64,000 nucleotides of DNA from an uncultured Gammaproteobacteria bacterium (lineage in GTDB: Bacteria > Patescibacteriota > Patescibacteriia > SG8-24 > DYFX01): contig CAYNUS010000004.1 of NCBI GenBank assembly GCA_964400625.1, forward strand, positions 26,164-90,163, in the 5' to 3' direction. The position numbers and the translations under genes were made by a program. This document shows positions 1 through 64,000 of the stretch, piece after piece (positions within the stretch are counted from its first letter, which is position 1; every line of letters starts with the position of its first letter). Under the pieces are notes generated by a model. It saw only the letters and a list, made by a program, of their open reading frames with translations. It had not been told where the DNA came from and did not search any database.

Positions 1-369
1 CCGGAGATCCCGACGCCGCCGCTCTCGAACTCCGGGCGCCGCTTGAGCGCCGCGACGATCGGCTCGGGGTCGCCGTAGAGGGCGACGAGGATCTGCTCGC
101 CGTGATGGAGCTTGATCGCGAGCGCCGCGTCCTTGGCGACCTGGTCGAACAGGCGGGCGTCGCGGGTCAGCCGCTCGGGGCGGAGCACCGTCAGCAGGTC
201 GAAGCGGCCGCGATGGCCGGTCCCCTTCACGAGCTCCACGAGCCGCGCGGTGCGGTCGTCGTAGGCGTCGGCGCTGGCGATGACCGTGGTGCGGCACATC
301 GTGGCGTGGGCGGCCTGTGCCGCTTCGGTCGCGGCGTCACGGACGCCTTTCTTCTTTTCCGTCTGCATC
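1..369 (-). CDS. hypothetical protein, 5-prime part only (runs off window start)
   Basis: Reverse-strand ATG at 367-369 preceded by GGAGG (rev-comp of 372-381). Open frame continues to position 1. Translation begins MQTEKKKGVRDAATEAAQ... with no recognisable family. Not in the ORF track because it has no in-window stop. Confidence 0.4.
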
Positions 370-454
370 AGCGGTCCTCCTCGCGGAACGGGTGTGGATC
401 CAAGGAACACGAAGCCTGCAGGTTACTCCGGTGCCTGATGGCGGTCAAGCGTAC

Positions 455-479
455 GAAAAAATCGGCCTGTTCAGCCGAT
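455..479 (-). terminator. Rho-independent terminator
   Basis: Hairpin ATCGGC-tgaacag-GCCGAT on the minus strand, followed by a T6 run (plus-strand aaaaaa 455-460). The stop codon of the 471..821 gene lies in the loop. Confidence 0.5.
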
Positions 480-821
480 GTCGGGCGGACGCTTCTTGTC
501 CTTGAACCGCGCGATGCGTTCCGCGTTCACGGGGTTGTCCGGGTCGAGGAACGACGCCTCGAGGACGCCGCTCCGTTCGAGCAGGTCCCGTTCGACGTGC
601 GGATGGACCTCGGAGACCAAGGCATCGGCGCGGTCGGTGAAGGCGCACAGCAGGGTGAGCGTGAGCGGGAAGACGCTCGCGACGCCCATGGCGAAAGCCT
701 CCCCCGTCTCGCCCTTGGCGAGATGCAGGCCGAGGAACGCGAGGCAACCCGCCGAGATGGCGGCGAACGCCAGGGTGGCGGTCCAGAGGTCGGATTTCCA
801 AAGGATCTTCTTTTCGCGCAT
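471..821 (-). CDS. small membrane protein, hypothetical
   Basis: Internal Met (MREKKILWKSDLWTATLAFAAISAGCLAFLGL...) of ORF 471..929. Two predicted hydrophobic helices. No family recognised. Confidence 0.45.
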   Translation of the reverse strand: MREKKILWKSDLWTATLAFAAISAGCLAFLGLHLAKGETGEAFAMGVASVFPLTLTLLCAFTDRADALVSEVHPHVERDLLERSGVLEASFLDPDNPVNAERIARFKDKKRPPDIG

Positions 822-931
822 GCGTCCTCCGATGGCGCGAGGATAGGCCGGAACGGCGTTCCCGTCAAGACCTTGACGCTGACGTCGGCGCGTGTTAGTT
901 TTCCTGGTCGCGAAACCTGCAGGAGGCACGC

Positions 932-1471
932 ATGACCCGACCGACCGATCCCGCGTTCCAGGCTCTTCACGAAGCGTTCGACGGTTTCCGCCGCAGGGCG
1001 GAAGCCACCGGCAGGCCTTTCTCCCACGTCGACCCGCGCCGCTTCGAGGCCGTCGAGAGCTTCGAGGAGCTCCGGACGCCCGGCACGCCCTCGCGGCTGG
1101 CCGCCGTCCGCGTGGCGTTCCGTCTCGCCGCCGAGGACGGCGACCGCCGCGCGTTCTTCCGGCTCGAGGCCCACTTCCTCACGGGCGCCGTCGGCTACGG
1201 CGCGTTCGCCGCCGACCGCCAGCTCATGGACAGCGAGCGCGGCCACGTCTCGTTCCACGCGCTCTACGAATCCCGCCGCGAGGAGGCGTTCGCCATCGGT
1301 ACCGGAGCGCACCTCGCCCAGCTGGGCTGCGCCGCCATGCGCCTGGAGCAGGAGGGCCGGACGGAGGCGGCCGAGGCCATCTGCCGCCTGCTCGAGACGC
1401 AGGAGGGCGAGATGCCGCAGGGCCACCGCGGCGCCCCCGAGTTCGACCTCATGAGCGAGTTCCGCCTCTGA
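932..1471 (+). CDS. hypothetical protein
   Basis: 179-aa ORF with a strong AGGAGG 8 nt upstream of the ATG. No recognisable domain. Confidence 0.55.
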   Translation: MTRPTDPAFQALHEAFDGFRRRAEATGRPFSHVDPRRFEAVESFEELRTPGTPSRLAAVRVAFRLAAEDGDRRAFFRLEAHFLTGAVGYGAFAADRQLMDSERGHVSFHALYESRREEAFAIGTGAHLAQLGCAAMRLEQEGRTEAAEAICRLLETQEGEMPQGHRGAPEFDLMSEFRL

Positions 1472-1475
1472 AACG

Positions 1476-1510
1476 AAATCCCCCGCCTGCACGGCGAGGG
1501 ATTTTTCTAT
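1476..1510. terminator. bidirectional Rho-independent terminator
   Basis: Imperfect hairpin ATCCCCCGCC-tgcacg-GGCGAGGGAT with T-runs on both strands. Sits between the convergent 932..1471 gene and atpC. Confidence 0.45.
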
Positions 1511-1950
1511 GACTGGACGTTCGGCATGCCGCGGCGTTCGCGGTGCTTGCGGACGACCTTCCAGCGCGCCATCTCGCGGGCGAGATGCGCCGTGGCGTCG
1601 GCGAAGCGCTCGGCGTCGTCGTGCTTTTCGGCGAGGACCTGCTCGGCGCGCCTCATGGCCTCCTCGATGGCCTTGAAGTCGAGCTCGTCGGCGCGTTCGG
1701 CGGTGTCGGCCAGGATCGCGATGCGGTTGCCCGGGTGGACCGTCACGAAGCCGCCGGAGACGGCGAGCAGGATCTCCTCGCCCGCCTCGTCGACGAGCCG
1801 AAGCTCGCCCGCCTGGATCGGGGCGACCAGGGGGAGATGGTCCGGCAGCACGGTGATCTCGCCTTCGGTCGTCGGGATCGAGACCTGGCGGATCTTGGCG
1901 CGCACGGCGACGCGTTCCGGCGTCGTGAGTTCGAAGTCGAGGAGTTTCAT
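1507..1950 (-). CDS. atpC: F0F1 ATP synthase subunit epsilon
   Basis: 147 aa (MKLLDFELTTPERVAVRAKIRQVSIPTTEGEITVLPDHLPLVAPI...). Typical epsilon N-terminal beta-sandwich, and last gene of the atp operon. Confidence 0.9.
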   Translation of the reverse strand: MKLLDFELTTPERVAVRAKIRQVSIPTTEGEITVLPDHLPLVAPIQAGELRLVDEAGEEILLAVSGGFVTVHPGNRIAILADTAERADELDFKAIEEAMRRAEQVLAEKHDDAERFADATAHLAREMARWKVVRKHRERRGMPNVQS

Positions 1951-1956
1951 GTGCGC

Positions 1957-3327
<1,371 letters not shown>

Positions 3328-4230
3328 TTATGCGTTGGCGAGCGCGGCGCGCCCGGCGGAGATTTCCGCGATCTCTTGAGTGATGCCGGCCTGGCGTGCC
3401 TGGTTGAAGGTGAGGCGGAGGTCGTCGATCATGTCGGCGGCGGCGTCCGTGGCGTTCTTCATCGCCAGCATGCGCGCCGAGTGCTCCGAGGCGAGCGATT
3501 CGAGGACGGCCTGGTAGAGCTGGGCCTCGGCCACGCGCGGCAGGAGCTGGTCGAGGACGGTGCGCGCGTCGGGTTCGAAGACGTATTCCTCGGCGGCCTT
3601 GGCGTTCGCGTGGACCTCCTCGTGTCCGCGGACCTCGCCGAGCTCGCTGTCGCGCGTGAGCGGGAGCAGCGTCTTGGCGCGGGGCTTCTGGAGGATCGAG
3701 GAGACGAAGTCCGTGTAGATGACGGCGACCTCGCCGTACTCCCCCGCCGTGAAGCCGTTCCTGGCGAGGCGCGCCAGCGGGCGGACCTTCGTGACCGGAG
3801 GGGCGCCGCCGGCGAGCACGTCGCCGAACGAGGCCTTGAGGGGGAGCTTCCGGCGCCGCGCCCACGCCTCGCCGCGGCGGCCGATGGCGATGACGTCGAC
3901 GGAGCCTTCCGGCCGCGAGCGGATGAACTCGTTCGCGACGCGGATCACCTGGGCGTTGAAGCCTCCGCAGAGGCCGCGGTCCGAGGTGACGAGGATCGCC
4001 AGCGCGCGCCCGGACTCCGGCTTCTTGAGGAGCGGATGCGCCTCCTCGCCCCTCTGCTCCAGCCGTGCGACCAGGCTCCACGCCATCTGCGCGTAGGGAC
4101 GCGAAGACAGCACGGCCGAGACGGCCTTGCGCATCTTCGAGGCAGCGACCAGTTCCATCGCCTTCGTGATCTTCTTCGTGTTCACGACGGACTTGATGCG
4201 GCGGTTGATGGCTTTCGTGTTGACTCCCAT
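3328..4230 (-). CDS. atpG: F0F1 ATP synthase subunit gamma
   Basis: 300 aa starting MGVNTKAINRRIKSVVNTKKITKAMELVAASKMRKA, the classic gamma N-terminus. Confidence 0.95.
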   Translation of the reverse strand: MGVNTKAINRRIKSVVNTKKITKAMELVAASKMRKAVSAVLSSRPYAQMAWSLVARLEQRGEEAHPLLKKPESGRALAILVTSDRGLCGGFNAQVIRVANEFIRSRPEGSVDVIAIGRRGEAWARRRKLPLKASFGDVLAGGAPPVTKVRPLARLARNGFTAGEYGEVAVIYTDFVSSILQKPRAKTLLPLTRDSELGEVRGHEEVHANAKAAEEYVFEPDARTVLDQLLPRVAEAQLYQAVLESLASEHSARMLAMKNATDAAADMIDDLRLTFNQARQAGITQEIAEISAGRAALANA

Positions 4231-4250
4231 GGCGCGCGTTCGGTCGGGAC

Positions 4251-5765
4251 TTAGACGGTCTTCTTGTATTCGGCGATGGCTTCCTTCAGCTCGGCTTCGA
4301 TGTCCGGCTCGAGCGCCTTCTTCTCCTTCAGCTTCTTCATGAGCTCGGCGCGGGAGGCTTTGAGATACCGGTGGAAGCCGTCCTCCCAGTCGCGGACCTT
4401 GTCGATGGCGACGTCGTCGATGAGGCCGTTGGTCACCGCGTAGATGACGGCGGCCTGGTGCTCGAACGGCATCGGCTGGTACTGCGGCTGCTTCAGGATC
4501 TCGACCGTGCGGCGGCCGCGCTCGATCTGCGAGCGCGTCGTCTCGTCGAGATCGGAGGCGAACTGGGCGAAGGCTTCGAGCTCGCGGAACTGCGCGAGGT
4601 CGAGGCGCAGGCGTCCGGCGACCTTCTTCATGACCTTCGTCTGGGCGGCGCCGCCGACGCGCGAGACCGAGAGGCCGACGTTCACGGCCGGGCGGATGCC
4701 GCGGTAGAACAGGTCGCCTTCGAGGTAGATCTGGCCGTCGGTGATGGAAATGACGTTCGTCGGGATGTAGGCGGAGACGTCGCCGGCCTGCGTCTCGATG
4801 ATCGGGAGCGCGGTGAGCGATCCGCCGCCGTGCTCCTTGTTGCGGCAGGCGGCGCGCTCGAGGAGGCGCGAGTGCAGGTAGAAGACGTCGCCCGGATAGG
4901 CTTCGCGGCCCGGCGGGCGCTTCAGGATGAGCGAGATCTGGCGGTAGGCCCAGGCGTGCTTGGAGAGGTCGTCATACACGACGAGCGCGTCCTGGCCCTT
5001 GTCCATGAAGTATTCGCCGATGGCGGCGCCGGCGTACGGCGCGAGGTACGACATCGAGGCGGGGTCGGAGGCGCCGGCCACGACGATGACGGTGTAGTCC
5101 ATCGCGCCCGCTTCCTCGAGCTTCGCCATGATGCGCGCGATCTTCGATTCCTTCTGGCCGATGGCGACGTAGATGCACGTCACGCCCGCGCCCTTCTGGT
5201 TGATGATGGTGTCGACCGCGATGGCGGTCTTGCCGGTCTGGCGGTCGCCGATGATGAGCTCGCGCTGGCCGCGGCCGATCGGGACCATCGCGTCGATGGC
5301 CTTCACGCCGGTCTGGAGCGGGACGCCGACGGGCTCGCGGGTGACGACGCCGGGGGCGACCTTCTCGATCGGATAAGACTTGCCGCCCTTGATCGGGCCC
5401 TTGCCGTCGAGCGGACGGCCGAGCGGATCGACGACGCGGCCGATGAAGGCGTCGGAGACGTCGATCGAGAGGATCTTGCCCGTCGAGCGGACGGTGTCCC
5501 CTTCCTTCAGGTGCTTGGACTCGCCGAGCACGATGGCGCCGACGGTCTCCTCTTCCAGGTTGAGCGCCAGGCCGTAGGTCGGCTCCTTGCCGTCCGGTCC
5601 CGGGAACTCGAGCATCTCCGAAGACATGGCCTCGGTGAGGCCGGTCATGCGGACGACGCCGTCGCCGGATTCGACGATCGTGCCGACCTTCTCGGCCTTG
5701 GCGTCGACCGAGGCCTCGGAGATCTGCTTCTTCAGCGCTTCGATGATGAATTCTTTGGTGGCCAT
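4251..5765 (-). CDS. atpA: F0F1 ATP synthase subunit alpha
   Basis: 504 aa with GDRQTGKT P-loop. Confidence 0.97.
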
Positions 5766-5767
5766 AT

Positions 5768-6163
5768 TCAGATGAGGGACTTTTTCAGGCGTTCGAGGCT
5801 GCCTTTGACGGAGGCGTCGAGCAGGACGTCGTCGTAGCGGATGACGGCGCCGGCGATGAGCGAAGGATCGATCTCCCAGGTCGTCTCCACGTCGGCGTCG
5901 AGGGCCTTCCTGAAGGAGGCGGCGAGCGCCTGCTTGCGGTCGTCGGCGAGCTCCTCGGCGGAGGTCACGCGCACCTCGCGGACGCCTTCGGCGGCGCGGA
6001 CCTCGGCTTCGAAGGCCTTGATGACGTTCGGGGCGAGCTGGAGCTCGTGGCGCGCGGAGAGGATCTCCACGAACTTCCCGACGGCCTTGCGGACGTCCTT
6101 CTCCCCCAGCCCGGCGGTCACCTGGTAGAGGGCGCGCCCGTAGGTTTCGGCGATGCGCGGCAT
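5768..6163 (-). CDS. atpH: F0F1 ATP synthase subunit delta (short form, 131 aa)
   Basis: Sits between atpF and atpA and has an OSCP-like C-terminus. Unusually short for delta (typically about 180 aa). Confidence 0.75.
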
Positions 6164-6164
6164 A

Positions 6165-6731
6165 TCAGGAATCGATGCGCTTCGCGGCCGCGTCGAGCAG
6201 GCCCTTCTTCTGCGCGTCGGTGAGCTTCTCGCCGAGCGCCTTGCCGGCGATCATGACCGCGAGCTCGGCGATCTCGGAGCCCGCCTCGCGGACCATCTTC
6301 TCCTTCTCGGCGGCGAGCGTGTCCTTGCCCTGCTGGACGAGGGCGGCGAGTTCCGCCTGCGTCTTGGCCTTGAGTTCGGCGCGCTGGGCTTCGGCGGCCT
6401 TCTGCGCCTCCTCGATGAGGCGCTGGGCTTCCTTGCGGGCGGCCAGGATGGCTTCCTCCGACGCCTGTTCCGCGCCGGACTTGGCGGCCGCGGCGGCTTC
6501 GGCGTCCTTGAGGCCCTTGTCGATCTTGGCGGTGCGGCTGTCGATGATCTTGAGGAGCGGCGTGTAGACCCACTTCCACATGACGAAGAGCACCACGCTG
6601 AAGTTGAGCAGCTGGGCGATGAAGAGCTTCCAGTTCACGCCGAGCGCGCCAAGGACGGATTCCTCGGCATGGACGGTCGCGGCCGCTTCGGCGGCGGCGT
6701 GGACGATTTCGGGTGCGAAGGGGTTGAACAT
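6165..6731 (-). CDS. atpF: F0F1 ATP synthase subunit B
   Basis: 188 aa with an N-terminal TM helix and an Ala/Glu/Lys-rich coiled-coil stalk. Confidence 0.85.
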   Translation of the reverse strand: MFNPFAPEIVHAAAEAAATVHAEESVLGALGVNWKLFIAQLLNFSVVLFVMWKWVYTPLLKIIDSRTAKIDKGLKDAEAAAAAKSGAEQASEEAILAARKEAQRLIEEAQKAAEAQRAELKAKTQAELAALVQQGKDTLAAEKEKMVREAGSEIAELAVMIAGKALGEKLTDAQKKGLLDAAAKRIDS

Positions 6732-6790
6732 AAGGTGGCGTAATGCGCTGGCTTTCCCGCCCTTCCGCGAAGGGCGGCCGTGTCAGCGTC

Positions 6791-7012
6791 TTACAGGGTG
6801 AAGACGACGACCAGGGAGTAAATGGCGATGGCTTCCGCGAAGGCGGCGCCGAGGAGCATCGGGACGAAGAGCTTGCCGGCGGATTCCGGGTTGCGGCCGA
6901 TGGCTTCCATGGCCTTGCCGACCAGGTTGCCGATGGCGAGGGCCGGAGCGATGCCGCCGATGGCCATCGTGGCGCCTTTGATGAGGACGGACATGGATTC
7001 TGCGTCGAGCAT
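6791..7012 (-). CDS. atpE: F0F1 ATP synthase subunit C
   Basis: 73-aa proteolipid hairpin with conserved carboxylate (…FAEAIAIYSLVVVF…). Confidence 0.9.
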   Translation of the reverse strand: MLDAESMSVLIKGATMAIGGIAPALAIGNLVGKAMEAIGRNPESAGKLFVPMLLGAAFAEAIAIYSLVVVFTL

Positions 7013-7126
7013 ATGCGTGGTGCGCGGATCGTCGGGTGGACGGAGGGGGTGGGTTTCACGTCTCCTCGATCGCGGCTAAGAGTGAAAGTTCGGACCCCGA
7101 AAAGATCGGGAGCCGAAGGCTTCCTC

Positions 7127-7990
7127 TTAGGAAGCGCGCGCGCCGTGCGGTTCGAGGCCGTGCGCCTCGCCCAGCTCGTCCTCGTGATGCTCCTCGTGGT
7201 CGCCGTGCGGCTTCGACGAGAGGATCGTGAGGTAGACCAGGGCGAGCATCGCGAAGACGGTCGCCTGGACCATGCCCACGATGAGCTCCAGGAAGGTGAA
7301 CGGCAGCGGGACGACGTACGCCACGAGCGAATACATCACGGTGATGAGCACCTCGCCGGCGAAGATGTTGCCGAAGAGGCGCAGCGACAGCGAGACGACC
7401 TTGGCGATCTCGGCGAAGAACTCGATGACGCCGACCAAGAGCTCGACGGCGGCGACCACGATATCCATCGGCTTCTTGCGGAAGGACTTGAAGAACGTCC
7501 CGAGCGCGATGAACTTGTTCCAGTGCGCGAAGAAGCCGATCGTGACGATGCCCACGAGGTGCGAGGCGATGACGGTCAGCGCGGCCATCGCCAGCGTCAT
7601 GTTGAGGTCGGCGTTGGCGGGGCGGAAGATCGGCGCGTTCTCGACGTGTCCGTGGAGCTCGATGGTGCGCCAGAGCGAACCGACGCCCGGCAGGATGCCC
7701 ATCCAGTTGCAGACCAGGATGAAGAGGAAAAGCGTGCCCACGAGCGGCAGGAACTTCTTGGATTTGGCGCGGTCCTGCGTGACCTGGTCGACATAGCCCA
7801 GCATGAACTCGACCAAGCCTTCGACCGCCGACTGGAAGCGGCCCGGGACGTCCGACGTGAGCGCGCGCTTCACGAGGAACGCGACCGCGACGAAGACCGC
7901 GACCGCGAGCCAGGCGTTGATGAGCGAGTTCGTGATCGGGAAGCTCCCGACGTGGAAGATGGGTTCAGCGGCGATCGGCGGGATGGTCAT
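7127..7990 (-). CDS. atpB: F0F1 ATP synthase subunit A
   Basis: 287-aa polytopic membrane protein with the conserved Arg region (LSLRLFGNIFAGE). The start may be downstream alternative codon because it overlaps the upstream gene by 26 nt. Confidence 0.88.
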   Translation of the reverse strand: MTIPPIAAEPIFHVGSFPITNSLINAWLAVAVFVAVAFLVKRALTSDVPGRFQSAVEGLVEFMLGYVDQVTQDRAKSKKFLPLVGTLFLFILVCNWMGILPGVGSLWRTIELHGHVENAPIFRPANADLNMTLAMAALTVIASHLVGIVTIGFFAHWNKFIALGTFFKSFRKKPMDIVVAAVELLVGVIEFFAEIAKVVSLSLRLFGNIFAGEVLITVMYSLVAYVVPLPFTFLELIVGMVQATVFAMLALVYLTILSSKPHGDHEEHHEDELGEAHGLEPHGARAS

Positions 7991-8240
7991 AGCGGTTCAC
8001 CAGGGACTGATATTCCTTTCCGTAGCGGGAGGCTTTCTTCCGGATCGCGAGGGCGCTGAGGCCGAAGGCGAGGGCGAGCGTGCCGAGGAGCGCGTAGGGC
8101 TTCGTCCCCCAGGCGGCGTCGAGGTTCGAGCCGAGGAGGGCGGCCGCGACGGCCGGGATCGCCAGCGTCGCGCCGAAGTCGCCCACGATGCGAAGGCCGA
8201 ACATCTGATACGCGCGCGTGCCGTCGTCCTTCTTTTCCAT
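7965..8240 (-). CDS. AtpZ/AtpI-like small membrane protein of the ATP synthase operon
   Basis: 91 aa with two TM helices, immediately upstream of atpB. Confidence 0.5.
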   Translation of the reverse strand: MEKKDDGTRAYQMFGLRIVGDFGATLAIPAVAAALLGSNLDAAWGTKPYALLGTLALAFGLSALAIRKKASRYGKEYQSLVNRYDHPADRR

Positions 8241-8304
8241 AGATAAGACGACGCCAGTCTATTGGAAGACCGGCGCGACGTCAACGGTGGGTAACTTTAT
8301 TGCG

Positions 8305-9174
8305 CTAACCTTGGCCCATTCTCCGGAACAACCGGCGCGCGTTGGCCGTCGTGGCGGCGGCGACCTCATCGAAGGCGATGCCCTTGAGCGCGGCGACCTT
8401 CTCGGCCACGAGTTTCACGTTGGCGGGCGTGTTGCGTTCGCCGCGGCGCGGGACGGGCGTGAGGTACGGCGAATCGGTCTCGACGACGATGCGGTCGAGC
8501 GGCGCCCACGCGACGACGTCGGTCAGGAGTTCCTTGCCTTCCTTCACGTCCGACTTGCGCGGCGGATACGTGATGGAGCCTCCGAACGCGAGCATGAAGC
8601 CCAGCGCGAGATAGCGTTCGGCGTCGTGCTTGGTGCCCGTGAAGCAATGGATGACGCCGCGGATCGGATCGCCTTCCCGATACGCCCCCCAGATCTTCCC
8701 GATGAGCGCGATCTGGTCATCGTGCGCGTCGCGGCAATGGATGACGACAGGCAGGTCGCTCGCGATGGCGAGCCGCGCGCCCGCTTCGAAGGCGGCGGAT
8801 TCGCGCTCCTTCATCTCCTCCAGGGAGACGTTCTCGTATTCGTAATGATAGTCGAGCCCCATCTCCCCCACCGCCACGACCTTCGGATGCTTCAAAAGTT
8901 CCCCGTAGTAGGCGGGATCGAACGATTCGTTCCGCGACTTGAACTGCACCTCGCCCTCGTCGTGGTAGCCGGCGAAGATGTGCGAAGGATGCAATCCGAC
9001 GGTCGCCCAGACGCCGTCGTATCTTTCCGCGAGCCTGATGCCGTTCGCGCTCGTGTCCTTCTGCGTGCCGATCGTCACCATCTGGACGCCTTGGGAAAGG
9101 CAAGAACGGACGACATCGTCCATGTCGTCCTTGTAGGCGTTGAAGTGCACGTGGCAGTGGGTGTCGATCAGCAT
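8305..9174 (-). CDS. tatD: TatD family metal-dependent hydrolase (DNase)
   Basis: 289 aa starting MLIDTHCHVHF, with conserved His/Asp/Glu pattern. Confidence 0.9.
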   Translation of the reverse strand: MLIDTHCHVHFNAYKDDMDDVVRSCLSQGVQMVTIGTQKDTSANGIRLAERYDGVWATVGLHPSHIFAGYHDEGEVQFKSRNESFDPAYYGELLKHPKVVAVGEMGLDYHYEYENVSLEEMKERESAAFEAGARLAIASDLPVVIHCRDAHDDQIALIGKIWGAYREGDPIRGVIHCFTGTKHDAERYLALGFMLAFGGSITYPPRKSDVKEGKELLTDVVAWAPLDRIVVETDSPYLTPVPRRGERNTPANVKLVAEKVAALKGIAFDEVAAATTANARRLFRRMGQG

Positions 9175-9178
9175 GGGT

Positions 9179-9661
9179 TCAGCCGCCGTCCTTGGGGTTT
9201 TCGCGTTCGCGCTTGCGGCGTTCGGCGGGCGTCAGGTCCTTCTCGGCGGCGATCTTCGCGACGGGCGCGACGTGCTCGACCATCTTGGCGATCGGGGCGA
9301 CAGGGATGACGTGGTCGATGACGGCGGTCGTGACGACTTCCTCGGCGATGTCGTCCAGGATGCCGCCTTCCGAGGCCTTCTTCCGGAGCGTTTCGTAGCG
9401 CCCTTGGATCGCGTCCGCCGCGTCCTCGATGGCCTCGAGTTCCTCCTGCTCCTCGCGGGTGAGATGGCCTTCCTGGCGTCCGGCCTGCAGGCGCGCCTCA
9501 TGGACGGCCTTGAGTGCCTCCTCGGATTCGGTCTTCGCGAGCGCGAGTTCGGCCTTGAAGGCGCGGCTCCGTTCGCCGAAAAGGTCGACGCCCGCTTCCT
9601 GTTCGGGCGAGCGCTTCTTCTCCCGTTCCGCGGAGGGCTTCGGGCGTTCGAAAATCCCCAT
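9179..9661 (-). CDS. hypothetical coiled-coil protein
   Basis: 160 aa, Glu/Ala/Lys rich. Tightly packed between tatD and the next gene. Confidence 0.45.
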   Translation of the reverse strand: MGIFERPKPSAEREKKRSPEQEAGVDLFGERSRAFKAELALAKTESEEALKAVHEARLQAGRQEGHLTREEQEELEAIEDAADAIQGRYETLRKKASEGGILDDIAEEVVTTAVIDHVIPVAPIAKMVEHVAPVAKIAAEKDLTPAERRKRERENPKDGG

Positions 9662-9665
9662 AGCT

Positions 9666-9851
9666 TCAGCCGAGCCCGAGCTGGCGGCGCAGCTTGGCGA
9701 TCAATCCTTGGTCGCGGCGTTTCCCGACGGAGGCCGTGAAGGCGCGGCTCCGGCTCATGAGCGCGCGCATGTCGGCGCGGAGGCTGCGGAGTTCGGCCTG
9801 CATGCCCATGAGCTGCGCTTCGGAGAGCGGCAAGGCGGCGGCGATGCTCAT
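9666..9851 (-). CDS. hypothetical small protein (61 aa)
   Basis: ORF overlaps cvpA by 4 nt. Only the operon context supports it. Confidence 0.3.
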   Translation of the reverse strand: MSIAAALPLSEAQLMGMQAELRSLRADMRALMSRSRAFTASVGKRRDQGLIAKLRRQLGLG

Positions 9852-10360
9852 ATCACGGACTGGATCTGGCGCACCGCCTGCGGAAGGAGCGGCGCGAAGA
9901 GGCCGAAGGCGTGCAGGAGCCAGATGCCGACATGCGAGGCGGCCAGCACGGAGCCGAAGCTCGCGCTGATCGGATAGCGCGCGGCGATGTAGAGCGCGCC
10001 GCCGACCACGACGATGCCTTCCAGGAAGCCGAGCAGGCCGCCCAAGAGCGCATTGAACGTCTTCAGGAACGGGATGACGGCGACGATCTTGAAGACCTTC
10101 TCGATGATCCAGAAGACGAGGCCGATCAGGCGGTTCACGAGGATCATGAGCACGAGGAACATCACGACGCGCGCAAGGTTCTCGTTGCCGAAGAAGACGC
10201 CGGCGACCGCCTGGCCCCAGCTGTCGTAATAGCGGCCGGCCACGAGCACCGAGAGCACCATGCCGACGAGGCCGCCGAGCGCATGGATCAAGCCGAACCA
10301 GAGCCCCGCCAGGACGAAGGCGAAGACCGAGAGGACGAGGATGAGGTCGAAGAAGGTCAT
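9848..10360 (-). CDS. cvpA: CvpA family membrane protein
   Basis: 170 aa with 4 TM helices and the colicin V production protein family pattern. Confidence 0.7.
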   Translation of the reverse strand: MTFFDLILVLSVFAFVLAGLWFGLIHALGGLVGMVLSVLVAGRYYDSWGQAVAGVFFGNENLARVVMFLVLMILVNRLIGLVFWIIEKVFKIVAVIPFLKTFNALLGGLLGFLEGIVVVGGALYIAARYPISASFGSVLAASHVGIWLLHAFGLFAPLLPQAVRQIQSVI

Positions 10361-12183
10361 TTCTTGGCTTTCAAGGCTTTCTTGTAGGCCTCATGCAGTT
10401 TCTTGGGATCGTCCGCTTCCATGTCGCTGGGCATCTCGAACCCGGCGGTCTCGAGCGCCTGGAGGAACGAGGCGGGCGTGGCGAACTTCCCGTCGCCGGC
10501 CTTGCCCTTGGTGCGGAGCGTCTCGACGATGGCGGGCAGGGATGCCGGCGCGAGCGGTTCCTTCTTGGCTTTCGCGATCTTCTCCGGCGTGAGCTCTTCG
10601 GCCGGCGCGGCTTCCGGCTTCGCGGCGGGCGTCATGCGGAGGTCGTCGCCCGGTTCGACGGAAATCGCTTCGGGCGCGGGAGGCGCCGCCTCGACGGCCG
10701 GCGCTTCGGAGATGATCTGCGCGTCCTCGACCTCGATCTCGCCGGCGGCGGTCGGGGCGTCTTCGGAGGTCTTCGTCTTCTGGAGGACGGTCTCGTTCTC
10801 GATCTCTCCGGAGGCGACGGGCGTCTCGGAGGAGCGGACGATCTTCATCGGCTGGACCTCTGGCGCGAGCACGACGCTCGGTTCCGCTTCGGCCGCGGGG
10901 GCCGACGCTTCCTTCGCCTCGATCTCGCCGCTCGCCGGGAGCTGTCCGCGGAGCGCCTCCTGGGCGTCCTTGGCGAGTTCAGCCTTCTCGGCATCGGTGA
11001 AGACCGTTTCTTCCGCTGGCGCGGTTCGCATCTCGGGCGTGAGCTGGATCGGGTTCTCTTCGCCGCCCTCCTCCTTCGCGGCCGCGTCTTCGGCCGCCAT
11101 GGCCGCATCGACGCGCGCGCCCATCTCGGCGATGCGTTCCTTGCGCGCGTTGATTTCCTCGACCTTGCCGCCCGGATGCACGCGGAGCTTCATGCCGGAA
11201 GCGTACGAGCGGAGCTGTCCGCCGTCCTCGTACGTGAGGCGGATCTCCCCCTTCACGGGATCGAAGGATTTCCCGACGATTTCGCCGTAGCTGTCGGCGT
11301 CCAGGTCGCGCACCTTGAGGTAGTCATCGATCATGCGCTCGCCGGGGAGGCCCTCGGCGCCCTTCACGACGGTGCCGTCCTTGAGCTTGCCGCCCTTGAG
11401 GAGGAACTCGCGATCGGCGGCCAGACGTGCTTCCGGCGACGGCTTCGCTTCGGGCGCTTCCGCTTTCGGGGCGGGCGCCTCCTGCGGAGCCTCGGCCGTC
11501 GGGGCGGGCGCCTCGGCCGCGGCCTGTTCCTGGGCCGCCGCGTTCGCGGCCGCGAGCGCTTCCGTCGAACCGAACTTCCCGCCCGCGAGCTTCTCGCGGA
11601 CGTCGGCCAAGCGCTTGTTGATGTAGTTGAGCTTGGCGCCGGTCTCGGTGACCTGCGGCATTTCCCCCGTCTTGAGAGCCTTCTTCATCGCAGCGGATTC
11701 TTCGGCGCCTTCCGCGGCGACCTTGGGGGCCAGCTGGTCGTAGGCGGCCGAGAGGCTTCCTTCCAGGGCGCGGAGCTCCGCTTCGCCGCCGTGCGCCATG
11801 ATGCGCGCCATCTCTTTCCTGAAATTCGCGAAGACCGCGTCGGCCTTCTCGATCTCCGCCAGGATTTCGGCCTCGCCTTTGACGGGGCCGCCGTCCTTCT
11901 TCTTGAACAGCCGCTCCTTCATGCGGCTCCAGACGGATTTCGTCTCTTCCTTGAATTCCTTGGCGCCTGCTTCGGCCTGCAGGTCCAGGTTCTTGCCGAG
12001 CTCGTTCACGCGGGCCATGCCCTCCTCCGCCAGACGCTCCTCCTTCTCGCCGATGGATTCCTGTTTGCGGCTCTCGGCATCCATCTTCTCGCCCTCCTTC
12101 AAGAATGCCTCTTCGTGAGGGGCGATCGTTTCGGCCTGCTTGCGGGCTTCGGGGGTCGCGGGCTGGAGCGCGGGATCCGCCAT
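10357..12183 (-). CDS. large hypothetical protein (608 aa): coiled-coil N-terminus, central globular region, acidic Ala/Pro/Glu-rich tail
   Basis: Long ORF with 4-nt overlaps to both neighbours. The GC-rich antisense ORF on the plus strand was rejected. Low-complexity PEAK/AEAP repeats are present. C-terminus ends ...KKLHEAYKKALKAKK. Confidence 0.6.
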   Translation of the reverse strand: MADPALQPATPEARKQAETIAPHEEAFLKEGEKMDAESRKQESIGEKEERLAEEGMARVNELGKNLDLQAEAGAKEFKEETKSVWSRMKERLFKKKDGGPVKGEAEILAEIEKADAVFANFRKEMARIMAHGGEAELRALEGSLSAAYDQLAPKVAAEGAEESAAMKKALKTGEMPQVTETGAKLNYINKRLADVREKLAGGKFGSTEALAAANAAAQEQAAAEAPAPTAEAPQEAPAPKAEAPEAKPSPEARLAADREFLLKGGKLKDGTVVKGAEGLPGERMIDDYLKVRDLDADSYGEIVGKSFDPVKGEIRLTYEDGGQLRSYASGMKLRVHPGGKVEEINARKERIAEMGARVDAAMAAEDAAAKEEGGEENPIQLTPEMRTAPAEETVFTDAEKAELAKDAQEALRGQLPASGEIEAKEASAPAAEAEPSVVLAPEVQPMKIVRSSETPVASGEIENETVLQKTKTSEDAPTAAGEIEVEDAQIISEAPAVEAAPPAPEAISVEPGDDLRMTPAAKPEAAPAEELTPEKIAKAKKEPLAPASLPAIVETLRTKGKAGDGKFATPASFLQALETAGFEMPSDMEADDPKKLHEAYKKALKAKK

Positions 12184-12187
12184 ACGT

Positions 12188-12355
12188 TTACGAGTTCTTG
12201 AGTTCGTTCAGGATCTTCTCGATCTCCTCGCGTTCGAGGTCGCCGAGCACTTTCTTCATCACGTCGAGGCGCTCGTGTTCCAGCCCCTTGATCTGCTCCA
12301 TGAACTGGTCGTAGGCGGCCTGGAGTTTCTTGGCCTTTTCTTCGGTGGTTTCCAT
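12188..12355 (-). CDS. hypothetical small coiled-coil protein (55 aa)
   Basis: In-frame ATG at 12353-12355 within the out-of-frame ORF 12188..13456 (METTEEKAKKLQAAYDQFMEQIKGLEHERLDVMKK...). Sits between metG and the 608-aa gene. Confidence 0.35.
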   Translation of the reverse strand: METTEEKAKKLQAAYDQFMEQIKGLEHERLDVMKKVLGDLEREEIEKILNELKNS

Positions 12356-12381
12356 ATAGGTGGAGTATACCAAAAGACGGC

Positions 12382-13884
12382 TTACGCCGTCTTTCGTTCG
12401 AGCCGCGGGAAGAGGATATCGCCTTTCTTGACCGGAAGGCCCGGTTCGAGGCCGCCCCAAGCCTGGGCTTCGGGGAGCTTGGCCGCGGCGGGGTCGACGC
12501 CGATCTGGGCGAGGACCTTGGCGGCGGCCGACGGGATGACGGGCAGGAGCGCGAGCCCGATCTGCCGCTGGGCTTCGGCGAGCTGATACATGAAAGGAGA
12601 GACGTCCACGCCTTCCTTGGCCTTCTTGAATGGCGCCTCGACGTCGATGGCCTGGTTCACGGTCGTGACGTAGTGCTCGAGCGCGCGGATGGCCTCGTCG
12701 AAGTGGAAGGCGTCGAGCGCCTTCTCGTACTTCTCCCAGAAGGCGGCGGTCTCGAAGCGGTCGTCGGCCTTCGTCGGCACCTTCGCTTCGCAATACTTCT
12801 CGACCATCGTGGCGGTGCGCGCCGCGAGGTTGCCGATGCCGTTCACGAGCTTCGAGGTGTAGATGTCCTCGAACTGCTTGGCGGTGTAGTCGCCGTCCTC
12901 GTAGGCCGGAAGGCTGGCGAGGTAGTAGCGGACGGTGTCGGTGCCGTACTGCGCGACGAGGTCCATCGGGTTCACGACGTTGCCGAGCGACTTTGACATC
13001 TTCTGGCCGTCGGCGGTGATGAAACCGTGGATGAAGATGCGCTCCGAGAGCGGGACGCCGGCGGAGAGGAGCATCCCCTGCCACATCGCGGACTGCTGGC
13101 GCAGGTTGTCCTTGCCGGCGACCTGCGTGCCGGGCCAGAACTTGGCGTAGGCCTCGTCCGGCCAGCCGATCGTGGAGATATAGTTCACGAGCGCGTCGAA
13201 CCAGACGTACATCACGTGCGCCTCGTCGCCCGGGACAGGCACGCCCCACGACATCTTTTCCTTGAGGCGCGAGATGCTGAAGTCCTGGAGTCCGCCCGCC
13301 ACGAAGCTGCGGATCTCGTTCAGGCGGTGTTCGGGGACGACAAAGCCGGGATTGGCTTCGTAGTGCTTGAGGAGCGCGTCCTGGTACTTCGACCAGCGGA
13401 AGAAGTAGTTCTCCTCGTCGCGGTTCTCGATCTCGAGCTTCGGGTGGATGGGGCATCTGCCGTCGACCAGTTCCGAATCGGTCTTCTCGAGCTCGCAGCC
13501 GACGCAGTACTTCACCTGGTACTGCTTCTTGTAAATGTCGCCGACGGCGTCGCAGCGCTTCCAGAATTCCTGCGCGGCGGCCACGTGGTGCGCGTCGGTC
13601 GTGCGGATGAAGTGGGTGTAGGTGAGGTCGAGCGTGTCCTTGAGCGCGTGGAACTTGGCGGCGTATTGGTCGCAGTACGCCTGCGGGTCGAGGCCGGCCT
13701 TCGCGGCGGCGTCCTGGATCTTCTGCCCGTGCTCGTCGGTGCCGGTGTTGAAGACGACCTCCTCCCCCTTCAAACGATGCCAGCGCGCGACGATGTCGGC
13801 CTGGACGATCTCCAAGGCGAAGCCGATATGCGGATCGGCGTTCACGTACGGGAGCGTGGTGGTGATGTAGAAGTTTTTTTGCAT
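12382..13884 (-). CDS. metG: methionine--tRNA ligase
   Basis: 500 aa with class I aaRS motifs (HIGH-like PHIGFA, KMSKS) and a Zn knuckle. Confidence 0.95.
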   Translation of the reverse strand: MQKNFYITTTLPYVNADPHIGFALEIVQADIVARWHRLKGEEVVFNTGTDEHGQKIQDAAAKAGLDPQAYCDQYAAKFHALKDTLDLTYTHFIRTTDAHHVAAAQEFWKRCDAVGDIYKKQYQVKYCVGCELEKTDSELVDGRCPIHPKLEIENRDEENYFFRWSKYQDALLKHYEANPGFVVPEHRLNEIRSFVAGGLQDFSISRLKEKMSWGVPVPGDEAHVMYVWFDALVNYISTIGWPDEAYAKFWPGTQVAGKDNLRQQSAMWQGMLLSAGVPLSERIFIHGFITADGQKMSKSLGNVVNPMDLVAQYGTDTVRYYLASLPAYEDGDYTAKQFEDIYTSKLVNGIGNLAARTATMVEKYCEAKVPTKADDRFETAAFWEKYEKALDAFHFDEAIRALEHYVTTVNQAIDVEAPFKKAKEGVDVSPFMYQLAEAQRQIGLALLPVIPSAAAKVLAQIGVDPAAAKLPEAQAWGGLEPGLPVKKGDILFPRLERKTA

Positions 13885-13904
13885 ATCATTTTCTGAGTTT
13901 CTTC

Positions 13905-13987
13905 GTCATTCCGAGCGCAGCCGAGGAACCCCTTGCGATTCATGGAGGAAAGGGGTTCCTCCGCTCGCTGCGCTCGGTCGGAATGAC
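13905..13987. repeat. palindromic intergenic element, copy 1 (MITE/REP-like, GTCATTCC...GGAATGAC)
   Basis: 83-bp near-perfect hairpin. The left arm GTCATTCCGAGCGCAGCCGAGGAACCCCTT pairs with the reverse complement of the right arm. Confidence 0.7.
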
Positions 13988-13996
13988 GGCACGTGG

Positions 13997-14674
13997 TCAT
14001 TTCCCTTCGACGGCGATGACGTATTCGCCTTTGATGGGTTCGGATCGGAGGAGTTCGGAAGCGTCCTTCATCTCGCCGTAGCGGACGGATTCGAACATCT
14101 TGGTGAGTTCGCGGCCGATGACGATCTTGCGGTGCGGGTCGCAGAGCGCGGAGAGTTCCGCCATCGCCTTCTCGACGCGATGCGGGCTCTCGAAGAAGAC
14201 GCTCGTGCGCTTCTCGTCGGCGATGATCTTCCAGTAGGTGTTCCTCCCCTTCTTGTGCGGCGGGAAGCCGTGGAAGACGTAGGCGTCGGCCGGGAAGCCG
14301 GAGACGGAAAGGAGCGTCGTGACGGCGGAGGGCCCGGGAATCGGCACGACCTTCACCTGGCCCTGCGAGACGCGCACGAGCTCGGCGACGAAGCGCGCGC
14401 CCGGGTCCGAGACGCCCGGCGTGCCGGCGTCGGAGATGAGCGCCATCGTCTCGCCTTGGTCGATGCGCTTCACGAGCGCCTGCAGCTTCCCCATCGAGGT
14501 GTGCTCGTGATAGCTCGTCGTCGCGGCGGGAACCTCGAAGTGGTTCAGGAGCTTCCGCGAGACGCGCGTGTCTTCGCATAGCACCAAGGATGACTCCATC
14601 AGCGCGGCGACGGCGCGGGGGGAGAAATCGTCGAGATTGCCGATGGGCGTGGCGATGACATACAGACGACTCAT
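13997..14674 (-). CDS. rsmI: 16S rRNA (cytidine1402-2'-O)-methyltransferase
   Basis: Starts LYVIATPIGNLDD and has the tetrapyrrole-methylase fold signature. Start chosen at MSRLYV. Confidence 0.85.
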   Translation of the reverse strand: MSRLYVIATPIGNLDDFSPRAVAALMESSLVLCEDTRVSRKLLNHFEVPAATTSYHEHTSMGKLQALVKRIDQGETMALISDAGTPGVSDPGARFVAELVRVSQGQVKVVPIPGPSAVTTLLSVSGFPADAYVFHGFPPHKKGRNTYWKIIADEKRTSVFFESPHRVEKAMAELSALCDPHRKIVIGRELTKMFESVRYGEMKDASELLRSEPIKGEYVIAVEGK

Positions 14675-14806
14675 ACCTTTTGCTGATCGCGCGAGCATGA
14701 TGAATGATGGCGTCCTTTCTCGTGCGGTCACCCCGGAATCGCGCAGCGATGTCCGGGGTGCTCATACGCGTCCAGCCTATAGAAAAACCCCCGAACCGTC
14801 GAGGGT

Positions 14807-15799
14807 TCAGGGGTAGACCGGGCGGAGCGCGGCGTGGAGCGCGAGTTTCGCGGCGTCCGGGGCGAAGGACATGTCGATGGAAGCGGCGACGAGCTTCACG
14901 AGGTCGCCTTCCTCCAGCTTCCAGGCTTCCTGGGCGAGGCCGAGCTCGCGGGCCATCGTGGTGTCCGCCAGCGTGCGGTTGTCGGTGTTGAGCCCGACCC
15001 GCAGGCCTTCCTTCAGATAGACCCAGGCCGGGTGCAGGTCGATCAGGCTGACGGTGCGCGTCTGCAGGTTGGAGGTGAGGCACGCTTCGATGCCGACGCC
15101 GCGCTTCGCCAGGAGCTCCAGCATGCGCGGGTCGCGGATGGCGTTCACGGCGTGGCCGACGCGTTCGGCGCCGAAGAGCTCGACGGCCTCGCGGATGCGC
15201 TCCGGCGGCCCGCTTTCGGCGGCGTGGATCGTGACATGGAGCCCGGCCTCGGCGGCGCGGCGGAAGTGCGGCGCGTGGTCGAGCGAGGGCAGCATGTCGT
15301 TCCCGGCCAGGTCGACCGCCACGACGCCGTTGCGGCGGTAGCGGATGGCGACGTCGATCATGCGTCCGGTGACGCTCGGGTCGACGTGGCGGAGGCTGCA
15401 GACGATGAAGCCCCAGCCGACGCCGTGCCGCATGCCGCCGATCGTCATCCCCTCCAGGATCGCCTCGACGACCTCCTCGTCGGAGAGCCCGCCGAGCGTG
15501 CTGAGCCGCGGCATGTAGCGCGCCTCGACGTACTTCAGGCCGTCGGCGGCGCAGTCTTCGATCAGCTCGATGGCGACGCGCGTGAGCGCGGAGCGGGACT
15601 GCAGGACGGCCGTGGTGTGGTCGAAGTGTTCCAGATACTGCGGCAGGCTCGCGCGGACCTCGCCGCAGGCGAGCGCCTTGCGGAGGCCGGATTCGGTCCT
15701 GGCGGGCAGGACGGTGTTCTCGGCCTCGGCGATCTCGAGCATGGTCGCGATCCGCAGCGAGCCGTCCAGATGGAGATGGAGTTCGACGAGCGGTTCCAA
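14807..15799 (-). CDS. add: adenosine deaminase
   Basis: 330 aa with the LHLHLDGSL metal-binding motif and C-terminal SNLQTRTV region. Confidence 0.85.
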   Translation of the reverse strand: MEPLVELHLHLDGSLRIATMLEIAEAENTVLPARTESGLRKALACGEVRASLPQYLEHFDHTTAVLQSRSALTRVAIELIEDCAADGLKYVEARYMPRLSTLGGLSDEEVVEAILEGMTIGGMRHGVGWGFIVCSLRHVDPSVTGRMIDVAIRYRRNGVVAVDLAGNDMLPSLDHAPHFRRAAEAGLHVTIHAAESGPPERIREAVELFGAERVGHAVNAIRDPRMLELLAKRGVGIEACLTSNLQTRTVSLIDLHPAWVYLKEGLRVGLNTDNRTLADTTMARELGLAQEAWKLEEGDLVKLVAASIDMSFAPDAAKLALHAALRPVYP

Positions 15800-15832
15800 A
15801 GAAGCCTCCCTTGCAATGTGCTGCAGAGGAGG

Positions 15833-16993
15833 CTACCAGTTCACGGCGTCGATGTCGATGCGTTCCTCATCCTTCATCACGGCCTCGATCCATTTCTGCA
15901 CGTCCAGCTTCTTCTCGTCCTCGGCGACGACGTCTTCGAACGCCTTGGTCGAAGGATGCTCCGGCATGAAGAGCGAACAGCAGTCGGAATGCGGCCGCGT
16001 GGAGATCTCGAAAGTGCCGATCTTGCGCGCGCGTTCGGTGATCTCGTCCTTGTCCATGCCGATGAGCGGTCGGAAGACGGGAAGCTTCGTGACCGCCTCG
16101 ACCGTGCGCATGTTCTGCACCGTCTGCGAGGCGACCTGCCCGAGCGATTCGCCCGTCACGAGCCCGCCGGCCTTCTCGCGGTGCGCGATGAGCTCCGCGA
16201 GGCGGAACATGAAGCGCCGGTAGTGGATGACGCGGAACTGCGGGTTGCAGACGGCGGCGATCTCCTCCTGCACGGGCGTGAGATTGATCATCGAGAGCGT
16301 CGCCTTGATGCCCGTGCGGTTCAGGACCGCGATCATGTCCTTCACGATCTCGATCGAGGCGCGGTCGGTGTACGGGAAGTTGTGGAAGTGGACGTAGTGC
16401 AGCGGCGCGCCGCGGCGGAGCATCATCCAGGACGCCACCGGCGAATCGATGCCGCCCGAAAGCAGCGAGACGAGCTTGCCGCCGCTTCCGAGCGGAAGCC
16501 CGCCGATGCCGCGGAGCTTCTCGTGCGCCACGTACGCGCCGTCGTCGGTGACCTCGATCCAGCAGGTGTGGTCGGCGTCCTTCATCTTCACCGTCAGCTC
16601 GGGGTTCGCTTTCAGGATGGCTTCGCCGACGAGCCCGGCGAGTTCCTGCGAGGTCATCGGGAAGCGCTTGTCGGGGCGCCGCGCCGTCACGCGGAAGGTC
16701 CCCTTCTGCGTCGTGAAGCGCGAGACGGCCTCCTTGATGATGGCGTCGACGTCCGGCACGACGCGGGCGCAGGGCAGGACATTGGCCACGCCGGCGACGT
16801 TCAGGAGGCGGCGCGTGACTTCCGGCGCCGAGGCGTCGTCGGCTTCGAGGCGGATGAGGCCCGTGCGGCGGCGGAGGCCCTTCACGCCCAGGCCCTTCAG
16901 CTGTTCGCGGATGTTCGAAACCAGCCGCGCCTCGAAGAGCGTGCGGTTCCTTCCCTTGATGCCGAGTTCCGCGTAGTGGACGACGAAGATCAT
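15833..16993 (-). CDS. thiI: tRNA 4-thiouridine(8) synthase
   Basis: THUMP and PP-loop (SGGIDS) domains. Start set at MIFVVHYAELGIKG. Confidence 0.85.
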   Translation of the reverse strand: MIFVVHYAELGIKGRNRTLFEARLVSNIREQLKGLGVKGLRRRTGLIRLEADDASAPEVTRRLLNVAGVANVLPCARVVPDVDAIIKEAVSRFTTQKGTFRVTARRPDKRFPMTSQELAGLVGEAILKANPELTVKMKDADHTCWIEVTDDGAYVAHEKLRGIGGLPLGSGGKLVSLLSGGIDSPVASWMMLRRGAPLHYVHFHNFPYTDRASIEIVKDMIAVLNRTGIKATLSMINLTPVQEEIAAVCNPQFRVIHYRRFMFRLAELIAHREKAGGLVTGESLGQVASQTVQNMRTVEAVTKLPVFRPLIGMDKDEITERARKIGTFEISTRPHSDCCSLFMPEHPSTKAFEDVVAEDEKKLDVQKWIEAVMKDEERIDIDAVNW

Positions 16994-17006
16994 TTGTCTT
17001 TCTTTT

Positions 17007-17096
17007 GTCATCCCGAGCCTGCGCATTTCGCGCGGGCGTCAGGGATCTCTTTAAAAAGCGATTCCTATCGCCCCGCACCGCGGGGCTCGGAATGAC
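17007..17096. repeat. palindromic intergenic element, copy 2
   Basis: GTCATCCCGAGC...GCTCGGAATGAC termini. Shares the internal AGGGATCYTTTTAAAAGCGATTCCTA block with copy 6. Confidence 0.7.
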
Positions 17097-17098
17097 AT

Positions 17099-18280
17099 TT
17101 AAGGCTTGCGGTGCTTCTTCAAGTACGCCTCCGCTTCGGAGGGACTGCCGACCTTACCCTTCGCTTGCGCATCAATCAAGAGGTCCAAGGCCTCGCCCAC
17201 GTCGGGGCCGGGTTTCAGCTTCAAAAGTTTCATGACCGTTTCGCCCGAAAGCAGGGGCTCCGCGCCCAGTTCCTTATAGAGGGCGACGTCCGCGCCCGAG
17301 GCCAGACGTCGGAGCAAGGTGGCGTCGACCCCGTGGCCGGAGGAGGCCAGGCGCAGGCGTTCGGCCAGGGCCACGGCGCCGTCGCGGCCGAGATGCGCGA
17401 AACACACGCCGACCTGGACGCGCGAGGGCACGGGCTTCCCGTCCAAGACGCGCAGGACGTCCGGGTCCTTCAATCGCGAGAGCGCTTTCCTGACCATGAG
17501 CGGCCAGCCGCCGCCGAGCGCGGGCGCAAGGGCTTCGACGGCGCCCGCGTCGGTCCAAAGTTCGGAGGCGCGGATCGGCGCGGCCTCGAGGCTCTTCACC
17601 AGCTCGCGCGAGACGAGTTCGTACGGCACGAGCCGTCCGTCGTGGCGCGTCTCGTTCACGTGCGCCATCGACGCGCGCAGGGCGTCCCACGTCGCCGCCT
17701 CGATGCCGAAGTCGAGCTGGACGGCGAACCGCAGCGCGCGGAGCATGCGCGTGTAGTCCTCCCGGAAGCGCGTCGCCGGATCGCCGACGGCGCGGATGAT
17801 CTTCTTCCCGAGGTCGTCCTGTCCGCCGAACGCGTCGATGAGCGCGCCTGTCGACGCCTCGCCCGCGGCACGTCGTTCGCGAACGACGTGCCAGGCCATC
17901 GCGTTGATCGTGAAGTCGCGGCGCGCTAGGTCTTCCTCGATGGGCATGTGCGGGTCGGCGCGCGTCGTCACGTCGCGGTAGCCGCCGGTGCCCGCGGGCT
18001 CCTCGCGGCGCGGGAGCGCGATGTCGAGACGGAGGCCGCCTTCGTCCGAGACGAACTTGAAGACGCCGAAGCTGCGGCCGACGAGATCGACGGAACCGCG
18101 CGCCTCGAGGAACTTCGCGAGCGCCACCGGTTCGACGCCGGCGACGAGGATATCGATGTCGCCCAGCGCGCGCCCGAGCAGCGCGTCGCGCACCGCGCCG
18201 CCGACCACGTACCAGCGCGAACCCGGAAGCTCTTCGCTCCAGCGCTTCAGGACGTCCGCGATCGGGTGGCCTTCGAACAT
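17099..18280 (-). CDS. cca: CCA tRNA nucleotidyltransferase / poly(A) polymerase family
   Basis: 393 aa with the GGAVRD...DID nucleotidyltransferase motif. Confidence 0.8.
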   Translation of the reverse strand: MFEGHPIADVLKRWSEELPGSRWYVVGGAVRDALLGRALGDIDILVAGVEPVALAKFLEARGSVDLVGRSFGVFKFVSDEGGLRLDIALPRREEPAGTGGYRDVTTRADPHMPIEEDLARRDFTINAMAWHVVRERRAAGEASTGALIDAFGGQDDLGKKIIRAVGDPATRFREDYTRMLRALRFAVQLDFGIEAATWDALRASMAHVNETRHDGRLVPYELVSRELVKSLEAAPIRASELWTDAGAVEALAPALGGGWPLMVRKALSRLKDPDVLRVLDGKPVPSRVQVGVCFAHLGRDGAVALAERLRLASSGHGVDATLLRRLASGADVALYKELGAEPLLSGETVMKLLKLKPGPDVGEALDLLIDAQAKGKVGSPSEAEAYLKKHRKP

Positions 18281-18312
18281 ATGCGGTCATGCTAACTGCC
18301 CCACCCGCTTTT

Positions 18313-18398
18313 GTCATCCTGAGCGGAGCGCAGCGGAGTCGAAGGATCCATCGGCTCGATATCCGGAGAATGGATCCCTCGGCTTCGCTCGGGATGAC
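18313..18398. repeat. palindromic intergenic element, copy 3
   Basis: GTCATCCTGAGCGGAGCGCAGCGGAG...CTCGGCTTCGCTCGGGATGAC. Confidence 0.65.
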
Positions 18399-18466
18399 GA
18401 AAACAGGAAAAGAAAAAACTCCGCCATGCTTTTTACGGAGCCCTTTCCTCCTTCGGTTTTCCGTCC

Positions 18467-18691
18467 CTACATCGCGGTCGCGTCGGCGACGGCGAGTTCG
18501 GTCGCGCCGCAGAGTCCGCATTCGATGCCGAGGTCTTCCTTGCGGATCTCGCCGCACGATTCGCAGAACAGCGCACCGTCCATCTCGTCGATCGAGGCGG
18601 AGCTGCAGCGCTCGCAGCGGTATGCGATATCCTTGCCGTTCAGTTCGCCGCAGTACGCGCAGGCGTACGACATTCCCATACGAAAGATCAC
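18467..18691 (-). CDS. zinc-ribbon domain small protein
   Basis: 74 aa with four CxxC pairs (CAYCGELNGKDIAYRCERC...CESCGEI...CGLCG). The first start may be one of the internal Mets. Confidence 0.5.
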   Translation of the reverse strand: MIFRMGMSYACAYCGELNGKDIAYRCERCSSASIDEMDGALFCESCGEIRKEDLGIECGLCGATELAVADATAM

Positions 18692-18787
18692 TCAAAGATT
18701 TTTAACCGTTGGGAGCATAGCATCAGCGTCCCCGCGGAACAAGCAAAAAAGATATCCACATTCGCACCCTTGCGCCGTTCGCCTTTT

Positions 18788-18817
18788 GTTCATCTATACT
18801 ATGAACGAAAGGCGAAC
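18788..18817 (+). promoter_or_regulatory. candidate LexA operator overlapping a TATACT -10 element
   Basis: Inverted repeat GTTCAT-N7-ATGAAC (18788-18806) overlaps GAAC-N7-GAAC (18803-18817). The latter is GTTC-N7-GTTC on the other strand, the alphaproteobacterial SOS-box type. Lies 21-50 nt upstream of the lexA ATG. Confidence 0.4.
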
Positions 18818-18837
18818 ACTTATTAACACCCCATTCT

Positions 18838-19440
18838 ATGTTCGAGCTCACGTCCAAACAGAAGGAGTTGCTGGATGCCATCCAGGAACACGTCGGCGAC
18901 CGCGGCGTCATGCCCAGTTACCGCGAACTGGCCGTCGCCATGGGCGCGTCCAGCCCGGCCACGATCCATAAGCACGTGACCCTGCTCGAAAAGAAAGGGT
19001 ACGTCATGCGCCACGACGGCGGACGCTCGCTCTCCCTCACCCCGAAGGCCACCACGCGCCGCCCGGCCATCGGTCTCCCGCTCCGCGGCCTCATCACCGC
19101 CGGCCTCCCCATCGAGGCCATCGAGACGAACGACACGATCGACGTCCCGGCCGACATGGTCGTCGACGAGATCAACTCCTACGTCCTCAAGGTGAAGGGC
19201 GAATCGATGATCGACGACGGCATCTTGGACGGCGACTTCGTCATCGTCGAGCGCAACCCCTCGCCGAAGAACGGCGACATCGTCGTCGCGCTCCTCGAGA
19301 ACACCTACGCCACGCTCAAGCGCTTCTACCGCGAATCCACCCGCATCCGCCTCCAGCCCGCCAACTCCACGATGCAGCCGTTCTACGTGCAGGATCCGCT
19401 GATCCAGGGCGTCGTGCGGGCGGTGCTGAGGAAGTACTGA
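18838..19440 (+). CDS. lexA: LexA repressor
   Basis: 200 aa with an N-terminal winged HTH and a C-terminal S24 peptidase domain (catalytic Ser in GESM, Lys in TLKRF). Confidence 0.9.
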   Translation: MFELTSKQKELLDAIQEHVGDRGVMPSYRELAVAMGASSPATIHKHVTLLEKKGYVMRHDGGRSLSLTPKATTRRPAIGLPLRGLITAGLPIEAIETNDTIDVPADMVVDEINSYVLKVKGESMIDDGILDGDFVIVERNPSPKNGDIVVALLENTYATLKRFYRESTRIRLQPANSTMQPFYVQDPLIQGVVRAVLRKY

Positions 19441-19459
19441 GGCGACAGCGCTTTTACAT

Positions 19460-19553
19460 GTCATTCCTGCGCAGGCAGGAATCCAGTACCGAAACACAGA
19501 CATCAAATGTTTAGCTGCTCGTGGAACTGGGTTCCAGCTTTCGCTGGAATGAC
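19460..19553. repeat. palindromic intergenic element, copy 4
   Basis: TGTCATTCCTGCGCAGGCAGGAATCC...GGTTCCAGCTTTCGCTGGAATGACA. Confidence 0.65.
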
Positions 19554-19753
19554 ATGACAAGAAACCATAACCCATCTTTTATGAGCAGGAGGAAGTTCAA
19601 ATCGATGTATCGCCAGCTGGTCGGGCACGTCGTGGATTGGTTCGAAATCGCGGAATATGAGGAGAAAGTGGATTCCCTCGCGTCGTAGACGTTCTTGGGA
19701 GGGGTTTGCTATGCTTGAACCCGTCCCTAACGCACACGTACGCACCGTCTTTT

Positions 19754-20359
19754 ATGTCAGAACTGCAAGTCAAACCCCTCAAGTATAAGGAACTGCCCGG
19801 ATTGTCCGAGAAGCAGCTTTCGGAGCACCACGACGTGCTCTACGCCGGCTACGTCAAGAAGACCAACGAGATCCGCGGCAAGCTCGCCACGGTCTCCCTG
19901 GAGGGCGTGAACGCCACGCACAGCGATCTCCGCGAGCTCAAGCTCGAGGAGACGTTCGCGTTGAACGGCGTGAAGCTCCATGAGCGCTATTTCGACAACC
20001 TCGGCGGCAAGGGCGGCGCGCCCGAAGGCGTCGCGGCCGACTGGATCATGGAAGACTTCGGCTCCTACGAGAAGTGGCAGGCCGAATTTTCCGCCTGCGG
20101 CATGGCCGCGCGCGGCTGGGTCGTGCTGGCCTTCGACCTCGAGGAGAAGCGCCTCATGAACGTCGTCTGCGACGTCCACAACCAGGGCGGCGTCTGGGGC
20201 CAGGTCCCGCTCCTCGTCCTCGACGTCTACGAGCACGCCTACTTCCTCGACTACGCCACCGCCCGCAAGAAGTACCTGGAGACCTTCACCCAGAACGTCG
20301 ACTGGTCCGCCGTGAACGCGCAAATCGAGAAGTTTGACCTCGCGAAGTACCGAAGTTAA
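19754..20359 (+). CDS. Fe/Mn family superoxide dismutase
   Basis: 201 aa from the ATG. Has the conserved His pair near the N-terminus and C-terminal DVYEHAYFLDY (SOD signature DxWEHAYY-like). A TTG at 19706 is an alternative start. Confidence 0.75.
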   Translation: MSELQVKPLKYKELPGLSEKQLSEHHDVLYAGYVKKTNEIRGKLATVSLEGVNATHSDLRELKLEETFALNGVKLHERYFDNLGGKGGAPEGVAADWIMEDFGSYEKWQAEFSACGMAARGWVVLAFDLEEKRLMNVVCDVHNQGGVWGQVPLLVLDVYEHAYFLDYATARKKYLETFTQNVDWSAVNAQIEKFDLAKYRS

Positions 20360-20410
20360 GATGAAGCCTCGCCTCCACGGCGAGGCTTCTGCCATTAACC
20401 GCATCCATCT

Positions 20411-20923
20411 ATGACGTTCATCGGCCAGAAGGCGCCGGAGTTCAAGCTCCAGGGCGTCTCCCACGAGACGTTCGAGCACCACGCGCTCTCCGACTACAAG
20501 GGCAAGTGGGTCGTCCTGTTCTTCTACCCGCGCGACTTCACCTTCATCTGCCCCACCGAGATCACCGGCTACTCCAAGGCGGACGACGCCTTCAAGAAGC
20601 TGAACGCCCAGGTGCTCGGCGTCTCCACCGACTCCGCCTGGTCCCACAAGGCGTGGCTCAAGGAGCTCGGCGCCCTCAAGTACCCGCTCTTGGCCGACGT
20701 CACCCAGAAGGTCTCCGCCGCCTACGGCGTGCTCGACGAGACCGAAGGCGAAGCCATCCGCGGCACCTTCATCATCGATCCCGAAGGCACCGTGAAGTAC
20801 GCCCTCTACCACGACAACAACGTCGGCCGCTCCGTGAAGGAGACCCTCCGCGTCCTGGAGGCGCTCCAGACGGGCGAGAAGTGCCCGGTGGAGTGGAATC
20901 CGGGTGAGAAGACGTTGGGGTAA
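20411..20923 (+). CDS. peroxiredoxin (AhpC/Prx1 type)
   Basis: 170 aa with FTFICPTE peroxidatic Cys motif and a resolving Cys near the C-terminus (EKCPVEW). Confidence 0.85.
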   Translation: MTFIGQKAPEFKLQGVSHETFEHHALSDYKGKWVVLFFYPRDFTFICPTEITGYSKADDAFKKLNAQVLGVSTDSAWSHKAWLKELGALKYPLLADVTQKVSAAYGVLDETEGEAIRGTFIIDPEGTVKYALYHDNNVGRSVKETLRVLEALQTGEKCPVEWNPGEKTLG

Positions 20924-20932
20924 GAGAGAACG

Positions 20933-20959
20933 AAAAACCGGCCTTGCGGCCGGTTTTTT
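20933..20959. terminator. bidirectional Rho-independent terminator
   Basis: AAAAACCGGCC-ttgc-GGCCGGTTTTTT, between the convergent genes. Confidence 0.6.
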
Positions 20960-21320
20960 AGTGTCTCGGACTTTGCACGTTTTTATATTTTGGACCATCG
21001 TCCCGTTTCGGAACTTTCACATAGTCGCGAGGTGATTTCACCGGCCTGATAGCTGGAGCGCTCTTATGCTCTACTGGACGGCCACGAACGACTTTCATAG
21101 TAGATACTCCACCACGAAAAGTTGAAGCGGTTATTTTGGGTCCAACGTGGCGAATTCTTTTTTTGCGCAGTTTCGTACGAACCTCGCAGTTTACTGAACA
21201 AAAATTGCTGGGAAAGGCTGCGAATTTCCCGCATCCATTGCATCCCCGATTCCGGTTGCCATTCGTACGCTTCGCAACCGAGGGTCGCGGCAAATAAATA
21301 TACGAGATCTTTTTCGACAT
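20958..21320 (-). CDS. hypothetical basic Cys-rich protein in a low-GC (about 47%) segment
   Basis: 120-aa ORF 3 nt downstream of pepA. Contains CNGCGK...CSVNC (a possible zinc ribbon) and is very Lys/Arg rich. GC is far below the surrounding 68%. Confidence 0.45.
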   Translation of the reverse strand: MSKKISYIYLPRPSVAKRTNGNRNRGCNGCGKFAAFPSNFCSVNCEVRTKLRKKRIRHVGPKITASTFRGGVSTMKVVRGRPVEHKSAPAIRPVKSPRDYVKVPKRDDGPKYKNVQSPRH

Positions 21321-21322
21321 AG

Positions 21323-22816
21323 TTACACCCTCCTCAAAAACTCAAGTAGCAACCTCGCCCCATACCCGCTCGCCCCCCACGGCCGCTCGTCCTGATAGTC
21401 CTTCTCGTTGTAGGACGGCCCCGCGATGTCGAGGTGGGCCCAGCTGGGGGTTTCGCCGATGAATTCCTTGAGGAACAGTCCGGCGGTGATGGTGCCGGCG
21501 CCGCCTTTGCTGCCGATGTTCTTGAGGTCGGCGTGGCGGCTCTTCACCTGCTCGGCGTAGGGCGCGTAGAGCGGGAGCCTCCAGAGCGGCTCGCCCGAGG
21601 TCGCGGAGGCCTGTTCGAGGCGCGCGGCGAGCTTGTCGTCGTCGGTGAGCATGCCGGTGATGTCCTGTCCGAGCGCGACGATGCAGGCGCCGGTGAGCGT
21701 CGCCAGGTCGATCATCATGTCGGGCTTGAGCTGGGAACCGTAGAAGAGCGTGTCAGCGAGCGTCACGCGGCCTTCGGCGTCGGTGTTCAGGATCTCGATG
21801 GTCTTGCCAGACATCGTCTTCACTATGTCGCCGGGGCGGATAGCGTGGCCCGACGGCATGTTCTCGACCATGGCGCAGATGCCGTGGACCTCGACGGGGA
21901 TCTTCAGCGCGGTGAGCGCCCGGAAGACAGCCAGCACGGCTGCGGCACCCGCCATATCGATCTTCATGTCCATCATCCCGTCGGCGGGCTTGAGCGAAAG
22001 GCCGCCCGAATCGAACGTCACGCCCTTTCCGACCAAGACGACGCGCTTCTTCGCCTTCACGGCGGGTTTGTAGGCGAGGTGGATCATCTTCGGCTCGTGC
22101 GCGGAACCTTGCGCCACGGCCAAGACGCCGCCGGCGCCCATCTCCTGGAGCTCCTTGCGGCCGAAGATCTTGATGGTCATGCGCTTCTGTCCCACGGCCA
22201 GCGCGATGGCTTCCTGCACGAAGGTGGCAGGGTGCATCTCGAGCGCCGGGGTGTTCACGAGGTTCCGCGCGTACGCGGAAGCGCCGGCGAAGGCCTGGGC
22301 GTCGGCCACGGCCTTGTCGAAGAACTTGGCGTTGATGGCGAGCGCCGTGAGCAGCGCGACCTCTTCCAACGGCTTGGCCTTCTTGTCCTCCTTATAGCGG
22401 TCGTAGCGGTACGCGCCGAGGATGAGGCCCTCCGCGGCCGCCTGGATGGCCTCGCCGACCTTCGGGCTGGCCTTCTCGAACGGCAGCCAGAGTGCCAGCG
22501 TCGCGGCCTTGTTGGCGCCGGCCAGCTTCGCCGCGCGCGCCGTGGCGCTCCGCAGGCGCTTCAGATCGAACCCTTTCCGCTCGCCGAGGCCGAGGAGCGC
22601 CAGCTTGCGGTACGGCAGCTTGCCGTGGGTATGGATGACGAGCGTCGCTCCGACCGAGGCCTTGTACTCCTCTTCCTTCACATGGACCGAAAGATGCCCG
22701 CCCAGCGCGGCATCGAGCTTGGAGACCGGCGTGATCTCCGAACCTTCAAAGACGCCGACGATGAGGATTTCAGCTTTGGCTTCCTGAGGAAGCGCGGTGG
22801 AGCGGAGGATGCGCAT
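21323..22816 (-). CDS. pepA: leucyl aminopeptidase (M17)
   Basis: 497 aa with NTDAEGRL signature and metal ligands. Confidence 0.9.
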   Translation of the reverse strand: MRILRSTALPQEAKAEILIVGVFEGSEITPVSKLDAALGGHLSVHVKEEEYKASVGATLVIHTHGKLPYRKLALLGLGERKGFDLKRLRSATARAAKLAGANKAATLALWLPFEKASPKVGEAIQAAAEGLILGAYRYDRYKEDKKAKPLEEVALLTALAINAKFFDKAVADAQAFAGASAYARNLVNTPALEMHPATFVQEAIALAVGQKRMTIKIFGRKELQEMGAGGVLAVAQGSAHEPKMIHLAYKPAVKAKKRVVLVGKGVTFDSGGLSLKPADGMMDMKIDMAGAAAVLAVFRALTALKIPVEVHGICAMVENMPSGHAIRPGDIVKTMSGKTIEILNTDAEGRVTLADTLFYGSQLKPDMMIDLATLTGACIVALGQDITGMLTDDDKLAARLEQASATSGEPLWRLPLYAPYAEQVKSRHADLKNIGSKGGAGTITAGLFLKEFIGETPSWAHLDIAGPSYNEKDYQDERPWGASGYGARLLLEFLRRV

Positions 22817-22882
22817 ATGCGAAATGAGGTGACTTCAGAGCCACCTTAGTGCCGATTCATGGCGCGGTCAATCCAAAAACAT

Positions 22883-22974
22883 GTCACCCCTGCGAAAGCA
22901 GGGGCCCATTTCCTTCAGCGACTTTTGAAGGTTTCCGCTGGGGAAATGGGTCCCGGGTCTCCGCCCGGGATGAC
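22883..22974. repeat. palindromic intergenic element, copy 5
   Basis: GTCACCCCTGCGAAAGCAGGGGCCCATTTCC...GGAAATGGGTCCCGGGTCTCCGCCCGGGATGAC. Confidence 0.65.
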
Positions 22975-22975
22975 A

Positions 22976-23275
22976 TTAAAGAGCGCCCTCCTTCTTCAAC
23001 AGCGCCAGCTTCTTCTTCGGCCCTCCGAACGCGTAATCCCCCACTTTCCCGTCGGCCCGGATGACGCGATGGCACGGCACGCGCTTCGTGTCGGTGTTGC
23101 GGCTCATGATGGTGCCGACGGCGCGGGCGGCGCCGGGGCGTCCGGCGGCCTTGGCGACCTCCCCGTAGGTGCGTGTCTCGCCGCGCGGGATCTTCGCCAC
23201 GACGGCGTAGACCTTACGCGCGAACGGCGTGTCAGGCTCCGAGCGCCTTGAGGTCGGCGAGGACTTCTTCGGCAT
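22976..23275 (-). CDS. methylated-DNA-[protein]-cysteine S-methyltransferase, DNA-binding domain protein (MGMT family)
   Basis: C-terminal 83 aa carry the PCHRV active-site motif and the HTH (YGEVA). The start is uncertain because the upstream frame overlaps bcp. Confidence 0.6.
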   Translation of the reverse strand: MPKKSSPTSRRSEPDTPFARKVYAVVAKIPRGETRTYGEVAKAAGRPGAARAVGTIMSRNTDTKRVPCHRVIRADGKVGDYAFGGPKKKLALLKKEGAL

Positions 23276-23699
23276 GCTCTTTCGGTTTGACGCCTTCATA
23301 GATCTTGGCGATCTTCCCTTCCGGGTCGATGAGATACGAGTTACGCAGGATGCCCATGTATTCGCGGCCCATGAACTTCTTCTTGGCCCAGACGCCATAG
23401 GCGCCGAGCATCTCCTTCTTCTCGTCGGAGAGGAGCGTGAACGGCAGCTCGTACTTCTCGGCGAACTTGGCGTGCTTCTTCACGGGGTCAGCGCTCACGC
23501 CGAGCACGACCGCTTTCATCTTCTTGAACTTTGGAAAATTGTCGCGGAGCGTGCAGGCTTCGACCGTGCAGCCCGGCGTGTCGTCCTTGGGATAGAAGTA
23601 CAGCAGGACCCACTGGCCGAGGTAGTCCTTCAGGTCATGTTCCTTCCCGGCCTGGTCCGGCAGGCGGAATCCAGGGGCTTTCTGTCCGATCTTCAGCAT
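23232..23699 (-). CDS. bcp: thioredoxin-dependent thiol peroxidase (Bcp / PrxQ)
   Basis: MLKIGQKAPGF... with the PGCT peroxidatic Cys motif. About 155 aa. Confidence 0.85.
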   Translation of the reverse strand: MLKIGQKAPGFRLPDQAGKEHDLKDYLGQWVLLYFYPKDDTPGCTVEACTLRDNFPKFKKMKAVVLGVSADPVKKHAKFAEKYELPFTLLSDEKKEMLGAYGVWAKKKFMGREYMGILRNSYLIDPEGKIAKIYEGVKPKEHAEEVLADLKALGA

Positions 23700-23819
23700 A
23701 GAGATTCGTTTGGTGAGTATTCCACCCCGGCGGAGGCCGGGGACCACGCTAGTGGGGGTCCGAATCGTTGGGGGGTGGACCCCGTCCTTCGACGGGGTGG
23801 TTTATGATATCATAGCCCC

Positions 23820-24158
23820 ATGTCAGACACCCCTTTGATCGGACAAGTCTGCGTCTCGTGCCGCCCCGGCATGCCGACGCTCACGCAGGGCGAGATCGAC
23901 GCCTTCATGCCGCAGACCCCAGGGTGGGTCCTGTCGGACGACGGAAAGTGGATCCGCCGCGACTTCAAGTTCAAGAACTTCAAGGAGGCGCTCGACTTCC
24001 TGAACAAGGTCGGCGAGATCGCCGAAGCCGAGGGTCATCACCCGGACTACCGCGGCGGCTGGGGCAAGCTCACGCTCGAGCTCACGACCCACGCCATCCA
24101 CGGCCTCTCGAAGAACGACTTCATCCTCGCCGCGAAAACGAACGCCCTGCTCGGCTGA
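23820..24158 (+). CDS. pterin-4-alpha-carbinolamine dehydratase
   Basis: 112 aa with the EGHHPD motif characteristic of PCD/DCoH. Confidence 0.85.
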   Translation: MSDTPLIGQVCVSCRPGMPTLTQGEIDAFMPQTPGWVLSDDGKWIRRDFKFKNFKEALDFLNKVGEIAEAEGHHPDYRGGWGKLTLELTTHAIHGLSKNDFILAAKTNALLG

Positions 24159-24189
24159 GCAAGGCGTTTTTTCTTCGTTGATGCTTTTC

Positions 24190-24277
24190 GTCATCCCGAG
24201 CGAGGCATTCCAGCCGAGCGGTAGGGATCCTTTTTAAAAGCGATTCCTACCGCGCGCCTTCGCGCGCTCGGAATGAC
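24190..24277. repeat. palindromic intergenic element, copy 6
   Basis: GTCATCCCGAGCGAGG...GGTAGGGATCCTTTTTAAAAGCGATTCCTACC...GCGCTCGGAATGAC. The internal block is nearly identical to copy 2. Confidence 0.7.
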
Positions 24278-24288
24278 GACGATATCGA

Positions 24289-25473
24289 TCATCGGCTGAC
24301 GCGGAAGATGAACGTCTTCAGGTAGTTCGATTCGGGGAAATAGACGGACTGCGGATGATCGGCGCTCTGGCGCACGACGGCGAGCATGTCGAGCGTGATG
24401 CCGGCCTGCACGGAGGCGCGACGGAGCGTGTAGGCCAGGTCGTCTTCCGTCAGGAAGTGCGAGCAGCTGGACGTGGCGAAGATGCCGCCGTCCTTCACGA
24501 GGCGCATCGCGGCGCGGTTCAGGAAGTGGTATGCCTTGCGGCCGCTCTCGGCGTCCTTCATCGCCTTGATGAGGGCCGGCGGATCCATCACCACCATGTC
24601 GAGGTCGCCGTCCTTCTGCTCGCCGAGCCACTGGAAGATGTCGGCGTTCTCCGTCGTGAAGTCGGCGGCCTTGATCTTGTGGAGCTTGGCGTGCTTTTCG
24701 CAGAGCGCGAGGGCGTCCTCGGAGGAATCCATGTTGCGCACGGACTCGGCGCCGCCCTTCATCATCGCCACGCCGGCCGCGCCGGAGTACGAGAAGAGGC
24801 TGAGCACCTTGCGGCCCTCGGCGAACCGGGCGAGCGCCGCGCGCGCGTCCTTCTGGTCGAGGAAGAAGCCGGTCTTCTGTCCGGCCTTCACGTCGGCCAG
24901 GAACTTCAGGCCGTTCTCCTTGAACTCCACGATCTCCGCTTCGCCCGTATGGACCTCGACGACGTCCTCGAGCAGTTCCTCCTCGCGGACGGAGAGGTCG
25001 CTGCGTTCGATGATGTTCTTCGGGGCCAGGACCTTCTCGATGGCGGCGATGACGTCGAGGCGGAAGCGGTCCATGCCGGTCGTGGAGATCTGGAAGACGA
25101 CGGTGTCGTCGTAGCGGTCGACGACCAGGCCCGGGAGATGGTCCGCCTCGCCGAAGACGACGCGATAGCCGGTGGTCTCGGTACCGGGGCCGTAGCCCAT
25201 CGCCAGGCGGCGGTCGTTCGCCTCCTTCAGGCGCGCGGCGATCCAGGCGCCGTCGATCTCCTTGTCGCCGAACGCGAAGACGCGCACCGCGATGGAACTG
25301 CGGGCCGAATAGGTGCCGGTCGCGAGGACGATGCCGCGCTTGTCGGCGACGCGGACGACGGTCCCGTGCGCGGAGTCGTCCGGGGCGTCCTCGAGCGCGC
25401 CGGAGAAGATCCACGGATGGCGGAACGCCACGTTGGCCTCCTTACCGGCCTTGAGTTTGATGATGGGGTTCAT
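24289..25473 (-). CDS. class I SAM-dependent rRNA methyltransferase (RlmI/RlmK-like, PUA plus MTase)
   Basis: 394 aa with an N-terminal PUA-like region, a SAM-binding fold, and an LFSYSG glycine-rich motif. Confidence 0.75.
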   Translation of the reverse strand: MNPIIKLKAGKEANVAFRHPWIFSGALEDAPDDSAHGTVVRVADKRGIVLATGTYSARSSIAVRVFAFGDKEIDGAWIAARLKEANDRRLAMGYGPGTETTGYRVVFGEADHLPGLVVDRYDDTVVFQISTTGMDRFRLDVIAAIEKVLAPKNIIERSDLSVREEELLEDVVEVHTGEAEIVEFKENGLKFLADVKAGQKTGFFLDQKDARAALARFAEGRKVLSLFSYSGAAGVAMMKGGAESVRNMDSSEDALALCEKHAKLHKIKAADFTTENADIFQWLGEQKDGDLDMVVMDPPALIKAMKDAESGRKAYHFLNRAAMRLVKDGGIFATSSCSHFLTEDDLAYTLRRASVQAGITLDMLAVVRQSADHPQSVYFPESNYLKTFIFRVSR

Positions 25474-25503
25474 AGCGCGCGGTAGCGTATCACGATTTCG
25501 CGG

Positions 25504-25534
25504 AAAAAGAAAGGCTCAACCGAGAGGTTGAGCC
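25504..25534 (-). terminator. Rho-independent terminator
   Basis: GGCTCAACC-gaga-GGTTGAGCC followed by TTTCTTTTT on the minus strand. Confidence 0.6.
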
Positions 25535-25753
25535 GTGCTGAGGGCCTTGGTGGCCAGATCGAGGAGCGCCAGAAGCGCTTCCTCCAGCCGATGCCCGACG
25601 TCGGGCAGAAAGACCTTGAGCGTAAGGAGCGTCAGGACGAGGAGGAAGACCTGCCGCATATTCCGGGGGTTAGACCCCGAGGGCGGCTTAAGGTTCCTCC
25701 TCGGGCACCGGCTTCGCGCGCGGCTCGAGGGCAATGTCCGAGGAGGACATACC

Positions 25754-25782
25754 TTTATATACGTTTTTTCCGATCTTGTCAA
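25754..25782 (-). promoter_or_regulatory. sigma70-like promoter (TTGACA-N17-TATAAA) on minus strand
   Basis: Reverse complement of 25754-25782 reads TTGACAagatcggaaaaaacgtaTATAAA. It is an AT-rich island in a GC-rich background, flanked by two terminators. Confidence 0.5.
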
Positions 25783-25793
25783 GCCGCGCATAC

Positions 25794-25822
25794 AAAGAAA
25801 AACGCCCGTCTAGAGACGGGCG
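25794..25822 (-). terminator. Rho-independent terminator overlapping the hom stop codon
   Basis: CGCCCGTC-taga-GACGGGCG followed by TTTTTCTTT on the minus strand. The TAG stop lies in the loop. Confidence 0.6.
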
Positions 25823-26838
25823 AGGGAGCGGAGCAGATCGCCGAAGACGGCGGTGGCGGTGACCGCGGCGCCGGCGCCTGGCCCGCGGATGACGATCGGG
25901 TGCGGACCGTTCCGCTCCGTCTCGATGATGAAGCGGTTCTCCGGGCCTTCGAGCGGAGATCGGCCCGCGGCGCGTTCGCGCAGGCCGCCGCGCACGACGC
26001 TCGAACCGGAGATGGTCGGCTCGATCTCGACGACGTACTCCACCGGCCCGTGCGGCGACCATGCTTCGGGCCAGGCGGTGACGTCCTTCAGCTTCTCGAC
26101 GAAGCCCTCGCCGAAGAGGTTCGCCGCGTCCGGCGCGATGACCGGCGCGATGGCGTCTTCCGGGACCCACCAGCAGCCGCAGAGGCTCGCCAGGATCTTG
26201 GTCTTGCGCGCGACGTCCTTGCAGAGCAAGTCCTCGCGCGGATCGGGCTCGGTCAGACCCAGCTCGCGCGCCTCGGAGAGCGCCTTCCCGAACGGCACGC
26301 GCTTGGCATGCGCCTCGCACAGGAAGTTCAGGGTGCCGGAGAGCGTCGCCGTGAGCCGCACGATGCGGTCGCCGGTCTCGATCAGCTCGCGGAGCGTACG
26401 GATGACGGGCAGGCCGCCGCCGACGGTCGCCTCGAACCAGTAGGCCCGATGCGAGCGATGATCCATCGCTTCCGTCAGCCGGCGGAACGTCGGAAGGTCC
26501 ACGTCGAGCGGCCGCTTGTTGGCGGTCACGACCGGGAATCCGGACTCGACGAGCGAGAGGTGCAGCGCCAGGGTCCGTGCGTCCGAGACGTCGACCACGA
26601 CCGGTTCGCGACCGTGCCGGCGCAGTTCCAGCGCCATCTCGACGATCGGGAGCCACGCGTCCGACGACGTGCGCCGGTCGGTCTTGCCGCCCGCGCGGTC
26701 GATCCAGCCGCTCGTGACTTCCGCCTCCAAGACGAACTTAAGGTCGGTCCCGGTCCGCTCGTTATACGCGCGGAGGTGCCGCTTGAGGGCGCTCCCGACG
26801 CGTCCGCGTCCGATCAGGATCAGGTCGATCTCTCGCAT
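25810..26838 (-). CDS. hom: homoserine dehydrogenase
   Basis: Start MREIDLILIGRGRVGSA (NAD-binding GxGxxG). ACT-less short form. Confidence 0.85.
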   Translation of the reverse strand: MREIDLILIGRGRVGSALKRHLRAYNERTGTDLKFVLEAEVTSGWIDRAGGKTDRRTSSDAWLPIVEMALELRRHGREPVVVDVSDARTLALHLSLVESGFPVVTANKRPLDVDLPTFRRLTEAMDHRSHRAYWFEATVGGGLPVIRTLRELIETGDRIVRLTATLSGTLNFLCEAHAKRVPFGKALSEARELGLTEPDPREDLLCKDVARKTKILASLCGCWWVPEDAIAPVIAPDAANLFGEGFVEKLKDVTAWPEAWSPHGPVEYVVEIEPTISGSSVVRGGLRERAAGRSPLEGPENRFIIETERNGPHPIVIRGPGAGAAVTATAVFGDLLRSLARL

Positions 26839-26936
26839 GCATGCCTCCTCGCGGTTGGACCGCCGAGGCGTTCTTACCACGCTTTCGCCGCTTCGTGAAG
26901 GCAAAACCGCCCCCGAGGAGGCGGTTTTGCGGCCGT

Positions 26937-27935
26937 TCAGGCCCGGGGTTGGCGCTTCTTCCAGAGCCGCCAGACGATCCAGGCGACGAGGCCGATGGGG
27001 AGCAGGATGCCGCCCCAGACGATGACGACGTAGATGAGTCCGGCGACGAGGTCCTGCGCGGAGGCGACCAAGGTCTGCACGGCGCCGCGGAAGATGGCGC
27101 CGAGGCGGAACTCCTTGGTGGGAGCGCGGACGGTCGCCTCTTCCTCGAGCGAGACGGAGATCGTGGAGTAGGACGTCGTGTTCTCGAGGTACTTCAGGCG
27201 CCCCTCGTACGACTCGATGACGGAGCGGATCGAACCGAGGCGTTCCTGCACCTTGAGCGTGTCTTCGACGGTGCGGGCCTGCTTCAGGATCTCGAGGTAC
27301 GTCTCCTCTTGGGCCTTGGCGTTGCGGAGCTGGGCCTGGAGGTCGGTGTACTGCTCGGTGACGTCCTGACCGGTCGCGGTCTCATGCTTCACGAGCGTCG
27401 CGAGGCCCTTGATGGCGGACATCGCTTCCTCGAACTTCGCGACCGGCACGCGCACGCTGACGTCGCCGCCGTAGGTGCCGTCGCCGCGTTCGGTGACGGA
27501 CGAGCTCTGGACGAAGCCGCCGCGTTCGGTGGCGATCTTGGCGACGTCGGCCGCCGCGTCGGTCACCTTCTCGACCACCATGCGGAGGTAGCCGTTCTTC
27601 ACGATCTTCTGGTCGACTTCGGCGGCGGTCTGCCCGGCCGTCGGCTGGGGCGACGGGAAGTACAGCATGGCCATGTCGCGGCCGTCGTAGTCCGCCGGCG
27701 GCATCGGCGCGATCGACGGCGCCATCGCCTTGCCGGGGTACCCGCCCCCGACCGCCGATTCCTCGTAGGCGTAGGAGTCGGTCGTGACCCCCATCATCGC
27801 CTCGCCCCGGTCGAAGGCGAGCGGATACGGCTTACGGTCGTCCCATTTCACGGCCGCCGTGATGACCAGCGCGACCGCGAGGATCGCGAGGGCCGTCTTC
27901 GGCTTCTGCTTGAAGTACGCGACGAGGTTCGTCAT
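26937..27935 (-). CDS. DUF4349-like membrane-anchored protein
   Basis: Internal start MTNLVAYFKQKPKTALAILAVALV. Has an N-terminal TM helix, a coiled-coil middle, and a C-terminal TM helix. Confidence 0.55.
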   Translation of the reverse strand: MTNLVAYFKQKPKTALAILAVALVITAAVKWDDRKPYPLAFDRGEAMMGVTTDSYAYEESAVGGGYPGKAMAPSIAPMPPADYDGRDMAMLYFPSPQPTAGQTAAEVDQKIVKNGYLRMVVEKVTDAAADVAKIATERGGFVQSSSVTERGDGTYGGDVSVRVPVAKFEEAMSAIKGLATLVKHETATGQDVTEQYTDLQAQLRNAKAQEETYLEILKQARTVEDTLKVQERLGSIRSVIESYEGRLKYLENTTSYSTISVSLEEEATVRAPTKEFRLGAIFRGAVQTLVASAQDLVAGLIYVVIVWGGILLPIGLVAWIVWRLWKKRQPRA

Positions 27936-28032
27936 AGGTCGATGAAACTTAGTTTCTAGGCCCATTCTACCATGTCCTACGATCCCGCGCCTTTTCGGTA
28001 ACGAAAATCCCGCGCGGAGGGCGCGGGAGAGG

Positions 28033-28728
28033 CTAACCGTCGATGCCGACGTACTTGAGGTCCCGGAAGAGGTCCGGGCGGAGGTTGAAGAACCGCTGGT
28101 CCTTGGGCGGCTTGGCGTCGACCGCCTGGATGGAACTCCACTTGCGAAGGTCGCACGGGAACGCTTCCGTCGGGTCCGTGATCTTGATGATCTCGAGCGT
28201 GGTGCCGGCGCCCTTGGTGTAGGAGAACCGGTGGATGCCGTCGAGGACGGCGTGGCGGTTGGCGATCTGCTCGACGATGGGCGGCAGGTACTGGGCGATG
28301 GCCCGGTCCCCTTCCGCCGTCGTGCCGAAGATGAGGCTCGCGCCCTTCTTGGCGATGCCGTACGGCACGTCGTGCTCGTCGAACATGGCGGTGAACAGCT
28401 CATGCAGATCGTTGATCTTGCGGCGCTCGACGAAGGTCTGGCCGACCTTCGACATGCGCGGGTCCATGCGGTAGCGGTCGATGCGGCAGCCGGCGTACGG
28501 CTTCCGTCCGGGATCGCCCGCGAGCGGGACGCTCTCCAGCAGGCGCTCGAGGTAATCGAGGCGCATGTTCAGGATGTGGCGCGCCGAAACGATCTGCCGC
28601 GGCGACACGATGCGGTCGGCGCCGGACATCTGTGCGTACTCGCGCATGTCGATGCCGGTGCGGCGGCCGAACTCGGAAAGGTCGATGGGCAGGAACGAGG
28701 ACATGGGAAAGACCTCCGGTCGGCACAC
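28033..28728 (-). CDS. hypothetical protein (231 aa)
   Basis: Clean ORF with conserved-looking sequence, but no family recognised by eye. Confidence 0.5.
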   Translation of the reverse strand: MCRPEVFPMSSFLPIDLSEFGRRTGIDMREYAQMSGADRIVSPRQIVSARHILNMRLDYLERLLESVPLAGDPGRKPYAGCRIDRYRMDPRMSKVGQTFVERRKINDLHELFTAMFDEHDVPYGIAKKGASLIFGTTAEGDRAIAQYLPPIVEQIANRHAVLDGIHRFSYTKGAGTTLEIIKITDPTEAFPCDLRKWSSIQAVDAKPPKDQRFFNLRPDLFRDLKYVGIDG

Positions 28729-28832
28729 TCTACGCCCGGACGGCTCCGCAGGCTTGTGGACAACTTGCCCAGCGGCGGGAAGCGTCGTATCATCGTTCCA
28801 GCGCGGCGTTTCTGCCGGGCGGAACCCTCACC

Positions 28833-29129
28833 ATGGAGCGATTCGAGATGCCGAAGACGAACCCCGAGGCCGAACGCGTCGGACGGCTGGCGAAGTCCGC
28901 CGCCGAACTCGCGCCGAGCCTCGACCTGAAGCGTTACCCCAACGCGCATGTCCACGCGGCGCTCGACCGCGCGGGCATCAAGGACGCCGAGACCCGCGGA
29001 CGGCTCATCCCCGAGATCAAGAAGGCGCTGCATCGCGCCAAGCCCGTCCCTTTCTCGGAACGACCCGATCTCATCGAGGACGCGCGCATCCAGGAGTTGC
29101 GGCATCCCAAAGACGAAGACGAGGCTTGA
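28833..29129 (+). CDS. hypothetical small protein (98 aa)
   Basis: ATG at 28833 within the longer ORF 28632..29129. Ends inside the terminator hairpin. Confidence 0.4.
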   Translation: MERFEMPKTNPEAERVGRLAKSAAELAPSLDLKRYPNAHVHAALDRAGIKDAETRGRLIPEIKKALHRAKPVPFSERPDLIEDARIQELRHPKDEDEA

Positions 29130-29145
29130 GCCTCGTCTTTTTTCA
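29113..29145. terminator. bidirectional Rho-independent terminator
   Basis: AGACGAGGC-ttga-GCCTCGTCT followed by TTTTTT. Stop codons of both convergent genes are adjacent. Confidence 0.65.
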
Positions 29146-29697
29146 TGCGCGGATGGGATGTTCTTCGCGGAGCCGCTTCCGGAGCGTCCGGTGTTCGGGG
29201 ATCGCGCGGGCCACGAGCGCCCAGAAGCGCGTCGAATGGTCGAAGGCCAGCAGGTGGCAGAGCTCGTGGACGACGATGTAGTCGGCCAGGCGCGGCGGCA
29301 GGAGCGCGATGCGGTAGTTGAAGGACAGGCGTCCGTCGCGCGAGCAGCTGCCCCAGCGCGACGCTTGGTCGCGCACGGAAACGGCTTTCACCGCGACGCC
29401 GTAGGCCGGGGCGTAGCGCGCGATGGCGGCGTAGGCGAGGCGCCGGGCGGCTTCCTTGTGCGCGAGGTACGCACGCCGCGCCTCCGCCCTGCTCGGACGC
29501 GGCGCGACGAGGCGCATCGCTTCGGACGTCCGCGCGACCCAATCGGCCTGCGTCCGCATGAAGCGCACGACGGAGCTCCAGGTGACGCCGCGCGGGACCG
29601 TCACCGACGCGCGGCCGCCGGGATGCACGCGGATGCTGATCCGGCGGGCGCGCGGATGCGTGCGGAGCTCGGCCTCGAACGGCATCACTTCAGCCAC
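29143..29697 (-). CDS. M48 family metallopeptidase (YgjP/DUF45, SprT-like)
   Basis: 184 aa with the HELCHL zinc-binding motif. Confidence 0.8.
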   Translation of the reverse strand: MAEVMPFEAELRTHPRARRISIRVHPGGRASVTVPRGVTWSSVVRFMRTQADWVARTSEAMRLVAPRPSRAEARRAYLAHKEAARRLAYAAIARYAPAYGVAVKAVSVRDQASRWGSCSRDGRLSFNYRIALLPPRLADYIVVHELCHLLAFDHSTRFWALVARAIPEHRTLRKRLREEHPIRA

Positions 29698-30107
29698 ACG
29701 AGCGCGGAAGTCATCGCCGCGGCCGTCGCGCCGCAGACGAAGGCGCCCCAGGCGGCGTCGAGGAGCGACAGCCGGAGCGGCCAGCCCGCGAGCGTGGCGA
29801 GATTCGTGAAATCGTAGACGCCGTAGAGGATGAGGCCGTAGAGCGCGCCCCAGCCGAAGCCGGAGAGCGGCCCGGAGGCCGTCGGAACGACGAAGACCGC
29901 GAGGCCGACGAGCGCCAGGACGTAGACGAGCGCGGCCGCGCGCCAGAGCACGTCGATGCCCTCGCCTGCCTTGCGCGCGAGCGATCCGAGACCGCGGCGA
30001 TATTCCCCTTTCGCGACGACGCCCAGCCAGAGGGCGTCGAGCGCGAGGAAGACCGGCAATCCGATGAGGACGAGCTTCAGCGTCTGCATATGCGCGAAGT
30101 ATAGCAT
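29685..30107 (-). CDS. DUF2177-like membrane protein
   Basis: 140 aa with 4 TM helices. Confidence 0.5.
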   Translation of the reverse strand: MLYFAHMQTLKLVLIGLPVFLALDALWLGVVAKGEYRRGLGSLARKAGEGIDVLWRAAALVYVLALVGLAVFVVPTASGPLSGFGWGALYGLILYGVYDFTNLATLAGWPLRLSLLDAAWGAFVCGATAAAMTSALVWLK

Positions 30108-30141
30108 GCCGAAAGGCGCCCTTGCGGGCGCCTCACCGGCC

Positions 30142-32052
30142 TTATTGGCAGACCGCGCACTCCTCGTTGGCGAAGTCGCGGGCCTGGACCTTCATCTGGG
30201 CGTTATCGATGGCGTCGGCCTCGATCGGCGCGGCCGAGCGGAGGTAGTACAGGCTCTTGGCACCGGCCTTCCAAGCCAGGAAGTGCGCGTCGTGCAGGTA
30301 CTTGCCGCTGATGGGCGTCGGGAAGAAGAGGTTCACCGACTGCGACTGGCAGAGATACGGCTGGCGGTCGGCGGCCTGCTGGACGATCTCGCGCATGTTC
30401 ATCTCGTAGCCGGTGCGGAAGACGGCCTTCTCCTCGTCGGTGAGCTCCTCCATGTGCTGGACCGAGCCCTTGGCGGCGATGACCTTCTTCCAGGTCTCGG
30501 TGGTGTTGATGCCCTTCTTCTCGAAGAGCCTCTCGAGATGGCGGCTCTTCACGAGGAAGCTGCCCGAGAGCGTCTTCTGGAGGTAGGCGTTGCCGGTGAT
30601 GGGCTCGACGCAGGGCGTGGCCTCGCCGCAGATGAAGCTGATGGACGCCGTCGGCGCGATCGAGAGGATGTAGCTGTTGCGCTGGTCGCCGCCGTCGAGC
30701 GGGGCGCCGCGTTCCTCCTTGAGCGCCCGCGACGCGGCCTTCGCGTGCTTGTGGATCAGGCTGAAGATCTTCTTGTTCACGCCGCGCGCCGCCACGCTCT
30801 CGAACGGCAGGTTCTTCGACATCAGGTAGCCGTGGTAGCCCATGACGCCGAGGCCGATGGAGCGCTCGTGCAGGACGGAGTTGATCGACTTCGCGTAGTA
30901 CTTCGGGTCGGCCGCCTCGACGAAGTTGTCGAGGACGTTGTCGAGCGCGCGCACGGCGTCGGCGATGAGCGATTCCGCGTGCGGTTCCCACTCGTCGAAG
31001 CGCTCGAGGTTGAGCGACGAGAGGCAGCAGACGGCGGTGCGGTCATGCGTGGTCGGAAGCGTGATCTCCGAGCAGAGGTTGCTCTGCTGGATGAAGAGCC
31101 CCTTCTCCTTGTGGTGCTCCGGCACGGCGCGGTTCACGGTGTCGATGAAGAGCAGGTACGGCTCGCCCGTCTCGACGCGCGTCTTCAGGATCTTGCGCCA
31201 GACTTCGGTGGCGTCGAGCTCCTTCACCGCGACCTTCCGCTTCGGGTCGATGAGCTGATAGGTACGCTTCTCCTCGACCGCCTTCATGAACTCGTCGGTG
31301 ACGACGAGGCCGTGGTTGGTGTTGAGGCAGCGGCGGTTCATGTCGCCCACCGGCTTGCGGATGTCGATGAACTCCTCGATGTCCGGGTGGTCGACGCGCA
31401 GGTAGGCCGCGCCGGCGCCGCGCCGCACGCCGCCTTGCGAGACCGCGATGATCGACGAGTCCATCACCTTGATGAACGGGATGACGCCGGAGGAGGTGCC
31501 GCCCATCGAGAGCGGGGCGTTCTGCCCGCGGAGTTCCGACCAGTTGGTGCCGATGCCGCCGCCGTTCTTGGAGATGAAGGCGTTCTCGGTGTAGCCCTCG
31601 TAGATGCCCTCGATGCTGTCGGGGACGGTGTTCAGGAAGCACGAGATCGGCAGGCCGCGGTTGGTGTAGGTGTTGGTCAGGACCGGGGTGGCCGGCATGA
31701 ACCAGTTCATCGACATCGCGTCATAGAGCCGCTGGGCGTGCGCCGCCTCGCCGCGCGCCATGCCGCAGGCCACGCGCGAGAAGAACATCTGCGGGTCCTC
31801 GACGATCTGGCCCTTGGCGTCCTTCAGGAAGTAGCGGTCGCGCAGGTTCTCCAGGCCGAAATACGTGAGGAGCGCGTTGCGTTCCGGGCGCGTGACGATC
31901 TTGCGCTGGACGTCGGCGTCGCCCCGGTACTGGGGGGAATCCCAGCTGCCGCGCCCCTGCGTCTTGGCCAGCGTCTCCTCCAAGAGGATGTCGCGGGCGT
32001 CGGCGAGGTCGTTGTTGGACAGGGCGTCGATGACGGAAGCGTGGCGCGGCAT
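30142..32052 (-). CDS. nrdA: class I ribonucleoside-diphosphate reductase alpha subunit
   Basis: 636 aa with an ATP-cone-less N-terminus, catalytic Cys/Asn/Glu region (NLCSEITL), and a C-terminal Cys pair (ECAVCQ). Confidence 0.93.
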   Translation of the reverse strand: MPRHASVIDALSNNDLADARDILLEETLAKTQGRGSWDSPQYRGDADVQRKIVTRPERNALLTYFGLENLRDRYFLKDAKGQIVEDPQMFFSRVACGMARGEAAHAQRLYDAMSMNWFMPATPVLTNTYTNRGLPISCFLNTVPDSIEGIYEGYTENAFISKNGGGIGTNWSELRGQNAPLSMGGTSSGVIPFIKVMDSSIIAVSQGGVRRGAGAAYLRVDHPDIEEFIDIRKPVGDMNRRCLNTNHGLVVTDEFMKAVEEKRTYQLIDPKRKVAVKELDATEVWRKILKTRVETGEPYLLFIDTVNRAVPEHHKEKGLFIQQSNLCSEITLPTTHDRTAVCCLSSLNLERFDEWEPHAESLIADAVRALDNVLDNFVEAADPKYYAKSINSVLHERSIGLGVMGYHGYLMSKNLPFESVAARGVNKKIFSLIHKHAKAASRALKEERGAPLDGGDQRNSYILSIAPTASISFICGEATPCVEPITGNAYLQKTLSGSFLVKSRHLERLFEKKGINTTETWKKVIAAKGSVQHMEELTDEEKAVFRTGYEMNMREIVQQAADRQPYLCQSQSVNLFFPTPISGKYLHDAHFLAWKAGAKSLYYLRSAAPIEADAIDNAQMKVQARDFANEECAVCQ

Positions 32053-32097
32053 AGGCTGACTCGTGACGGATGAGTAAGCGGACGCGACGCGGAAGGC

Positions 32098-33099
32098 TCA
32101 GGCCCAATCCTCGAGGATGGCCCCCTTGCCGTACTCGGTCGCGCGGTTTTCGAAGAAGTTGGTGTGCTCCTTGGCGTTGACCATCGTGTCGAGCCAGAGC
32201 AACGGGTTGGCGGTGCGGTAGCGGGGCTCGAGGCCGATCTCCTGGAGCTTCTTGTCGGCGGTGTAGCGGATGTAGGCCTTCACCTGGTCGGCCGTAAGGC
32301 CCGGCACGGCGCCCATCGAGAAGCAGGTGTCGATGAAGCTGTCTTCCAGGCGCACCATCTCCTCGCAGGCGCCGTAGACGCGTTCCTGGAACGCCGGCGT
32401 CCAGATCTGCTTGTTCTCGGCGATGAGGTCGCGGAAGAGATGGCAGACGCCTTTGCTGTGGAGGCTCTCGTCGCGGATGCTCCAGGTGATGATCTGTCCG
32501 ACGCCCTTCAGCTTCCCCATGCGCGGGAAGTTCATCAGGATGGCGAAGCTCGAGAACAGGCTGACGCCTTCCATGAAGGCTCCGAAGACGGCGAGGTTGA
32601 GCGCGATGTTCTCGACCGAGTCGGTCTTGAAGTCCTGGAGGTACTGGTACTTGTTCCGCATCGCCTCGTATTCGAGGAAGGCGGAATATTCACGCTCCGG
32701 CAGGCCGAGCGAGTCGTTCAGGTAAGAGTAGGCCCAGACGTGGATGCTCTCCATGGCGGCGAAGGCCGAGAGCATCATCTTGATCTCCGGTTTCGGGAAG
32801 GCCGGGATCAGGTTCGTGTTGTAGTTGTTGTTGACCTCGATGTCGCCTTGGGTGAAGAAGCGGAGGATCTGGACGATGAGGTTCTTCTCCTCGGGCGACA
32901 GGCGGAAGCGGTAGTCGGCGATGTCGGCTTCCATCGGGACCTCCGTCGGCATCCAGTGCGCCTGGTTCTGTTTCTGGAAATATTCGAAGTAGTGCTGGTA
33001 CTCGAACGGCCGGTAGAATTTGCGCGGCGTGAGGATCCTCGAGGTGCTCATAGTCTGGTGCGTTTCGTGTCCTTCCGTAAAAAACGGCAGGGACCGCAT
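32098..33099 (-). CDS. nrdB: ribonucleoside-diphosphate reductase beta subunit
   Basis: Ferritin-like di-iron ligands (E...EXXH twice). The true start may be at MSTSRIL (33051). Confidence 0.9.
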   Translation of the reverse strand: MRSLPFFTEGHETHQTMSTSRILTPRKFYRPFEYQHYFEYFQKQNQAHWMPTEVPMEADIADYRFRLSPEEKNLIVQILRFFTQGDIEVNNNYNTNLIPAFPKPEIKMMLSAFAAMESIHVWAYSYLNDSLGLPEREYSAFLEYEAMRNKYQYLQDFKTDSVENIALNLAVFGAFMEGVSLFSSFAILMNFPRMGKLKGVGQIITWSIRDESLHSKGVCHLFRDLIAENKQIWTPAFQERVYGACEEMVRLEDSFIDTCFSMGAVPGLTADQVKAYIRYTADKKLQEIGLEPRYRTANPLLWLDTMVNAKEHTNFFENRATEYGKGAILEDWA

Positions 33100-33101
33100 T
33101 T

Positions 33102-33116
33102 CACAATATCTTGTGT
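33102..33116 (-). promoter_or_regulatory. candidate NrdR box upstream of nrdB
   Basis: Near-palindrome CACAATATCTTGTGT resembling the acaCwAtATaTwGtgt NrdR consensus. A weaker second half-site lies about 34 bp away. Confidence 0.35.
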
Positions 33117-33256
33117 CATGCGGTCCCAGTATACCACTAGCTGTTGTGTCCGTACTCCCCTTCCGTGTGGATAACGTCCGGTCCGCTCACGACACAGCTG
33201 CCTCAGCTTAATCGGTCGCGGAAACGGTGGCCAGAGGATAACCCGTGGACAGGTTT

Positions 33257-34231
33257 TCAGCCTCCGGAAAGCAGCCGTTCCACGAGCCGGGAGGCCTCCG
33301 CCAGCCGCGTTTCGGGGGCGCCGCGCAGGACCGCGTAGGGCACGTCCTGGCCGGCGAGGACCTCCTCGAAGCGCGCGTGCATCCCGTGCCGCAGGTGCTC
33401 GCCGTCGCGCAGGCCGTCCTGCACGAACGGGATCTCGTCGCCGGTCAGGAGATACAGGTGCGGACGATGCGCGGCCGCGAACGCCTCTACCTCCGGCGCG
33501 CGCGTCCCGACGTAGCGCTCATGCCAGACGGCCGTCGCGAGCGCGTCGGTGTCGGAGAAGATGACGCGGTCGGCGGAGCGCGCGAGCCGCTCGATGCCCG
33601 CGTGCTGAGTCTCGGCGATGTGCATGAATTCGTCGGTGCGCCAGGCCTTGTCCGGCGAGGCGTACTTCCCTTCCGCGTAGTGGCGCCCGTATTCGGGGAC
33701 CCAGACCGTGCCGAAACGCTCCGCCAGCGCCCGCGTGAGCGTCGTCGTGCCGGTGGATTCCGCCCCGAGGACCGTGACGCGCCTGGCGAAGTGCGCGCGG
33801 ACGGGCGGCTCCAGGAATTCCCAGGCCTTCAAGGGGTTCTCGCGCACTTTGGTGCCGGAAATCGGCACCCGCGCGCGGTCCATGTCGACCAGCACGTGCT
33901 CGCAGCCCATCGCGCGGCACCACGGCTCGCCGTAGGCTTCCGACGTGAAGGCGGCGTCAGGCTTCCCGATCCATCCGATCGTCGCCCTCGCCCAGCCCGG
34001 CGAGTCCGCATCATCGAGGTCGTCTTGCGGGACCGCGAGGACCTCGGCGCGCGGATGGATCTCGCTGATCCAGGATGCGCGAAGCTCGCCGGGGATGCGC
34101 TGGCCCTCCGCATGCACGACGATGACGGAGACGCGGTCGCTCCGTTCGAGCGCCGTGTCGATGAGCAGCTTGTGTCCGCGATGCGGCGGATAGAACTTGC
34201 CGATCACGACGGCGTGCCCGTAGCGCTTCAT
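33257..34231 (-). CDS. nadR: NadR-type NMN adenylyltransferase / ribosylnicotinamide kinase
   Basis: Internal start MKRYGHAVVIGKFYPPHRGH (the HxGH nucleotidyltransferase motif) plus a C-terminal P-loop kinase (GAESTGTTTL). Confidence 0.85.
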   Translation of the reverse strand: MKRYGHAVVIGKFYPPHRGHKLLIDTALERSDRVSVIVVHAEGQRIPGELRASWISEIHPRAEVLAVPQDDLDDADSPGWARATIGWIGKPDAAFTSEAYGEPWCRAMGCEHVLVDMDRARVPISGTKVRENPLKAWEFLEPPVRAHFARRVTVLGAESTGTTTLTRALAERFGTVWVPEYGRHYAEGKYASPDKAWRTDEFMHIAETQHAGIERLARSADRVIFSDTDALATAVWHERYVGTRAPEVEAFAAAHRPHLYLLTGDEIPFVQDGLRDGEHLRHGMHARFEEVLAGQDVPYAVLRGAPETRLAEASRLVERLLSGG

Positions 34232-34968
34232 ACCGCCTTCGCTTCGCGGGCCGCGAGGAGCGCGCGCCACTTGTAGAGGCCGCCCGAGGCGAGGATGAGG
34301 AACAGCACGTATTCGAGCGCGATGAAGCGCACGCCCTTCACGTCGTACAGCCAGACGCCGATGACGTCGACCAGGATCCAGAGATACCAGCACTCGACCT
34401 TCCTGCGGATCATGAGGTAGGTGGCGACGAAACTCAGGACCGTCGTGAAGGCGTCGAGGTACGGGTAGTCGGCCGGCGCGGCGAAGACGGCGGGCAGGAG
34501 CAGGTCCGCGCGGGCCATGAAGGCGCCGAGCGCGAGCGAGCCGAGGAGCGTGACGGCTCCGGCGATCGCGAGCTCGCGCGGCGTCCCGCGGCTCACGACG
34601 AGCTCCTTCCGCGCCTCGGTCCCTTCCGCGCGCTTCGGGCGCGTCCAGGCCCACCAGCCCCAGAGGCCCGTGAAGAAGAAATAGGCCTGCTCGACCATGT
34701 CCGAATAGAGGCGGATCTCGCGGAACAGCAGGAAGAAGAGGACGACCCCGACCAGCCCGACCGGCCAGTTGCGCGGGTCGTTCCTCGACGCCAGCCAGAC
34801 GCAGGCGACGTTGAAGAGCGTCCCGAAGAACTCGATGTAGCTCATCGGATATCCCAGCACGGTGAAGAACACGGTCTCGACGCTCAGGATGTCCGGCATG
34901 GCGCTCGGGTTATCGGGCCAGCGCCCGTCGCCTCCAGCGTAGTTCCTTAGTTCGTGTACTGTCAACAC
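34228..34968 (-). CDS. pnuC: nicotinamide riboside transporter PnuC
   Basis: Polytopic membrane protein with PnuC-like W-rich helices. Overlaps nadR by 4 nt. The start may be an internal Met. Confidence 0.78.
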   Translation of the reverse strand: MLTVHELRNYAGGDGRWPDNPSAMPDILSVETVFFTVLGYPMSYIEFFGTLFNVACVWLASRNDPRNWPVGLVGVVLFFLLFREIRLYSDMVEQAYFFFTGLWGWWAWTRPKRAEGTEARKELVVSRGTPRELAIAGAVTLLGSLALGAFMARADLLLPAVFAAPADYPYLDAFTTVLSFVATYLMIRRKVECWYLWILVDVIGVWLYDVKGVRFIALEYVLFLILASGGLYKWRALLAAREAKAV

Positions 34969-35030
34969 TTAGTAATGCACAGCGCTCGGGACATTGCCGG
35001 GAGGCCCGAAACGCGGTAGGTTGAGGCGCC

Positions 35031-36803
<1,773 letters not shown>

Positions 36804-36846
36804 CGCGCCGCCGTTTTCCTGCCATCCTCCTCGCGGAGGAAATGCC

Positions 36847-37164
36847 ATGACCTCGACCGAACGTTTCCGCCTCAAGTTCTTCTCGCCGCTGCACTTCGCC
36901 ATCCGCTGGGCCTCCGAACGCCCGGGCTACGTCGCCGGCGACTGCTACGTCGTCGTCTTCACGGCCGACGCCGACGCGGGGACCCCGACCATGGCGCCGA
37001 TGGCGCCCGAGGAGATCCGCGCCTACCTCGCCGAGCGCGTCGACATGCTCGGAGGCCAGATCCACGACTGCGTCGGCCTCTCCGTGGAGGATGCCGACGG
37101 CCGCGCCGTCGACTTCGTGGAGCCGATCCGCGTCCGCAACCGTCCGCTCGACGTCCGCATCTGA
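36847..37164 (+). CDS. hypothetical small protein (105 aa)
   Basis: ORF followed by a terminator. No family recognised. Confidence 0.4.
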   Translation: MTSTERFRLKFFSPLHFAIRWASERPGYVAGDCYVVVFTADADAGTPTMAPMAPEEIRAYLAERVDMLGGQIHDCVGLSVEDADGRAVDFVEPIRVRNRPLDVRI

Positions 37165-37165
37165 A

Positions 37166-37195
37166 GCAAAGCGCCCCTCGCAGGGCGCTTTTTCC
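37166..37195 (+). terminator. Rho-independent terminator
   Basis: GCGCCC-ctcgca-GGGCGC followed by TTTTT. Confidence 0.6.
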
Positions 37196-37197
37196 TT

Positions 37198-38529
37198 TCA
37201 GAACGGCTTCTTGTCGTCGAACCATCCCCGCTCGAGCGGCCGGAAGGCGTAGAGGGCGCCGTTCACGCTGGCGTAGACGACGGTCGGCGCCGAGGCGAGC
37301 CAGACGTCGGTGCGCGCGTGGTTGGTGAGCGGGCCGTACTCGAGGAACGGGTACCAGGTTTCCCCGTCCGGCGAGACGATGACGCCGAACTTCGGCACGA
37401 CCTCGCCGACCTCGTTGGCTTCGGTGTGGATCGCGGCGTAGTAGATGCCGTTCACGTTCAGCAGGCTGTAGACGTAGCCGGCGTAGCCGTGCGGGATCGG
37501 GTTCCAGACCTCGCGGGTCGCGCCTTCCGCGGCATCGTAGACGGCCAAGCCGTGGCCGTGGAGCTGGTCCGGGCCGAGCAGCCAGCGGAAGCCGCCCGAC
37601 ATCGCGACGGAGGCCGTGAAGCCTTCGTCCCAGACCTGCTTCCAGGTGGCGCCGCCGTCCGGCGACATGAAGGCGAAGCGCGCGACGTCGCCCGTGCCCA
37701 CGACGATCTGTTCCTTGGCCTTGTCGTAGATCACGCCATGGAGGTGGCGCAGCATGTAGCGGTCGTCGCCTTCGCGGTAGGTGCGCGCGTACTGCGGGAA
37801 GAGGGCCTGGAAATCGATCCATGGCTCCCAGTTGAAGCCGTCGTTGGGGCTGCGGTAGAGCACGGCGCGGTTGCGCTCGTGCGTCGTGGCGTAGACGTTC
37901 CCCTTTCCGTCATCCGTCATCGACCAGAACATCGCGACGTCCTCGAGCACGAGGTGCCAGGTGGCGAACCCGTCGTCGGAACGGTACAGCCGCACGGGAC
38001 CGTCGATCTGCAGATAGACGACGCCCTTGGAATCCCCGTGGATGCGGATCTCGCCGCGCTCGGAACTCGCCTTGAAGACGCGTTCGGCGCGGCCGTTCTC
38101 GGGCAGCTTCCAGAGCGAACGCGAACCGTCCGGTTCCGTGACGGCCATGAGCAGCGTGAGCGTCGGCGTGTGGTAGTAGAGCTTGTTGATGTCGCCGATG
38201 GCCTCCGGCAGCGGGACGCGCTGGCGTCCGAGGGCGCTGCCCGTGAGGTTCACGGTCGGCGGCGGAAGGTAGCCGATCGACGGGACGGCGACCTGCTCCT
38301 CCTCGACATCCTCGGCGGCGTCGGTGCCGGTGGCCGTTTCCGTCTGCGCGTCGAGGAGCTCCTCGGCGGTCGGGAGTTCGCCGATGAAGACGGGGCTTTG
38401 GACCAGGGCAGGCGGCTTCGGTGCGGGCTTGGCCTTGATGAGCGCGAAAATCCCGGCGCCGAGAAGCGCCGCGGCCGCGAGCGTCAGGATGATGAAGGAG
38501 AGGCGCCGCATACGCGTCCACTGTAGCAC
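37198..38529 (-). CDS. membrane-anchored beta-propeller protein (sialidase/BNR-like fold), hypothetical
   Basis: 443 aa with an N-terminal TM helix and repeated D-G-x-T/W blades. Confidence 0.5.
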   Translation of the reverse strand: MLQWTRMRRLSFIILTLAAAALLGAGIFALIKAKPAPKPPALVQSPVFIGELPTAEELLDAQTETATGTDAAEDVEEEQVAVPSIGYLPPPTVNLTGSALGRQRVPLPEAIGDINKLYYHTPTLTLLMAVTEPDGSRSLWKLPENGRAERVFKASSERGEIRIHGDSKGVVYLQIDGPVRLYRSDDGFATWHLVLEDVAMFWSMTDDGKGNVYATTHERNRAVLYRSPNDGFNWEPWIDFQALFPQYARTYREGDDRYMLRHLHGVIYDKAKEQIVVGTGDVARFAFMSPDGGATWKQVWDEGFTASVAMSGGFRWLLGPDQLHGHGLAVYDAAEGATREVWNPIPHGYAGYVYSLLNVNGIYYAAIHTEANEVGEVVPKFGVIVSPDGETWYPFLEYGPLTNHARTDVWLASAPTVVYASVNGALYAFRPLERGWFDDKKPF

Positions 38530-38539
38530 GAGGCCGGTC

Positions 38540-39757
38540 TCAGAGCTTGTCCTGCCACCGGCGGACGACCTCGTCGAAGGCGGGCCGATCCGCCTCGTTC
38601 ACGGGATCCGTGCCGGGGAACGTCTCGCGCATGGGGTTGATCTTCACGCCGTTCTTGACCATCTCGTAGTGGAGGTGCGGTCCGGTGGAGAAACCCGTCG
38701 AGCCGACGTAGCCGATGACCTGGCCTTGCGAGACCTTGGCGCCGCGCTTCACCGCGATGCGCGACATGTGCGCGTAGTTCGTGGTGTACGTCCCGTTGTG
38801 GCGCACGCTCACCTTGTTGCCGTACGGGCCGTCCCAGCCCGCGAAGGCGACGACGCCGTCGGCGGTGGAGCGGATGGGCGTGCCGGCCGAGGCGGCGTAA
38901 TCGATGGCGCGGTGGCCGGTCGAGGTGTTGAAGGCGGCGACGTAGCGCATGCCGGTCGTGAAGCCGGAGGTGATGTACTTGAAGGCGAGCGGCGCCTTCA
39001 GGAACATCTTCTTGAGCGAGACGCCCTTCTCGTCGTAGTAGCCTTCCTCGCCGTCGGATTCGACGAAGCGGAATCCGCGGTAGGTCGTCCCGGCGTTCAC
39101 GTACTCCGCCGCGTGCACGGCGCCCGGCATGACGTAGGCGCCGTCGCGCCAGCGCTCCTCGTAGATGAACTTGAAGGTGTCGCCGACGCGGACGTCCTGC
39201 GCGAAGTCGATGGTCCATTCGAAGACGCCGGCCAGCTCGATCACGGCGCGCTCGTCGAGGCCCTGCGCGAGCGCGGCGGCGTACAGCGACGATTCGATCG
39301 TGCCTTCGACGGTCCGCTCGCGGATCTCGTAGGCGATCGTCTCCTTCACGGCGGTCCAGGCGCCTCCTTCCTTGCGGACGTGCAGCTCCTCCTCGTCGTC
39401 GATGGCATAGACGAGCTCGACGTAGGCGCCGCCGGGCGCGTCGCGATAGAGGTCGATCGTCTTCCCCGCGCGGATGCTCGCGAGGTCGTAGACGTCCTTC
39501 GAGGCGGCGTAGATGGCGGTGGCATCGGAGCCGGCGACGCCGGAATCCTCCATGAGGACGCTGAACGTGGCCTGCGGAGGGATCTCGATGCGGTCGACGG
39601 GACGCTCGGGCGCCTTGGGCGCCTCGGGTTCGGCGGCCTCGAACGCGGTTTCCGCCCCTTGCCGGCCTTCGACGGATTTCGAAGACGGCCACAGCACGGC
39701 TAGGCCGGCCGCGAGCGAAATCAAGCCTAATGCCAACGTGAGCGCCCTGGTCTTCAT
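38540..39757 (-). CDS. M23 family metallopeptidase
   Basis: HxxxD ... HLHYE motifs of LytM/M23 at the C-terminus. N-terminal signal/anchor. Confidence 0.8.
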   Translation of the reverse strand: MKTRALTLALGLISLAAGLAVLWPSSKSVEGRQGAETAFEAAEPEAPKAPERPVDRIEIPPQATFSVLMEDSGVAGSDATAIYAASKDVYDLASIRAGKTIDLYRDAPGGAYVELVYAIDDEEELHVRKEGGAWTAVKETIAYEIRERTVEGTIESSLYAAALAQGLDERAVIELAGVFEWTIDFAQDVRVGDTFKFIYEERWRDGAYVMPGAVHAAEYVNAGTTYRGFRFVESDGEEGYYDEKGVSLKKMFLKAPLAFKYITSGFTTGMRYVAAFNTSTGHRAIDYAASAGTPIRSTADGVVAFAGWDGPYGNKVSVRHNGTYTTNYAHMSRIAVKRGAKVSQGQVIGYVGSTGFSTGPHLHYEMVKNGVKINPMRETFPGTDPVNEADRPAFDEVVRRWQDKL

Positions 39758-39803
39758 AGGCCGTATGGTAGCTCAGACGGCCGGTCGCGTAAATCTTACG
39801 TCC

Positions 39804-40376
39804 TCACGCCTGCGGCTTGAGCAGGCTGCGGAACGTCTCGCGGAACTTCGCGAGTTTCGGATCGATCACGAGCTGGCAGTAGGGGTTCTCGCCGCGGTTC
39901 TTGGCGTAGTAGTCGCGGTGATAATCCTCGGCGTCCCAGAACTTCTCCAAGGGCTTCAGTTCCGTCACGACCTCGCGTCCGCCGTAGCCGCCCGCGGCTT
40001 TCAGCTCGTCGATGACCGCCTCCGCGTCCGCCTTCTGGCGTTCGTCGGCGTACAGGATGATGGACCGGTACTGCGTGCCGACGTCGTTGCCCTGGCGGTT
40101 GAGCGTGGTCGGGTCGTGCGTGGCGAAGAAGACCTTCAGGAGGTCGGCGTACGACAGCGCGGACGGATCGAACTCGACGCGGATGACTTCGGCGTGGCCG
40201 GTATCGCCGCCGCACACCTGTTCGTACGTCGGGTCCGGCTTCTCGCCGCCGGCGTAGCCCGGCATCACCGAAACGACACCCCTCAATTCCTTGAAGATGG
40301 ACTCCGTGCACCAGAAACAGCCTCCACCGAACACCGCGGATTCAGTATGCATAGTATGTGGTATCATCGGCATCAT
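39804..40376 (-). CDS. msrA: peptide-methionine (S)-S-oxide reductase
   Basis: GCFWC active-site motif. The start could instead be the Met at 40352. Confidence 0.9.
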   Translation of the reverse strand: MMPMIPHTMHTESAVFGGGCFWCTESIFKELRGVVSVMPGYAGGEKPDPTYEQVCGGDTGHAEVIRVEFDPSALSYADLLKVFFATHDPTTLNRQGNDVGTQYRSIILYADERQKADAEAVIDELKAAGGYGGREVVTELKPLEKFWDAEDYHRDYYAKNRGENPYCQLVIDPKLAKFRETFRSLLKPQA

Positions 40377-40382
40377 ACACCT

Positions 40383-40886
40383 ATGCAGGTCCCGAAACGA
40401 AAACCTGGAAAGTACGCGCCTGGCCCCGCCGATTACCACCTCACCCATGAGGCGATCCGGAAGCTCAGGGAGGAGCTCGAGCGCATCGAGACGCACGTGC
40501 GTCCGCGCGCCGTCGAGGAGCTCCGCCGCACCCGCGAGATGGGCGACCTCTCGGAGAACTTCGCGTACACGGCCGCCAAGGGGAAGCTCCTGGGGCTCGA
40601 CACGCGCATCATGGAGATCAAGGACCGCCTGAAGAACGCGGTGCCGATCGCGCACGGCGCCGCCAAGGACGGGAGCGCGCGCATCGGCGCGACCGTCACG
40701 GTCGAGGTGAACGGCAAGCGCCGCGTCTTCGACATCGTCGGCTCGCAGGAAGCGGCGCCCGGCAGCGGCAGCATCTCGTACCTCTCCCCGCTCGGCGCCG
40801 CGCTCATGGGCCGCAAGGCCGGCGAACGCGCGGCGATCGAGGCCAACGGCAAGCGCGTCGAGTATCTCGTCATCGAAGTGAAATGA
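40383..40886 (+). CDS. greA: transcription elongation factor GreA
   Basis: 167 aa with an N-terminal coiled coil, conserved acidic tip (D..E), and a C-terminal FKBP-like domain. Confidence 0.88.
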   Translation: MQVPKRKPGKYAPGPADYHLTHEAIRKLREELERIETHVRPRAVEELRRTREMGDLSENFAYTAAKGKLLGLDTRIMEIKDRLKNAVPIAHGAAKDGSARIGATVTVEVNGKRRVFDIVGSQEAAPGSGSISYLSPLGAALMGRKAGERAAIEANGKRVEYLVIEVK

Positions 40887-41386
40887 GGACCGTCACCGTC
40901 AACGACAAGATGCAGCGCGGCTACCGCTACCGGCTCACGGCCCGACCGGGCCGCGATTTCGATCCGGAGTTCCGGCCGGACCTCTCGCCGAAGGAGATGC
41001 TCGCGCTCGGCGTCTTCGGCGGGAAGTACATGACCGACTGCCGGAAGGAATTCCCCGCCGCCTGGTTCGCCAAGGCGAAGCTCTCGCCGGCGCGGAAGGA
41101 GCCGAAGCTGAACTTCTTCAAGGTCGACGCCAGCCAGCCGCTCAAGGAGTGGGTACGGAAAGGCTGGATCCATCCCGACGACCCGCGCGGCTGGTTCCAG
41201 TGGTATTGCCGCTATTGGATGGGGCGGAGGATGCCGGACGAGGACCGTCGGCAGATCAAGCGCTGGAAGATGATGCTGCGCCACGTCGCGCAGATCAAGA
41301 AAGGCTGCGAGCCCGGCGCGCTCCACTGCCGTCCGAAACAGCGGCAGGCGCTCCTGCACTGGGCGTACGACAGCCGCAAGATCTGA
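40883..41386 (+). CDS. conserved hypothetical protein (GWFQWYCRYW motif)
   Basis: 167 aa. Overlaps greA by 4 nt, which suggests co-transcription. Confidence 0.5.
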   Translation: MRTVTVNDKMQRGYRYRLTARPGRDFDPEFRPDLSPKEMLALGVFGGKYMTDCRKEFPAAWFAKAKLSPARKEPKLNFFKVDASQPLKEWVRKGWIHPDDPRGWFQWYCRYWMGRRMPDEDRRQIKRWKMMLRHVAQIKKGCEPGALHCRPKQRQALLHWAYDSRKI

Positions 41387-41400
41387 AACCGAAACGGCGG

Positions 41401-42414
41401 TCACCCGCCGTTTTTGAGATACCGATCGAAGAATTCGACGGTGCGCCGCATCACGAGCGGCCAGGCCGCGGCGAACTCGTGCGGCTCGCCTTCGTAGGCG
41501 TGGAACGTCAGGTCCTTGCCGGCGTCCTTGAAGGCCGCATCGAGCCGCTCGGCCCAGACGAACGGCGTCGATTCGTCGGCGGTGCCGTGGTGCAGCAGGA
41601 CGGGCGCCCGCACGCGGTCGAGATGCGCGATGGCCGAGACGCCGTCCCAGAACTCCGGCGCGTCGGCAGGTTCGCCGTACGCCTCCACGATACGCTCCGC
41701 CGTCTCGCGCCGGGTGCGCATCCAGCGCTCGAAGTTGTCGCGCGCGTCGCCCGAGACCGGGGCGAAGAGCACGGCGGCGTCGACGAGCTCCGGGACCGCG
41801 ACCAGCGCGTTCAGCGTCACGCCGCCGCCCATCGAATGCCCGAGCATGCCGACCCGCTCGGCATCGACGCGCGGGACCTTCGCCTCGCGCACGGCCAGGA
41901 CGGCGTTCACGGCGTCTTCGACGTAGCCCAGGCGGAGCTTCAGGTCGGCATCGGGATCGGCGTCCGAAGACGCGTGGCCGCGGTAATCGGTGTGCAGGAC
42001 GGCGTATCCTGCGTTCGCCAAGTAATCCTGTTCGCGCCGCAATCCCCTGCCGTTCGTGTAGATGGCGGGGTCGATGTAGCCGTGGTTCAGCACGAGGAGC
42101 GGGAACGGCCCTTCGCCTTTCGGGACGTTCATCACGCCGGAGATCCTGAGCCCGCCGCTCATGTACGAGATCTCGTGGCGGACGTACGCGGCGGTTTCGG
42201 CGAGCGTGCGGACGAAGGCGAGGCCGCGGCCGTCGAAGGCCGTGCGCGAGAGCGCTTCGAGCGAGACGGGGTGCGGCGCGGCGCGGACGATGCCGACGGC
42301 CGCGATGGGCCGGACCTCGCCCTCGCGCGCGGCGCCGCCGATGGCGTAGCCCCAGGTCGCCGTCAGCAGGACGGCCACCACGGCCAGCGTCAGGCGCTGT
42401 CTCCTCGTGGTCAT
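41401..42414 (-). CDS. alpha/beta hydrolase (S9 / dienelactone hydrolase-like), secreted or membrane-anchored
   Basis: GHSMGG nucleophile elbow with downstream Asp and His. N-terminal signal/anchor. Confidence 0.75.
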   Translation of the reverse strand: MTTRRQRLTLAVVAVLLTATWGYAIGGAAREGEVRPIAAVGIVRAAPHPVSLEALSRTAFDGRGLAFVRTLAETAAYVRHEISYMSGGLRISGVMNVPKGEGPFPLLVLNHGYIDPAIYTNGRGLRREQDYLANAGYAVLHTDYRGHASSDADPDADLKLRLGYVEDAVNAVLAVREAKVPRVDAERVGMLGHSMGGGVTLNALVAVPELVDAAVLFAPVSGDARDNFERWMRTRRETAERIVEAYGEPADAPEFWDGVSAIAHLDRVRAPVLLHHGTADESTPFVWAERLDAAFKDAGKDLTFHAYEGEPHEFAAAWPLVMRRTVEFFDRYLKNGG

Positions 42415-44834
42415 GGCAGGAAATCAGGATGCACGCGGATCAGCTTGTCGTCCCCCGCCTTCGGCGCGCCGCGGCCGTCCCGGTTCGAGGTGCTGACGTA
42501 CAGCGCGTCGGGACCGAGCGCCACGCCGCGCAGACGCCCGTAGACGCCCTTGAAATGCTCCGTGAACGCCGCGACGTTCCCGGCAGCATCGAGCTTGGCC
42601 TCGTAGAGCGTCTCGCCCTTGAGGCCGGCGAAGAAGAGGCTCCCGCCGACGTACGCCAGGCCGGACGGCGCCCAGGTGACGTTCGCGCCCGAGTGCCGGA
42701 CGGGCCGCTCCATGCCGGCGACGCTCATGTCGCCTTGGATGACGGGCCAGCCGTAGTTTTTGCCCTTCTCGATCAGGTTGAGCTCGTCGTAACCGGAGAG
42801 CGCGCCGGAGCGTCCATGTTCCGTCTGCCACATGCGGCCTTGGGCGTCCCAGGCGATGCCTTGCGCGTTGCGATGGCCGTAGGACCAGACGTAGGTGCCG
42901 AACGGGTTGTCGGACGGGATGCCGCCTTCCGGCGTGAGCCGGAGCGTCTTGCCCGCGAGCGAGGCGAGGTCCTGCGCGAGGTCCGGAGAATTCGCGTCCC
43001 CGGTCGTGACATAGAGCATGCCGTCGGGTCCGAAGGCGATCTGTCCGCCGTCGTGGTAGAGCGCCGCCGGGATGGCGTCGAGGATCATCTTGTCCTCGAT
43101 GAGCCGCGCGCCTTCGAGCCGGAAGCGCTGGATGCGGTTGCGCTGGCCGTTCTCCGCCGTCGTGAAGTAGAGGTAGACGTAGCCGTTCGCCGCGAACTCG
43201 GGATGCAGCGCCATGCCCATGAGGCCTCCCTCGCCCGTATGCAGGACGTCCGGGATGTCGATCTCCGCCGGCGTCTTGCCGATGCGCCGCAAGGTGCCGG
43301 GGCGCTCCGTGACGAGCAGGTCGCCGTCGGGCAGGAAGACGACGTCCCATGGCACGGCGAGGTCCCGCGCGGCGGTGCCGGTGCCGTACGCCTTGAAGTC
43401 ATGGTCGTTCACGAGGTGCACCGAGGCCATCGGATAGCCCTTCGCGCGCAGCGAATCGTGCGTGCCGAGATGCTCCTTGCGGTTCAAGGAATACGCCTCG
43501 CCGGAGCGGACGATGAGATCGGTCTCCGGATAGCTCGCGAATTCCGTCTCCGTGACTTCGGCCACCGGCGCGTTCGTCCAGCCATAGGAGGCCATGACCG
43601 ACGGGTCGAGCAGCTTGCGCCGCCAGAGCGCGTCGTTCAGCAGGAAGATCTGCGGCGCGCCTTTCATGCGCACGAGCCGCTCGTTCGGGATGGCGTTCAC
43701 GACGCCGCGCGGCAGGACGTACACGTCGCTCCACGAATACCCGTACGACGCGAAGACCGCCTCGTCCTTCAGGTGGCGCTTCTTGCCGCCGTTCACGACA
43801 TAGACCTTCCCGTCGCCTTCGGCCTGCACGAGCATGTGCTCCGGATAGCGGTTGCTCGAGGTCGCGTAGGGCGACATGTCCGCGACGACGCGGAGCGTGC
43901 GCGCGGCGGGATCGAGCTCCACCAGCGTCACGCTCACGTTGTTGTCGCGGCGGCTCTCGGTGAAATGCCGTTCGGGATCGACGTCGAAACTGAGCTTGTA
44001 GATGCCTTTCGGCAGGCCCTGCACGTCGAAATACTGGTCCGGCAGGGTGTACGGATAGACGTCGGCCCAGCCGACCGAGACGCCCTGCTTGCCGCCCTCG
44101 CAGCCGCCGTATTTCCGGGGCTGATCCGGACCTTCGGCCGCCGGCGCCATGGCCGTGTCGTCGCGCATGCAGAAGGTCGTCTTCTGCGTCAGGATCGAAC
44201 CGCCCGCCCCCGTGCCCGACGCGGGACGGACGAGTTCGAGACGGTACTCGCCGAAATCGTCGTAGTGGTAGTGCACGTGGACGTCGTGCCAGAAGAGCAC
44301 GCCGACCGGCACGTCCCGATAGGCGCCGTCCGCGTGGAAGATGCGCTGGGAGGCCGGATGGTCCCCGTCGCCGTCCTGGTCGGATTGCGCGTTCAGCTCG
44401 AAGGCGCCCTTGCCGCGGTTCCAGAAGGTGGCCGTGAACTTGAGCGCCGTGCGTCCGCCGATCGTGGCGTAGCGCAGATCATAGCCGGCCGCCGGCGCGA
44501 GGTCCGGGAGCAGGGCGCGTTCGAGCGGAAGCCCGAGGTTCACCGCCTCGATGATGTCCGCGCCGGCCGGATAGGCCGCGAGCGCGGCGTCGTCGACGGT
44601 CGTGACGTCCGTCCACCGGAAGCCCTGCGCCGCGAAGGCGAGCTCGTTCTCGATCCAGCGGCGCTTGCCGTCCTGGATGTAGTAGACCTTGGTGTCGGAG
44701 ACGCCGCGCAGCAGCATGCCGTCCGGCAGGAGCGGAGCGGCGAAGGCGACCTGTACGGCCATGATCTGCGACAGGAGCGTCGCGGCGGCGGCCATCGCGA
44801 TGACGGAAAGGAGGCGCATGGGGAACGGAAACAT
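42411..44834 (-). CDS. secreted multidomain protein: lysyl-oxidase-like domain fused to PQQ-dependent sugar (glucose/sorbosone) dehydrogenase beta-propeller
   Basis: 807 aa with a signal peptide. FWHDVHVHYHYDDFGEYRLEL matches the LOX copper-site pattern [22 protein letters not shown], and the downstream GIYKLSFDVDP resembles PGNYILKVSVNP. The C-terminal 320 aa carry GSDH motifs (HxG..AF.PDG.LYV..GD). Overlaps the hydrolase by 4 nt. Confidence 0.7.
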   Translation of the reverse strand: MFPFPMRLLSVIAMAAAATLLSQIMAVQVAFAAPLLPDGMLLRGVSDTKVYYIQDGKRRWIENELAFAAQGFRWTDVTTVDDAALAAYPAGADIIEAVNLGLPLERALLPDLAPAAGYDLRYATIGGRTALKFTATFWNRGKGAFELNAQSDQDGDGDHPASQRIFHADGAYRDVPVGVLFWHDVHVHYHYDDFGEYRLELVRPASGTGAGGSILTQKTTFCMRDDTAMAPAAEGPDQPRKYGGCEGGKQGVSVGWADVYPYTLPDQYFDVQGLPKGIYKLSFDVDPERHFTESRRDNNVSVTLVELDPAARTLRVVADMSPYATSSNRYPEHMLVQAEGDGKVYVVNGGKKRHLKDEAVFASYGYSWSDVYVLPRGVVNAIPNERLVRMKGAPQIFLLNDALWRRKLLDPSVMASYGWTNAPVAEVTETEFASYPETDLIVRSGEAYSLNRKEHLGTHDSLRAKGYPMASVHLVNDHDFKAYGTGTAARDLAVPWDVVFLPDGDLLVTERPGTLRRIGKTPAEIDIPDVLHTGEGGLMGMALHPEFAANGYVYLYFTTAENGQRNRIQRFRLEGARLIEDKMILDAIPAALYHDGGQIAFGPDGMLYVTTGDANSPDLAQDLASLAGKTLRLTPEGGIPSDNPFGTYVWSYGHRNAQGIAWDAQGRMWQTEHGRSGALSGYDELNLIEKGKNYGWPVIQGDMSVAGMERPVRHSGANVTWAPSGLAYVGGSLFFAGLKGETLYEAKLDAAGNVAAFTEHFKGVYGRLRGVALGPDALYVSTSNRDGRGAPKAGDDKLIRVHPDFLP

Positions 44835-44897
44835 GATTCTCCCGTGCAGTATAGCACGCCCTCGGACGAAAAAAGCGCCCGGTCAGGCGCTCTCCCG

Positions 44898-46136
44898 TCA
44901 CGCGCCCCGTGCGGCGCTCTCGCCCGCGACGCGCCCGGCGGCCCACGAAGCCTGCAGGTTGAACCCTCCGGTGAAGCCGTCGATGTCGAGGATCTCCCCG
45001 GCGAAGAAGAGTCCGGGGGAAATCTTCGATTCCATCGTCTTCGGATCGACGTCCTTGAGGTCGACGCCGCCGGCCGTGACGAACTCGTCCCCCGCCCCGC
45101 GCCCGATGACGGCGAGCGGGATCCCCTTCAGCCACTCGGAGATCTTGCGGATGTCCTTCTTCGGCACGCCGCCAGCGATCGCCTCCGGATCCAGTCCGAG
45201 GTCGCCGCACAGCGCGAGCGCCAGCGACTTCGACATCGTGAAATCGAGCACGTTGACGAGGCTCTTGCGCGGATGCTCGCGGAGCGCCTGCTCGAGCCCG
45301 CGATAGAGGTCCTCTTCGGCCCGGTCCGGGAACAGGTCGATCTTGAGACGCATCGGCGCGGCGGGTCCGTACGTCTCGAAGGCGACGAGGCTCGAGAGCG
45401 CGAAGACGGCCGGACCGCTCACGCCGCGGTGGGTGAAGAGCATCGGACCGGTGAATTCGTAGGCCTTGGCGAACTTCGTCCGCAGGCGCGCCCTCTCTGA
45501 CGAGAAGCCGGAGACGTCTTTCGGCCACGTCTCCTTCGTGAAGAAGGAGTTGAGGCTCGGCGCCAGCGGCGTGACGCGGTGCCCGAGCGCTTCCGCGAAG
45601 GCGTACCCGTCGCCGGTCGATCCCGTGTGGCGGAAGGCCTGGCCGCCCGTGGTGAGGATGACGCGGTCGGCGCCCAAGGGATCGCCTTCCTTGAAATGGA
45701 TCAGGTAGCCGCCGTCCTTCCGTTCCACGCGGACGACATGGCGCTTCAGCATCACGCGCACGTTCGAGCCCTCGAACAGGCGCTCGAAGGCGCCGACGAC
45801 GTCGTGGCCGTCGTCCGACTGCGGGAACGTCCGCAGGTCCTCCTCGATCTTGAGCGGGACGCCGTGCGCTTCGAACCAGGCGTAGACGGCTTCCGGCGGG
45901 AAGCGCCGCATGGCGGAGTTCAGGAACTTGCCGCCGCGCGGATACTTCGAAAGCACCTCGCGGATGTCGCGCAGGCCCGTCGTGACGTTGCAGCGTCCGC
46001 CGCCGGAGATGATGACCTTCTTGCCGAGCCCGTCGTTGCGCTCGATCAGGAAGACTTCGGTTTCCGGAGACGTCTCATGGATGGCGGCGGCGGCCATGAG
46101 CCCGGCCGCGCCTCCGCCGATGACGGCGATCTTCAT
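44898..46136 (-). CDS. NAD(P)/FAD-dependent oxidoreductase, HI0933/BaiN family
   Basis: 412 aa with GGGAAG dinucleotide fold and C-terminal motifs. Confidence 0.85.
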   Translation of the reverse strand: MKIAVIGGGAAGLMAAAAIHETSPETEVFLIERNDGLGKKVIISGGGRCNVTTGLRDIREVLSKYPRGGKFLNSAMRRFPPEAVYAWFEAHGVPLKIEEDLRTFPQSDDGHDVVGAFERLFEGSNVRVMLKRHVVRVERKDGGYLIHFKEGDPLGADRVILTTGGQAFRHTGSTGDGYAFAEALGHRVTPLAPSLNSFFTKETWPKDVSGFSSERARLRTKFAKAYEFTGPMLFTHRGVSGPAVFALSSLVAFETYGPAAPMRLKIDLFPDRAEEDLYRGLEQALREHPRKSLVNVLDFTMSKSLALALCGDLGLDPEAIAGGVPKKDIRKISEWLKGIPLAVIGRGAGDEFVTAGGVDLKDVDPKTMESKISPGLFFAGEILDIDGFTGGFNLQASWAAGRVAGESAARGA

Positions 46137-46145
46137 GGCTACAGC

Positions 46146-47621
46146 CTACCACGCCCGCTCCTCCGCGTGGTCGCGGATGGTCTGGAGGAAGACCTCGCCG
46201 AAGGTCTCGAGCTTCTTCTCGCCGACGCCCGGGATGACGGAGAATTCCGCCCGCGTGACCGGGCGCTGGGAGGCCATGGCGCGCAGGCTGACGTCGCCGA
46301 AGATCATGTACGGCGGCACGCGGCGGATGGCGGCCAGGCGCTTGCGGAGCGCGCGTAGGCGTTCGAACAGCGCGGCGTCGGCGTCGTTCGCGACGACGGT
46401 CGCCCTCTTCTTCGGGACGGGTTCCTCGCGGATCGTCGTGCCGAGGCAGACGTCGCAGCCGCCGCAGTTCTCCGCTCCGGGCGTCTCGCCGAAATACGAA
46501 AGCAGGAAGCGGCGGCGGCAGGATTTCAGGTCGCCGTACCGGATGACGGCGTCGAGCTTCTTCTGCGCCTCCTCGCGCGCCGGGCCGTGCTCCATCCCGT
46601 TGATGAAGAACATCTGCTTGCGGCGGTCGCCGTACGAGAAGAAGAGCACGCATTCCGACGGCAGGCCGTCGCGTCCGGCGCGCCCAGTCTCCTGGTAGTA
46701 GCCCTCGACGGATTTCGGCAGATCGCAGTGCGCCACGAGCCGGACGTCCGGCTTGTCGATGCCCATGCCGAAGGCGATCGTCGCCACCACGACGTCGATC
46801 TCGTCCTTGATGAAGCGGTCCTGCGTGCGCGCCCGGAGGTCAGGCGTCAGCCCCGCATGATACGGCGCGGCCTTGAAGCCCTTGGCGCGCAGCTCCTTGG
46901 CCAGCGCTTCGGTATCCTTGCGCGAGAAGCAGTACAGGATGGCGCTCTCGCCGCGGTACTTCTCGAGCGTCGCGTACAATCCCGCCCAGCCCTTGCGCTT
47001 CGGCGCGACGGAATACGTCAGGTTCGGCCGGTTGAAGCTCGAGATGAAGGTCCGCGGCTCGCGCAGGTGCAGCTGGCGGATGATGTCGCGCCGGACCTCC
47101 ATCGTGGCGGTCGCCGTGAGCGCGATGGTCGGCGCGTTCGGGAACTCCATGCGGAGGACCGTGAGGTTGCGGTAGTCGGGACGGAAATCATGCCCCCATT
47201 CGGAGACGCAATGCGCCTCGTCGACGGCGACGAGCTTCACGTCGAGCTTCGAGAGGAACGCGCGGAAGTCCGGCGTGGCCAGGCGCTCAGGCGCGACGTA
47301 CAGCAGCCGCAAGCCGCCGGACAGCGCCTTCCGCTTCACCGCGTCGATCTCGCCGCCGTCGAGCGCGCTGTTGATGTAGGCCGCCGGCACGCCGTTCGTC
47401 GTGAGCTGGTCCACCTGGTCCTTCATGAGCGCGATGAGCGGAGAGACGACGATCGTGAGCCCACCCGTCACGAGCGACGGCATCTGGAAACACAAGGACT
47501 TCCCGCCGCCCGTGGGCATGAGCGCGAGGCAGTCCTTCCCGTCGAGCACGTGGCGGATGATGTCCTCCTGGAGCGGGCGGAAACGATCGTAGCCGAAGTG
47601 GCGCTTGAGGATGTCGAGCAT
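46146..47621 (-). CDS. recQ: ATP-dependent DNA helicase RecQ (short form, no HRDC)
   Basis: DEAH box, Walker A PTGGGKS, and RecQ Zn-binding Cys cluster (CGGCDVC). Confidence 0.9.
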   Translation of the reverse strand: MLDILKRHFGYDRFRPLQEDIIRHVLDGKDCLALMPTGGGKSLCFQMPSLVTGGLTIVVSPLIALMKDQVDQLTTNGVPAAYINSALDGGEIDAVKRKALSGGLRLLYVAPERLATPDFRAFLSKLDVKLVAVDEAHCVSEWGHDFRPDYRNLTVLRMEFPNAPTIALTATATMEVRRDIIRQLHLREPRTFISSFNRPNLTYSVAPKRKGWAGLYATLEKYRGESAILYCFSRKDTEALAKELRAKGFKAAPYHAGLTPDLRARTQDRFIKDEIDVVVATIAFGMGIDKPDVRLVAHCDLPKSVEGYYQETGRAGRDGLPSECVLFFSYGDRRKQMFFINGMEHGPAREEAQKKLDAVIRYGDLKSCRRRFLLSYFGETPGAENCGGCDVCLGTTIREEPVPKKRATVVANDADAALFERLRALRKRLAAIRRVPPYMIFGDVSLRAMASQRPVTRAEFSVIPGVGEKKLETFGEVFLQTIRDHAEERAW

Positions 47622-47683
47622 GGGATCGGCGCGTTCGTGAATGATGCCGCCGGCCTACCGGAAACCGCCCCGCGCACGCAAGC

Positions 47684-48463
47684 CTAGGCCCGCATGCCGG
47701 TCCCCTTCCTCAGGAGATGCAGGTTGAGCACGGCCAGCGCGACGACGACGGCCGCGATGACGAGCGCGCTCCTCCAGACGGGGATCCCCGCGGTGCCGAA
47801 GAACCCGTAACGGAAGCCGTCGACCATGTAGAGGATGGGGTTGAGGGACGAGACCTTCTGCCAGAACGGCGGCAGCTGCTGCACCGAATAGAAGACGCCG
47901 CCAAGGTACGTGAGCGGCACGAGCACGAAGGTCGAGAAGATGCTGGTGTCGTCGAACTTCTTGGCGAAGACGGCGTTCAGGAAGCCCGCCATCGAGAAGA
48001 GCAGGCTCGTGAGGAACAGGAAGGCGATGACGGCCCAGGGGTGCGCGACGGTCGGGGGCACGAAGAGCGCGGAAACGGCGTAGACGAGGCCGCCCGTCAC
48101 GACGCCGCGGAAGACGCCGCCCGACGCGTAGCCGGCGAGCATCACCCAGTCCGGCGTCGGCGAGACCATGATCTCCTCGATGTTGCGCATGAACTTCGCG
48201 GTGAAGAAGGCGCTCACCACGTTGCCGAAGCTGTTCTGGATGACGGCCATCATGACGAGGCCCGGCACGATGAAGGCCATGTACGGCACGCCGCCCATCT
48301 CACCGACGCGCGAGCCGATGAAGCCGCCGAAGATCAGGAAGTACAGCGATTGCGTGATGAGCGGCGGCAGCAGGGTCTGCGGCCAGATGCGGAAGATGCG
48401 CACGGCTTCCTTGCGGAGCATCGTGCGGTAGGCGTTCCAGGCGATCGTGATGCGGGGATTCAT
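47684..48463 (-). CDS. ABC-2 type transporter permease
   Basis: 259 aa with 6 TM helices. Overlaps the ATPase gene by 4 nt. Confidence 0.8.
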   Translation of the reverse strand: MNPRITIAWNAYRTMLRKEAVRIFRIWPQTLLPPLITQSLYFLIFGGFIGSRVGEMGGVPYMAFIVPGLVMMAVIQNSFGNVVSAFFTAKFMRNIEEIMVSPTPDWVMLAGYASGGVFRGVVTGGLVYAVSALFVPPTVAHPWAVIAFLFLTSLLFSMAGFLNAVFAKKFDDTSIFSTFVLVPLTYLGGVFYSVQQLPPFWQKVSSLNPILYMVDGFRYGFFGTAGIPVWRSALVIAAVVVALAVLNLHLLRKGTGMRA

Positions 48464-49365
48464 TTGGAGAGGGTGGAAAGATACAGCTCCTCGACGCGGT
48501 TCTGCGCGTGGGCGGCGTCGAGCACGCGGAGTCCGGCGGCGCGGACGCGCGCGAAGAGCGCGTCGAGCGTCTCATCCTTGAGCGCCGGGACGACGGCGAC
48601 GGCGCCCTTGATCTCCTCCGCGCCGATGGCGGCGGCCTGTTCCGCGGTCGGTGCGGACGACAGCGTCAGCCGGTAGCGCCGGCCTTCCGCCTCGGCCAGG
48701 AGGCCGTGGACCGTGCCGGACTTCACGACCCCGCCGCGCTGGATGATCGTCATCGCGTTGCAGAGCTGTTCGACCTCCTCGAGGTAATGCGTGGTGAGGA
48801 GCATCGTCATGCCGCCGCCGTTGAGCTTGCGGAGGAAATCCCACATGCCGCGACGCAGCTCCACGTCGACGCCGGCGGTCGGCTCGTCGAGGATGAGCAG
48901 CTTCGGCGCGTGCACGAGGGCGCGCGCGATCATGAGGCGGCGCTTCATGCCGCCCGAAAGGGCCCGCGACGGCGCGTCGCGCTTGTCCCAGAGCCCGAGC
49001 TCCTTGAGCAGCTCGTCGGCGCGCTCCGACGCCGCGGCGCGCGTCATGCCGTAATAGCCGCCCTGCGTGATGACGATCTCGCGGACGTTCTCGAAGATAT
49101 TGAAGTTGAACTCCTGCGGCACGACGCCGACCATCGCCTTGGCGCCGTCGGGATCCTTCGCCCGGTCGATGCCGAAGACCGAGACCGCGCCGGCCGTCGG
49201 CGTGACCAGTCCGACCACGACGTTGATGAGCGTGGTCTTGCCGGCGCCGTTGGCGCCCAGCAGCGCGAAGAAATCCCCTTCCGCGACGGAAAGGTCGACG
49301 CCCTTGAGCGCCTCGACCCCGCCGTCGTAGGTCTTGCGCAATCCGGTGATCTTGAGCGCGTCCAT
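48460..49365 (-). CDS. ABC transporter ATP-binding protein
   Basis: Walker A GANGAGKTT, LSGGMKRR signature, and Walker B LILDEPT. Confidence 0.9.
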   Translation of the reverse strand: MDALKITGLRKTYDGGVEALKGVDLSVAEGDFFALLGANGAGKTTLINVVVGLVTPTAGAVSVFGIDRAKDPDGAKAMVGVVPQEFNFNIFENVREIVITQGGYYGMTRAAASERADELLKELGLWDKRDAPSRALSGGMKRRLMIARALVHAPKLLILDEPTAGVDVELRRGMWDFLRKLNGGGMTMLLTTHYLEEVEQLCNAMTIIQRGGVVKSGTVHGLLAEAEGRRYRLTLSSAPTAEQAAAIGAEEIKGAVAVVPALKDETLDALFARVRAAGLRVLDAAHAQNRVEELYLSTLSK

Positions 49366-49368
49366 GGG

Positions 49369-49974
49369 TCAGCCCTGTTTCGCCTTGATGAAGGCCGGGC
49401 GTTCGGCGCACCGCTTCATCCAGGCCGTGATGGCCGGATAGCCCGAAAGGTCGGTCTCGGCGATCTCCGCGTAGTTGAAGGTCGAGCGCGTCACGATGTC
49501 CGCGACGGTGAAGCCGGAGGGCATGACGTACTCCTTGCCCGTAAGCTGGGCCTCGAAGACGGGCAGGTACCGGTCGAGCGCGTGGCGTGCGGCGGCTTCG
49601 GCCTCTTCGGACGCGGGACGCCCCCACTTCCTCATGCAGAGCGTCACGAAGTTCTTGTCGATGTTGAGCAGCACGAAGAGCTCCCAGCGCAGCTGTTCGG
49701 CATACGCCTCGACGGAATACGGCCCGAAGAGCTTCTGGTCGTATTTCATGCCGAGGTAGTGCACCATCGCCGCAGATTCGGTGAGCACGAAACCGTCGTG
49801 GACCAGGGTCGGGATCTGGCCGGTCGGGTTCAGGGCGAGGTACTCCGGCGAACGGGTCTCTCCGGCGGCGATGTCGAGCTTCTTGGTCTCGTAGGCGAGC
49901 CCGAGTTCGGCGAGCGCCCAATGCGGGCGGAACGACGATCCGGCGGGGCCGCCGTAGACGATGATGGTGGGCAT
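49369..49974 (-). CDS. glutathione S-transferase
   Basis: Thioredoxin-like N-domain (start MPTIIVYGG) and a helical C-domain. Confidence 0.75.
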   Translation of the reverse strand: MPTIIVYGGPAGSSFRPHWALAELGLAYETKKLDIAAGETRSPEYLALNPTGQIPTLVHDGFVLTESAAMVHYLGMKYDQKLFGPYSVEAYAEQLRWELFVLLNIDKNFVTLCMRKWGRPASEEAEAAARHALDRYLPVFEAQLTGKEYVMPSGFTVADIVTRSTFNYAEIAETDLSGYPAITAWMKRCAERPAFIKAKQG

Positions 49975-50044
49975 GACGGTGCGGTAAGGAGTGATACGGA
50001 CCCGCCCATGGTACGCGCGTCGCGTCCGGACGTCCATCCTCGCC

Positions 50045-50680
50045 TCACGGCTTCGGGACCTGCCGCAGGTGGGCGAAGATGATGACGCTCAGGATGGCGG
50101 CGAAGAAGCACCAGACGGAGGCGAAGGCGTGAAGATAGAAGCCGTATGCGAGGCCCAGCGAGGTGATGAGCGCCATGCCGAACACGCGGATGAACTTGTG
50201 GCTCGAGACGAAGCAGCTTCCGCACGCGGCAAGGACGTACGCGCCCGGGATGACCGCGTAGTTCGGGAGCGGCACGTCGTAGGCGATGCCGCCGCCCATG
50301 AGCGTCGATGCCACGGGCCCACGTACGATGAAGTACAGGAGGTACAAGCTGACCGCGCCGCCGAACCAGACGAACCATGCGAGCGCCTCCTTGCGCTTCG
50401 GTCCCGTCTCCTCGCGCCAGACGGCGTACGGCAGGAAGGTCGGCCAGAAGACGTGCGAGAAGAACAGGAACGCGTACGTCGCCGGCGCTTGCACCCATGG
50501 GAAGCCGATCGAGAGCCACAGGACGCCTTCGACGATCTGCTGGAGCCCGAAGAAGAGCGGGACGGCGGCGATGGGGCGCCGCAGGAAGCCGCCCGTGCGG
50601 CGGACGCCGACGGTCCCGGCCGCGCCGAGCGCGCCGCCCGCGATGAAGCTTGCCGAAGCGGAGAAGCACATGATGCGCAC
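50045..50680 (-). CDS. hypothetical polytopic membrane protein
   Basis: 211 aa with 6 predicted TM helices. Confidence 0.5.
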   Translation of the reverse strand: MRIMCFSASASFIAGGALGAAGTVGVRRTGGFLRRPIAAVPLFFGLQQIVEGVLWLSIGFPWVQAPATYAFLFFSHVFWPTFLPYAVWREETGPKRKEALAWFVWFGGAVSLYLLYFIVRGPVASTLMGGGIAYDVPLPNYAVIPGAYVLAACGSCFVSSHKFIRVFGMALITSLGLAYGFYLHAFASVWCFFAAILSVIIFAHLRQVPKP

Positions 50681-50741
50681 AGTATCCCACGTATCGCCTC
50701 CTTCCGCGAACTTCCGCTATACTCCTTTCCAGGAGGTCCCC

Positions 50742-51491
50742 ATGCTCGCATCGCTCGTCCTCGCCCTTTCCTTCTGCGCGCCCGCGGACGCTCCCGTCGT
50801 CCCGGACGACACCCTCCAGCTCGTGGTCGGCATCGCGCCCTCGTGGGACTCCTCGAGGGCGACGCTCTACCGCTTCGAGCGCAAACCCGGCAAGGCGTGG
50901 AAACGCGTCGGCAAGGCGTGGCCCTCGCGCATCGGCAAGGGCGGCCTCGCGGCCGGACGCGGCCTGCTCGAATGGTGCGGTCCCGACGAGGAGCGCAAGG
51001 TCGAGAACGACAAGAAAGCGCCGGCCGGCGCCTTCTACCTCGGCGAGACGTACGGCTTCGGCGCAGGGCTCAAGAACGCCCCGCGCGGGAAGATGAAGCC
51101 GCTCTCGAAGTCGATGGCCTGCGTCTCCGACTCCGCGTCGGAACACTACAACCGCATCGTCGACACGGACGATCATGACCCTGACGAGCTCGGCTGGACC
51201 CGCCCGCTCCGCCGGAAGGACGGCATCAAGAGCCGCACCATCGTCGTCGGCCATAACGGCATGCACGACCCCGACGCGAACCCGCCGGAACCGTACGCCG
51301 GGAGCTGCATCCTCTTCCATCTGGAACGCAAGGGCCGCGCGACCGTCGGCTGCACCTCGCTCTCCGAGAAGCGCCTCGACGCGCTCATCGCCTGGCTGAA
51401 GCCGAAGGCGAAGCCCGTCTACGTCCTCATGACGCGCGAGCAGTACGACGCGCTCGCCGTCGACGGCTCGGGCCTGCCGAAGCTTCCGTAA
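50742..51491 (+). CDS. L,D-transpeptidase catalytic domain-like secreted protein
   Basis: AGGAGG 5 nt upstream of the ATG, then a signal peptide. The C-terminal GSCILFH...GCTSL resembles the YkuD His/Cys motif. Confidence 0.55.
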   Translation: MLASLVLALSFCAPADAPVVPDDTLQLVVGIAPSWDSSRATLYRFERKPGKAWKRVGKAWPSRIGKGGLAAGRGLLEWCGPDEERKVENDKKAPAGAFYLGETYGFGAGLKNAPRGKMKPLSKSMACVSDSASEHYNRIVDTDDHDPDELGWTRPLRRKDGIKSRTIVVGHNGMHDPDANPPEPYAGSCILFHLERKGRATVGCTSLSEKRLDALIAWLKPKAKPVYVLMTREQYDALAVDGSGLPKLP

Positions 51492-51524
51492 ACGAAACGA
51501 CCCCGCATCGCGGGGTCGTTTTTC
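51492..51524. terminator. bidirectional Rho-independent terminator
   Basis: CGACCCCGC-atc-GCGGGGTCG followed by TTTTT. Confidence 0.65.
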
Positions 51525-51526
51525 CT

Positions 51527-52210
51527 TTACTGCTTTTTCTTGGCGACGGCCTTCTTCTTGGCCGGAGCCTTGGAGGTCTTGGCGGCCTTCTCGACGACCA
51601 CGGCCTTTTCGGCCTTCGGAGCGGCGGCCGTTTCGGCCTTCTTCGCTTCCGGAGCGGCGGAGAGCTTCGCCGGAGCGGCGAGGTTCAGCGCCTTGATGAT
51701 CATGTCGAGCTTCGCGTTGATGGCGGCGAACTGCTCCTTCGAGCGGTCCTCGGCCGGAGCCGACGCCTTGAACGACTTGTAGTCGGTGGCGTTCGACTTC
51801 TCGTTCCCGAAGCAGGCGCGGCAGTACACCGGCTTGCTGCCGTTCGGCTTGAACGGCACTTCGCAGCCGTTCCCGCACGAGGCGCAGGTGGCCTTGAAAA
51901 GCTGCTTCTCCTCGCGGTCGAATCCGCGGTCATCGCGGCGCGGAGCGGAATCGCGGTCGAAACGCATCGGGGCGCTTCCCGTGTCGCCGTCCTTCTTGAA
52001 GCACTCGCGGCAGTAGATCGGACGCGAGCCGTTCGGCTTGAACGGCACTTCGCAGCCGTTGCCGCACGAGGCGCAGGTGGCCTGGTGCATCTGCGGGCGG
52101 TCGAACCCGCGGTCATCGCGGCGGTTGAAGCTTCCGCCTCCGCCGAACTTGCGGTCATTGCCGCCCTTCCAACCGCCCCCCTGGGGCCGGTTTCCATGAG
52201 ACTTGAACAT
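51527..52210 (-). CDS. protein with two tandem CxxC...CxxC zinc-ribbon modules and a Lys/Ala-rich histone H1-like C-terminal tail
   Basis: ATCASCGNGCEVPFKPNGS.P.YCR.CF occurs twice. A 54-bp DNA repeat (51841-51894 and 52029-52082, 1 mismatch) underlies it. The tail is AAPKAEKAVVVEKAAKTSKAPAKKKAVAKKKQ. Confidence 0.6.
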   Translation of the reverse strand: MFKSHGNRPQGGGWKGGNDRKFGGGGSFNRRDDRGFDRPQMHQATCASCGNGCEVPFKPNGSRPIYCRECFKKDGDTGSAPMRFDRDSAPRRDDRGFDREEKQLFKATCASCGNGCEVPFKPNGSKPVYCRACFGNEKSNATDYKSFKASAPAEDRSKEQFAAINAKLDMIIKALNLAAPAKLSAAPEAKKAETAAAPKAEKAVVVEKAAKTSKAPAKKKAVAKKKQ

Positions 52211-52320
52211 GTTTTCCCTTTATTTTGCCTCCTTATTGAAGACGGCCTACTATACCCCATCTACGGGAAAAAAGCAAGGGGCATGGTACGATGCGGTCGG
52301 ACCTTTGGAAGGAGGCCACC

Positions 52321-52665
52321 ATGGACGCGAACGCGCCCCCGATCACGCTGACCGACAAGGCGGCCGCCAAGATCATCGAGTTCCGCGACGCGGACGAGGC
52401 GACGCGCGGCAAACCGCTGCGACTGGCCGTGCAGGGCGGCGGCTGCGCCGGCTTCAACCAGGTGCTCTACTTCGACGATCCGAAGCCCGGGCTCGACCAG
52501 GTCTACGACATCAAGGGCGTGACCGTGCTCGTGGATTCCATGAGCCTCATGTATCTCGCGGGCACCGAGCTCGACTATCTCGACGGCCTCGACGGCACCG
52601 GCTTCAAGTTCAACAACCCGAACGTGAAGTCCACCTGCGGCTGCGGCAGTTCCTTCTCGCCATGA
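52321..52665 (+). CDS. iron-sulfur cluster insertion protein (HesB/IscA/ErpA family)
   Basis: GGAAGGAGG SD upstream. Has GGGCAG and C-terminal CGCGSSF motifs. Confidence 0.85.
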   Translation: MDANAPPITLTDKAAAKIIEFRDADEATRGKPLRLAVQGGGCAGFNQVLYFDDPKPGLDQVYDIKGVTVLVDSMSLMYLAGTELDYLDGLDGTGFKFNNPNVKSTCGCGSSFSP

Positions 52666-52708
52666 ACGAAAACCGTCCCGGAATCGGGACGGTCTTTTTT
52701 TCGTCTTA

Positions 52709-53677
52709 TCAGGCGCCGAGTCCGCAGATGAGCGCGATGACGTACGCGGCGTACGCGGCGATGAAGAGCCAGCCCTGCCAGCGCTCCATGCGATGCCGCT
52801 TGCCGACGAACATCACGAGGAAGAGCGCGAGCGCGGCCCCGACCGCGACGCCGACGTCGAGCAGGTTGGAGGACGTGAACGGCAGGGGCCGGATGAGGCC
52901 GCTCAGGCCAAGCACGAAGAAGACGTTGAAGATGTTGGAGCCGACGACGTTGCCGACCGCGATGTCGACATGCCCCTTGCGCGCCGCCACCGCGGAGGTG
53001 ACGAGTTCCGGCAGGGAGGTGCCGACGGCGACGACCGTGAGGCCGATGATGCGCTCCGAGACGCCGAGCGCGCGGACGATCTCGAGCGCGCCGTCGACCG
53101 TGGCCTTGCCGCCGACGACGAGCGCCGCCAGGCCGCCGAAGATGAGGAGCGCGGAACGACCCATCGGCATGCTGGCGACCGCTTCGCCCGCGTCGCCTTC
53201 CGCCTTGGCGATGCCGAAGGTGTAGTACATGAAGACGACGAAGAAGCCGAGCAGGGCGAGCGCGTCGATGCGGTCGATGACGTTGGGCGTGCGGCCGGCG
53301 AGGAAGACGTCGGAGGCCATGATGCCGACCAGGAGGACGGCCAGGAGCGCGTACGGGACCTCCTTCCAGACGGTATTCGGCTTGATGGTCAGCTCGCGGA
53401 TGGCGGCCGCGATGCCGAGGATGAGCAGGATGTTCGCGATGTTCGAGCCGATGATGTTGCCGATGGCGATCTCGGGTCGGCCGCCCAGCGAGGCCATCAG
53501 GTTCACGACGAGTTCCGGCGTCGAGGTGCCGAAGGCGACGATGGTGAGGCCGATGACGATCGGCGCGACGCCCCAGCGGCGCGCGACCGAGGAGGAGCCG
53601 TCCACCAGCCAATCGGCGCCCTTGCCGAGCAAGGCGACGCCGACGGCGATCATGACGAGCGCGAGGAGGATGGCCAT
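52709..53677 (-). CDS. calcium/sodium antiporter (CaCA / YrbG family)
   Basis: Two alpha-repeats (GTSTPEL, GTSLPEL). Confidence 0.85.
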   Translation of the reverse strand: MAILLALVMIAVGVALLGKGADWLVDGSSSVARRWGVAPIVIGLTIVAFGTSTPELVVNLMASLGGRPEIAIGNIIGSNIANILLILGIAAAIRELTIKPNTVWKEVPYALLAVLLVGIMASDVFLAGRTPNVIDRIDALALLGFFVVFMYYTFGIAKAEGDAGEAVASMPMGRSALLIFGGLAALVVGGKATVDGALEIVRALGVSERIIGLTVVAVGTSLPELVTSAVAARKGHVDIAVGNVVGSNIFNVFFVLGLSGLIRPLPFTSSNLLDVGVAVGAALALFLVMFVGKRHRMERWQGWLFIAAYAAYVIALICGLGA

Positions 53678-53678
53678 A

Positions 53679-54590
53679 TCAGCGTCCGTCGTACGCCGCC
53701 TTAAGCGCGGCGGCGTCGAGCTTCTTCATCTTCAGCATGGCCTGCACCGCGCGGGCGGACGCTTCCTTATCGGGTCCCTCGAAGAGCGCGTTCGATTCCG
53801 CGGGGACGACCTGCCAGGAGACGCCGTAGGCGTCCTTCAGCCAGCCGCACTGCTCCGCTTCCGGAACGGCGGAGAGTTTCTCCCAATACGCGTCCACCTC
53901 CGCTTGCGTATCGCAGTTGACGATGAGCGAGACCGCTTCGTTGAACGCGAAGGCATGCATCTTCGCGCTGCCGTCCATCGCCGTGAACCACTGCCCTTCG
54001 AGCGTGAAGTCCGTGAACATGACGGATCCTTCCTTGTTCGGCCCCATGCCGGCGGGATAGCGCGCCATCGTGCCGCGCTTGGCGTCCTTGAAGACGGAGA
54101 GGTAATGCTCCGTCGCCTTCTCCGCCGCTTCGCACGTTTCCGTGACGAAGAGGAGCGACGGGATGATGTCCGGCCGCGGCTCGCCTTCGGGATCCGTGAG
54201 GATGAGCTGCCAGGAGAAGCCGTAGCGGTCCTGGATCCAGCCGTAGCGCTTGCTGAACGGGTATTCCTGGAGCGGCATGAGCGCCCTGCCTCCCTCCGAC
54301 AGCTTCGCCCACAGCGCGTCGAGATGCGCCTGCGCTTCCGGATCGCGCGACGGGTCGAAGTTCACCATGAACGAGATGGACGGGTTGGGCTTGAAGTATG
54401 GGCCGGCGCTGATGGCCTGGAACTCGAAGCCGAGCAGTTCGAACCAGACGATGTCGGCCGTGCCGGACGGCGTGCCTTCGATGGCATACGACTTCGTGAC
54501 CTTCGAGCCGCGCCCGAACGCCTCCGCATAGAACGCGGCGGCTTCCTTCGCTTCCTTGTCGAACCAGAGATGCGGGACGATCTTCTGCAT
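53679..54590 (-). CDS. VOC family protein (tandem glyoxalase-like/PhnB-like domains)
   Basis: 303 aa with two repeats of the 3-demethylubiquinone methyltransferase-like fold (…YGFSWQ… twice). Confidence 0.7.
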   Translation of the reverse strand: MQKIVPHLWFDKEAKEAAAFYAEAFGRGSKVTKSYAIEGTPSGTADIVWFELLGFEFQAISAGPYFKPNPSISFMVNFDPSRDPEAQAHLDALWAKLSEGGRALMPLQEYPFSKRYGWIQDRYGFSWQLILTDPEGEPRPDIIPSLLFVTETCEAAEKATEHYLSVFKDAKRGTMARYPAGMGPNKEGSVMFTDFTLEGQWFTAMDGSAKMHAFAFNEAVSLIVNCDTQAEVDAYWEKLSAVPEAEQCGWLKDAYGVSWQVVPAESNALFEGPDKEASARAVQAMLKMKKLDAAALKAAYDGR

Positions 54591-54600
54591 AGGGATGCCG

Positions 54601-55314
54601 TCAGCGGATGACGCCGATCGCGCTCTTCAGCGCGTCGTGCTTGGACTTGAGGACGTTCGAGATCGAGGAGAAGACCTTCTCGCCGAGCGACGCGTCCTTT
54701 CCGCCCGCGAGGAACGACCACCATGGGTACTTCACCGCCACGCGCTCGTCCGCGTCGATCTCGACCGTCGTCAGGACGGAGACCGGGATGAGGCCGAGAA
54801 GCTTGATCTCTTGGCGGACGCGCGTCTCGATCTTCTCGAAATTCATCGAGACCTGTTCCGCCGGCACTCCGGCTTCCTGCATCCCCTGCAGGAGGATTTC
54901 GGAGGCCTGCGCGCGTCCGGATTCCGAGGCTTCCTCATCATCTCCGCCGCTTCCGCCGAGGAGGATGCTGAAGTCCGGCGTGAGGGGCTGGGCATCGGCC
55001 GCGACCTCCGATCCGCCCGCCGACGGCGGTGCGGACTCCCCTTCTTCGACCTTCCACTCGAACTCGACGTCGCCGCCCTTCGTCTCGCCGTCCACGCCGT
55101 CGAACTTGATGAAGGCATCGGCGGACGCCTCCTGCGGCGGGGTCGTCACGGTCGCTTCCAAGGTCGGCACGGCGGCCCTCGGCGGATCCGCGCGTTCCGG
55201 CGCCGCCGTCGTTTCGCCGTCGACCCCGTCGATCTTGAGGTAATAGTCCGTCGCGGCGGCGGCCGGTCCGTACGGGAGAAGGACCAGCGCGAGGAGAAGG
55301 AGGGTGTTTTTCAT
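54601..55314 (-). CDS. secreted hypothetical protein with duplicated Hcp-like N-terminal motif
   Basis: Signal peptide, then YYLKIDGVDGET and FIKFDGVDGETKGGDVEFEWKVEEGE. Compare the Hcp motif KIDGIxGES...H..EI.V.S.SW. Confidence 0.5.
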   Translation of the reverse strand: MKNTLLLLALVLLPYGPAAAATDYYLKIDGVDGETTAAPERADPPRAAVPTLEATVTTPPQEASADAFIKFDGVDGETKGGDVEFEWKVEEGESAPPSAGGSEVAADAQPLTPDFSILLGGSGGDDEEASESGRAQASEILLQGMQEAGVPAEQVSMNFEKIETRVRQEIKLLGLIPVSVLTTVEIDADERVAVKYPWWSFLAGGKDASLGEKVFSSISNVLKSKHDALKSAIGVIR

Positions 55315-55342
55315 GCCGCCAATATACTACAATCACCGCGAT

Positions 55343-56113
55343 ATGAAGAACTTCCTTTTCCGCAGGCACGCGCTCACGCGCCGCATCCTGCCTCTCGTCC
55401 TCGTCCTGCTCGCCGCCAAGTACGCCCTCATCCGCCTCGGCTTCCAGCCGTTCGAGATGAACGCGCTCCTCTCCTCGATGATCGCCGCCAACGTCTTCCT
55501 GCTCGGCTTCCTGATCGGCGGCGCCATGCCGGATTATAAGGAAGCGGAGCGCCTTCCGGGGGAGATGGCCGCCAGCCTCGACGCCATCGCCGACGAGATC
55601 GTCCTCCTGCGCGACCGCAAGGCCCCGCCCGAGGCGCCGGCCGCCGTCGCCGCCATCGTGGCCGTCGCCGAAGGCATGCACGACTGGTTCCACCGCAAGC
55701 TCACGAGCATGGAGGTGATGCGCCGCATCGGCGCGCTCGGCGGAGCTTTCGCCGACCTCGAACCGCACACGCAGGCGAACTTCATCGTCCGGATGAAGCA
55801 GGAGCAGACCAACCTGCGCCGCCTCATGACGCGCGCGCACTCCATCCGCGAGACGAGCTTCTCGCAGAACGCCTACGCCATCGCCGAACTCTTCACGGGA
55901 CTCATGCTCATCACGCTCGTCCTCGTGGGCTACGCCGCGCTCCCCTCCGCCCTCTGGTTCACGGGCCTGGCCGGGTTCCTCCTGGTCTACATGCTGTTCC
56001 TGATCCACGACCTCGACAATCCGTTCAACTACGGCGCGCACGAGCGCGGCGAGGACGAAGTGCCGCTCCGGCCGCTCGAAGCGGTGCGCGGCAAGCTGAC
56101 GGCAGGCCGCTGA
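55343..56113 (+). CDS. hypothetical membrane protein (DUF4239-like topology)
   Basis: TM helices at both ends. The start was chosen to avoid overlap with the divergent gene. Confidence 0.45.
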   Translation: MKNFLFRRHALTRRILPLVLVLLAAKYALIRLGFQPFEMNALLSSMIAANVFLLGFLIGGAMPDYKEAERLPGEMAASLDAIADEIVLLRDRKAPPEAPAAVAAIVAVAEGMHDWFHRKLTSMEVMRRIGALGGAFADLEPHTQANFIVRMKQEQTNLRRLMTRAHSIRETSFSQNAYAIAELFTGLMLITLVLVGYAALPSALWFTGLAGFLLVYMLFLIHDLDNPFNYGAHERGEDEVPLRPLEAVRGKLTAGR

Positions 56114-56157
56114 GACGAAAAAGACCCGCCGCGCGGCGGGTCTTCCGTTTCCGGGGA

Positions 56158-56481
56158 TCAGCGGCTCCAAGCCAGGAAGACGAACAGCAGGATCGTGAAG
56201 GCGGCGAGCTGGGCGATGGTGCAGACGGCCGTCATCACGCCTTCGCGCTTCTGGCCGTCGAGATAGAGCATGAGCGGCTTGCCGAAGACGAGCATGCCCA
56301 TCGTGGCCGCCGAGACCACGAAGACGAGCAGGAAGCTGATGGGCGCGAGCACGCCGTCGGGCTTGCCCGCCGTATCGAGGATCTTTCCGGCGTTCTGCAT
56401 GAACGTCGCCACGGCGGCGATGTAGAGGGCCGCGCCCACGGAATACGGCAGGCTCCGCTTGAAGGTCTTCATGTCGAGCAT
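56158..56481 (-). CDS. hypothetical small membrane protein
   Basis: 107 aa with 3 TM helices. Confidence 0.4.
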   Translation of the reverse strand: MLDMKTFKRSLPYSVGAALYIAAVATFMQNAGKILDTAGKPDGVLAPISFLLVFVVSAATMGMLVFGKPLMLYLDGQKREGVMTAVCTIAQLAAFTILLFVFLAWSR

Positions 56482-56490
56482 AAGCGTCGA

Positions 56491-56706
56491 TTAGGGTGAA
56501 TCGTCGGTCGTGCGTTCGAGGATGTCGCCGGGCTGGCAGTCGAGCGCCTTGCAGACGGCGTCCAAGGTCGAGAGCCGGATCGCCTTGGCCTTCCCGTTCT
56601 TCAGGATGGAGACGTTGGCCATCGTGATGCCGACCTTCTCCGCGAGTTCCGTGACGCTCATCTTCCGTTTCGCCAGCATCACGTCGATGGTGATCGCGAT
56701 CGGCAT
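56491..56706 (-). CDS. helix-turn-helix XRE-family transcriptional regulator (YozG-like)
   Basis: Internal start MPIAITIDVMLAKRKMSVTELAEKVGITMANVSILKNGKAKAIRLSTL, a classic Cro/C1 HTH. Confidence 0.7.
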   Translation of the reverse strand: MPIAITIDVMLAKRKMSVTELAEKVGITMANVSILKNGKAKAIRLSTLDAVCKALDCQPGDILERTTDDSP

Positions 56707-56708
56707 AT

Positions 56709-57191
56709 TCAGACGGTGAGATCGTTCTCCGACTGGAGTTCGATGGCGTTCCTGAGCAGCCGCTCGAGCACGGCGGCGAAGACCGCGACCGTGACGGGCG
56801 CGCAGGCGAGAGCCGCGCCGAAGATGATGAGGCCGGGCGCGTCGTCCGCGTCCGCGATCGGGAAGAGCAGCGGCACGAACGCGGCGTACAGGACGGAGAT
56901 GGCGAGCGCGCAGCGCTTGATGTCCCGAAGCGCCTTCACCGACGACTCCGAGAACGCCGCGTCGCGGTCGATGGCGCCCAAGAGCTTGAGCGCCTGCCGG
57001 AGCGCGAGGAAGAACGGCACCGCCGAGGCGTACAGGCCCGCCACGATCAGGGAGACCGCCCATGCGGCCGCCGGGAACTCTTCCGATCCGCCTTTCCACA
57101 TCGAAGGAAGGGCGAACACGCACAAGGCGAGCACCGCGGCGCCGAGCAGGAAGATGAAGAACCTCAGGAAATGCGTCGAACCGTGTTTCAT
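56709..57191 (-). CDS. DUF2975-like membrane protein (partner of YozG-type HTH)
   Basis: 160 aa with 4 TM helices, 2 nt upstream of the HTH gene. Confidence 0.6.
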   Translation of the reverse strand: MKHGSTHFLRFFIFLLGAAVLALCVFALPSMWKGGSEEFPAAAWAVSLIVAGLYASAVPFFLALRQALKLLGAIDRDAAFSESSVKALRDIKRCALAISVLYAAFVPLLFPIADADDAPGLIIFGAALACAPVTVAVFAAVLERLLRNAIELQSENDLTV

Positions 57192-57221
57192 GGGCGAGAT
57201 ATATGGACTCTTGATACCTCC

Positions 57222-57250
57222 ATCCTACGATGGCACATATCGTTTGTCAA
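57222..57250 (-). promoter_or_regulatory. candidate sigma70-like promoter (TTGACA-N17-TAGGAT) for the DUF2975-HTH pair
   Basis: The reverse complement reads TTGACAaacgatatgtgccatcgTAGGAT, in an AT-rich intergenic stretch. Confidence 0.4.
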
Positions 57251-57284
57251 TATATCTTTATCGTTGCGACATTCTCGTTACCGT

Positions 57285-57581
57285 TCAGGATTTTTTCTTG
57301 AGGATCGCGCGCACGGAAGGGCTCACCGCCTTGTCGGCGCGATGGATGCAGCCGATCCAGCAGCAGGGCCGCCGCATGCCGCCGCGCATCTTCGAGATTC
57401 CCTTGCCGATGCGGATGCCGCGCGTCTCGGCTTTCTTGCCCTCCTGGACCCAGCAGATCCATTCGTTGCGCGCGAGCGGCGTGATGTCCTCCCAAAGCGC
57501 GAGGACTTTCGGTGCCGCGAGGATGGCCTTCTTCAGATCCGCTGGCAACGGGTGGACCGTGCCGCCTGAAACTTTCGCCAT
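57285..57581 (-). CDS. YdeI/OmpD-associated family protein (DUF1801-related)
   Basis: 98 aa with the conserved W..W.....K motif (EWICWVQEGKK). Confidence 0.6.
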   Translation of the reverse strand: MAKVSGGTVHPLPADLKKAILAAPKVLALWEDITPLARNEWICWVQEGKKAETRGIRIGKGISKMRGGMRRPCCWIGCIHRADKAVSPSVRAILKKKS

Positions 57582-57582
57582 A

Positions 57583-57936
57583 TCACTTCTTGCGCAAGAT
57601 CTTTTCCATCGTCCTTCCCAGCGCCAACTCGTCGACGAGCTTGTCCATGTAGCGGATCTCGCGCATCGTCTTTTCCTTGATGTCTTCCACCCGGACGCCG
57701 CAGACCACGCCCGTGATCAGCTTCCTCGCCGGATTCAGCTTCGGCGCGTCCTTCAGGAAGGTCTCGAGGCCCGTCCCCTTCTTCAGCTGGGCCTCCAAGC
57801 CTTTCTGGGTGTAGCCGGTCAGCCACAGGAGGACCGCATCGAGCTCCTTCTTCGTGCGCCCTTTCCTCTCCACCTTGGCGATATACAAAGGATAGATGCT
57901 GGCGAAGCTCATCGTGTAGATGCGGTGTTTGGGCAT
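57583..57936 (-). CDS. DUF2200 family protein
   Basis: 117 aa starting [33 protein letters not shown]. Confidence 0.6.
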
Positions 57937-57942
57937 AGGTCC

Positions 57943-58296
57943 TCAGGCCTCCATCCCCGGCAGGAAGTTCACGGCGGAGACGTCGATCCACGAACCGGGG
58001 ATCTCCAGGTGGGGGTGGCCCTCGAAGGCCTTGGCGATCTCCTCCTGCGATTCGCCCTGCACGATCGAATACAGCATGACGTCGTTCTTGGCGTCCGACG
58101 CGCCTTGCGTCGTGACGCGCTTGGTCTTGCCGACGCCGGCGGTCGGGCCGGTCATCATGCCCTTGTGGGTCGCCATCCACGCGTCCCACTTGGCCTTGAG
58201 ACGGTCTTCCTCCGCCTTGCGGTCCTGCTCCGGGATCTTCATCCAGGCTTCGAGTCCCGCGACGGGCATGCAATAGAGGACGATGAACTTTTGCAT
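57943..58296 (-). CDS. hypothetical protein (possibly DUF1428/ferredoxin-like fold)
   Basis: 117-aa ORF with a weak resemblance only. Confidence 0.4.
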   Translation of the reverse strand: MQKFIVLYCMPVAGLEAWMKIPEQDRKAEEDRLKAKWDAWMATHKGMMTGPTAGVGKTKRVTTQGASDAKNDVMLYSIVQGESQEEIAKAFEGHPHLEIPGSWIDVSAVNFLPGMEA

Positions 58297-58318
58297 ATCT
58301 TCCAGTTTATGGACTGAT

Positions 58319-58999
58319 TCAAAACGCCGTCGGCACCGGCGTCGTCGCCGATCCCGTCTCGTACGCGCCCCACACGCGCTCGCAGTGCTCGTCGAACGCG
58401 GCGCGGGCGGCCGGGAGCCGTGCCGTCAGGATGTCCGGCAGCATCTTCTCGACCAGCTCGAGCACCTCCGGCGCGATGCCTTGCATGCTCCAGGCGAAGC
58501 CTTCGGCGTACATGGCCGCCGCTTTCTCGTCGGGCGGCGTCGGGAACTGCTTCCCGTCGCGCAGCGAAGGCGTGATTTCCGCCTCCTCGAGTGCGAGATG
58601 CTGATCGAGCAACGACTTCAGCGCCTCCAAGACGGCTTCGGCTCGTTCGGGGTGGGCTAGGTCGGCGAAGGCCGCGTCCCCCTCCGCGAGCATGGGGTCG
58701 ATCAGATGGTGCTGTTCCGTCAGCTTCTGGATGGACGATCCGAGCTCGGGGCGCTTGGCCAAGACGTCCGGAAAGACGTTGGCATCCTCGAACATATGGT
58801 GGCCGTGCAGCGCCTGATGATAGCTCTTCACCCATTCGTCGCGCACCGCCTCGGTTCGCGAGGCGTCGCCCGCCTTGATCTGGGCGACGGCCCGGATGAA
58901 CCGGGCGATGTCGCGCCGGAAAGCGTGATGCGACATGAGCAGCATGGTCGCCATCGAGGCCGTGCCGTCGTCGTTCAGGAGATTCGGGGGTTGAGGCAT
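58319..58999 (-). CDS. hemerythrin domain-containing protein
   Basis: His/Glu ligand spacing (H..HH...E...H...H) across a four-helix pattern. Confidence 0.65.
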   Translation of the reverse strand: MPQPPNLLNDDGTASMATMLLMSHHAFRRDIARFIRAVAQIKAGDASRTEAVRDEWVKSYHQALHGHHMFEDANVFPDVLAKRPELGSSIQKLTEQHHLIDPMLAEGDAAFADLAHPERAEAVLEALKSLLDQHLALEEAEITPSLRDGKQFPTPPDEKAAAMYAEGFAWSMQGIAPEVLELVEKMLPDILTARLPAARAAFDEHCERVWGAYETGSATTPVPTAF

Positions 59000-59020
59000 G
59001 GAGTTCAGGGTCGGCTCGCC

Positions 59021-59473
59021 CTACGCGTCTTTCGCGTCGCGCAACCGCTCTTCCTTCTTATGGATCTTCTTCCTGTACAGGTAGATATCCTTGATGAGTT
59101 TCGCCAGGACCTTCATGTCGACGTCGGAAAGGCGCTTGACATAGAGGCACCCTCCGCCTCGTTTGTATTTCCCCAGTTTGGCCAGCAGTTTTGGATCCTC
59201 CATCTTCCAAGCCAGGATATAGAGGGCCAGATACTGCTTTCTCGGGGAAAAACCCACATGGAACCAGTCGCCCTCCTGCGCGCTCCTCTCGGATTTGTAG
59301 TGATACTTCCCGAAGCCCACGATGCTGGTGCCCCACATCACCGGCTTCTCGCCGGTGATCTTCCTGAACATCTCAAGCAAGACCGCGCTATCCACCCGCT
59401 TTTCCTCCGGTCGGATCGTCTTGAGGAACGCGGTGACGCTTCCCTTGGTCGCCTTGGTCTTTATGCCTGGCAT
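59021..59473 (-). CDS. DUF1801 domain protein (YdhG-like)
   Basis: 150 aa. GC is somewhat lower than the flanks. Confidence 0.6.
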   Translation of the reverse strand: MPGIKTKATKGSVTAFLKTIRPEEKRVDSAVLLEMFRKITGEKPVMWGTSIVGFGKYHYKSERSAQEGDWFHVGFSPRKQYLALYILAWKMEDPKLLAKLGKYKRGGGCLYVKRLSDVDMKVLAKLIKDIYLYRKKIHKKEERLRDAKDA

Positions 59474-59597
59474 ATGGCGGGGTGATGCGACCTCATCCTA
59501 ACAGATGACGCGGGCGCACGGAAAGCAAAACACACCACTTGCGTGATGTGTCTTGCTGGCTCCGAGGCTGGGATTCGAACCCAGGACCAATGGATTA

Positions 59598-60130
59598 CAG
59601 TGCTAGCGACTGGACTATGTCATCTCCCCTTTCGGGGGTCGGGCGCTTCCGCCGAAGCATGCGCTTCGGAGTACTCCCTTGCGGGATAGTCTCTACACCT
59701 TCGCCGCTTGCGCGGCGCTTGGCTCGGCGTTGGTCGGACGGACGTTCGCCGAATTCACCCGATGTTTTCACTTCCGGCCTCGCCGGAACGTGCTGCCTGA
59801 TGGACTTCCGCATGGCAATTCGCGCACAGCAGGGCGCACTTATCGAGCTCGGATCGGATCCTCGCCCATGAGCGCGTCGCGCCGTCCGCGGAAATGCTGA
59901 AATCCTTGTGTGCCGGTTCCCGGTGATGGAACGTGAGCGCGGATTCGCACTTGGCGTATCCGCAACGTTCGCATGCACCGCCCTTGTAGGCCAGCGCAAG
60001 CCGCTTGAGTTTCTTCCGTCGTCGATCGACGAAGTACTTCCCCTTGCAACCTGCGCCGCAGAACCGGCGCCCTGCGCCCACCGTCCGTACGCATGTCTTC
60101 CACGCGCATCGGACGCTGGTGCTAGCTTCG
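59598..60130 (-). mobile_element. group I intron inserted between anticodon positions 35 and 36
   Basis: The exon before the intron ends in U and the intron ends in G. The 3-prime region has GTAGAGACTA (R-like; rev-comp of 59687-59696) and ACATAGTCC (S-like; rev-comp of 59612-59617), whose GACUA/UAGUC pairing forms P7. GNRA-capped hairpins CCCGCAAGGG and CCCCCGAAAGGGG lie between them. It carries an ORF. Confidence 0.75.
59755..60081 (-). CDS. intron-encoded HNH homing endonuclease
   Basis: In-frame GTG start inside the intron (ORF 59755..60282 trimmed). HNH pattern CERCGY...FHHREP...(N-like)...CALLCANCHAEVH. The upstream part of the track ORF merely translates the tRNA exon. Confidence 0.6.
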   Translation of the reverse strand: MGAGRRFCGAGCKGKYFVDRRRKKLKRLALAYKGGACERCGYAKCESALTFHHREPAHKDFSISADGATRSWARIRSELDKCALLCANCHAEVHQAARSGEAGSENIG

Positions 60131-60282
60131 ACAGTCCACTGCTCTACCGCTGAGCTACCTCGGAACGTTCGCTTCTTTTTTACGGACGGGAACAGCATAC
60201 ACGATGGGTTCAAACCTATCAAGTCCCGTTCCCAGTCTCCTGAAAACCGCCCCCGGCACGCAAGACCCTCGGAATTCCGCAT

Positions 60283-60309
60283 GAAAAAAGCCCTCTTTTC
60301 GGGGGCTTA
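60283..60309 (-). terminator. Rho-independent terminator after clpP
   Basis: AGCCCCC-gaaaa-GAGGGCT followed by TTTTTT on the minus strand. Confidence 0.55.
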
Positions 60310-60888
60310 GGCCTTCTTGATCGGCGCCTTCACGATGACCTCGTCGACCAGGCCGTAGGCCTTGGCTTCCTCGGCGTCCATGAAGTTGTCGCGGTCGGTG
60401 TCGGCGGCGATCTTTTCGATCGTCTGGCCGGTGTGTTCCGCCATGAGGCGGTTCAGGCGCATCTTGGTGCGCTGGATGTGGGCGGCCTGGATCTGGATGT
60501 CGGTGGCCTGGCCGCGGGCGCCGCCGAGCGGCTGATGGATCATCACCTCCGCGTTCGGCAGGATCCTGCGCTTGCCCTTGGCGCCGCCGCAGAGCAGGAA
60601 GGCGCCCATCGAGGCCGCCATGCCCATGCAGATCGTCGAGACGTCCGCCTGGATGTACTGCATCGTGTCGTAGATCGCGAGGCCTGCCGTCACCAGTCCG
60701 CCGGGCGAGTTGATGTGCAGGTAGATGTCGGACTTGGCGTCCTCGTTCTCCAGGAAGAGCAGCTGGGCCACGATGACCGCGGCGGCGGTTTCCGTCACGG
60801 GCCCTTGCAGGAGGATGATGCGGTCCTTGAGGAGCCGGGAGAAGATGTCGTAGCCGCGTTCGCCGCGGTGCGTGGTCTCGATGACCAT
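60307..60888 (-). CDS. clpP: ATP-dependent Clp protease proteolytic subunit
   Basis: Ser/His/Asp triad context ([13 protein letters not shown]) and start [20 protein letters not shown]. Confidence 0.9.
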
Positions 60889-60984
60889 GGGAAGGAACAG
60901 GTGCGGGCGATCGTCATCATGCATTCGGTGCCTCCTTGTTCGGCGTCGTCCGACGCCTGAACATACGCCTCGAGGCGGCGCGCG

Positions 60985-61776
60985 TCAAGACGCCGGCGCG
61001 AGAAGTCCGCGCTCCTCGAGGAACGCGAGTACGGCGTCGGCCAATCCCCTCGCCGCTTTCGCCTGGTCGGAAACGATGATCCGGCGGTCGCGCGGATTCG
61101 TCAGGAATCCCGTCTCCAGGATGGCGGCCGGGGTCATCGGGTGGAGCGAATGCTCGTAGCGTCGCCAGTTGAAGGCGTAGTAGCCGCGCATGTTGCGGGT
61201 GACGTTCGGGTCGTACGGCAGGCCCGTAGCCTCCTCGTACTTCAGGTCGAGCAGCATCGCGAGCGACGACGCGCTGCCGGTCAGGTCACGCCTCGGGGCG
61301 GCGGCCTTGTAGCCGGAGACGGTCGTGTCGGGATTGCCGTCGGCGTGGATGGCGACGAAGGCGTCGGCGTAGTGGTCGGGCGGAATCGTGGTCGGCAGGA
61401 TCTCCACGACGATGCCGCGCGCCTCGAGCAGCGGCTTGGCTTTCCGCGCGATCTCCAGGTTCACTTCCCACTCGCGCTTGCCGCCGCCGCTCGTGCCGTT
61501 GGCGCGCAGGTTCTCGAGCTCGTCGGGCGCCTCGGCCGCCTTCCAATGCCCGGCCTGCAAGGCCACGCGCGGCGGTCCCTCGGGACGCTTCCAGTCGGCG
61601 AGCTCGCGGCGCATGCGTTCCTCGATCGAGAGGACCTGTTCTTCCGGCATTTCCTCCGGCGCGTCGAAACCGGCCTCCGTGTCGGAGACCGAGACCGTGT
61701 AGAGGCGCGCATGGCCGGCGAGACCGAGGCCCGCCAGGATGAACGCGCCGATGACGAGGAAGGAGATCCGGTTCAT
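60985..61776 (-). CDS. N-acetylmuramoyl-L-alanine amidase (Amidase_3 family)
   Basis: Signal/anchor, then AIHADG zinc-ligand motif and conserved Glu. Confidence 0.78.
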   Translation of the reverse strand: MNRISFLVIGAFILAGLGLAGHARLYTVSVSDTEAGFDAPEEMPEEQVLSIEERMRRELADWKRPEGPPRVALQAGHWKAAEAPDELENLRANGTSGGGKREWEVNLEIARKAKPLLEARGIVVEILPTTIPPDHYADAFVAIHADGNPDTTVSGYKAAAPRRDLTGSASSLAMLLDLKYEEATGLPYDPNVTRNMRGYYAFNWRRYEHSLHPMTPAAILETGFLTNPRDRRIIVSDQAKAARGLADAVLAFLEERGLLAPAS

Positions 61777-61849
61777 GTGCTGAGCCTACAGCCCTACGAC
61801 ACCGTCGCCAAGCCCTTTCTTTCGGCGTATACTGGCCGAAACCCTCCCT

Positions 61850-62836
61850 ATGCCCCAACGCACGCGGAAACCGCTCGCCGACCTCCACAACCACCTCGGC
61901 GCCTCCGTGCGGCCGTCCATCTTGTGGTCGATCGCGCACCGCCAAGGCATCAAGCTTCCCACCAAGAGCTATTGGGAGTTCGAGGCGATGATCACGATGC
62001 GCGGCCGCGAGCGCAACCGGAACCTCGACGAGATGCACGAGCGTTTCTTCCGCTGGACGGAACTCATCCAATCGTCGCCGGAAGCCATCGAGGAATCCGT
62101 GAAGGCCGTCATCGACGGCGCCTACCGCCGCGGCAACATCGTCCTGCACGAGCTGCGCTTCAACCCGATGAAGCGCAACCGCGGCGGCGAGCGCGATCTC
62201 GACAACATCATCATGTCGGCGGTCTGGGGCATGGACAAGGCGCTCCTCGAATATCCGCAGGTGAAGGCCGGCCTCATCCTCATCATGGACCGGGGCTTCC
62301 CGCCGGAGCAGAACATGATCCTCGTCGACAAGGCCATCAAGTACGCGGGGCGCGGCGTGGTCGGCATCGACCTGGCCGGACCGAACCACCGCGCGTTCTC
62401 GATGCGCAAGCACCTGCCGCACTTCCGCAAGGCCAAGGCCGCCGGTCTCGGCGTCACCGTCCACACCGGCGAGGAACGCCAGCTCGACGAGATGCGCTTC
62501 GTGGTCGACGAGGTCCGTCCGGATCGCATCGGGCATGGCGTGCAGTGCGTGCGCGACGACGCCCTCATGCGCCGCGTGGCCGCCTCCGGCATCACCCTCG
62601 AGATCTGCCCGACCTCGAACCTCAAGAACAGCGTCCTGCCGGACGTCCGCGCGCTCAAGGAGACGTTCGCGAAGCTGATCGCGCACGACGTCCCGTTCGT
62701 CCTCTGCACCGACGGCCCCGAGATGTACCAGACGCACCTCCATCAGGAGCAGGAATTCCTCGTCGAACGCGGCATCCTGACCGCCGCGCAGGTCGAAGCC
62801 GCGCGGAAACGCGCGTTCGAGGCCAGTTTCGTCTAG
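61850..62836 (+). CDS. adenosine/AMP deaminase family protein (second paralog)
   Basis: 328 aa with HNHL metal motif, VHTGE, and CPTSN. Confidence 0.8.
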   Translation: MPQRTRKPLADLHNHLGASVRPSILWSIAHRQGIKLPTKSYWEFEAMITMRGRERNRNLDEMHERFFRWTELIQSSPEAIEESVKAVIDGAYRRGNIVLHELRFNPMKRNRGGERDLDNIIMSAVWGMDKALLEYPQVKAGLILIMDRGFPPEQNMILVDKAIKYAGRGVVGIDLAGPNHRAFSMRKHLPHFRKAKAAGLGVTVHTGEERQLDEMRFVVDEVRPDRIGHGVQCVRDDALMRRVAASGITLEICPTSNLKNSVLPDVRALKETFAKLIAHDVPFVLCTDGPEMYQTHLHQEQEFLVERGILTAAQVEAARKRAFEASFV

Positions 62837-63417
62837 AGCAGGCCGTAGACGCCGGCCACGCCGTGCGCGAAGAGCGCGTTGAAGACGAGGTTGCCGCAGA
62901 GCACCGTCGCGAAGACGGCGCGGAAACGGTAGCCCATGAGCCCGAGCGGCAGGGTGACGATCTCGTTCGGCAGCGGCACGAACGCCGCGACGACCGCGAG
63001 GACGGCGAGCGGCGCCGCCGGCGAGCGCTCCCGAAGCTTCTCGAGCCGCCGCACCGCCTTCCCGGCCACGCCGTCGCGCGCGAAGGAACGCCCGGCGCTG
63101 CCGATCAGGAACGCGATGGAATCCGCGAGCGTGACCCCGAGCGACATCACGACGATCGTCATCCAGAGATCGAGGCCCGCCGCGAGGAACGTGGGGATGA
63201 AGGCGGCGGCCGGGACCGGCACCACCAGGTTGAAGCCGCTCACGATCGACGCCAGGAAGACGCCGAAATAGCCGAACGCGCGCACCAGTTCGGCGGCGTC
63301 CTCGTTGCCGTGGATGGAGCTTCCCAACGCGAAACCGGCGGCGATGAGGCCGAGGGCGGCGAACGCCTTCAGCCACGCCTTTTCATGTTCACGATGGCGG
63401 CCGTTTTCGAAACGCAT
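62833..63417 (-). CDS. DedA/VTT-domain membrane protein
   Basis: 194 aa with a SNARE-associated Golgi-like TM pattern. Confidence 0.7.
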   Translation of the reverse strand: MRFENGRHREHEKAWLKAFAALGLIAAGFALGSSIHGNEDAAELVRAFGYFGVFLASIVSGFNLVVPVPAAAFIPTFLAAGLDLWMTIVVMSLGVTLADSIAFLIGSAGRSFARDGVAGKAVRRLEKLRERSPAAPLAVLAVVAAFVPLPNEIVTLPLGLMGYRFRAVFATVLCGNLVFNALFAHGVAGVYGLL

Positions 63418-63465
63418 CGTGCGGATTGTACCATTCCACCCTAAAAACTGCTAAGATACGGGCAT

Positions 63466-64000
63466 ATGCGAAAATCCTCCTTGCTTGCGCTGGCCGCCTC
63501 GGGACTCGGCCTGCTCATGTCCGCCCTGCCCGCCGCCGCGGCCGCGGGCGACGTCGTCTCGATCGCGCTCCGCGACTTCAATCACGACGGGCGCATCGAC
63601 CGCGCCGTGGTCGCCGTGGCGAATCCTGCCGGGACCTGGAGCCTCCAGGACGCCGCCGGTTTCGCCGTCGCCTATGACGGCGCGCCGCTCGCGATCTCCA
63701 AGGTCCGGGTCGCCGCCCCGTCGGCCGATCCGGCTCTCGTCGAGATCGTCCTCGACCCGGCGAACCTGCCGCTCACGACCTCCGCCGCGCGGTTCGAGGT
63801 TTCCTACGCCGGCGCCGGCCTGACGCCCTTCGCCGCCGATGACGCCACGGAAGCCGTGACGGAACGTGACGAGGCCGGGCCCGTCCTGATCGCCTCGAAC
63901 CCTGCCGCGGGCTCGATCGACGTCTATCGCGGCGCGGACCTCATCCTCACCTTCAGCGAGGACGTCGACCCGGCCAGCCTCGTCCCCGCCTCCGCCCGCA
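63466..64000 (+). CDS. secreted protein, N-terminal part (runs off window end)
   Basis: ATG at 63466, then a signal peptide MRKSSLLALAASGLGLLMSALPAAAAAG and an open frame to the window end. Not in the ORF track. Confidence 0.5.
   Translation, partial: MRKSSLLALAASGLGLLMSALPAAAAAGDVVSIALRDFNHDGRIDRAVVAVANPAGTWSLQDAAGFAVAYDGAPLAISKVRVAAPSADPALVEIVLDPANLPLTTSAARFEVSYAGAGLTPFAADDATEAVTERDEAGPVLIASNPAAGSIDVYRGADLILTFSEDVDPASLVPASAR

Follow-up and report, generated by a model that had tools for sequence, protein, structure and literature searches.

Results

Five genuine genes, packed in the manner of an operon and thus apparently sharing a transcript, separate metG from tatD in a Paceibacter-like ultra-small bacterium. 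Judged by gene order in relatives, they were assembled in steps: cvpA is the ancestral occupant of the metG-tatD interval, g1 and g2 are one later addition between metG and cvpA, and g4 and g5 are a second, facultative addition between cvpA and tatD. The largest of the added genes, g2, evolves fast and in a mosaic fashion, and we tentatively propose a function for it together with CvpA (see Discussion).

All positions refer to the window, i.e. the whole stretch of 64,000 nucleotides that was analysed, and all genes, gene parts and hairpins given below lie on its minus strand. The order on this strand is metG, g1 (55 aa), g2 (608 aa), cvpA (170 aa), g4 (61 aa), g5 (160 aa) and tatD. The first gene of the apparent operon encodes an rsmI-like methyltransferase (13997..14731; PF00590, 8e-28; 98% amino acid identity to relative L001). 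Since its homologs have 225 aa, translation probably begins near 14674; nucleotide similarity to L001 starts at about 14676. The metG gene (12382..13884) encodes a methionyl-tRNA synthetase of 500 aa that lacks an appended C-terminal domain (PF09334, tRNA-synt_1g, 9.5e-93; 89-95% identity in close relatives), and the last gene of the unit codes for a tatD-family hydrolase of 289 aa (8305..9174; PF01026, TatD_DNase, 1e-67). A terminator-like hairpin upstream of rsmI (14787..14814; stem of 11 bp, 7 of them GC, ahead of a T run) marks the end of the preceding unit, and a second one 3' of tatD (8251..8284) overlaps a sigma70-like atp operon promoter. No convincing internal terminator was detected on the coding strand between the two hairpins, and an Rfam scan of the whole window gave no match. 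The co-transcription suggested in a preliminary description of this DNA is in line with this layout, as the packed genes lie within a single apparent unit from rsmI to tatD with terminator-like hairpins at both ends (14814-14787 and 8276-8251). The close packing described there also holds within the block: g1/g2, g4/g5 and g5/tatD are separated by gaps of 4 nt each, and g2/cvpA and cvpA/g4 overlap by ATGA. Only the spacing between metG and g1 (26 nt) is somewhat wider than had been implied.

The genome has a GC content of about 65%, and long spurious ORFs are abundant; one of them, antisense and 602 aa long, mirrors g2. We regard the five genes as real nevertheless, because their dN/dS is low, homologs occur in several lineages and a small domain of g2 is modelled confidently (pLDDT 94). 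The dN/dS values indicate purifying selection on every gene of the block. We found no description of this gene cluster in the literature.

The order metG-g1-g2-cvpA-[variable]-tatD recurs in 10/10 related contexts. Locus L022 also retains g1-g2-cvpA, and in all of these the junctions within g1-g2-cvpA are at most 6 nt wide or ATGA overlaps. The conserved order spans relatives down to 77% metG identity, and 69% in L022, where a positional analog pair persists after the loss of g2 sequence similarity; a profile of the g2 family showed no similarity to the sequence of this analog. Homologs are therefore linked in every context examined rather than scattered, and the g2 frame is intact in all relatives, so that the conserved linkage and the undisrupted frame leave the earlier picture of an associated gene set standing. 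Its description as one inserted five-gene block does not stand in full. The five genes do lie there, but distant Patescibacteria carry rsmI-metG-cvpA-tatD with cvpA directly between metG and tatD (L024/25, L027/28, L032), which is why we consider cvpA ancestral and the pairs g1-g2 and g4-g5 separate additions. The slot between cvpA and tatD is variable and holds 0, 1, 2 or 4 genes.

As far as the searches reveal, g1, g2, g4 and g5 are confined to a narrow Paceibacter-like clade, and they have no relative in Pfam, NCBIfam, PHROG, PADLOC or PDB. Scans of the five proteins against Pfam, NCBIfam, PADLOC and PHROGs matched CvpA alone, which bears out the statement that no other protein of the block has a recognisable domain. 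Hydropathy detects no transmembrane segment in g1, g2, g4 or g5.

The cvpA gene (9848..10360) encodes a 170-aa polytopic membrane protein of the CvpA/Colicin_V family (PF02674, 5e-14; 52.9 bits against a Pfam gathering score of 29.3; profile positions 1-132 of 144). A GRAVY value of 1.41 and hydrophobic 19-aa windows over aa 1-43, 55-127 and 138-156 indicate a small polytopic membrane protein. Identity within the clade is 74-96%. CvpA is conserved across bacterial phyla, and to our knowledge no biochemical function of the family has been established. Genetically, CvpA has been tied to envelope stress (bioRxiv 10.1101/2020.09.25.314492).

The g1 gene (12188..12355) encodes an acidic, probably helical protein of 55 aa with the conserved core AYDxFMxQxxGLEHERLEVMKKVIG. 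Its start is an internal ATG within a longer spurious ORF, and many homologs are annotated with 61 aa from an upstream start. The homologs fall into 62 clusters with lengths of 51-64 aa, except for one 89-aa protein. In all 10 related contexts g1 immediately follows metG, with g2 beginning 1-6 nt further on, and dN/dS relative to its orthologs is 0.15-0.18. From their sequences we read g1, g4 and g5 as helical. No Pfam relative of g1 was found, a search of PDB sequences with the family profile matched nothing, and a member-by-member Pfam scan of 40 family sequences yielded sub-threshold matches only. The ZapA profile (PF05164) matched neither g1 at E up to 0.1 nor the 40 family members at E up to 0.05. 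We also considered g1 as a split-off C-terminal domain of MetRS and rejected this, as the protein is short and helical by sequence without a Pfam tRNA-binding match, and the end of metG is unchanged in relatives without g1.

Downstream of cvpA, g4 (9666..9851) encodes a very basic protein of 61 aa (pI 11.9) with the conserved C-terminus RRDEGLIAKLRRQLGLG; homologs are present in L001, L010, L011, L015 and L017, and dN/dS is 0.19. Its partner g5 (9179..9661) encodes an acidic protein of 160 aa whose conserved segment reads EEVVTxAV...P..AK and whose tail is basic (14 homologs, all from the same clade; dN/dS 0.14) and is always paired with g4. Both genes are absent from L003, L005, L006 and L013. 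Against the PADLOC models of known anti-phage defence systems, the other proteins gave no match and g5 only two marginal ones (E 0.018 and 0.031). With regard to a type II toxin-antitoxin pair, neither protein showed homology to a toxin or antitoxin family in Pfam, NCBIfam, PADLOC or PHROG.

Hypervariability sets g2 (10357..12183) apart from the rest of the locus; it encodes an acidic (pI 4.8), soluble and largely disordered mosaic protein of 608 aa. A word-based search gave 16 matches, and 36 matches were found in 1.84e9 representatives. The maximal Kyte-Doolittle hydropathy of 0.59 (19-aa window) is below the transmembrane threshold. By inspection, the N-terminus MADPALQPATPEARKQAE is polar without an evident signal peptide, and no double-glycine leader, sortase or other anchor motif was seen. 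As it has neither a segment of transmembrane-grade hydropathy nor a signal peptide by inspection, g2 is most likely cytoplasmic.

An AlphaFold2 model predicts g2 to be helical over long stretches. The N-terminal helical domain (aa 44-200; 11584..12054) is conserved within the clade in two alignments, its helices are modelled with pLDDT 70-86, and its profile matched no PDB sequence. It contains a predicted cationic amphipathic helix (aa 75-96; 11896..11961) with the motif [ST][WF][WF]x[RK]xKxxF, which is a candidate membrane-binding segment. T81, S83, W85, R87, K89 and K95 are invariant in the alignment, and the motif is retained even in the most distant g2 homologs, L012-L014. In a simple hydrophobic-moment calculation the segment ranked 1-3 (0.47-0.58) with a net charge of +2 to +5 in 8/10 homologs, the exceptions to the high ranking being L010 and L014. 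The AEAP/PEAK repeats noted earlier were recovered in an Ala/Pro-rich low-complexity linker (aa 201-250; 11434..11583; 38% Ala, 16% Pro), which has pLDDT <50 at aa 223-242 and differs in length between homologs. The most deeply conserved part is a central alpha/beta domain composed of one helix and a five-strand beta-meander (aa 276-346; 11146..11358), which is modelled with pLDDT 94. An acidic region (aa 373-529; 10597..11067) carries a net charge of -23 and is mostly disordered (pLDDT <50 at aa 376-393, 413-428 and 430-529), with a single helix modelled at aa 397-412. Its short linear motifs are one NPIxLTPEM and three SGEIE; the three DNA copies coding for GEIE (10720-10744, 10786-10810 and 10906-10930) form one direct-repeat family. 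The protein ends in a 'type 1' helical domain delimited by alignment (columns 1075-1187; aa 530-608; 10360..10596), in place of which many close relatives have a 'type 2' module. The final 18 aa form a basic stretch of moderate amphipathicity (muH 0.43), in agreement with the C-terminal amphipathic tail mentioned previously. A Pfam scan of 16 family members gave only sub-threshold matches, as for the g1 family; those of the two families (Cdc37_C, Ribosomal_L17 and Tcp10_C, for example) are in our judgement probably compositional, and profile and database searches revealed no assignable relatives of the g2 domains.

Between relatives, g2 shows 43-55% identity, while the neighbouring genes show 89-98%. 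The dN/dS of g2 is 0.2-0.5, with 0.40-0.51 against orthologs, and remains below 1 everywhere measured, indicating purifying selection. Synonymous divergence reaches 0.75-1.0 in its well-aligned domains compared to 0.3-0.5 in metG and cvpA. Furthermore, the C-terminal domain shares 57-61% identity with L011 and L014 and only 35% with L001, which is incongruent with the flanks (L014, 57% with metG at 81%; L001, 35% with metG at 95%). The alternative C-terminal modules do not track the species tree, modules are duplicated or swapped among homologs, and the 3' ~800 nt (window 10363-11156), which hold the acidic region and the C-terminal domain, cannot be aligned with L001 at the nucleotide level. 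With respect to a diversity-generating retroelement target, no long repeat pairs were found in 9100-12450; tblastn against the whole window revealed no second copy of g2, and the immediate flanks of the annotated related loci contain no reverse transcriptase. Apart from the triplet that codes for SGEIE and a short motif, RSRAF, present in both g4 and g5, the same search for retroelement or mobile-element repeats returned nothing.

Discussion

With less than even confidence, we favour g2 as a peripheral-membrane scaffold that works with CvpA. An ancestral housekeeping operon rsmI-metG-cvpA-tatD has gained lineage-specific genes for putative partners in the Paceibacter-like clade, and g1, g2 and CvpA would act jointly at the cytoplasmic membrane face. 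CvpA would be the integral membrane component. We picture g2 as a hub, soluble and acidic, at the periphery of the membrane, to which it would dock via its cationic amphipathic helix (aa 75-96); partners may be recruited or cross-linked by the folded modules (N-terminal, central and C-terminal) and by the SGEIE (x3) and NPIxLTPEM motifs. A small helical adaptor or regulator, produced in step with g2, is the putative role of g1. Downstream of cvpA, some lineages have g4 and g5, which form a facultative pair of their own and encode one basic and one acidic soluble protein. We infer the physical association with CvpA or the membrane as well as the hub or scaffold role. Folded modules joined by long linkers are typical of hub and scaffold proteins such as PopZ or the C-terminal half of RNase E, and g2 combines such modules with long low-pLDDT acidic or Pro/Ala-rich linkers that bear repeated short motifs. 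A role of the locus in division or envelope homeostasis may be suggested by analogy only, on the basis of the membrane nature of CvpA, the candidate membrane-binding helix of g2 and, in Firmicutes, the operon zapA-cvpA (yshB) (PMC4406074, PMC8687745). In favour of a scaffold acting with CvpA are also the recurring g1-g2-cvpA order with its narrow junctions, the purifying selection on the genes, the retention of the helix motif in the most distant g2 homologs, the likely cytoplasmic location of g2 and the genetic tie of CvpA to envelope stress. Several observations speak against it. There is no similarity of g1 to ZapA or any family and no assignable relative of the g2 domains, and CvpA does not need g1 or g2, because distant relatives carry cvpA without them. 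The helix segment is not high-ranking in L010 and L014, a role in translation or connected with RNA might just as well be read from the operon context (rsmI, metG, tatD), and tight packing is normal in such small genomes and thus a weak sign of a functional link.

It is only slightly less likely that the four genes other than cvpA form no functional module with CvpA and ride along, as lineage-specific passengers, in a housekeeping operon with high expression; they would then have a translation or RNA role or be dispensable. The rest of the operon serves rRNA methylation, tRNA charging and, with TatD, a nuclease function, which would fit such a role, as would the distant cvpA loci that lack g1 and g2. 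CPR genomes pack unrelated genes tightly, and the interval is an insertion hotspot in which genes for an M15 peptidase, an OTCase, a terpene synthase and unrelated proteins of 138 and 173 aa come and go. However, in 10/10 contexts g1 and g2 occur together and abut cvpA, never tatD or rsmI, with the g2 stop and the cvpA start overlapping or at most 4 nt apart, and the analog pair in L022 keeps its position despite the lost g2 similarity. The same hotspot gives a slim chance that g4 and g5 are a small mobile two-gene cassette, toxin-antitoxin-like or another selfish or defence pair. Their presence varies among very close relatives, a basic protein is combined with an acidic one, and the slot also takes unrelated genes; yet the pair matches no PADLOC, PHROGs, Pfam or NCBIfam family, was found at this locus alone in one clade and in no other genomic context, is co-oriented within the operon, and no flanking repeats or integrase were found.

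The variability of g2 might alternatively reflect a life outside the cell. As an exported or surface protein with CvpA-dependent release, for instance an adhesin, an antigen exposed to phages or a factor for interaction with a host or partner, it would owe its hypervariability to diversifying or balancing selection and allele exchange. This would echo the original link of CvpA to colicin V production, as ColV secretion in E. coli requires CvpA (bioRxiv 10.1101/2020.09.25.314492). The low identity relative to the neighbours, the raised synonymous divergence, the C-terminal types at odds with the flanks, the duplicated or swapped modules and the unalignable 3' part would all be expected. We nevertheless consider export improbable: the role of CvpA in ColV export is itself unexplained, g2 has no transmembrane segment by hydropathy scan and no signal peptide, double-glycine leader or anchor by inspection, and its dN/dS stays below 1. 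Moreover, disordered proteins evolve fast even without external selection, and disordered regions in the cytoplasm are typically acidic and highly charged, as g2 is. We give still less credence to g2 as a trans-specifically polymorphic, recombining 'cassette' protein. Conflict with phages or host cells would then shuffle its modules between Paceibacter lineages, namely the C-terminal domain in two types, a central domain that can be duplicated, and SGEIE and NPIxLTPEM motifs in varying numbers, with CvpA in display or release. If this is true, a housekeeping operon would here harbour a hypervariable locus for interactions.

Returning to a g2 scaffold that works with CvpA, the fixed operon position and the translational coupling of cvpA to the soluble multi-module g2 make the latter a natural candidate partner for testing binding by the CvpA family. 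The locus cleanly exemplifies the way in which a patescibacterial housekeeping operon of ancestral origin has been overlaid with ORFan genes, and g2 illustrates how fast disordered proteins can diverge, being down to ~50% identity next to genes that remain ~95% identical. As the clade is narrow and uncultivated and the proposed functions are tentative, the impact is limited for now.

Among known systems, E. coli CvpA resembles the 170-aa protein in matching PF02674 and in being a small polytopic membrane protein. The gene neighbours differ (in E. coli purF), and the host is a Patescibacterium, taken here as monoderm, for which neither a sigmaE pathway nor bile exposure is implied. In B. subtilis zapA-yshB, the gene for a small helical cytoplasmic protein lies upstream of, and is co-transcribed with, a CvpA-family gene (PMC4406074), and in S. 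pneumoniae a colicin V family gene is located just downstream of zapA (PMC8687745). This arrangement is similar to g1 and cvpA, but g1 has no detectable ZapA similarity, a gene for a 608-aa disordered protein is interposed here, and the context is rsmI-metG-tatD instead of polX-mutS2. For YshB we know of no function. TCP10/G-box (CPAP/SAS-4) and polo-box beta-meander domains also belong among the nearest known systems; the TCP10_C/G-box domain may be compared with the central domain of g2. To PopZ and the C-terminal half of RNase E, g2 has no sequence or fold relationship, all Pfam matches of its family being sub-threshold, but it shares with them acidic Pro/Ala/Glu-rich disorder, short linear motifs and small helical end domains. 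Its candidate helix can likewise be compared to the amphipathic membrane-binding helices of RNase E, FtsA and MinD.

Gene layout and transcription unit

Five tightly packed minus-strand genes lie between metG (12382-13884, 500 aa) and tatD (8305-9174, 289 aa), both of which match Pfam families. They are g1 (12188-12355, 55 aa), g2 (10357-12183, 608 aa), cvpA (9848-10360, 170 aa; PF02674, 5e-14), g4 (9666-9851, 61 aa) and g5 (9179-9661, 160 aa), which agrees with the preliminary description. Its account of the junctions inside the block was also confirmed, with ATGA overlaps at g2/cvpA and cvpA/g4 and 4-nt gaps at g1/g2, g4/g5 and g5/tatD. The metG-g1 spacing is 26 nt. Apart from CvpA no domain had been recognised, and Pfam likewise returned nothing at threshold for g1, g2, g4 and g5. 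An rsmI-like methyltransferase gene (Pfam) is located upstream of metG, with a terminator-like hairpin at 14814-14787 on its 5' side, and a second such hairpin (8276-8251) follows directly 3' of tatD. Since no convincing terminator was detected on the coding strand between the two hairpins, the five genes lie inside one apparent unit, rsmI-metG-g1-g2-cvpA-g4-g5-tatD. Overlapping with the second hairpin (8251-8284, minus strand) is a promoter-like sequence (sigma70-like, TTGACG, 17 nt spacer, TAGACT), which would drive the atp operon genes atpB (7127-7990), atpE (6791-7012) and atpF (6165-6731). The rsmI-like frame (13997-14731, minus strand) encodes 244 aa from a GTG start compared to 225 aa in all homologues, and its nucleotide similarity to the related locus L001 starts near 14676. 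The actual initiation codon probably lies about 19 codons 3' of this GTG.

The GC content of the window is approximately 65%, and long spurious open reading frames are abundant on both strands. Nevertheless, the small and low-complexity frames g1, g2, g4 and g5 are real genes. Comparison with orthologues gave dN/dS values of 0.15-0.18 for g1, 0.40-0.51 for g2, 0.19 for g4 and 0.14 for g5 (metG 0.08-0.12, cvpA 0.17-0.21). Homologues of g1 form 62 clusters, g5 has 14 homologues, g4 homologues are present wherever g5 occurs, and a 128-residue segment of g2 was modelled with a mean pLDDT of 94. A 602-aa frame antisense to nearly all of g2 (10393-12201, plus strand) was rejected as a high-GC mirror artefact, as dN/dS and homology both back the minus-strand frame.

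Conserved synteny and layering of the block

The order metG-g1-g2-cvpA-[variable slot]-tatD-atp operon was found in all ten related contexts (L001/2, L003/4, L005, L006, L009, L010, L011, L012, L013 and L014), with g1/g2 gaps of 1-6 nt and a g2/cvpA junction that is an overlap or a gap of at most 4 nt. The homologues are not scattered, and the g2 frame is not disrupted in relatives. Insertions recur in the slot between cvpA and tatD, a hotspot that is empty in L003, L005, L006 and L013, holds g4 and g5 in the window, L001, L010, L015 and L017, and contains additional 59-aa and 425-aa genes 3' of g4-g5 in L011 (8577-9990). In L012 (8628-9044) and L014 (8315-8836) it is occupied by a single gene of an unrelated 138/173-aa family with the common motif YVRATVAYF...DYRADYR.

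A metagenome scan with a CvpA profile revealed remoter relatives among Patescibacteria (CvpA 37-51% and metG 42-61% identical). Among these, L024/25, L027/28 and L032 show the order rsmI-metG-cvpA-tatD, with cvpA 10-75 nt after metG and before tatD. In this part of the phylum, cvpA thus occupied the interval between metG and tatD ancestrally, and metG has CvpA, not tatD, as its conserved neighbour. The pair g1-g2 is a later addition and g4-g5 a still more facultative one. Hence, g1 and g2, which are strictly linked and translationally coupled, joined the ancestral operon rsmI-metG-cvpA-tatD immediately 5' of cvpA, and in some lineages g4-g5 joined it on the downstream side. The five genes are where the preliminary description placed them, but they are a layered assembly rather than a single inserted block. 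The intermediate lineage L022 (metG 69% identical) has two genes at this position (3381-4999). The first encodes a g1-like protein of 54 aa (hhalign E 4e-5), and the second, which runs into the start of cvpA, encodes an acidic, Pro/Ala-rich protein of 483 aa without detectable similarity to g2. A g1/g2-type pair thus keeps its position and compositional character after sequence similarity fades.

Further differences surround the block. Some relatives carry a Peptidase_M15_4 gene (177-181 aa) between rsmI and metG, overlapping the rsmI end (L005:5766-6299, L006:428-961, L009:3772-4305, L014:3927-4472), which the window lacks. The tatD-atp interval contains an ornithine carbamoyltransferase gene on the opposite strand in L010 (10473-11387) and a terpene-synthase-like gene in L012 (9975-11129). 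A 151-aa gene without Pfam match between thiI and the adenosine deaminase gene of L001/L002 (L001:4071-4526) has no counterpart in the window, and the blastn alignment breaks there.

Restricted distribution

Homologues of g2 carry the source name 'Patescibacteria group bacterium', and only two GTDB species representatives encode it, both of them MAGs, one assigned to Candidatus Paceibacter sp. and the other to Patescibacteria from Hainich groundwater. When its N-terminal domain was used in an exhaustive HMM search of 1.84 billion representatives, no more than 36 proteins scored at E <= 0.001. Therefore, g1, g2, g4 and g5 are clade-restricted families without annotation; Pfam, NCBIfam, PADLOC, PHROGs, PDB sequence profiles and Foldseek against BFVD yielded no usable relative.

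Anatomy and mosaic evolution of g2

The g2 protein is acidic (pI 4.8), with no transmembrane segment by hydropathy and no signal peptide by inspection. A helical domain (aa 44-200) includes the motif [ST][WF][WF]x[RK]xKxxF (aa 83-96), which is kept in the most distant homologues. Because the motif window is among the most amphipathic and cationic 18-residue windows (muH 0.47-0.58, charge +2 to +5 in eight of ten homologues), this segment is a plausible candidate for a membrane-binding helix. The Ala/Pro-rich linker that follows (aa 201-250) corresponds to the low-complexity repeats noted previously. It leads to a helix and five-strand beta-meander domain (aa 276-346), which shows the deepest conservation within g2 (28-38% identity in L013 and L014), and to a helix (aa 347-372) bearing a recurring motif, RIAEMGxRVDAAMxAED. 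A mostly disordered acidic tail (aa 373-529, net charge -23) carries SGEIE three times, encoded by the direct-repeat family D4, and a small helical domain ending in a basic tail (aa 530-608) closes the protein.

Between the window and L001, amino acid identity is 98% for rsmI, 95% for metG, 92% for cvpA and tatD, 88% for g5, and 87% for g1 and g4, compared to only 55% for g2. In six close relatives, identity is 43-55% for g2 and 89-95% for metG, and in the nucleotide alignment to L001 the flanks reach 83-93% while the last ~800 nt of g2 are unalignable. In its two reliably aligned domains, dS is 0.74-1.6 (mostly 0.75-1.0; 0.28-0.52 in metG and cvpA) and dN/dS mostly 0.23-0.57, with a single L003 central-domain comparison at 0.94. 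This indicates a constrained yet fast-diverging protein, and g2 alleles may be older than their flanks. The last ~80 residues occur as two unrelated types. The type 1 C-terminus of the window is 57-61% identical to those of L011 and L014, despite a metG identity of only 81% for L014, whereas it is only 35% identical to that of L001, despite 95% in metG. The central domain is duplicated in one homologue, SGEIE copies range from 0 to 3, and NPIxLTPEM occurs once in the window and three times in L014. Due to this variation, g2 is regarded as a mosaic protein. A mosaic, hypervariable, disordered g2 in a highly conserved neighbourhood is the one interesting property of the locus.

Fast divergence between some of the close relatives also affects g4 and g5, with identities of 40% and 33% to L010 and of 61% and 59% to L011. 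Both contain a near-identical 21-nt stretch (95%; 9551-9571 and 9732-9752) encoding RSRAF[KT]A, which may be the trace of a partial duplication between the genes or a shared motif.

Possible function and comparison with known operons

The most economical functional reading, which we put forward tentatively and at less than even odds, is that g2 would be a cytoplasmic, peripheral-membrane hub acting with CvpA. In this case g1 would serve as a small adaptor, and the folded modules and repeated short motifs of g2 could bind partners or g2 itself. That the genes have no functional link to CvpA, and are passengers in a housekeeping operon, perhaps with a translation- or RNA-related role, is only slightly less likely. 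If g2 were a hypervariable interaction protein that is exported or displayed, its mosaicism and elevated dS would fit, but the protein has no export signal that we could find and its dN/dS is below 1, and we regard this as quite improbable. It is similarly improbable that g4-g5 is a small mobile cassette.

Compared with described systems, the locus is a previously uncharacterised variant of a CvpA-containing operon that occurs only in one narrow clade of uncultivated bacteria. CvpA has been genetically linked to envelope stress (bioRxiv 10.1101/2020.09.25.314492). Although g1 is not ZapA by sequence, and the suggested cell-division or envelope scaffold role therefore stays an analogy, co-transcription of a small, helical, cytoplasmic protein with a CvpA-family gene has a precedent in the zapA-yshB(CvpA) operon of Firmicutes (PMC4406074, PMC8687745).

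Follow-up and report, generated by a model that had tools for sequence, protein, structure and literature searches.

Six clustered intergenic palindromes in a genome labelled Patescibacteria belong to the CGTC-tagged REP superfamily

Six intergenic palindromes clustered in one part of a 64,000-nucleotide stretch of DNA (hereafter, the window) were found to belong to the superfamily of CGTC-tagged REPs: copies 4 and 5 fit the geometry of the published families CGTC-1 and CGTC-3, and copies 1, 2, 3 and 6 carry a variant unit. They are probably outward-tagged inverted dimers of CGTC/TGTC REP units, comparable to REPINs, that persist as non-coding selfish palindromes in a few permissive junctions of a compact genome. 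A sequence-only reading had proposed a family of MITE/REP-like palindromic repeats that might also act as terminators; it was right about the REP-like family, as these are inverted dimers of CGTC/TGTC-tagged units of an already described superfamily, and our verdict is that they are REP/REPIN-like selfish palindromes, neither classical MITEs nor terminators. Repeats of this kind are ordinary; the host is new, and some of the copies are of a variant type.

The presence of six hairpins of 83-94 bp, all of them intergenic, was confirmed by the sequence, by RNA folding and by a pattern scan (see table). Predicted RNA folding energies lay between -44 and -52 kcal/mol (z between -4.7 and -6.7); each element was shuffled 200 times, and no shuffled sequence folded as stably as the native one. 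A strict scan of the window (GTCA...TGAC, spacing of 50-130 nt, at least 10 of 12 terminal bases complementary) recovered five of the six elements and no other match, against a mean of 0.4 in shuffled windows; the one missed was copy 5, whose start reads GTCACCCC. The motif GTCATYCC occurred 17 times in the window where 4.6 occurrences were expected, 10 of the 17 being element termini. The striking clustering noticed earlier was also borne out, since the six occupied junctions, out of about 67, fell inside a run of 12 (P ~2e-4 by permutation), and mismatch-tolerant searches of the other 54 kb revealed no extra copy of either unit type. Distances from the upstream stop codon were 1, 2, 9, 11, 19 and 68 nt, with five junctions between unidirectional genes and one between convergent genes. 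Pairwise identity between the six copies was just 64-79%, which points away from a recent burst; this also makes the earlier wording of a near-perfect hairpin generous. The 12-nt terminal repeat attributed to all copies held for copies 1, 2, 3 and 6, whereas copies 4 and 5, which are a different sub-family, share only GTCAYYCC; the internal block common to copies 2 and 6 was verified, and these two are one sub-family. An independent assembly contig (L001, Logan) matched window positions 20515-22904 exactly and terminated 22 nt into copy 5.

Table. Position, composition, predicted RNA folding and neighbouring genes of the six palindromic elements in the window
Copy	Position	Strand	Dimer	Units	RNA folding (kcal/mol; z)	Neighbouring genes
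1	13905..13987	.	inverted dimer of two type-A units, tags outward	cGTC-ATTCC..GGAAC-CCC, each arm	-47.2; -5.7	9 nt past rsmI-like methylase gene (-) stop; 20 nt ahead of metG (-) ATG
2	17007..17096	.	type-A dimer		-52.3; -6.5	2 nt past cca (-) stop; 13 nt ahead of thiI (-) ATG
3	18313..18398	.	type-A dimer	tGTC-ATCCT..AGGAT-CCA; cGTC-ATCCC..GGGAT-CCA	-44.0; -4.7	conserved 70-aa zinc-ribbon ORF (18467-18679, -); 32 nt ahead of cca (-) start
4	19460..19553	.	dimer of two canonical CGTC-1-type units	tGTC-ATTCCTGC-GCAG-GCAGGAAT-CCA; tGTC-ATTCCAGC-GAAA-GCTGGAAC-CCA	-44.1; -6.5	lexA (+), stop 19 nt upstream; conserved 35-aa ORF (19581-19688, +) 27 nt downstream
5	22883..22974	.	dimer of a CGTC-1-like and a CGTC-3-like unit	CGTC-1-like: tGTC-ACCCCTGC-GAAA-GCAGGGGC-CCA; CGTC-3-like: tGTC-ATCCCGGGC-GGAG-ACCCGGGAC-CCA	-50.4; -5.8	1 nt past ogt (-) stop; 66 nt ahead of pepA (-) start
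6	24190..24277	.	type-A dimer, copy-2 sub-family		-51.5; -6.7	convergent: 11 nt past rlmI-like methyltransferase gene (-) stop; 31 nt past pterin-4a-carbinolamine dehydratase gene (+) stop

In every element, two short hairpin units are arranged as an inverted dimer around a spacer of 8-42 nt, with the tags pointing outward in all six. The unit consists of an unpaired C/TGTC tag, a stem opening with AT and a short C-rich tail. The tag was CGTC in 5 of the 12 units and TGTC in 7; 11 stems started with AT, the exception being unit 5L (AC); and the tail was CCA in 6 units, CCC or CCT in 3, and CTC or CGC in 3. An 8-bp stem is present in all four units of copies 4 and 5; in 4L, 4R and 5L it encloses a loop of 4 nt (GCAG, GAAA and GAAA, respectively) and precedes a CCA tail, and in 5R the loop has 6 nt. 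The units of copies 1, 2, 3 and 6, here termed type-A, read GTCAT-YCY-GA-GC-GNA-GC-GA-RGR-AT and form hairpins of 22-37 nt in which 5 Watson-Crick pairs are followed by G.A/A.G and then by either an inner loop closed by GC or an extra hairpin; in copy 2, the unit loops contain additional G+C hairpins. The canonical 21-nt type-A form has the length of an 8+5+8 hairpin, its 3' half CGAAGGAT not being complementary to ATCCTGAG.

This organization was compared with the CGTC REPs of Di Nocera, De Gregorio & Rocco (2013; PMC3733652), using its text and supplement. There, the tag is CGTC, with variants TGTC and CCTC, the stem has 8-9 bp and AT as its first bases, the loop 4-5 nt and the tail the consensus CCA; the repeats, reported from five phyla in 2013, are mostly inverted dimers with a spacer, foldable into a single hairpin, and lie in intergenic regions, favouring unidirectional or convergent genes, without a linked transposase. 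The elements in the window share the unpaired CGTC/TGTC tag, the AT stem start, in half of the units the CCA tail, the outward-tagged inverted dimers with structured spacers, the unidirectional or convergent intergenic setting and the absence of a linked transposase. As regards the families described there (CGTC-1, comprising Neisseria dRS3 and Rickettsia RPE-6; CGTC-3, from alphaproteobacteria; CGTC-4, or RPE-4), units 4L, 4R and 5L have CGTC-1 geometry and unit 5R is like CGTC-3 (VIPG.DPG); once translated, the units of copies 4 and 5 resemble the CGTC-1 and CGTC-3 peptides of the supplement, whose dimer peptides (SFLRKQES...LDSRFRGND) also have their tags outward. In contrast, the type-A units (8 of 12), with their 5 Watson-Crick pairs, tandem G.A and GC-GNA-GC mini-hairpin, depart from the stem of 8-9 bp and loop of 4-5 nt given in the text for the four published families, and no type-A peptide is found in the supplement. 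Further differences are the additional loop hairpin of copies 2 and 6, the type-A tail, which is C-T and not CCA in the type-A units of other genomes, and a host labelled Patescibacteria, beyond the five phyla of 2013.

A search for further copies with the terminal 12-mers, as advised earlier (12-nt termini with a 50-80 nt spacer), returned at least 120 matching stretches. The genomes carry the labels of about 14 phyla and are mostly MAGs, in which binning errors may explain some of these labels; the isolate genomes are restricted to Bacteroidota, Pseudomonadota and Actinomycetota. The possibility, considered at the outset, that there are no further copies outside this locus is thus decisively contradicted. 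A total of 107 canonical units shared GTCAT-YCY-GAGC-GNA-GCGA-RGR-AT and revealed covariation in the stem, positions 6-22 being C-G in 63 and T-A in 37, and positions 8-20 T-A in 77 and C-G in 28. In 122 dimers of other genomes, the base preceding GTC was T in 75% and C in 16%. The 25-nt unit adjoins unrelated genes in many phyla, and the element interiors are hypervariable yet self-complementary. Rfam gave no match at gathering thresholds, and its hits at E<=1, chance miRNA-hairpin matches and a 21.8-bit beta_tmRNA match inside pepA, were rejected; literature searches by sequence or peptide (12-mers, type-A peptides and 9-10-mers) returned primer coincidences only, and BLAST of whole elements against plasmids gave two partial Hymenobacter matches and no annotated one.

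The junctions were then compared with those of syntenic relatives, also genomes labelled Patescibacteria (L numbers). Five junctions exist in filled, empty and remnant states among these relatives, and the sixth (ogt to pepA) holds an element in the window only. The junction of copy 1, an insert with AAATGA on either side, was empty in L123, L130 and L134 (AAATGATATG) and filled in L122. The genes around copy 2, cca and thiI, overlap or abut in eight relatives (ATGA or TGAATG), and an element occupies this junction in the window, L122 and L127 alone. Copy 3 was inserted directly after a conserved hairpin and T-tract that follow the 70-aa zinc-ribbon ORF, at a site empty in L122, L131 and L133. 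The copy 4 junction carries a different, type-A dimer in L133, right-end remnants only in L122 and L138, and no element in L131, L135 and L136. In L122, the place of copy 5 is taken by a PEBP gene and a Y1 transposase gene; the copy 6 junction is empty in L122, and its two flanking genes overlap in L135. Such overlapping or abutting flanking genes look ancestral. The copy-2/6 sub-family was found at sites 2 and 6 of the window, site 2 of L127 and site 4 of L133, the site-2 copies of the window and L127 having identical termini and diverged interiors in which pairing was kept. In addition, one CGTC dimer of L122 was interrupted by another repeat type. The empty sites sought in related genomes were found, together with remnants and a different dimer at one junction, and these presence/absence differences and replacements at the same junctions indicate that the elements turn over.

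Among the alternatives, we consider it unlikely that the elements are classical MITEs, i.e. deletion derivatives of insertion sequences whose terminal inverted repeats are bound by a DDE transposase that leaves target-site duplications. Their length and their terminal inverted repeats of 8-13 nt would agree with such an origin, and three clean filled/empty comparisons revealed direct repeats of 5-6 nt, AAATGA (window site 1), TAACC (L133 site 4) and AACAT (L122 site 1), which would fit a cut-and-paste DDE mechanism but are unequal in length and set off from the element termini. Around the 122 dimers of other genomes, 7-8 nt direct repeats within 25 nt were in marginal excess (5 vs 2.3 and 3 vs 0.4 expected), whereas direct target-site duplication at the termini was absent for k of 2-8 (immediate duplications: 0 at k=4, 1 at k=5); inverted flank repeats were enriched, 7-mers occurring in 15 elements vs 2.8 expected. 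The search for a cognate transposase was also unfavourable to the MITE proposal: neither tblastn with the Y1 protein of L122 nor Pfam scans, which covered all called genes except four short or terminal ORFs, detected a transposase in the 64-kb window, nor was there within it a RAYT (Y1 transposase) flanked by the same REP units. The hairpin flanking the Y1_Tnp gene of L122 is a different one, ATCAGATAC-N4-GTATCTGAT. In other genomes, the genes between neighbouring dimers appeared, by translated sequence, to be ordinary metabolic or housekeeping genes, with no recognised transposase, and two dimers in phage contigs enclose a long ORF with the look of a structural gene, not of a transposase. No parent insertion sequence with the same terminal repeats was found among ~1.2 Mb of loci. 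Moreover, what is conserved folds on itself and bears an unpaired tag, as REPs do, and is not a plain terminal repeat.

Still less probable is that these are host regulatory hairpins (terminators, attenuators or mRNA stabilisers), vertically inherited and kept for their function. The hairpins are very stable as RNA, all of them lie downstream of genes, four within 15 nt of the stop codon, and the paired though diverged interiors of the site-2 copies in the window and L127 would be compatible with a conserved role. Nevertheless, they are absent from most close relatives, where the flanking genes overlap or abut, sister lineages hold different element types at the same junction, and the same 25-nt unit stands beside unrelated genes in many phyla. 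A terminator function, suggested earlier, is not supported by the finding of a terminator-like stem followed by a T-run in copy 5 only (distal unit), nor by copy 3 lying downstream of the conserved hairpin and T-tract that probably already end the upstream gene. The transcribed strand was not consistently more stable than the opposite one on RNA folding, giving no sign of RNA-level selection. We also discarded integron attC sites, as the termini are GTCAY...RTGAC and not the RYYYAAC...GTTRRRY core sites, and housekeeping genes in conserved synteny flank the elements with no integrase in the window; CRISPR and uptake-sequence readings were ruled out on sequence and context.

We give little credence to the view that the elements serve mainly as landing sites where, as at Neisseria dRS3 (CGTC-1), IS110-type transposases or integrating phages would recombine: PMC3733652 equates CGTC-1 with dRS3 and reports REPs as insertion-sequence targets, and both the interrupted CGTC dimer of L122 and its Y1 transposase gene at the copy 5 junction point that way, but the window has no interrupted copy and no IS110 or integrase gene, and such a role would account for use, not for origin or spread. 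Equally hard to credit is that the palindromes form and stay uniform on the spot with no dedicated enzyme, through template switching or through hairpin-primed repair and gene conversion among arms and copies. PMC3733652 raises de novo formation as a question, and such a process would suit the self-complementary hypervariable interiors and remnants such as GTCACGCTGAC that resemble hairpin-deletion products, but leaves unexplained both a near-invariant 25-nt unit with an unpaired tag across phyla and the presence of one sub-family at different junctions of related genomes.

The favoured reading, selfish inverted dimers of REP units, can be placed beside other small palindromic repeats. Neisseria Correia elements and Coxiella QMITE1/2 (PMC5896051) are likewise small and intergenic, with terminal inverted repeats and co-transcription with their neighbours, but have defined target-site duplications and conserved interiors, whereas the present elements show no consistent duplication, and conservation is confined to their 25-nt terminal units. 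As in E. coli REP/BIME, the hairpins follow stop codons inside operons; they are a different sequence family from those (GTAG-3), for which effects on mRNA stability are documented, as is a reduction of translation when the REP lies no more than 15 nt from the stop codon (Liang et al. 2015, cited in PMC12306157). RNA effects here are proposed by analogy. The resemblance to REPINs lies in two inverted REP units forming one hairpin of ~90 bp, and in being intergenic, non-autonomous and without target-site duplication. REPINs are GTAG-tagged REP doublets mobilised by RAYTs (Bertels & Rainey; Nunvar et al.). The elements described here are, in contrast, tagged YGTC and differ from one another far more than the members of a typical REPIN population do. 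We know of no RAYT flanked by YGTC units, nor of any mobilising enzyme for CGTC REPs.

By analogy with RAYTs acting on GTAG REPs, the dimers would be mobilised in trans by an enzyme recognising the tag and hairpin in single-stranded DNA, suggesting an ssDNA/HUH-type mechanism, and this enzyme would be encoded outside the window. The ATCCTG of the unit may resemble the nic sites of MOBP relaxases. After insertion, the elements would be co-transcribed with operon mRNAs, and the very stable hairpins would form directly after stop codons, separating genes that overlap or abut in relatives; possible consequences, by analogy with E. coli REPs, are weaker translation of the preceding gene or protection of the transcript at its 3' end. 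These six would be old, diverged copies, and with mutual identity so low, nothing points to movement in the present genome.

The elements extend the CGTC REPs well past the five phyla described in 2013, and a compact genome tolerates selfish palindromes where genes formerly overlapped, those genes being thereby uncoupled. There are also practical consequences, as the hairpins break short-read assemblies and the ATGAC ends supply start codons that generate spurious ORFs; annotators should mask the hairpins. The peptide types SSRAK..., ...LRSG and ...GMT are readable in translations here. Peptides of these types are common in database annotations. Only tentatively, we raise the possibility that the type-A unit, YGTC-ATYCY-GA-GC-GNA-GC-GA-RGRAT-CT, is an undescribed fifth CGTC REP family, near-invariant across about 14 phyla and still turning over in ~1.2 Mb genomes labelled Patescibacteria. 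If this were true, its conservation would imply a single enzyme, either conserved or horizontally travelling, that recognises the tag and hairpin, and the gene repertoire of a ~1.2 Mb genome would shorten the list of candidates. The invariance of the unit across phyla, together with its presence in ~1.2 Mb genomes, offers a narrower place to seek the mobiliser of the CGTC REPs.

The six elements singled out by the sequence-only reading (copies 1 to 6) were all found and agreed with its description. In a window of 66% G+C, their RNA forms were predicted to fold at -44 to -52 kcal/mol (z -4.7 to -6.7), a stability that no dinucleotide-shuffled version (200 per element) reached. A strict scan of the window (GTCA...TGAC, 50-130 nt apart, at least 10 of 12 terminal bases complementary) recovered five of the six copies and no other match, compared to a mean of 0.4 in shuffled windows; copy 5, which starts with GTCACCCC, escapes this rule. 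No extra copies outside 13.9-24.3 kb were revealed by searches for both unit types allowing 2-3 mismatches or by a window-wide inverted-repeat scan, bearing out the claim that the remaining 54 kb holds none. Genes are densely packed in this compact genome, the 64 kb holding about 67 junctions, mostly below 40 nt. The clustering reported earlier is real and significant, six elements inside 12 consecutive junctions having a P of about 2e-4. Several loci of other genomes also contained 3-9 units per 8 kb, indicating that local clustering is not specific to this window. An independent Logan assembly (L001) matched 20515-22904 without any difference, which confirms the sequence, and its end, 22 nt into copy 5, illustrates assembly breakage at such hairpins. 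Of the occupied junctions, five lie between genes of the same direction and the sixth between convergent genes.

Hairpin elements, state of their junctions in relatives (loci with L-numbers) and other features. Gene order rests on Pfam scans and third-position G+C of codons; distance, upstream stop codon to element.
Feature	Position (strand)	Context	Distance (nt)	Junction in window and relatives
Copy 1	13905-13987	metG (-) / rsmI-like methylase (-), then adenosine deaminase (-), thiI (-)	9	filled: window, L122; empty (AAATGATATG): L123, L130, L134
Copy 2	17007-17096	thiI (-) / cca (-)	2	filled: window, L122, L127; genes overlap (ATGA) or abut (TGAATG): L123, L125, L131, L133, L135, L136, L137, L138
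Copy 3	18313-18398	cca (-) / 70-aa ORF (-)	68	filled: window only; empty: L122, L131, L133
Copy 4	19460-19553	lexA (+) / 35-aa ORF (+), then sod (+), bcp (+), pepA (-)	19	window: CGTC-1-type dimer; L133: type-A dimer of the copy-2/6 sub-family, few nt away; only remnants GAATGAC or CGATGAC: L122, L138; GTCAC(G)CTGAC: L128, L130; empty: L131, L135, L136
Copy 5	22883-22974	pepA (-) / ogt (-), then bcp (-)	1	filled: window only; L122 (4811-6005): PEBP-family gene and IS200-like Y1 transposase gene (PF01797) instead
Copy 6	24190-24277	pterin-4a dehydratase (+) / rlmI-like methyltransferase (-)	11	filled: window only; empty: L122; the two genes overlap: L135
70-aa ORF	18467-18679 (-)	conserved zinc-ribbon protein, four cysteine pairs
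35-aa ORF	19581-19688 (+)	conserved peptide MSRRKFKSMYRQLVGHVVDWFEIAEYEE...
Palindrome	18777-18817	near-perfect, GTTCGCCTTTTGTTCAT-N7-ATGAACGAAAGGCGAAC, 21 nt upstream of lexA start
Promoter-like sequence	18289-18317 (-)	copy 3, just upstream of cca; ATGACA 17 nt from TAGCAT, 9/12 consensus matches
Intrinsic terminator	20924-20967	bcp / 120-aa ORF; bidirectional, AAAAACCGGCC-GCAA-GGCCGGTTTTT
beta_tmRNA match	22674-22847 (+)	overlaps pepA 5' end, opposite strand
Spurious ORF	23823-24194 (-)	ATG from an ATGAC element end
Decayed CGTC dimer	L122 11184-11284	contains nested ATCAGATAC-N4-GTATCTGAT
Different ~100-bp repeat	L130 2100-2200, 3180-3290, 4440-4540	hairpins CCCCTCTC-N5-GAGAGGGG and CCTCCCC-N5-GGGGAGG
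355-aa ORF	L143 3163-4230	type-A units in frame (...APLRMTRTGCGASLRMTGEGRSRSAQDDRRGTGVRLAQDDRDGG...)

Each element consists of two inverted hairpin units, and from either end a unit comprises an unpaired C/TGTC, then a stem whose first bases are AT, then a loop and a C-rich tail. Both units of copy 4 and the left unit of copy 5 show tGTC, an 8-bp stem (ATTCCTGC, ATTCCAGC or ACCCCTGC), a 4-nt loop (GCAG or GAAA) and CCA, and the right unit of copy 5 reads tGTC-ATCCCGGGC-GGAG-ACCCGGGAC-CCA. The eight remaining units, from copies 1, 2, 3 and 6, belong to a variant termed type A, in which a 5-bp outer stem (ATYCY...RGRAY) encloses GA/AG and then a GC-closed GNA loop, with an additional G+C hairpin inside this interior in copies 2 and 6. 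The central block ascribed to copies 2 and 6 does exist, and corresponds to two tails plus an 8-nt spacer. Pairwise identity among the six copies was 64-79%, with the maximum between copies 2 and 6, indicating that the set, judged by sequence, is old or mixed in origin rather than the outcome of a recent burst.

This anatomy was compared to that of the CGTC-tagged REP superfamily (Di Nocera et al. 2013, PMC3733652). As described there, CGTC REPs have an unpaired CGTC, often TGTC, stems of 8-9 bp that almost invariably begin with AT, loops of 4-5 nt and a tail close to CCA; they are mostly inverted dimers with spacers of 20-100 bp, often structured, and sit between unidirectional or convergent genes without an associated transposase. 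CGTC-1 equals Neisseria dRS3 and Rickettsia RPE-6, and the supplement of that paper presents dimers with tags outward and in-gene peptides (SFPRKRES, VIPAKAGI and LDSRFRGND for CGTC-1, VIPGLDPGIH for CGTC-3). Like these, copies 4 and 5 are dimers with tags outward and, when translated, would yield peptides of the CGTC-1/CGTC-3 kind. On their tag, stem, loop and tail anatomy, dimer form and peptides, we assign them to the superfamily as presented in that text and supplement. Copies 1, 2, 3 and 6 resemble CGTC REPs in tag, AT-first stem and dimer form, and in part in the tail, but differ from the published stem and loop geometry. The supplement contains no type-A peptide, and no printed occurrence of the type-A sequence was found in the literature searched by sequence and peptide. 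Type A is here taken as a variant that is probably undescribed, set apart from the published families by the geometry in the text and the peptides in the supplement. The six copies form a set of CGTC-type REP dimers, which have been known under that name since 2013 and before that as dRS3 and RPE; here they occur in a new host and are mostly built from a very widespread variant unit.

A scan of 185,579 species genomes with the pattern GTCATYCYGAGC-N50-80-GCTCRGRATGAC yielded at least 120 stretches with the same termini. The elements are thus not unique to this locus; uniqueness was the outcome that the sequence-only reading would have taken against itself. The matches listed, mostly from MAGs, carried the labels Acidobacteriota, Chloroflexota, Verrucomicrobiota, Kiritimatiellota, Planctomycetota, Gemmatimonadota, Nitrospirota, Bacteroidota, Alpha- and Gammaproteobacteria, Desulfobacterota, Actinomycetota, Bacillota, Omnitrophota, Abditibacteriota and Patescibacteria, and included isolates of Hymenobacter, Mucilaginibacter, Luteimonas, Reyranella and Bifidobacterium. 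Among these matches listed, 107 of 244 units stayed identical up to position 26, past the 12 nt that the pattern itself specifies, and were random afterwards; positions 6-22 (C-G 63, T-A 37) and 8-20 (T-A 77, C-G 28) covaried within the unit, each with less than 7% unpaired, and the two units of one dimer differed at covarying positions in 47 of 122 dimers. Spacers in the same matches were unlike in nearly every species and clearly self-complementary in only 20%. Covariation and the differences within dimers point to the unit hairpin itself, and not just the long hairpin, as the maintained feature. Another 27 stretches were found in 2.9 million viral contigs, between phage genes. In one IMG/VR contig (L143), several type-A units lie in frame within a putative terminase-like ORF, judged by eye, recalling the Rickettsia palindromic elements placed in coding sequence; four others (L140, L141, L157, L158) share a ~1.1-kb ORF, which looks structural, with a dimer on either side.

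Other identities were considered. The elements are not an RNA gene known to Rfam, no family matching them at gathering thresholds; a sub-threshold beta_tmRNA match nearby (21.8 bits, E = 0.0014, for a gathering score of 84) is almost certainly due to chance. The elements had also been proposed as possible terminators, but a terminator family was not supported, only copy 5 of the six looking like one. What genuine terminators look like in this genome is exemplified by a clean intrinsic one, active in both directions by its sequence, that separates bcp from a 120-aa ORF. Of the earlier label, MITE/REP-like, the REP-like part stood (tag, hairpin, inverted dimer) and the classical MITE was not supported, since no target-site duplication flanked the 122 dimers among the matches listed. 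Within 25 nt of these listed dimers, direct repeats were at most marginally enriched and inverted flank 7-mer repeats clearly so (15 elements vs 2.8 expected), indicating that many elements lie inside pre-existing palindromes. The suggested check for duplications gave, in three filled/empty pairs, only 5-6 nt direct repeats (AAATGA, TAACC, AACAT) offset from the termini and varying in length, and the search for a cognate transposase, with nearly all called genes scanned against Pfam, found none encoded in the 64-kb window. Unpaired tag, hairpin, dimer form and lack of duplications make the elements most like GTAG REPs and the REPINs moved by RAYTs. By this analogy, an enzyme acting in trans would read tag and hairpin in single-stranded DNA and move the elements, a mechanism to which we give about an even chance.

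The elements are almost certainly co-transcribed with their neighbours, and stand between genes that in relatives overlap or directly adjoin each other. Four copies lie within 15 nt of a stop codon, a distance at which E. coli REPs are described as reducing translation (Liang et al. 2015, via PMC12306157). The transcribed strand folded no better than its complement, leaving selection at the RNA level without support. The outward element end, ...ATGACA, resembles a -35 hexamer, as in the promoter-like sequence at copy 3, and spurious ORFs arise from the ATG codons within the ATGAC ends.

Relatives with conserved gene order were found via cca and ThiI (ThiI identity to the window 70-91%). NCBI submitters name the sources of ThiI homologues with 70-89% identity 'Patescibacteria group bacterium', and on the submitters' word we take the host as a high-G+C lineage labelled Patescibacteria; one of these homologues comes from a complete genome syntenic with the window (L135, CP129476.1, 1,167,441 bp), and one 2.3-kb contig is binned instead as Candidatus Baltobacteraceae. 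The window encodes an F-type ATP synthase, class I ribonucleotide reductase, SOD, two Bcp peroxiredoxins, MsrA, RecQ, a GSDH/lysyl-oxidase fusion and glutathione S-transferase, a repertoire oxygen-oriented to a degree unusual for Patescibacteria, which calls for caution with the taxonomic label. The 70-aa and 35-aa ORFs flanking lexA retain 93-99% identity across all relatives, and neither reaches the threshold of any Pfam family; from where they lie, they may be members of the SOS regulon. The palindrome in the divergent region common to lexA and the 70-aa ORF is plausibly a LexA operator of unusual form, with a GTTC-N11-GAAC core.

The search for empty sites proposed by the sequence-only reading was productive, as empty, remnant and re-filled junctions were all seen. 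Copy 3 is inserted immediately 3' of a conserved hairpin and T-tract trailing the 70-aa ORF, and the lexA junction holds dimers of different type in the window and in its closest relative, L133. The Y1 transposase gene of L122 has hairpins of its own on either side, ATCAGATAC-N4-GTATCTGAT, a motif that the window lacks and that also lies nested within a decayed CGTC dimer of L122. The compared junctions thus show directly that elements are inserted, decay and are inserted again at the same few places, on a timescale of 10-25% protein divergence. In L130, a different ~100-bp repeat occupies the cca-thiI and small ORF-cca junctions, which hold CGTC dimers in the window; such junctions thus look like insertion points open in general to several families of repeats.

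Follow-up and report, generated by a model that had tools for sequence, protein, structure and literature searches.

The stretch of DNA analysed here, 64,000 nt long and referred to as the window, carries a leucyl aminopeptidase gene (pepA) and a convergent peroxiredoxin gene, with a small open reading frame (ORF) on the pepA strand and a hairpin lying between the two (Table 1). The pepA stop codon (TAA, 21325-21323) is followed by two bases, CT, and then directly by the ATG of the ORF, so that the first base of the ATG lies 3 nt past the stop, the spacing already given in a preliminary description of this DNA. At its other end, the ORF terminates with a TAA that falls inside the A-tract of the hairpin. 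The hairpin is perfect, is located 10 nt from the stop of the peroxiredoxin gene and occurs in a single copy within the window, and an equivalent hairpin adjoins the peroxiredoxin gene in all relatives. Since a T-run is found on either strand (minus strand by prediction, plus strand read directly) and the hairpin is placed between convergent genes, we read it as a bidirectional terminator, in agreement with the preliminary description.

Table 1. Features between pepA and the convergent peroxiredoxin gene in the window, and low-GC cassettes found at the same position in relatives (coordinates of the window unless a contig is named or the row concerns a relative).
Feature	Position	Strand	Basis or remarks
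AhpC/TSA peroxiredoxin gene, convergent	20411..20923	+	Pfam AhpC-TSA, 9.6e-44; synteny conserved
Hairpin AAAAACCGGCC-GCAA-GGCCGGTTTTT, bidirectional intrinsic terminator	20933..20958	.	11-pair stem and T-run
ORF, 120-aa orphan, pI 11.2	20958..21320	-	ATG 21320-21318, TAA 20960-20958; spans the insertion end to end
Low-GC insertion, strain-specific	20959..21322	.	break of blastn colinearity and composition
Basic tail of ORF product, residues 46-120, Lys/Arg/Pro/Val-rich	20961..21185	-	composition; no regular structure predicted
Putative C4 zinc-knuckle motif, residues 27-45, CNGC-x10-CSVNC	21186..21242	-	translation; FCS signature F40-C41-S42
pepA, M17 leucyl aminopeptidase	21323..22816	-	Pfam Peptidase_M17, 1.4e-122; Peptidase_M17_N, 6e-29
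AGGAGG, Shine-Dalgarno-like	21329..21334	-	sequence reading; 8 nt 5′ of ATG, in last pepA codons
L001/L038/L039 cassette (PepA 93% identical)	L001 7497-7838	pepA strand	113 aa; GC 50%
L037 cassette (PepA 91% identical)	4016-4549	pepA strand	177 aa, hydrophobic C-terminus (TM); GC 46%
L006/L034 cassette (PepA 71% identical)	L006 3519-3689	pepA strand	56-aa membrane peptide
L030 cassette	3′ of pepA	pepA strand	139 aa and 53 aa; GC 37-50% per 100-nt windows
L035 cassette	3′ of pepA	pepA strand	192 aa; local GC 33-48% per 100-nt windows

The segment that separates the pepA stop codon from the terminator shared with the peroxiredoxin gene is 364 nt long and has a GC content of 47.9%, compared to 66.0% for the whole window. 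No other 360-nt stretch of the 64 kb is as low in GC, and no other low-GC segment is as long. The ORF has a GC content of 47.7%, distributed over the three codon positions as 0.50/0.50/0.44. In the genes neighbouring the ORF the GC content at third positions (GC3) is 0.89-0.96, and in all native ORFs of the window (about 60) it ranges from 0.79 to 0.97. The preliminary description had noted a 120-aa ORF here, with about 47% GC in surroundings of about 68%; the ORF and its features are all present and the first figure holds, but the surroundings are closer to 66%.

We compared the locus with syntenic relatives collected through PepA from GTDB genomes, JGI metagenomes and Logan/ENA assemblies. 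Judging from these PepA relatives, the host of the window is a high-GC, Candidatus Paceibacter-like member of the Patescibacteria, and the best named relative, with 93% PepA identity, is a Candidatus Paceibacter sp. All relatives keep a colinear gene order that runs from lexA through Fe/Mn-SOD, peroxiredoxin and the convergent pepA to MGMT and Bcp. Blastn colinearity with the relatives ends at 21323/21324 on one side and at 20958/20959 on the other, which sets the edges of the segment to the base; both junctions are clean and are flanked by the correct syntenic genes. Five relatives (L002, L004, L005, L007 and L041) display an insert-free layout in which pepA is followed by a few nucleotides, the terminator and the peroxiredoxin gene: L007 has 2 nt in place of the 364 nt of the window, while the gap is below 10 nt in L004 and L005 and amounts to 46 nt in L002 and L041. 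A further relative, L042, carries about 70 nt of non-coding DNA at this slot. Because insert-free relatives exist and the terminator is kept in all of them, the low-GC segment is an insertion between the stop codon and the terminator. In L041 (PepA 85% identical), we also observed that the peroxiredoxin gene 3′ of pepA is tandemly duplicated (3541-4699), giving two AhpC/TSA genes of 173 aa each.

Two explanations had been offered beforehand for the low GC content, namely a foreign origin and a small native regulator under strong selection for AT-rich codons. The comparison bears out the first, since the segment is missing in the syntenic relatives (2-46 nt there) and its GC3 of 0.44 shows no amelioration towards the value of about 0.9 to which this genome drives third positions, which agrees with a recent arrival. 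The second did not survive, because the gene is found in no syntenic relative, even at 93% and 91% PepA identity, and we reject a native, conserved AT-rich regulator on this ground. An artefact of assembly would likewise be hard to reconcile with clean junctions and correct syntenic flanks. The identical sequence recurs over 2.39 kb in a second assembly, Logan contig L029, possibly built from the same reads, and this recurrence counts against an artefact. We regard the native regulator or artefact as scarcely credible.

Other relatives carry different DNA in the same slot (Table 1). The 113-aa protein of the L001 cassette contains 4 CxxC pairs (8 Cys) and a C-terminal hydrophobic (TM) helix, and it has no similarity to the window ORF despite an identical junction with pepA, TAA-CT-ATG (TAACTATG). 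The 56-aa ORF of L006/L034 overlaps the pepA stop as ATGA, and the 53-aa protein of L030 has a Zn-ribbon pattern, CxxC...CxxxxC. L040 has in the slot a gene for inositol monophosphatase whose GC content is intermediate (54%), and L003/L036, L031 and L032 have there genes of normal GC content in either orientation. The low-GC cassette ORFs are all orphans and begin between -4 nt (the ATGA stop overlap) and 21 nt past the pepA stop. Comparison of the cassettes among themselves and with the window ORF revealed no resemblance, and searches for Pfam and PADLOC assignments of the cassettes in the relatives returned none.

Three sister lineages (100%, 93% and 91% PepA identity) thus differ in the low-GC mini-ORF cassette that each of them carries, and in these three the cassettes start 2-21 nt past the pepA stop and end at, or a few nucleotides before, the terminator. 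Since the three closest lineages have different cassettes and more distant ones are empty, the most economical reading is that the slot was empty ancestrally and was filled recently and independently in these lineages. A possible route would be an illegitimate capture followed by homologous exchange via the conserved flanks. Horizontal gene transfer and genomic islands have been documented in groundwater Patescibacteria (PMC12455944). Two marks of a genomic islet are present at the locus, a composition atypical for the host genome and absence from the syntenic position with variable cargo at the junction. A third mark, in the form of a donor, mobility genes or target-site repeats, was not found: no flanking direct repeats or target duplication border the insert, and neither an integrase nor a tRNA lies among the neighbouring genes. 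The segment itself shows no promoter-like site.

The preliminary description had proposed a homologue search for the ORF product, which we carried out at several levels and which leaves the ORF an orphan. A word-indexed protein search gave no homologue, and an exhaustive phmmer search of 1.84 billion protein representatives gave no credible one; two phmmer matches were rejected as compositional or repeat artefacts, being repetitive pseudo-proteins that lack the cysteine motif. Exact-sequence look-up of the ORF product and of the peroxiredoxin retrieved no record. Nothing was found when phages and plasmids were searched by tblastn and blastn, or in back-translated scans of viral and metagenome contigs, and the insert, compared by the same two programs with every fetched locus and with the window, matched only itself. 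Likewise, no viral relatives were found for the L037 and L035 cassettes, and the L001 protein matched only itself among 5.8 billion sequences.

In high-GC genomes, an island of low GC often proves to be an RNA gene, and the segment was also considered as a structured non-coding RNA or a small RNA derived from the pepA 3′-UTR. An Rfam search of positions 20000-22500 at E<=10 returned only terminator-like fragments of unrelated sRNA models, located on the hairpin, and no family reached the gathering score anywhere in the 64-kb window. The minus-strand fold of the insert gave a minimum free energy z-score of -2.77 with the terminator, compared to -1.55 once the terminator hairpin was removed. As the segment is conserved in no relative, it also lends the RNA no covariation support. 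We therefore reject a structured RNA as far as Rfam and folding tell and consider it very improbable; the Rfam search, named beforehand as a way to refute the ORF, left the ORF reading standing. As a separate observation, the window contains no tRNA, rRNA or riboswitch at the Rfam gathering score, which is notable for its size.

We then asked how far the ORF itself looks like a gene. The frame on the pepA strand is open over 120 of the 121 possible codons of the insert, and an open frame on the same strand at least as long as the ORF occurred in 0.9% of dinucleotide shuffles (p = 0.009). When the shuffle test was applied to five low-GC inserts (the window and 4 others, with L037 left out), frames on the pepA strand spanned the insert in 5/5, in L030 by two successive frames (Fisher combined p = 1.6e-7). 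In addition, the ATG occupies the first possible position, 8 nt past the AGGAGG. This motif is not specific evidence for coding, since insert-free relatives have GAGGAAG where the window has AGGAGG and it thus pre-exists the insert; Shine-Dalgarno usage in the window genome, tested as support for translation, was not clearly above background. The ORF is probably a translated gene.

The strongest alternative accepts a real foreign insertion and takes the ORF as non-functional, a non-coding remnant (of phage DNA, for example) that is open by chance. It draws on the lack of homologues, on the GC content, which is flat over the codon positions of the ORF and counts against coding, and on the shuffles, 3.6% of which contained a fully open frame when any of the six frames was allowed. 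In the Logan assembly with identical sequence (L029), moreover, no gene was called for the ORF, and AlphaFold2 (AF2) predictions for the product are not confident. Against it stand the strand-specific p value, the end-to-end filling in the 4 other independent inserts, the placement of the ATG and a cysteine layout that is rare among permutations and coincides with sub-threshold Pfam matches, as described below. On this evidence we judge a chance-open remnant rather unlikely. Gene callers were inconsistent on such low-GC mini-genes: two JGI contigs carry an identical L001-type insert (L038 3995-4470 and L039 2612-2953), and the 113-aa ORF was called in only one of them. Protein databases consequently under-sample these genes, and the missing homologues also remove any evolutionary test of purifying selection on the ORF.

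The ORF product has a mass of 13.5 kDa, contains 30 Lys and Arg among 120 residues and has a net charge of +25 and a pI of 11.2. Its only 4 cysteines are arranged as C27-x2-C30-x10-C41-x3-C45. Both traits named in the preliminary description, a very high Lys/Arg content and a CxxC...CxxxC cluster, are thereby confirmed, and a CX2C-X10-CX3C layout of all 4 Cys arose in a fraction of 7.6e-4 of residue permutations. The sole Pfam matches, both sub-threshold, lie exactly over the cysteine motif. DUF2116 (PF09889, 'probable treble clef') aligned residues 25-58 to profile positions 4-37 of 59 with 13.3-15.7 bits (E 0.015-0.083), which falls short of the gathering cut-off of 26.8 bits and suggests the same type of motif only. 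PLATZ (PF04640) matched with 14.6-16.1 bits (E 0.017-0.05) through the last ~30-38 positions (42-79) of its 79-position profile, corresponding to its C-terminal finger, and did not attain the cut-off of 25 bits set for the whole domain. The zf-FCS family was absent from the hmmscan of the ORF even at E<=10, a search in which HMMER filters drop many matches above E ~0.1, and the spacer of the ORF (C30-X9-F40, 9 residues) lies outside the 14-30 residues of the zf-FCS signature.

AF2 gave a 45-residue fragment containing the putative finger a pLDDT of 61, rising to ~72 in the core, with a long helix that begins at FCSxxC, as it does in treble-clef fingers, a fold made of a zinc knuckle, a beta-hairpin and a helix that contributes the last two zinc ligands from its N-terminus. 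The full-length prediction is unstructured, and its tail has no secondary structure and a pLDDT below 60. No fold match was obtained for the product, a sequence search of the PDB gave no match at E<=10, and PHROGs, NCBIfam and PADLOC returned nothing meaningful for the window ORF. The C4 motif of FCS type, the basic tail, the overall composition and the sub-threshold Pfam matches make binding of the product to nucleic acid plausible. FCS/treble-clef fingers are known to make both protein-protein and nucleic-acid contacts (PMC4083091; PMC4047054), and the motif therefore cannot tell which kind of partner the ORF product would have.

Together, these results favour, with a probability of roughly 0.55, a recent, strain-specific insertion of foreign low-GC DNA into a hypervariable slot, bringing with it a promoterless orphan gene for a putative zinc-knuckle protein. 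Under this reading, the ORF would be transcribed by read-through from pepA, having no promoter of its own, and its transcription would end at the old pepA terminator. Translation could start at the ATG 2 nt past the pepA stop, by re-initiation or coupling, 3′ of the pre-existing GAGGA-type motif. In the product, the cysteines would form one C4 zinc knuckle of FCS/treble-clef type (CX2C-X9-FCS-X2C). After it would come a basic helix (EVRTKLRKKRIRH) and then a long tail that is rich in Lys, Arg and Pro and probably disordered. Such an architecture would suit non-specific nucleic-acid binding or docking on an acidic partner, and the most likely role of the product would be that of a dispensable accessory factor that binds either nucleic acid or a protein partner.

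An origin of the gene de novo at the site accounts for some of the same observations. In that case non-genic AT-rich DNA would have been inserted or expanded 3′ of pepA, and the frame would have been recruited by read-through and the Shine-Dalgarno-like motif. The orphan status of both the window ORF and the L001 protein agrees with such an origin, as do the promoterless site directly past a stop, the GAGGA motif that pre-exists in all relatives and the basic, largely disordered sequence, a common trait of young genes. However, a CX2C...FCSX2C signature with a predicted helix is unlikely to come from random sequence, the composition resembles that of imported DNA, and an intermediate non-coding version was seen in no relative. 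We consider de novo birth improbable and retain the recent foreign insertion of an orphan gene as the preferred reading.

A more far-reaching proposal, which we put forward as decidedly speculative, is that the junction at which the terminator follows the pepA stop serves as a dedicated capture site for promoterless small-ORF cassettes in high-GC Paceibacteria. Orphan zinc-binding or membrane mini-proteins may be installed there repeatedly, frame-ready behind the resident Shine-Dalgarno-like motif, and may be exchanged faster than species diverge, by recombination that involves no recognisable integrase, attC or repeats. If true, the site would amount to a minimal, integron-like sampling of small proteins by ultra-small episymbionts, with host interaction or phage defence as conceivable uses.

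The preferred reading attributes the strongest compositional anomaly in the 64 kb to foreign DNA that was inserted recently together with an unannotated orphan gene, and to neither an RNA gene nor a native regulator. It also makes the slot between pepA and the peroxiredoxin gene a natural case, compact in scale, of orphan genes turning over rapidly at the end of an operon in streamlined Patescibacteria. Routine gene callers can miss such genes, as happened to the window ORF in Logan and to the L001-type ORF in one of two JGI contigs. Were expression to be shown, the ORF product would extend the bacterial repertoire of small zinc-finger proteins by an FCS-type finger that has a very short spacer and a basic tail.

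Elsewhere in the window, a 74-aa Cys-rich ORF with 4 CxxC pairs and a GC3 of 0.84 lies 5′ of lexA and divergent from it (18467-18691, minus strand). Its match to Pfam Zn_Ribbon_TF is weak (E 1.3e-4, below the cut-off), and its sequence points to a native small zinc-ribbon protein adjoining the SOS regulator lexA. A pair of REP-like intergenic repeats, 60 nt long and 73% identical, was found at 17023-17082 and 24205-24264. Further REP-like repeats, consisting of palindromic units with translations such as '...IPAKAGTQ...' and '...VIPSEAEGS...', are situated at ~18300-18600, 19500-19700 and 22850-22950. These repeats account for several other local GC dips in the window, and a copy is also present in L001 beside its cassette (GATCGCCGCCTGCGCGGGGATGACGG). 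Finally, the longest-ORF models of MGMT (DNA_binding_1; 22976-23398, minus strand) and of the Bcp-type peroxiredoxin (23232-23747, minus strand) overlap by ~170 nt; the annotated products of relatives are 77-110 aa long, and translation of MGMT probably begins at an ATG inside its model.

Among known proteins, the ORF product most resembles in layout the FCS/treble-clef fingers of the TRASH clan (zf-FCS, DUF2116, YacG/DUF329, L24e and the C-terminal finger of PLATZ), with which it shares the arrangement CX2C...F-C-S-X2-C and a second Cys pair from which a predicted helix starts. A basic segment comes after the putative finger, a trait of DUF2116-like proteins as well. The zf-FCS signature is CX2C-X14-30-FCS-X2C (PMC4047054), whereas the ORF has a spacer of 9 residues. 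None of the families of the clan is reached at its curated cut-off, no solved structure is matched by sequence or by fold, and the long Lys/Arg/Pro tail has no counterpart in these fingers. The E. coli DNA gyrase inhibitor YacG is a small zinc-finger protein with one FCS/treble-clef finger (PMC4083091). The ORF product is similarly a small stand-alone protein that combines one predicted finger of this type with an unstructured tail; the YacG family (DUF329) gave no Pfam match to it at E<=10. The tail of YacG is acidic, contains Trp and docks on GyrB, whereas that of the ORF product is strongly basic.

The cassettes of the slot bear some likeness to those of integrons. They are promoterless, consist of single small ORFs that fill the cassette and lie mostly in one orientation; the cargo at the one site differs between relatives and a hairpin is present at the 3′ end. 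Unlike in integrons, no intI lies near the slot, there is one cassette per genome, and some relatives carry genes of normal GC content on the opposite strand. The core sites of attC, R″ and R′, follow the consensus RYYYAAC/GTTRRRY. The hairpin at the slot is instead a 26-nt GC stem with A/T runs that lacks such cores. As no attC-like core, integrase or target duplication was found, a reading as an integron or mobile element was rejected.

A parallel is also provided by flexible islets and ORFans at a fixed junction of core genes, comparable to the 'morons' of phages. The window insert differs from these in its extremely small size, with one ORF in 364 nt, in the lack of a promoter, terminator, integrase, tRNA, direct repeats or mobility signature of its own, and in having cassettes that lie directly against the pepA stop and make use of the terminator already in place. 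It agrees with them in its un-ameliorated atypical composition, in a presence that varies among close relatives at one conserved junction of convergent core genes, and in a lineage-specific cargo of small proteins without known function. The kind of object found in the window is thus ordinary, an orphan gained by horizontal transfer within a flexible islet. What sets it apart is its unusually minimal form and the striking turnover at its junction.

Follow-up and report, generated by a model that had tools for sequence, protein, structure and literature searches.

The region between hom and an RlmI-like methyltransferase gene in the window (the whole 64,000-nt stretch of DNA that was analysed) probably carries a monocistronic gene of ~250 nt, which has a strong sigma-70-type promoter and an intrinsic terminator to itself and encodes a small membrane-type protein of 47 amino acids whose translation is gated by mRNA structure. 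Taken as a whole, this is the explanation that we favour, with fair confidence. The two flanking genes are defined by their domains, Homoserine_dh/NAD_binding_3 for hom and PUA_3/Methyltrans_SAM for the RlmI-like gene (rlmI). In both a ‘Candidatus Paceibacter’ MAG and another MAG the methyltransferase has an 88% identical counterpart, and the window is placed in the high-GC Patescibacteria through this identity. The Patescibacteria have tiny genomes and are mostly uncultured and, to our knowledge, their small proteins and RNA-level regulation are almost unexplored. The elements of the unit and its borders are listed in Table 1.

Table 1. Elements of the hom-rlmI intergenic unit and its borders, in the order of transcription (positions are those of the window)
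Feature	Position	Strand	Description
hom intrinsic terminator	25793..25822	-	Terminator scan; stem 25822-25803, 8 pairs (7 G-C), then TTTTTCTTTG
Sigma-70-type promoter TTGACA-N17-TATAAA	25754..25782	-	-35 hexamer 25782-25777; -10 hexamer 25759-25754, then GGT
Upstream ORF, 20 codons MSSSDIALEPRAKPVPEEEP	25688..25750	-	ATG at 25750, TAA at 25690-25688; judged non-functional as a coding frame
5′ hairpin AUGUCC-UCCUC-GGACAU	25734..25750	-	AUGUCCUCCUCGGACAU; 6 bp; 97% of helix cells paired
First anti-SD-like element UCCUCCUCGG	25747-25738	-	Within the 5′ hairpin; pairs alternatively with 25704-25695
Variable GC-rich leader hairpin (extension stem and tip)	25706..25736	-	Sequence varies, pairing kept
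SD-like element CCGAGGAGGAA	25694..25704	-	38 nt upstream of the AUG; common partner of two mutually exclusive helices
Hairpin around the start codon	25653..25687	-	Outer stem GCCGC:GCGGC, formed in part by codon 2 and the G of AUG; inner hairpin varies
CDS of the 47-aa protein MRQVFLLVLTLLTLKVFLPDVGHRLEEALLALLDLATKALSTAQPLG	25516..25659	-	ATG at 25659; homolog family, frame tests, structure prediction
Second anti-SD-like element UUCCUCCUCG, codons 5-8	25638..25647	-	Invariant in 11 homologs; partner of the SD-like element in the minimum-energy fold of the full-length RNA
Palindromic hairpin UGCCCG-ACGU-CGGGCA in the ORF, codons 18-23	25592..25607	-	100% paired; stem invariant, only the loop varies
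Intrinsic terminator of the unit	25503..25534	-	Terminator scan; stem 25534-25513 (9 pairs) and T-tract TTTCTTTTTC / UUUCUUUUU
Extended -10-like element TGATACGCT	25484..25492	-	10 nt ahead of the rlmI ATG; promoter of the downstream neighbour itself, marks the end of the unit

A preliminary description of this DNA had placed a textbook promoter at 25754-25782 on the minus strand, between the terminator of hom and a second strong terminator ~250 nt further on, and all three elements were recovered there. In a direct pattern search allowing up to one mismatch, TTGACA-N17-TATAAA has a single match in the 64-kb window, versus 0.00 expected from shuffles; a generic promoter scan missed the TATAAA site because it requires a T at position 6 of the -10 element. 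To judge from the sequence, transcription likely starts within or just before the 5′ hairpin. The hom terminator, whose loop contains the hom stop codon TAG, constitutes the upstream boundary and lies outside the unit. At the other end, the stop codon of the 47-codon ORF (TGA, 25518-25516) is located inside the terminator stem of the unit, in the 3′ arm of a 9-bp hairpin, and the extended -10-like element of rlmI beyond it is kept as TGnTAyGCT in five of the related loci (L003, L008, L015, L019, and L020).

A peptide search with the 47-aa protein as the query identified 12 called proteins of 47-49 aa, and the unit is present in 11 distinct DNA versions on Patescibacteria contigs from independent assemblies. 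These close homologs were retrieved by a protein search of called genes, except L003, which was found via rlmI; the finding that the ORF is intact in all of them is biased because retrieval went through called proteins. Among the 11 homologs, conservation begins exactly at the -35 hexamer and stops at the T-tract; both hexamers and their 17-nt spacing are retained in 10 of the 11, and the sequence of the spacer varies. The commonest gene order is hom-unit-rlmI, but the neighbours differ from contig to contig: the unit lies between a DUF4349 gene and hom in L011, between hom and another gene in L016 and L021, and between a gene of 221 aa and rlmI in L013, which carries other sequence in place of the TTGACA promoter. 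A further relative, L002, was identified through synteny; it lacks hom and the 5′ two-thirds of the unit and retains only the last ~80 nt, including the terminator. The limits of conservation, the varying neighbours and the loss in L002 together indicate that the unit is an autonomous and dispensable gene, and the proposal of an autonomous promoter-to-terminator unit in the preliminary description is thus borne out. Synonymous divergence is also low: dS of the main ORF against the window is 0.025-0.20, 2-15 times lower than the values of 0.35-0.66 obtained for rlmI and hom in the same contigs. In L003, an unrelated insert of ~170 nt lies between the unit and rlmI; a decayed tandem copy was considered as its origin and rejected, given that its alignment to the unit scored 17, versus 18 ± 2.8 for shuffles. 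A metagenome scan with the protein alignment yielded no further locus beyond those already in the set, a search of viral contigs for the unit found none, and the 64-kb window contains neither paralogs nor complementary targets of the unit; the wider protein alignment was too variable for a pattern scan.

The search for distant relatives is decisive in identifying the 47-codon ORF, on comparative grounds, as a genuine gene. Exhaustive HMMER and profile searches identified a family of ~34 proteins of 45-54 aa (12 close and ~22 distant), all of which align from residue 1 and begin with M-R/K-x, with identities down to ~35%. M1, F17, and P19 are invariant across the family, and R2, L7, L12, L14, E26, and L33 are near-invariant. 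The members share the pattern M-R-x-[VI]-F...F-x-P...E and the local motif F-x-P-E-[VL]-G-x-[RK]-L; the protein of the window was the query of the search and matches the family pattern by construction. Nucleotide conservation cannot explain such a pattern. The hydrophobic/amphipathic 47-aa peptide of the preliminary description is therefore conserved as a protein family. Where members are named in their source annotation, they are called ‘hypothetical protein’; comparison of both protein alignments with Pfam, NCBIfam, PADLOC, PHROGs, and PDB profiles matched no family, and no known toxin or other relevant family was found for the 47-aa protein in Pfam, NCBIfam, or PADLOC at E up to 10. By these searches, the family is previously uncharacterised and occurs in high-GC Patescibacteria and on other metagenome contigs.

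Within the close homolog set, the sequence evidence for coding is mixed. Frame 0 is the best of the six frames: it contains no stops, 38% of its codon differences are synonymous (14-32% in the others), and it shows the least BLOSUM loss. It is also the only frame in which substitutions are more conservative than under random placement (p = 0.005; 0.17 and 0.91 for frames 1 and 2), and the sole indel within the main ORF among the 11 homologs is 6 nt long. On the other hand, variable sites are distributed 14/9/15 over the three codon positions, with no third-position excess, and the site-wise synonymous fraction (16/48) does not differ significantly from the 0.28 expected (p = 0.24). Two other frames are nearly open too, with 1-3 stops in total over the 11 sequences. 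The dN/dS of the main ORF is ~0.6 in this set, and its GC3 is 0.77, versus 0.90-0.94 in the neighbouring genes.

In the AlphaFold2 model, for which the wider alignment was used, a predicted helix at residues 2-17 is followed by a break at P19 and a second helix at residues 19-42 (pLDDT 87.5); a Foldseek search of PDB with this model returned nothing meaningful. Leucine accounts for 15 of the 47 codons, and the best 19-residue Kyte-Doolittle window reaches 2.0. The first helix has the hydrophobicity required of a membrane segment; the second has amphipathic character (muH 0.45). The product is most likely a small membrane-associated protein.

The alignment further indicates that the transcript is under strong structure-level constraint on top of coding. 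The predicted fold of the 247-nt transcript has an energy of -114.6 kcal/mol (z = -4.77), and none of 200 shuffles was as good. In the proposed structure, 97.3% of cells are paired, versus 34-47% in slid controls, and three pairs show compensatory changes, a number reached by 2 of 500 shuffles. Sequence variation is concentrated in the loops of the predicted hairpins, while stems change in a compensated manner at several places. Double-sided changes occur at three stem positions of the variable leader hairpin (A-U/G-C, U-G/G-C, and G-C/C-G); in L021 a G-C pair of the start-codon hairpin is replaced by U-A, with the ORF side changing synonymously from CGG to AGG; and in the terminator an A-U pair is replaced by G-C in L018 and L019, with both sides synonymous, and a C-G pair by U-A in L013. 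Of the four changes that fall on the ORF side of compensated stem pairs, three leave the amino acid unaltered. Among the 11 homologs, codons 1-12 hardly vary in nucleotide sequence, even at synonymous sites. The conservation of the leader and of the switch described below is known within one clade, with a mean column identity of ~86% in the transcript alignment.

At the center of this structure is an SD-like element, CCGAGGAGGA (25704-25695), which is complementary both to UCCUCCUCGG near the 5′ end and to UUCCUCCUCG in codons 5-8. The sequence CGAGGAGGAA occurs three times in the window, versus 0.32 expected, and two of the three occurrences are within the unit. The predicted probability that the SD-like element is unpaired is 0.00 in 10 of the 11 homologs, and its sole change, A to G, keeps the pairing as G-U. 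The helix with the 5′ element is 97.3% paired and contains one compensatory change (U-A to C-G). The alternative helix with the ORF comprises 13 pairs and is 95% paired; eight of its pairs are invariant and the changes are wobble-compatible, and since its ORF side never varies, covariation on both sides is absent from it. For each of the 11 homologs, a long hairpin is predicted for the first 60-100 nt, in which the 5′ element pairs with the SD-like element, while in the minimum-energy fold of the full-length transcript the SD-like element is paired with the ORF and a small 5′ hairpin is left. The two folds are near-isoenergetic, the gap between them being 0.3-6.8 kcal/mol out of about -115 in 10 homologs; L008 was excluded from this comparison, as a non-canonical pair was forced there and the constrained energy is unreliable. 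The mean unpaired probability over positions +4 to +23 is 0.07-0.36 in the final fold, which, together with the AUG hairpin, buries positions +3 to +23.

The main ORF is preceded by a leader of ~91 nt, lacks an SD within working range and has no -10 element next to it, which sets it apart from many genes of the lineage. Of 39 called genes in the related contigs, an SD precedes 14, and TAnnnT is located 4-12 nt ahead of the start codon in 11 (2% at random positions); one or the other start context is found at 24 of the 39. Two ways around this deficit were considered and rejected. A hairpin can bring the parts of a split ribosome-binding site together, as in phage T4 gene 38. In the unit, 38 nt separate the SD-like element from the AUG, which itself lies within the intervening predicted hairpin, and the spacing that remains is still too long; a bridged SD is therefore unlikely. 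An internal promoter that would render the main ORF leaderless is also not indicated, as no -10-like element precedes the AUG.

A feasible model may be that, in the nascent RNA, the decoy SD is held in the 5′ hairpin and the early codons are free; the RNA would then refold so that the SD-like element pairs with codons 5-8 and the AUG hairpin forms, whereby the early codons become buried. Translation would probably stay at a low level, governed by the choice between the two near-isoenergetic folds; the control by a fold switch and its direction are both inferences.

It is also tempting to speculate that we are dealing with a dual-function or type I-toxin-like module, in which a three-element co-transcriptional RNA switch (the 5′ anti-SD, the decoy SD, and the in-ORF anti-SD) would set the translation of a membrane-active peptide; we regard this bolder reading as doubtful. 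If true, it would be the first such system in the Candidate Phyla Radiation (CPR), in a lineage with many apparently leaderless genes; we know of no RNA-gated small-toxin or riboregulator system described in the CPR. That the unit is a type I toxin in the strict sense, namely a membrane-damaging peptide whose mRNA is silenced by SD/anti-SD pairing and by an antisense RNA antitoxin acting in cis or in trans, is unlikely. Several properties would suit such a toxin: the small size and hydrophobicity of the peptide, its predicted helices, the masking of the start region in the predicted folds, and the dispensability of the gene, as shown by the loss in L002. Moreover, the strong promoter of its own, the 5′ stem-loop, the SD-like/anti-SD pairings, and the terminator are of the sort used as descriptors of toxin mRNAs in T1TAdb, where it is the SD of the ORF itself that an anti-SD sequesters, alongside a 5′ stem-loop and a terminator (PMC8594479). 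A weak terminator-like hairpin lies on the plus strand (25734-25750), and a TAnnnT motif occurs antisense to the leader in 8 of the 11 homologs. However, this motif is accompanied by neither a -35 element nor a TG extension and is missing in 3 of the 11, and a generic promoter scan of both strands detected no antisense promoter, so that no convincing one is at hand. A complementary locus or paralog is likewise lacking in the 64-kb window, in which no complementary stretch of >13 nt was found except the unit's own palindrome. Neither Pfam nor PADLOC contains a matching toxin family, and the SD-like element, at 38 nt from the AUG, means that the sequestered SD is not that of the main ORF. The gene is also single-copy and syntenic in a core-gene neighbourhood, and the retention of the protein down to ~35% identity, with F17 and P19 unchanged throughout, is more in keeping with a small housekeeping protein.

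Less probable still is a dual-function RNA, which would encode the protein and, in addition, bind the ribosome-binding sites of SD-led mRNAs such as that of hom (CGAGGAGG) via the invariant CU-rich stretch and the CCUCC 5′ loop. This view could account for the near-invariance of codons 1-12 at the nucleotide level, synonymous sites included, and for a dS far below that of the neighbours. UCCUCCUCG is present twice in the transcript, and only about one-third of the genes in the related contigs are SD-led, so an anti-SD RNA could separate gene classes. However, internal pairings account for most of the nucleotide conservation, though not for that of the unpaired codons 9-12, and the CU-rich elements are predicted to be paired rather than exposed. 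A faint resemblance to CcsR1 scores only 12.3 bits, versus a gathering threshold of 65.3.

The preliminary description had regarded a small regulatory RNA and a small membrane or toxin-like peptide gene as equal options, and the evidence favours the latter. A purely non-coding structured sRNA, in which the 47-codon frame would be open through GC-richness and structural constraint, might be suggested by the variation in predicted hairpin loops, the lack of a third-position excess, a main ORF without an SD, and the near-openness of two further frames. Nevertheless, it is very improbable, because the distant homologs of 45-54 aa keep the start and the hydrophobic pattern at 35-55% identity, the signal of conservative substitution is confined to frame 0, and no Rfam family was matched. 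The whole window contains no Rfam match at gathering thresholds; on the unit region, matches at E up to 10 were sub-threshold and at chance level, and no tRNA or tmRNA was found.

Two further readings are hardly credible. The 15 leucine codons and the position of the stop codon within the terminator stem, 43 nt before rlmI, recall a leader-peptide attenuator or another cis-regulatory leader of rlmI, but the gene that follows the unit is rlmI in some contigs and hom or another gene in others, rlmI has retained a conserved extended -10 element of its own and is parted from the unit by the unrelated insert in L003, and the peptide sequence itself is conserved as a family. The leaderless 20-aa peptide MSSSDIALEPRAKPVPEEEP of the preliminary description must be abandoned for practical purposes: an AUG or GUG is present at the predicted 5′ end in 10 of the 11 homologs (GUG in L019), and leaderless-type starts appear common in the lineage, but L016 has AAG at this codon, indels of 1-6 nt in the leader alter the frame and length of the upstream ORF, which fuses with the main ORF in L018, and its AUG is only 3 nt past the -10 hexamer, compared with 4-12 nt in the presumed leaderless genes of these genomes.

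Thus, the locus is a confidently delimited small gene that automatic annotation either misses or labels ‘hypothetical protein.’ It introduces a new family of ~34 proteins with sharply conserved F17, P19, and E26, and a compact, conserved set of mutually exclusive helices around a decoy SD, and it has kept a long structured leader where the other genes of the lineage appear SD-led or leaderless. The family and the three-element switch are new; nothing about the locus is categorically new, as it is a small hydrophobic protein gene with a self-masking mRNA. Its interest would rise if the peptide were toxic or the RNA regulatory; otherwise, it is a well-supported, ordinary small membrane-protein gene.

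The unit shares features with several known systems. Like the type I toxin mRNAs (hok/sok, tisB/istR-1, aapA/IsoA, and zorO/orzO), it encodes a hydrophobic, helical peptide of <60 aa from its own promoter and terminator, contains a long structured 5′ UTR with a 5′ stem-loop, and exhibits SD-like/anti-SD pairings, one anti-SD being within the ORF. The alternative nascent and final folds and the masked start region are also held in common, and co-transcriptional alternative hairpins have been reported for aapA3 (PMC6733600). By contrast, the unit has no antitoxin RNA in the 64-kb search and no homology to a known toxin family, its SD-like element is too far (38 nt) from the AUG to serve it, and it is a single-copy gene, syntenic among core genes, whose protein is conserved over a large divergence.

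Dual-function sRNAs that encode small proteins are exemplified by SgrS/SgrT, RNAIII/delta-haemolysin, and SR1/SR1P. The unit resembles them in being a ~250-nt promoter-to-terminator unit with a small ORF and with nucleotide conservation beyond coding need; in the unit, unlike in these sRNAs, that conservation is mostly explained by internal structure. With the anti-SD-motif sRNAs (CcsR1-4, RF02791, ‘cuckoo’ RNAs), it shares a CCUCCUC in a hairpin loop near the 5′ end and a short terminator-ended transcript, but it differs from them in architecture and carries a conserved protein-coding frame.

At the protein level, the architecture, and only the architecture, is that of TatA/TatE (PF02416): ~50 aa, with an N-terminal hydrophobic helix, a hinge, and an amphipathic helix. 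The motif F-x-P-E-[VL]-G-x-[RK]-L of the family also recalls the L-P-E-L-G-R of TatA. However, the 47-aa protein lacks the F-G hinge and the basic residues of TatA, and its second helix is acidic. Identity with TatA was rejected, as 20 members gave no Pfam match even at E = 10 and hhalign yielded a probability of 13.9% against TatA sequences. Characterised small membrane proteins of bacteria include AcrZ, MgrB, and CydX. No sequence relationship connects the 47-aa protein to these, and it is distinguished from them by a second long amphipathic helix and by an unusually structured leader without an SD; by contrast, its size, its single hydrophobic helix, and its monocistronic small gene are those of the AcrZ/MgrB/CydX type.

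Gene ends at the hom/unit locus are tightly packed. The TAG stop codon of hom lies within the loop of the hom terminator hairpin and, comparably, the TGA of the small gene lies within the stem of its own terminator. Two of the related Patescibacteria loci (L011 and L018) have the −35 hexamer TTGACA of the unit inside the loop of the terminator hairpin of the upstream gene, in the arrangement ACGGGGG-TTGACAr-ACCCCCGT-TTTT, and the upstream terminator and the unit promoter therefore have bases in common. In L013 and L014, TTACCG-N16-TAGTAT stands in place of TTGACA-N17-TATAAA and is located 3 nt farther downstream than the usual position, a shift that would partly cut off the anti-SD-like element in the 5′ hairpin. 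These two loci also carry two copies of the terminator hairpin of the unit, the first without and the second with a T-tract.

An insert of approximately 170 nt separates the unit from rlmI, the RlmI-like methyltransferase gene, in L003 and the equivalent loci L005 and L006, and a similar stretch is present in L014. The L003 insert carries a hairpin rich in GC, CACCCCGCGGCGGCCGGGGTCC, together with another copy of the half-terminator and T-tract immediately upstream of the rlmI promoter, and it has no significant similarity to the unit. In L002, a metagenome-assembled genome, hom is absent, rlmI directly follows the DUF4349 gene, and the unit lacks its 5′ two-thirds; the final ~80 nt are retained, including the terminator and a stop codon in frame, a remnant that suggests a recent deletion. 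In L008 and L009, the unit is followed a few kb downstream by a gene for an IS200/IS605-type Y1 transposase, which is absent from the corresponding position in L005 and L011.

Positions of features in the window and in related loci
Feature	Sequence	Position	Strand	Remark
Extended −10-like TGnTAyGCT, conserved	window	25484-25492	−	10 nt upstream of rlmI ATG
TAAGGT-like motif	window	25688-25693	+	~60 nt upstream of the weak plus-strand terminator; in 8/11 homologs
Weak terminator-like element	window	25734-25750	+	reverse complement of 5′ hairpin, then ACCTTTATAT
hom stop codon in hairpin loop	window	25810-25822	−	
DUF4349 ORF	window	26937-28403	−	longest ORF
−35 in upstream terminator	L011	3183-3230		
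−35 in upstream terminator	L018	319-365		
Replacement promoter	L013	3867-3912		
Doubled terminator hairpin	L013	4150-4196		
Insert	L003	3836-4000		
Insert-like stretch	L014	800-940		
Unit remnant	L002 (JBBTWH010000001.1)	3790-3990		
Y1 transposase gene	L008	10247-10795		
Y1 transposase gene	L009	5218-5691		

On the plus strand, the TAAGGT-like motif and the weak terminator could delimit a short antisense RNA across the leader, with an unconvincing promoter. Across the whole 64-kb window (1-64000), no tRNA or tmRNA was found, and Rfam gave 0 matches at gathering thresholds.

At its longest, the DUF4349 ORF encodes 488 aa. The gene calls in relatives give proteins of 323-340 aa, and the domain recognised by Pfam occupies residues 265-475; the true start is probably internal. 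The rlmI gene lacks an SD. Among 39 called genes on three related contigs (L005, L008, and L011), TAnnnT occurs 4-12 nt upstream of the start codon in 11, against 2% of random positions, and an SD in 14, against 12%; only one gene has both. Such start contexts suggest that leaderless genes may constitute a large share of the gene set in the Patescibacteria lineage of the window.
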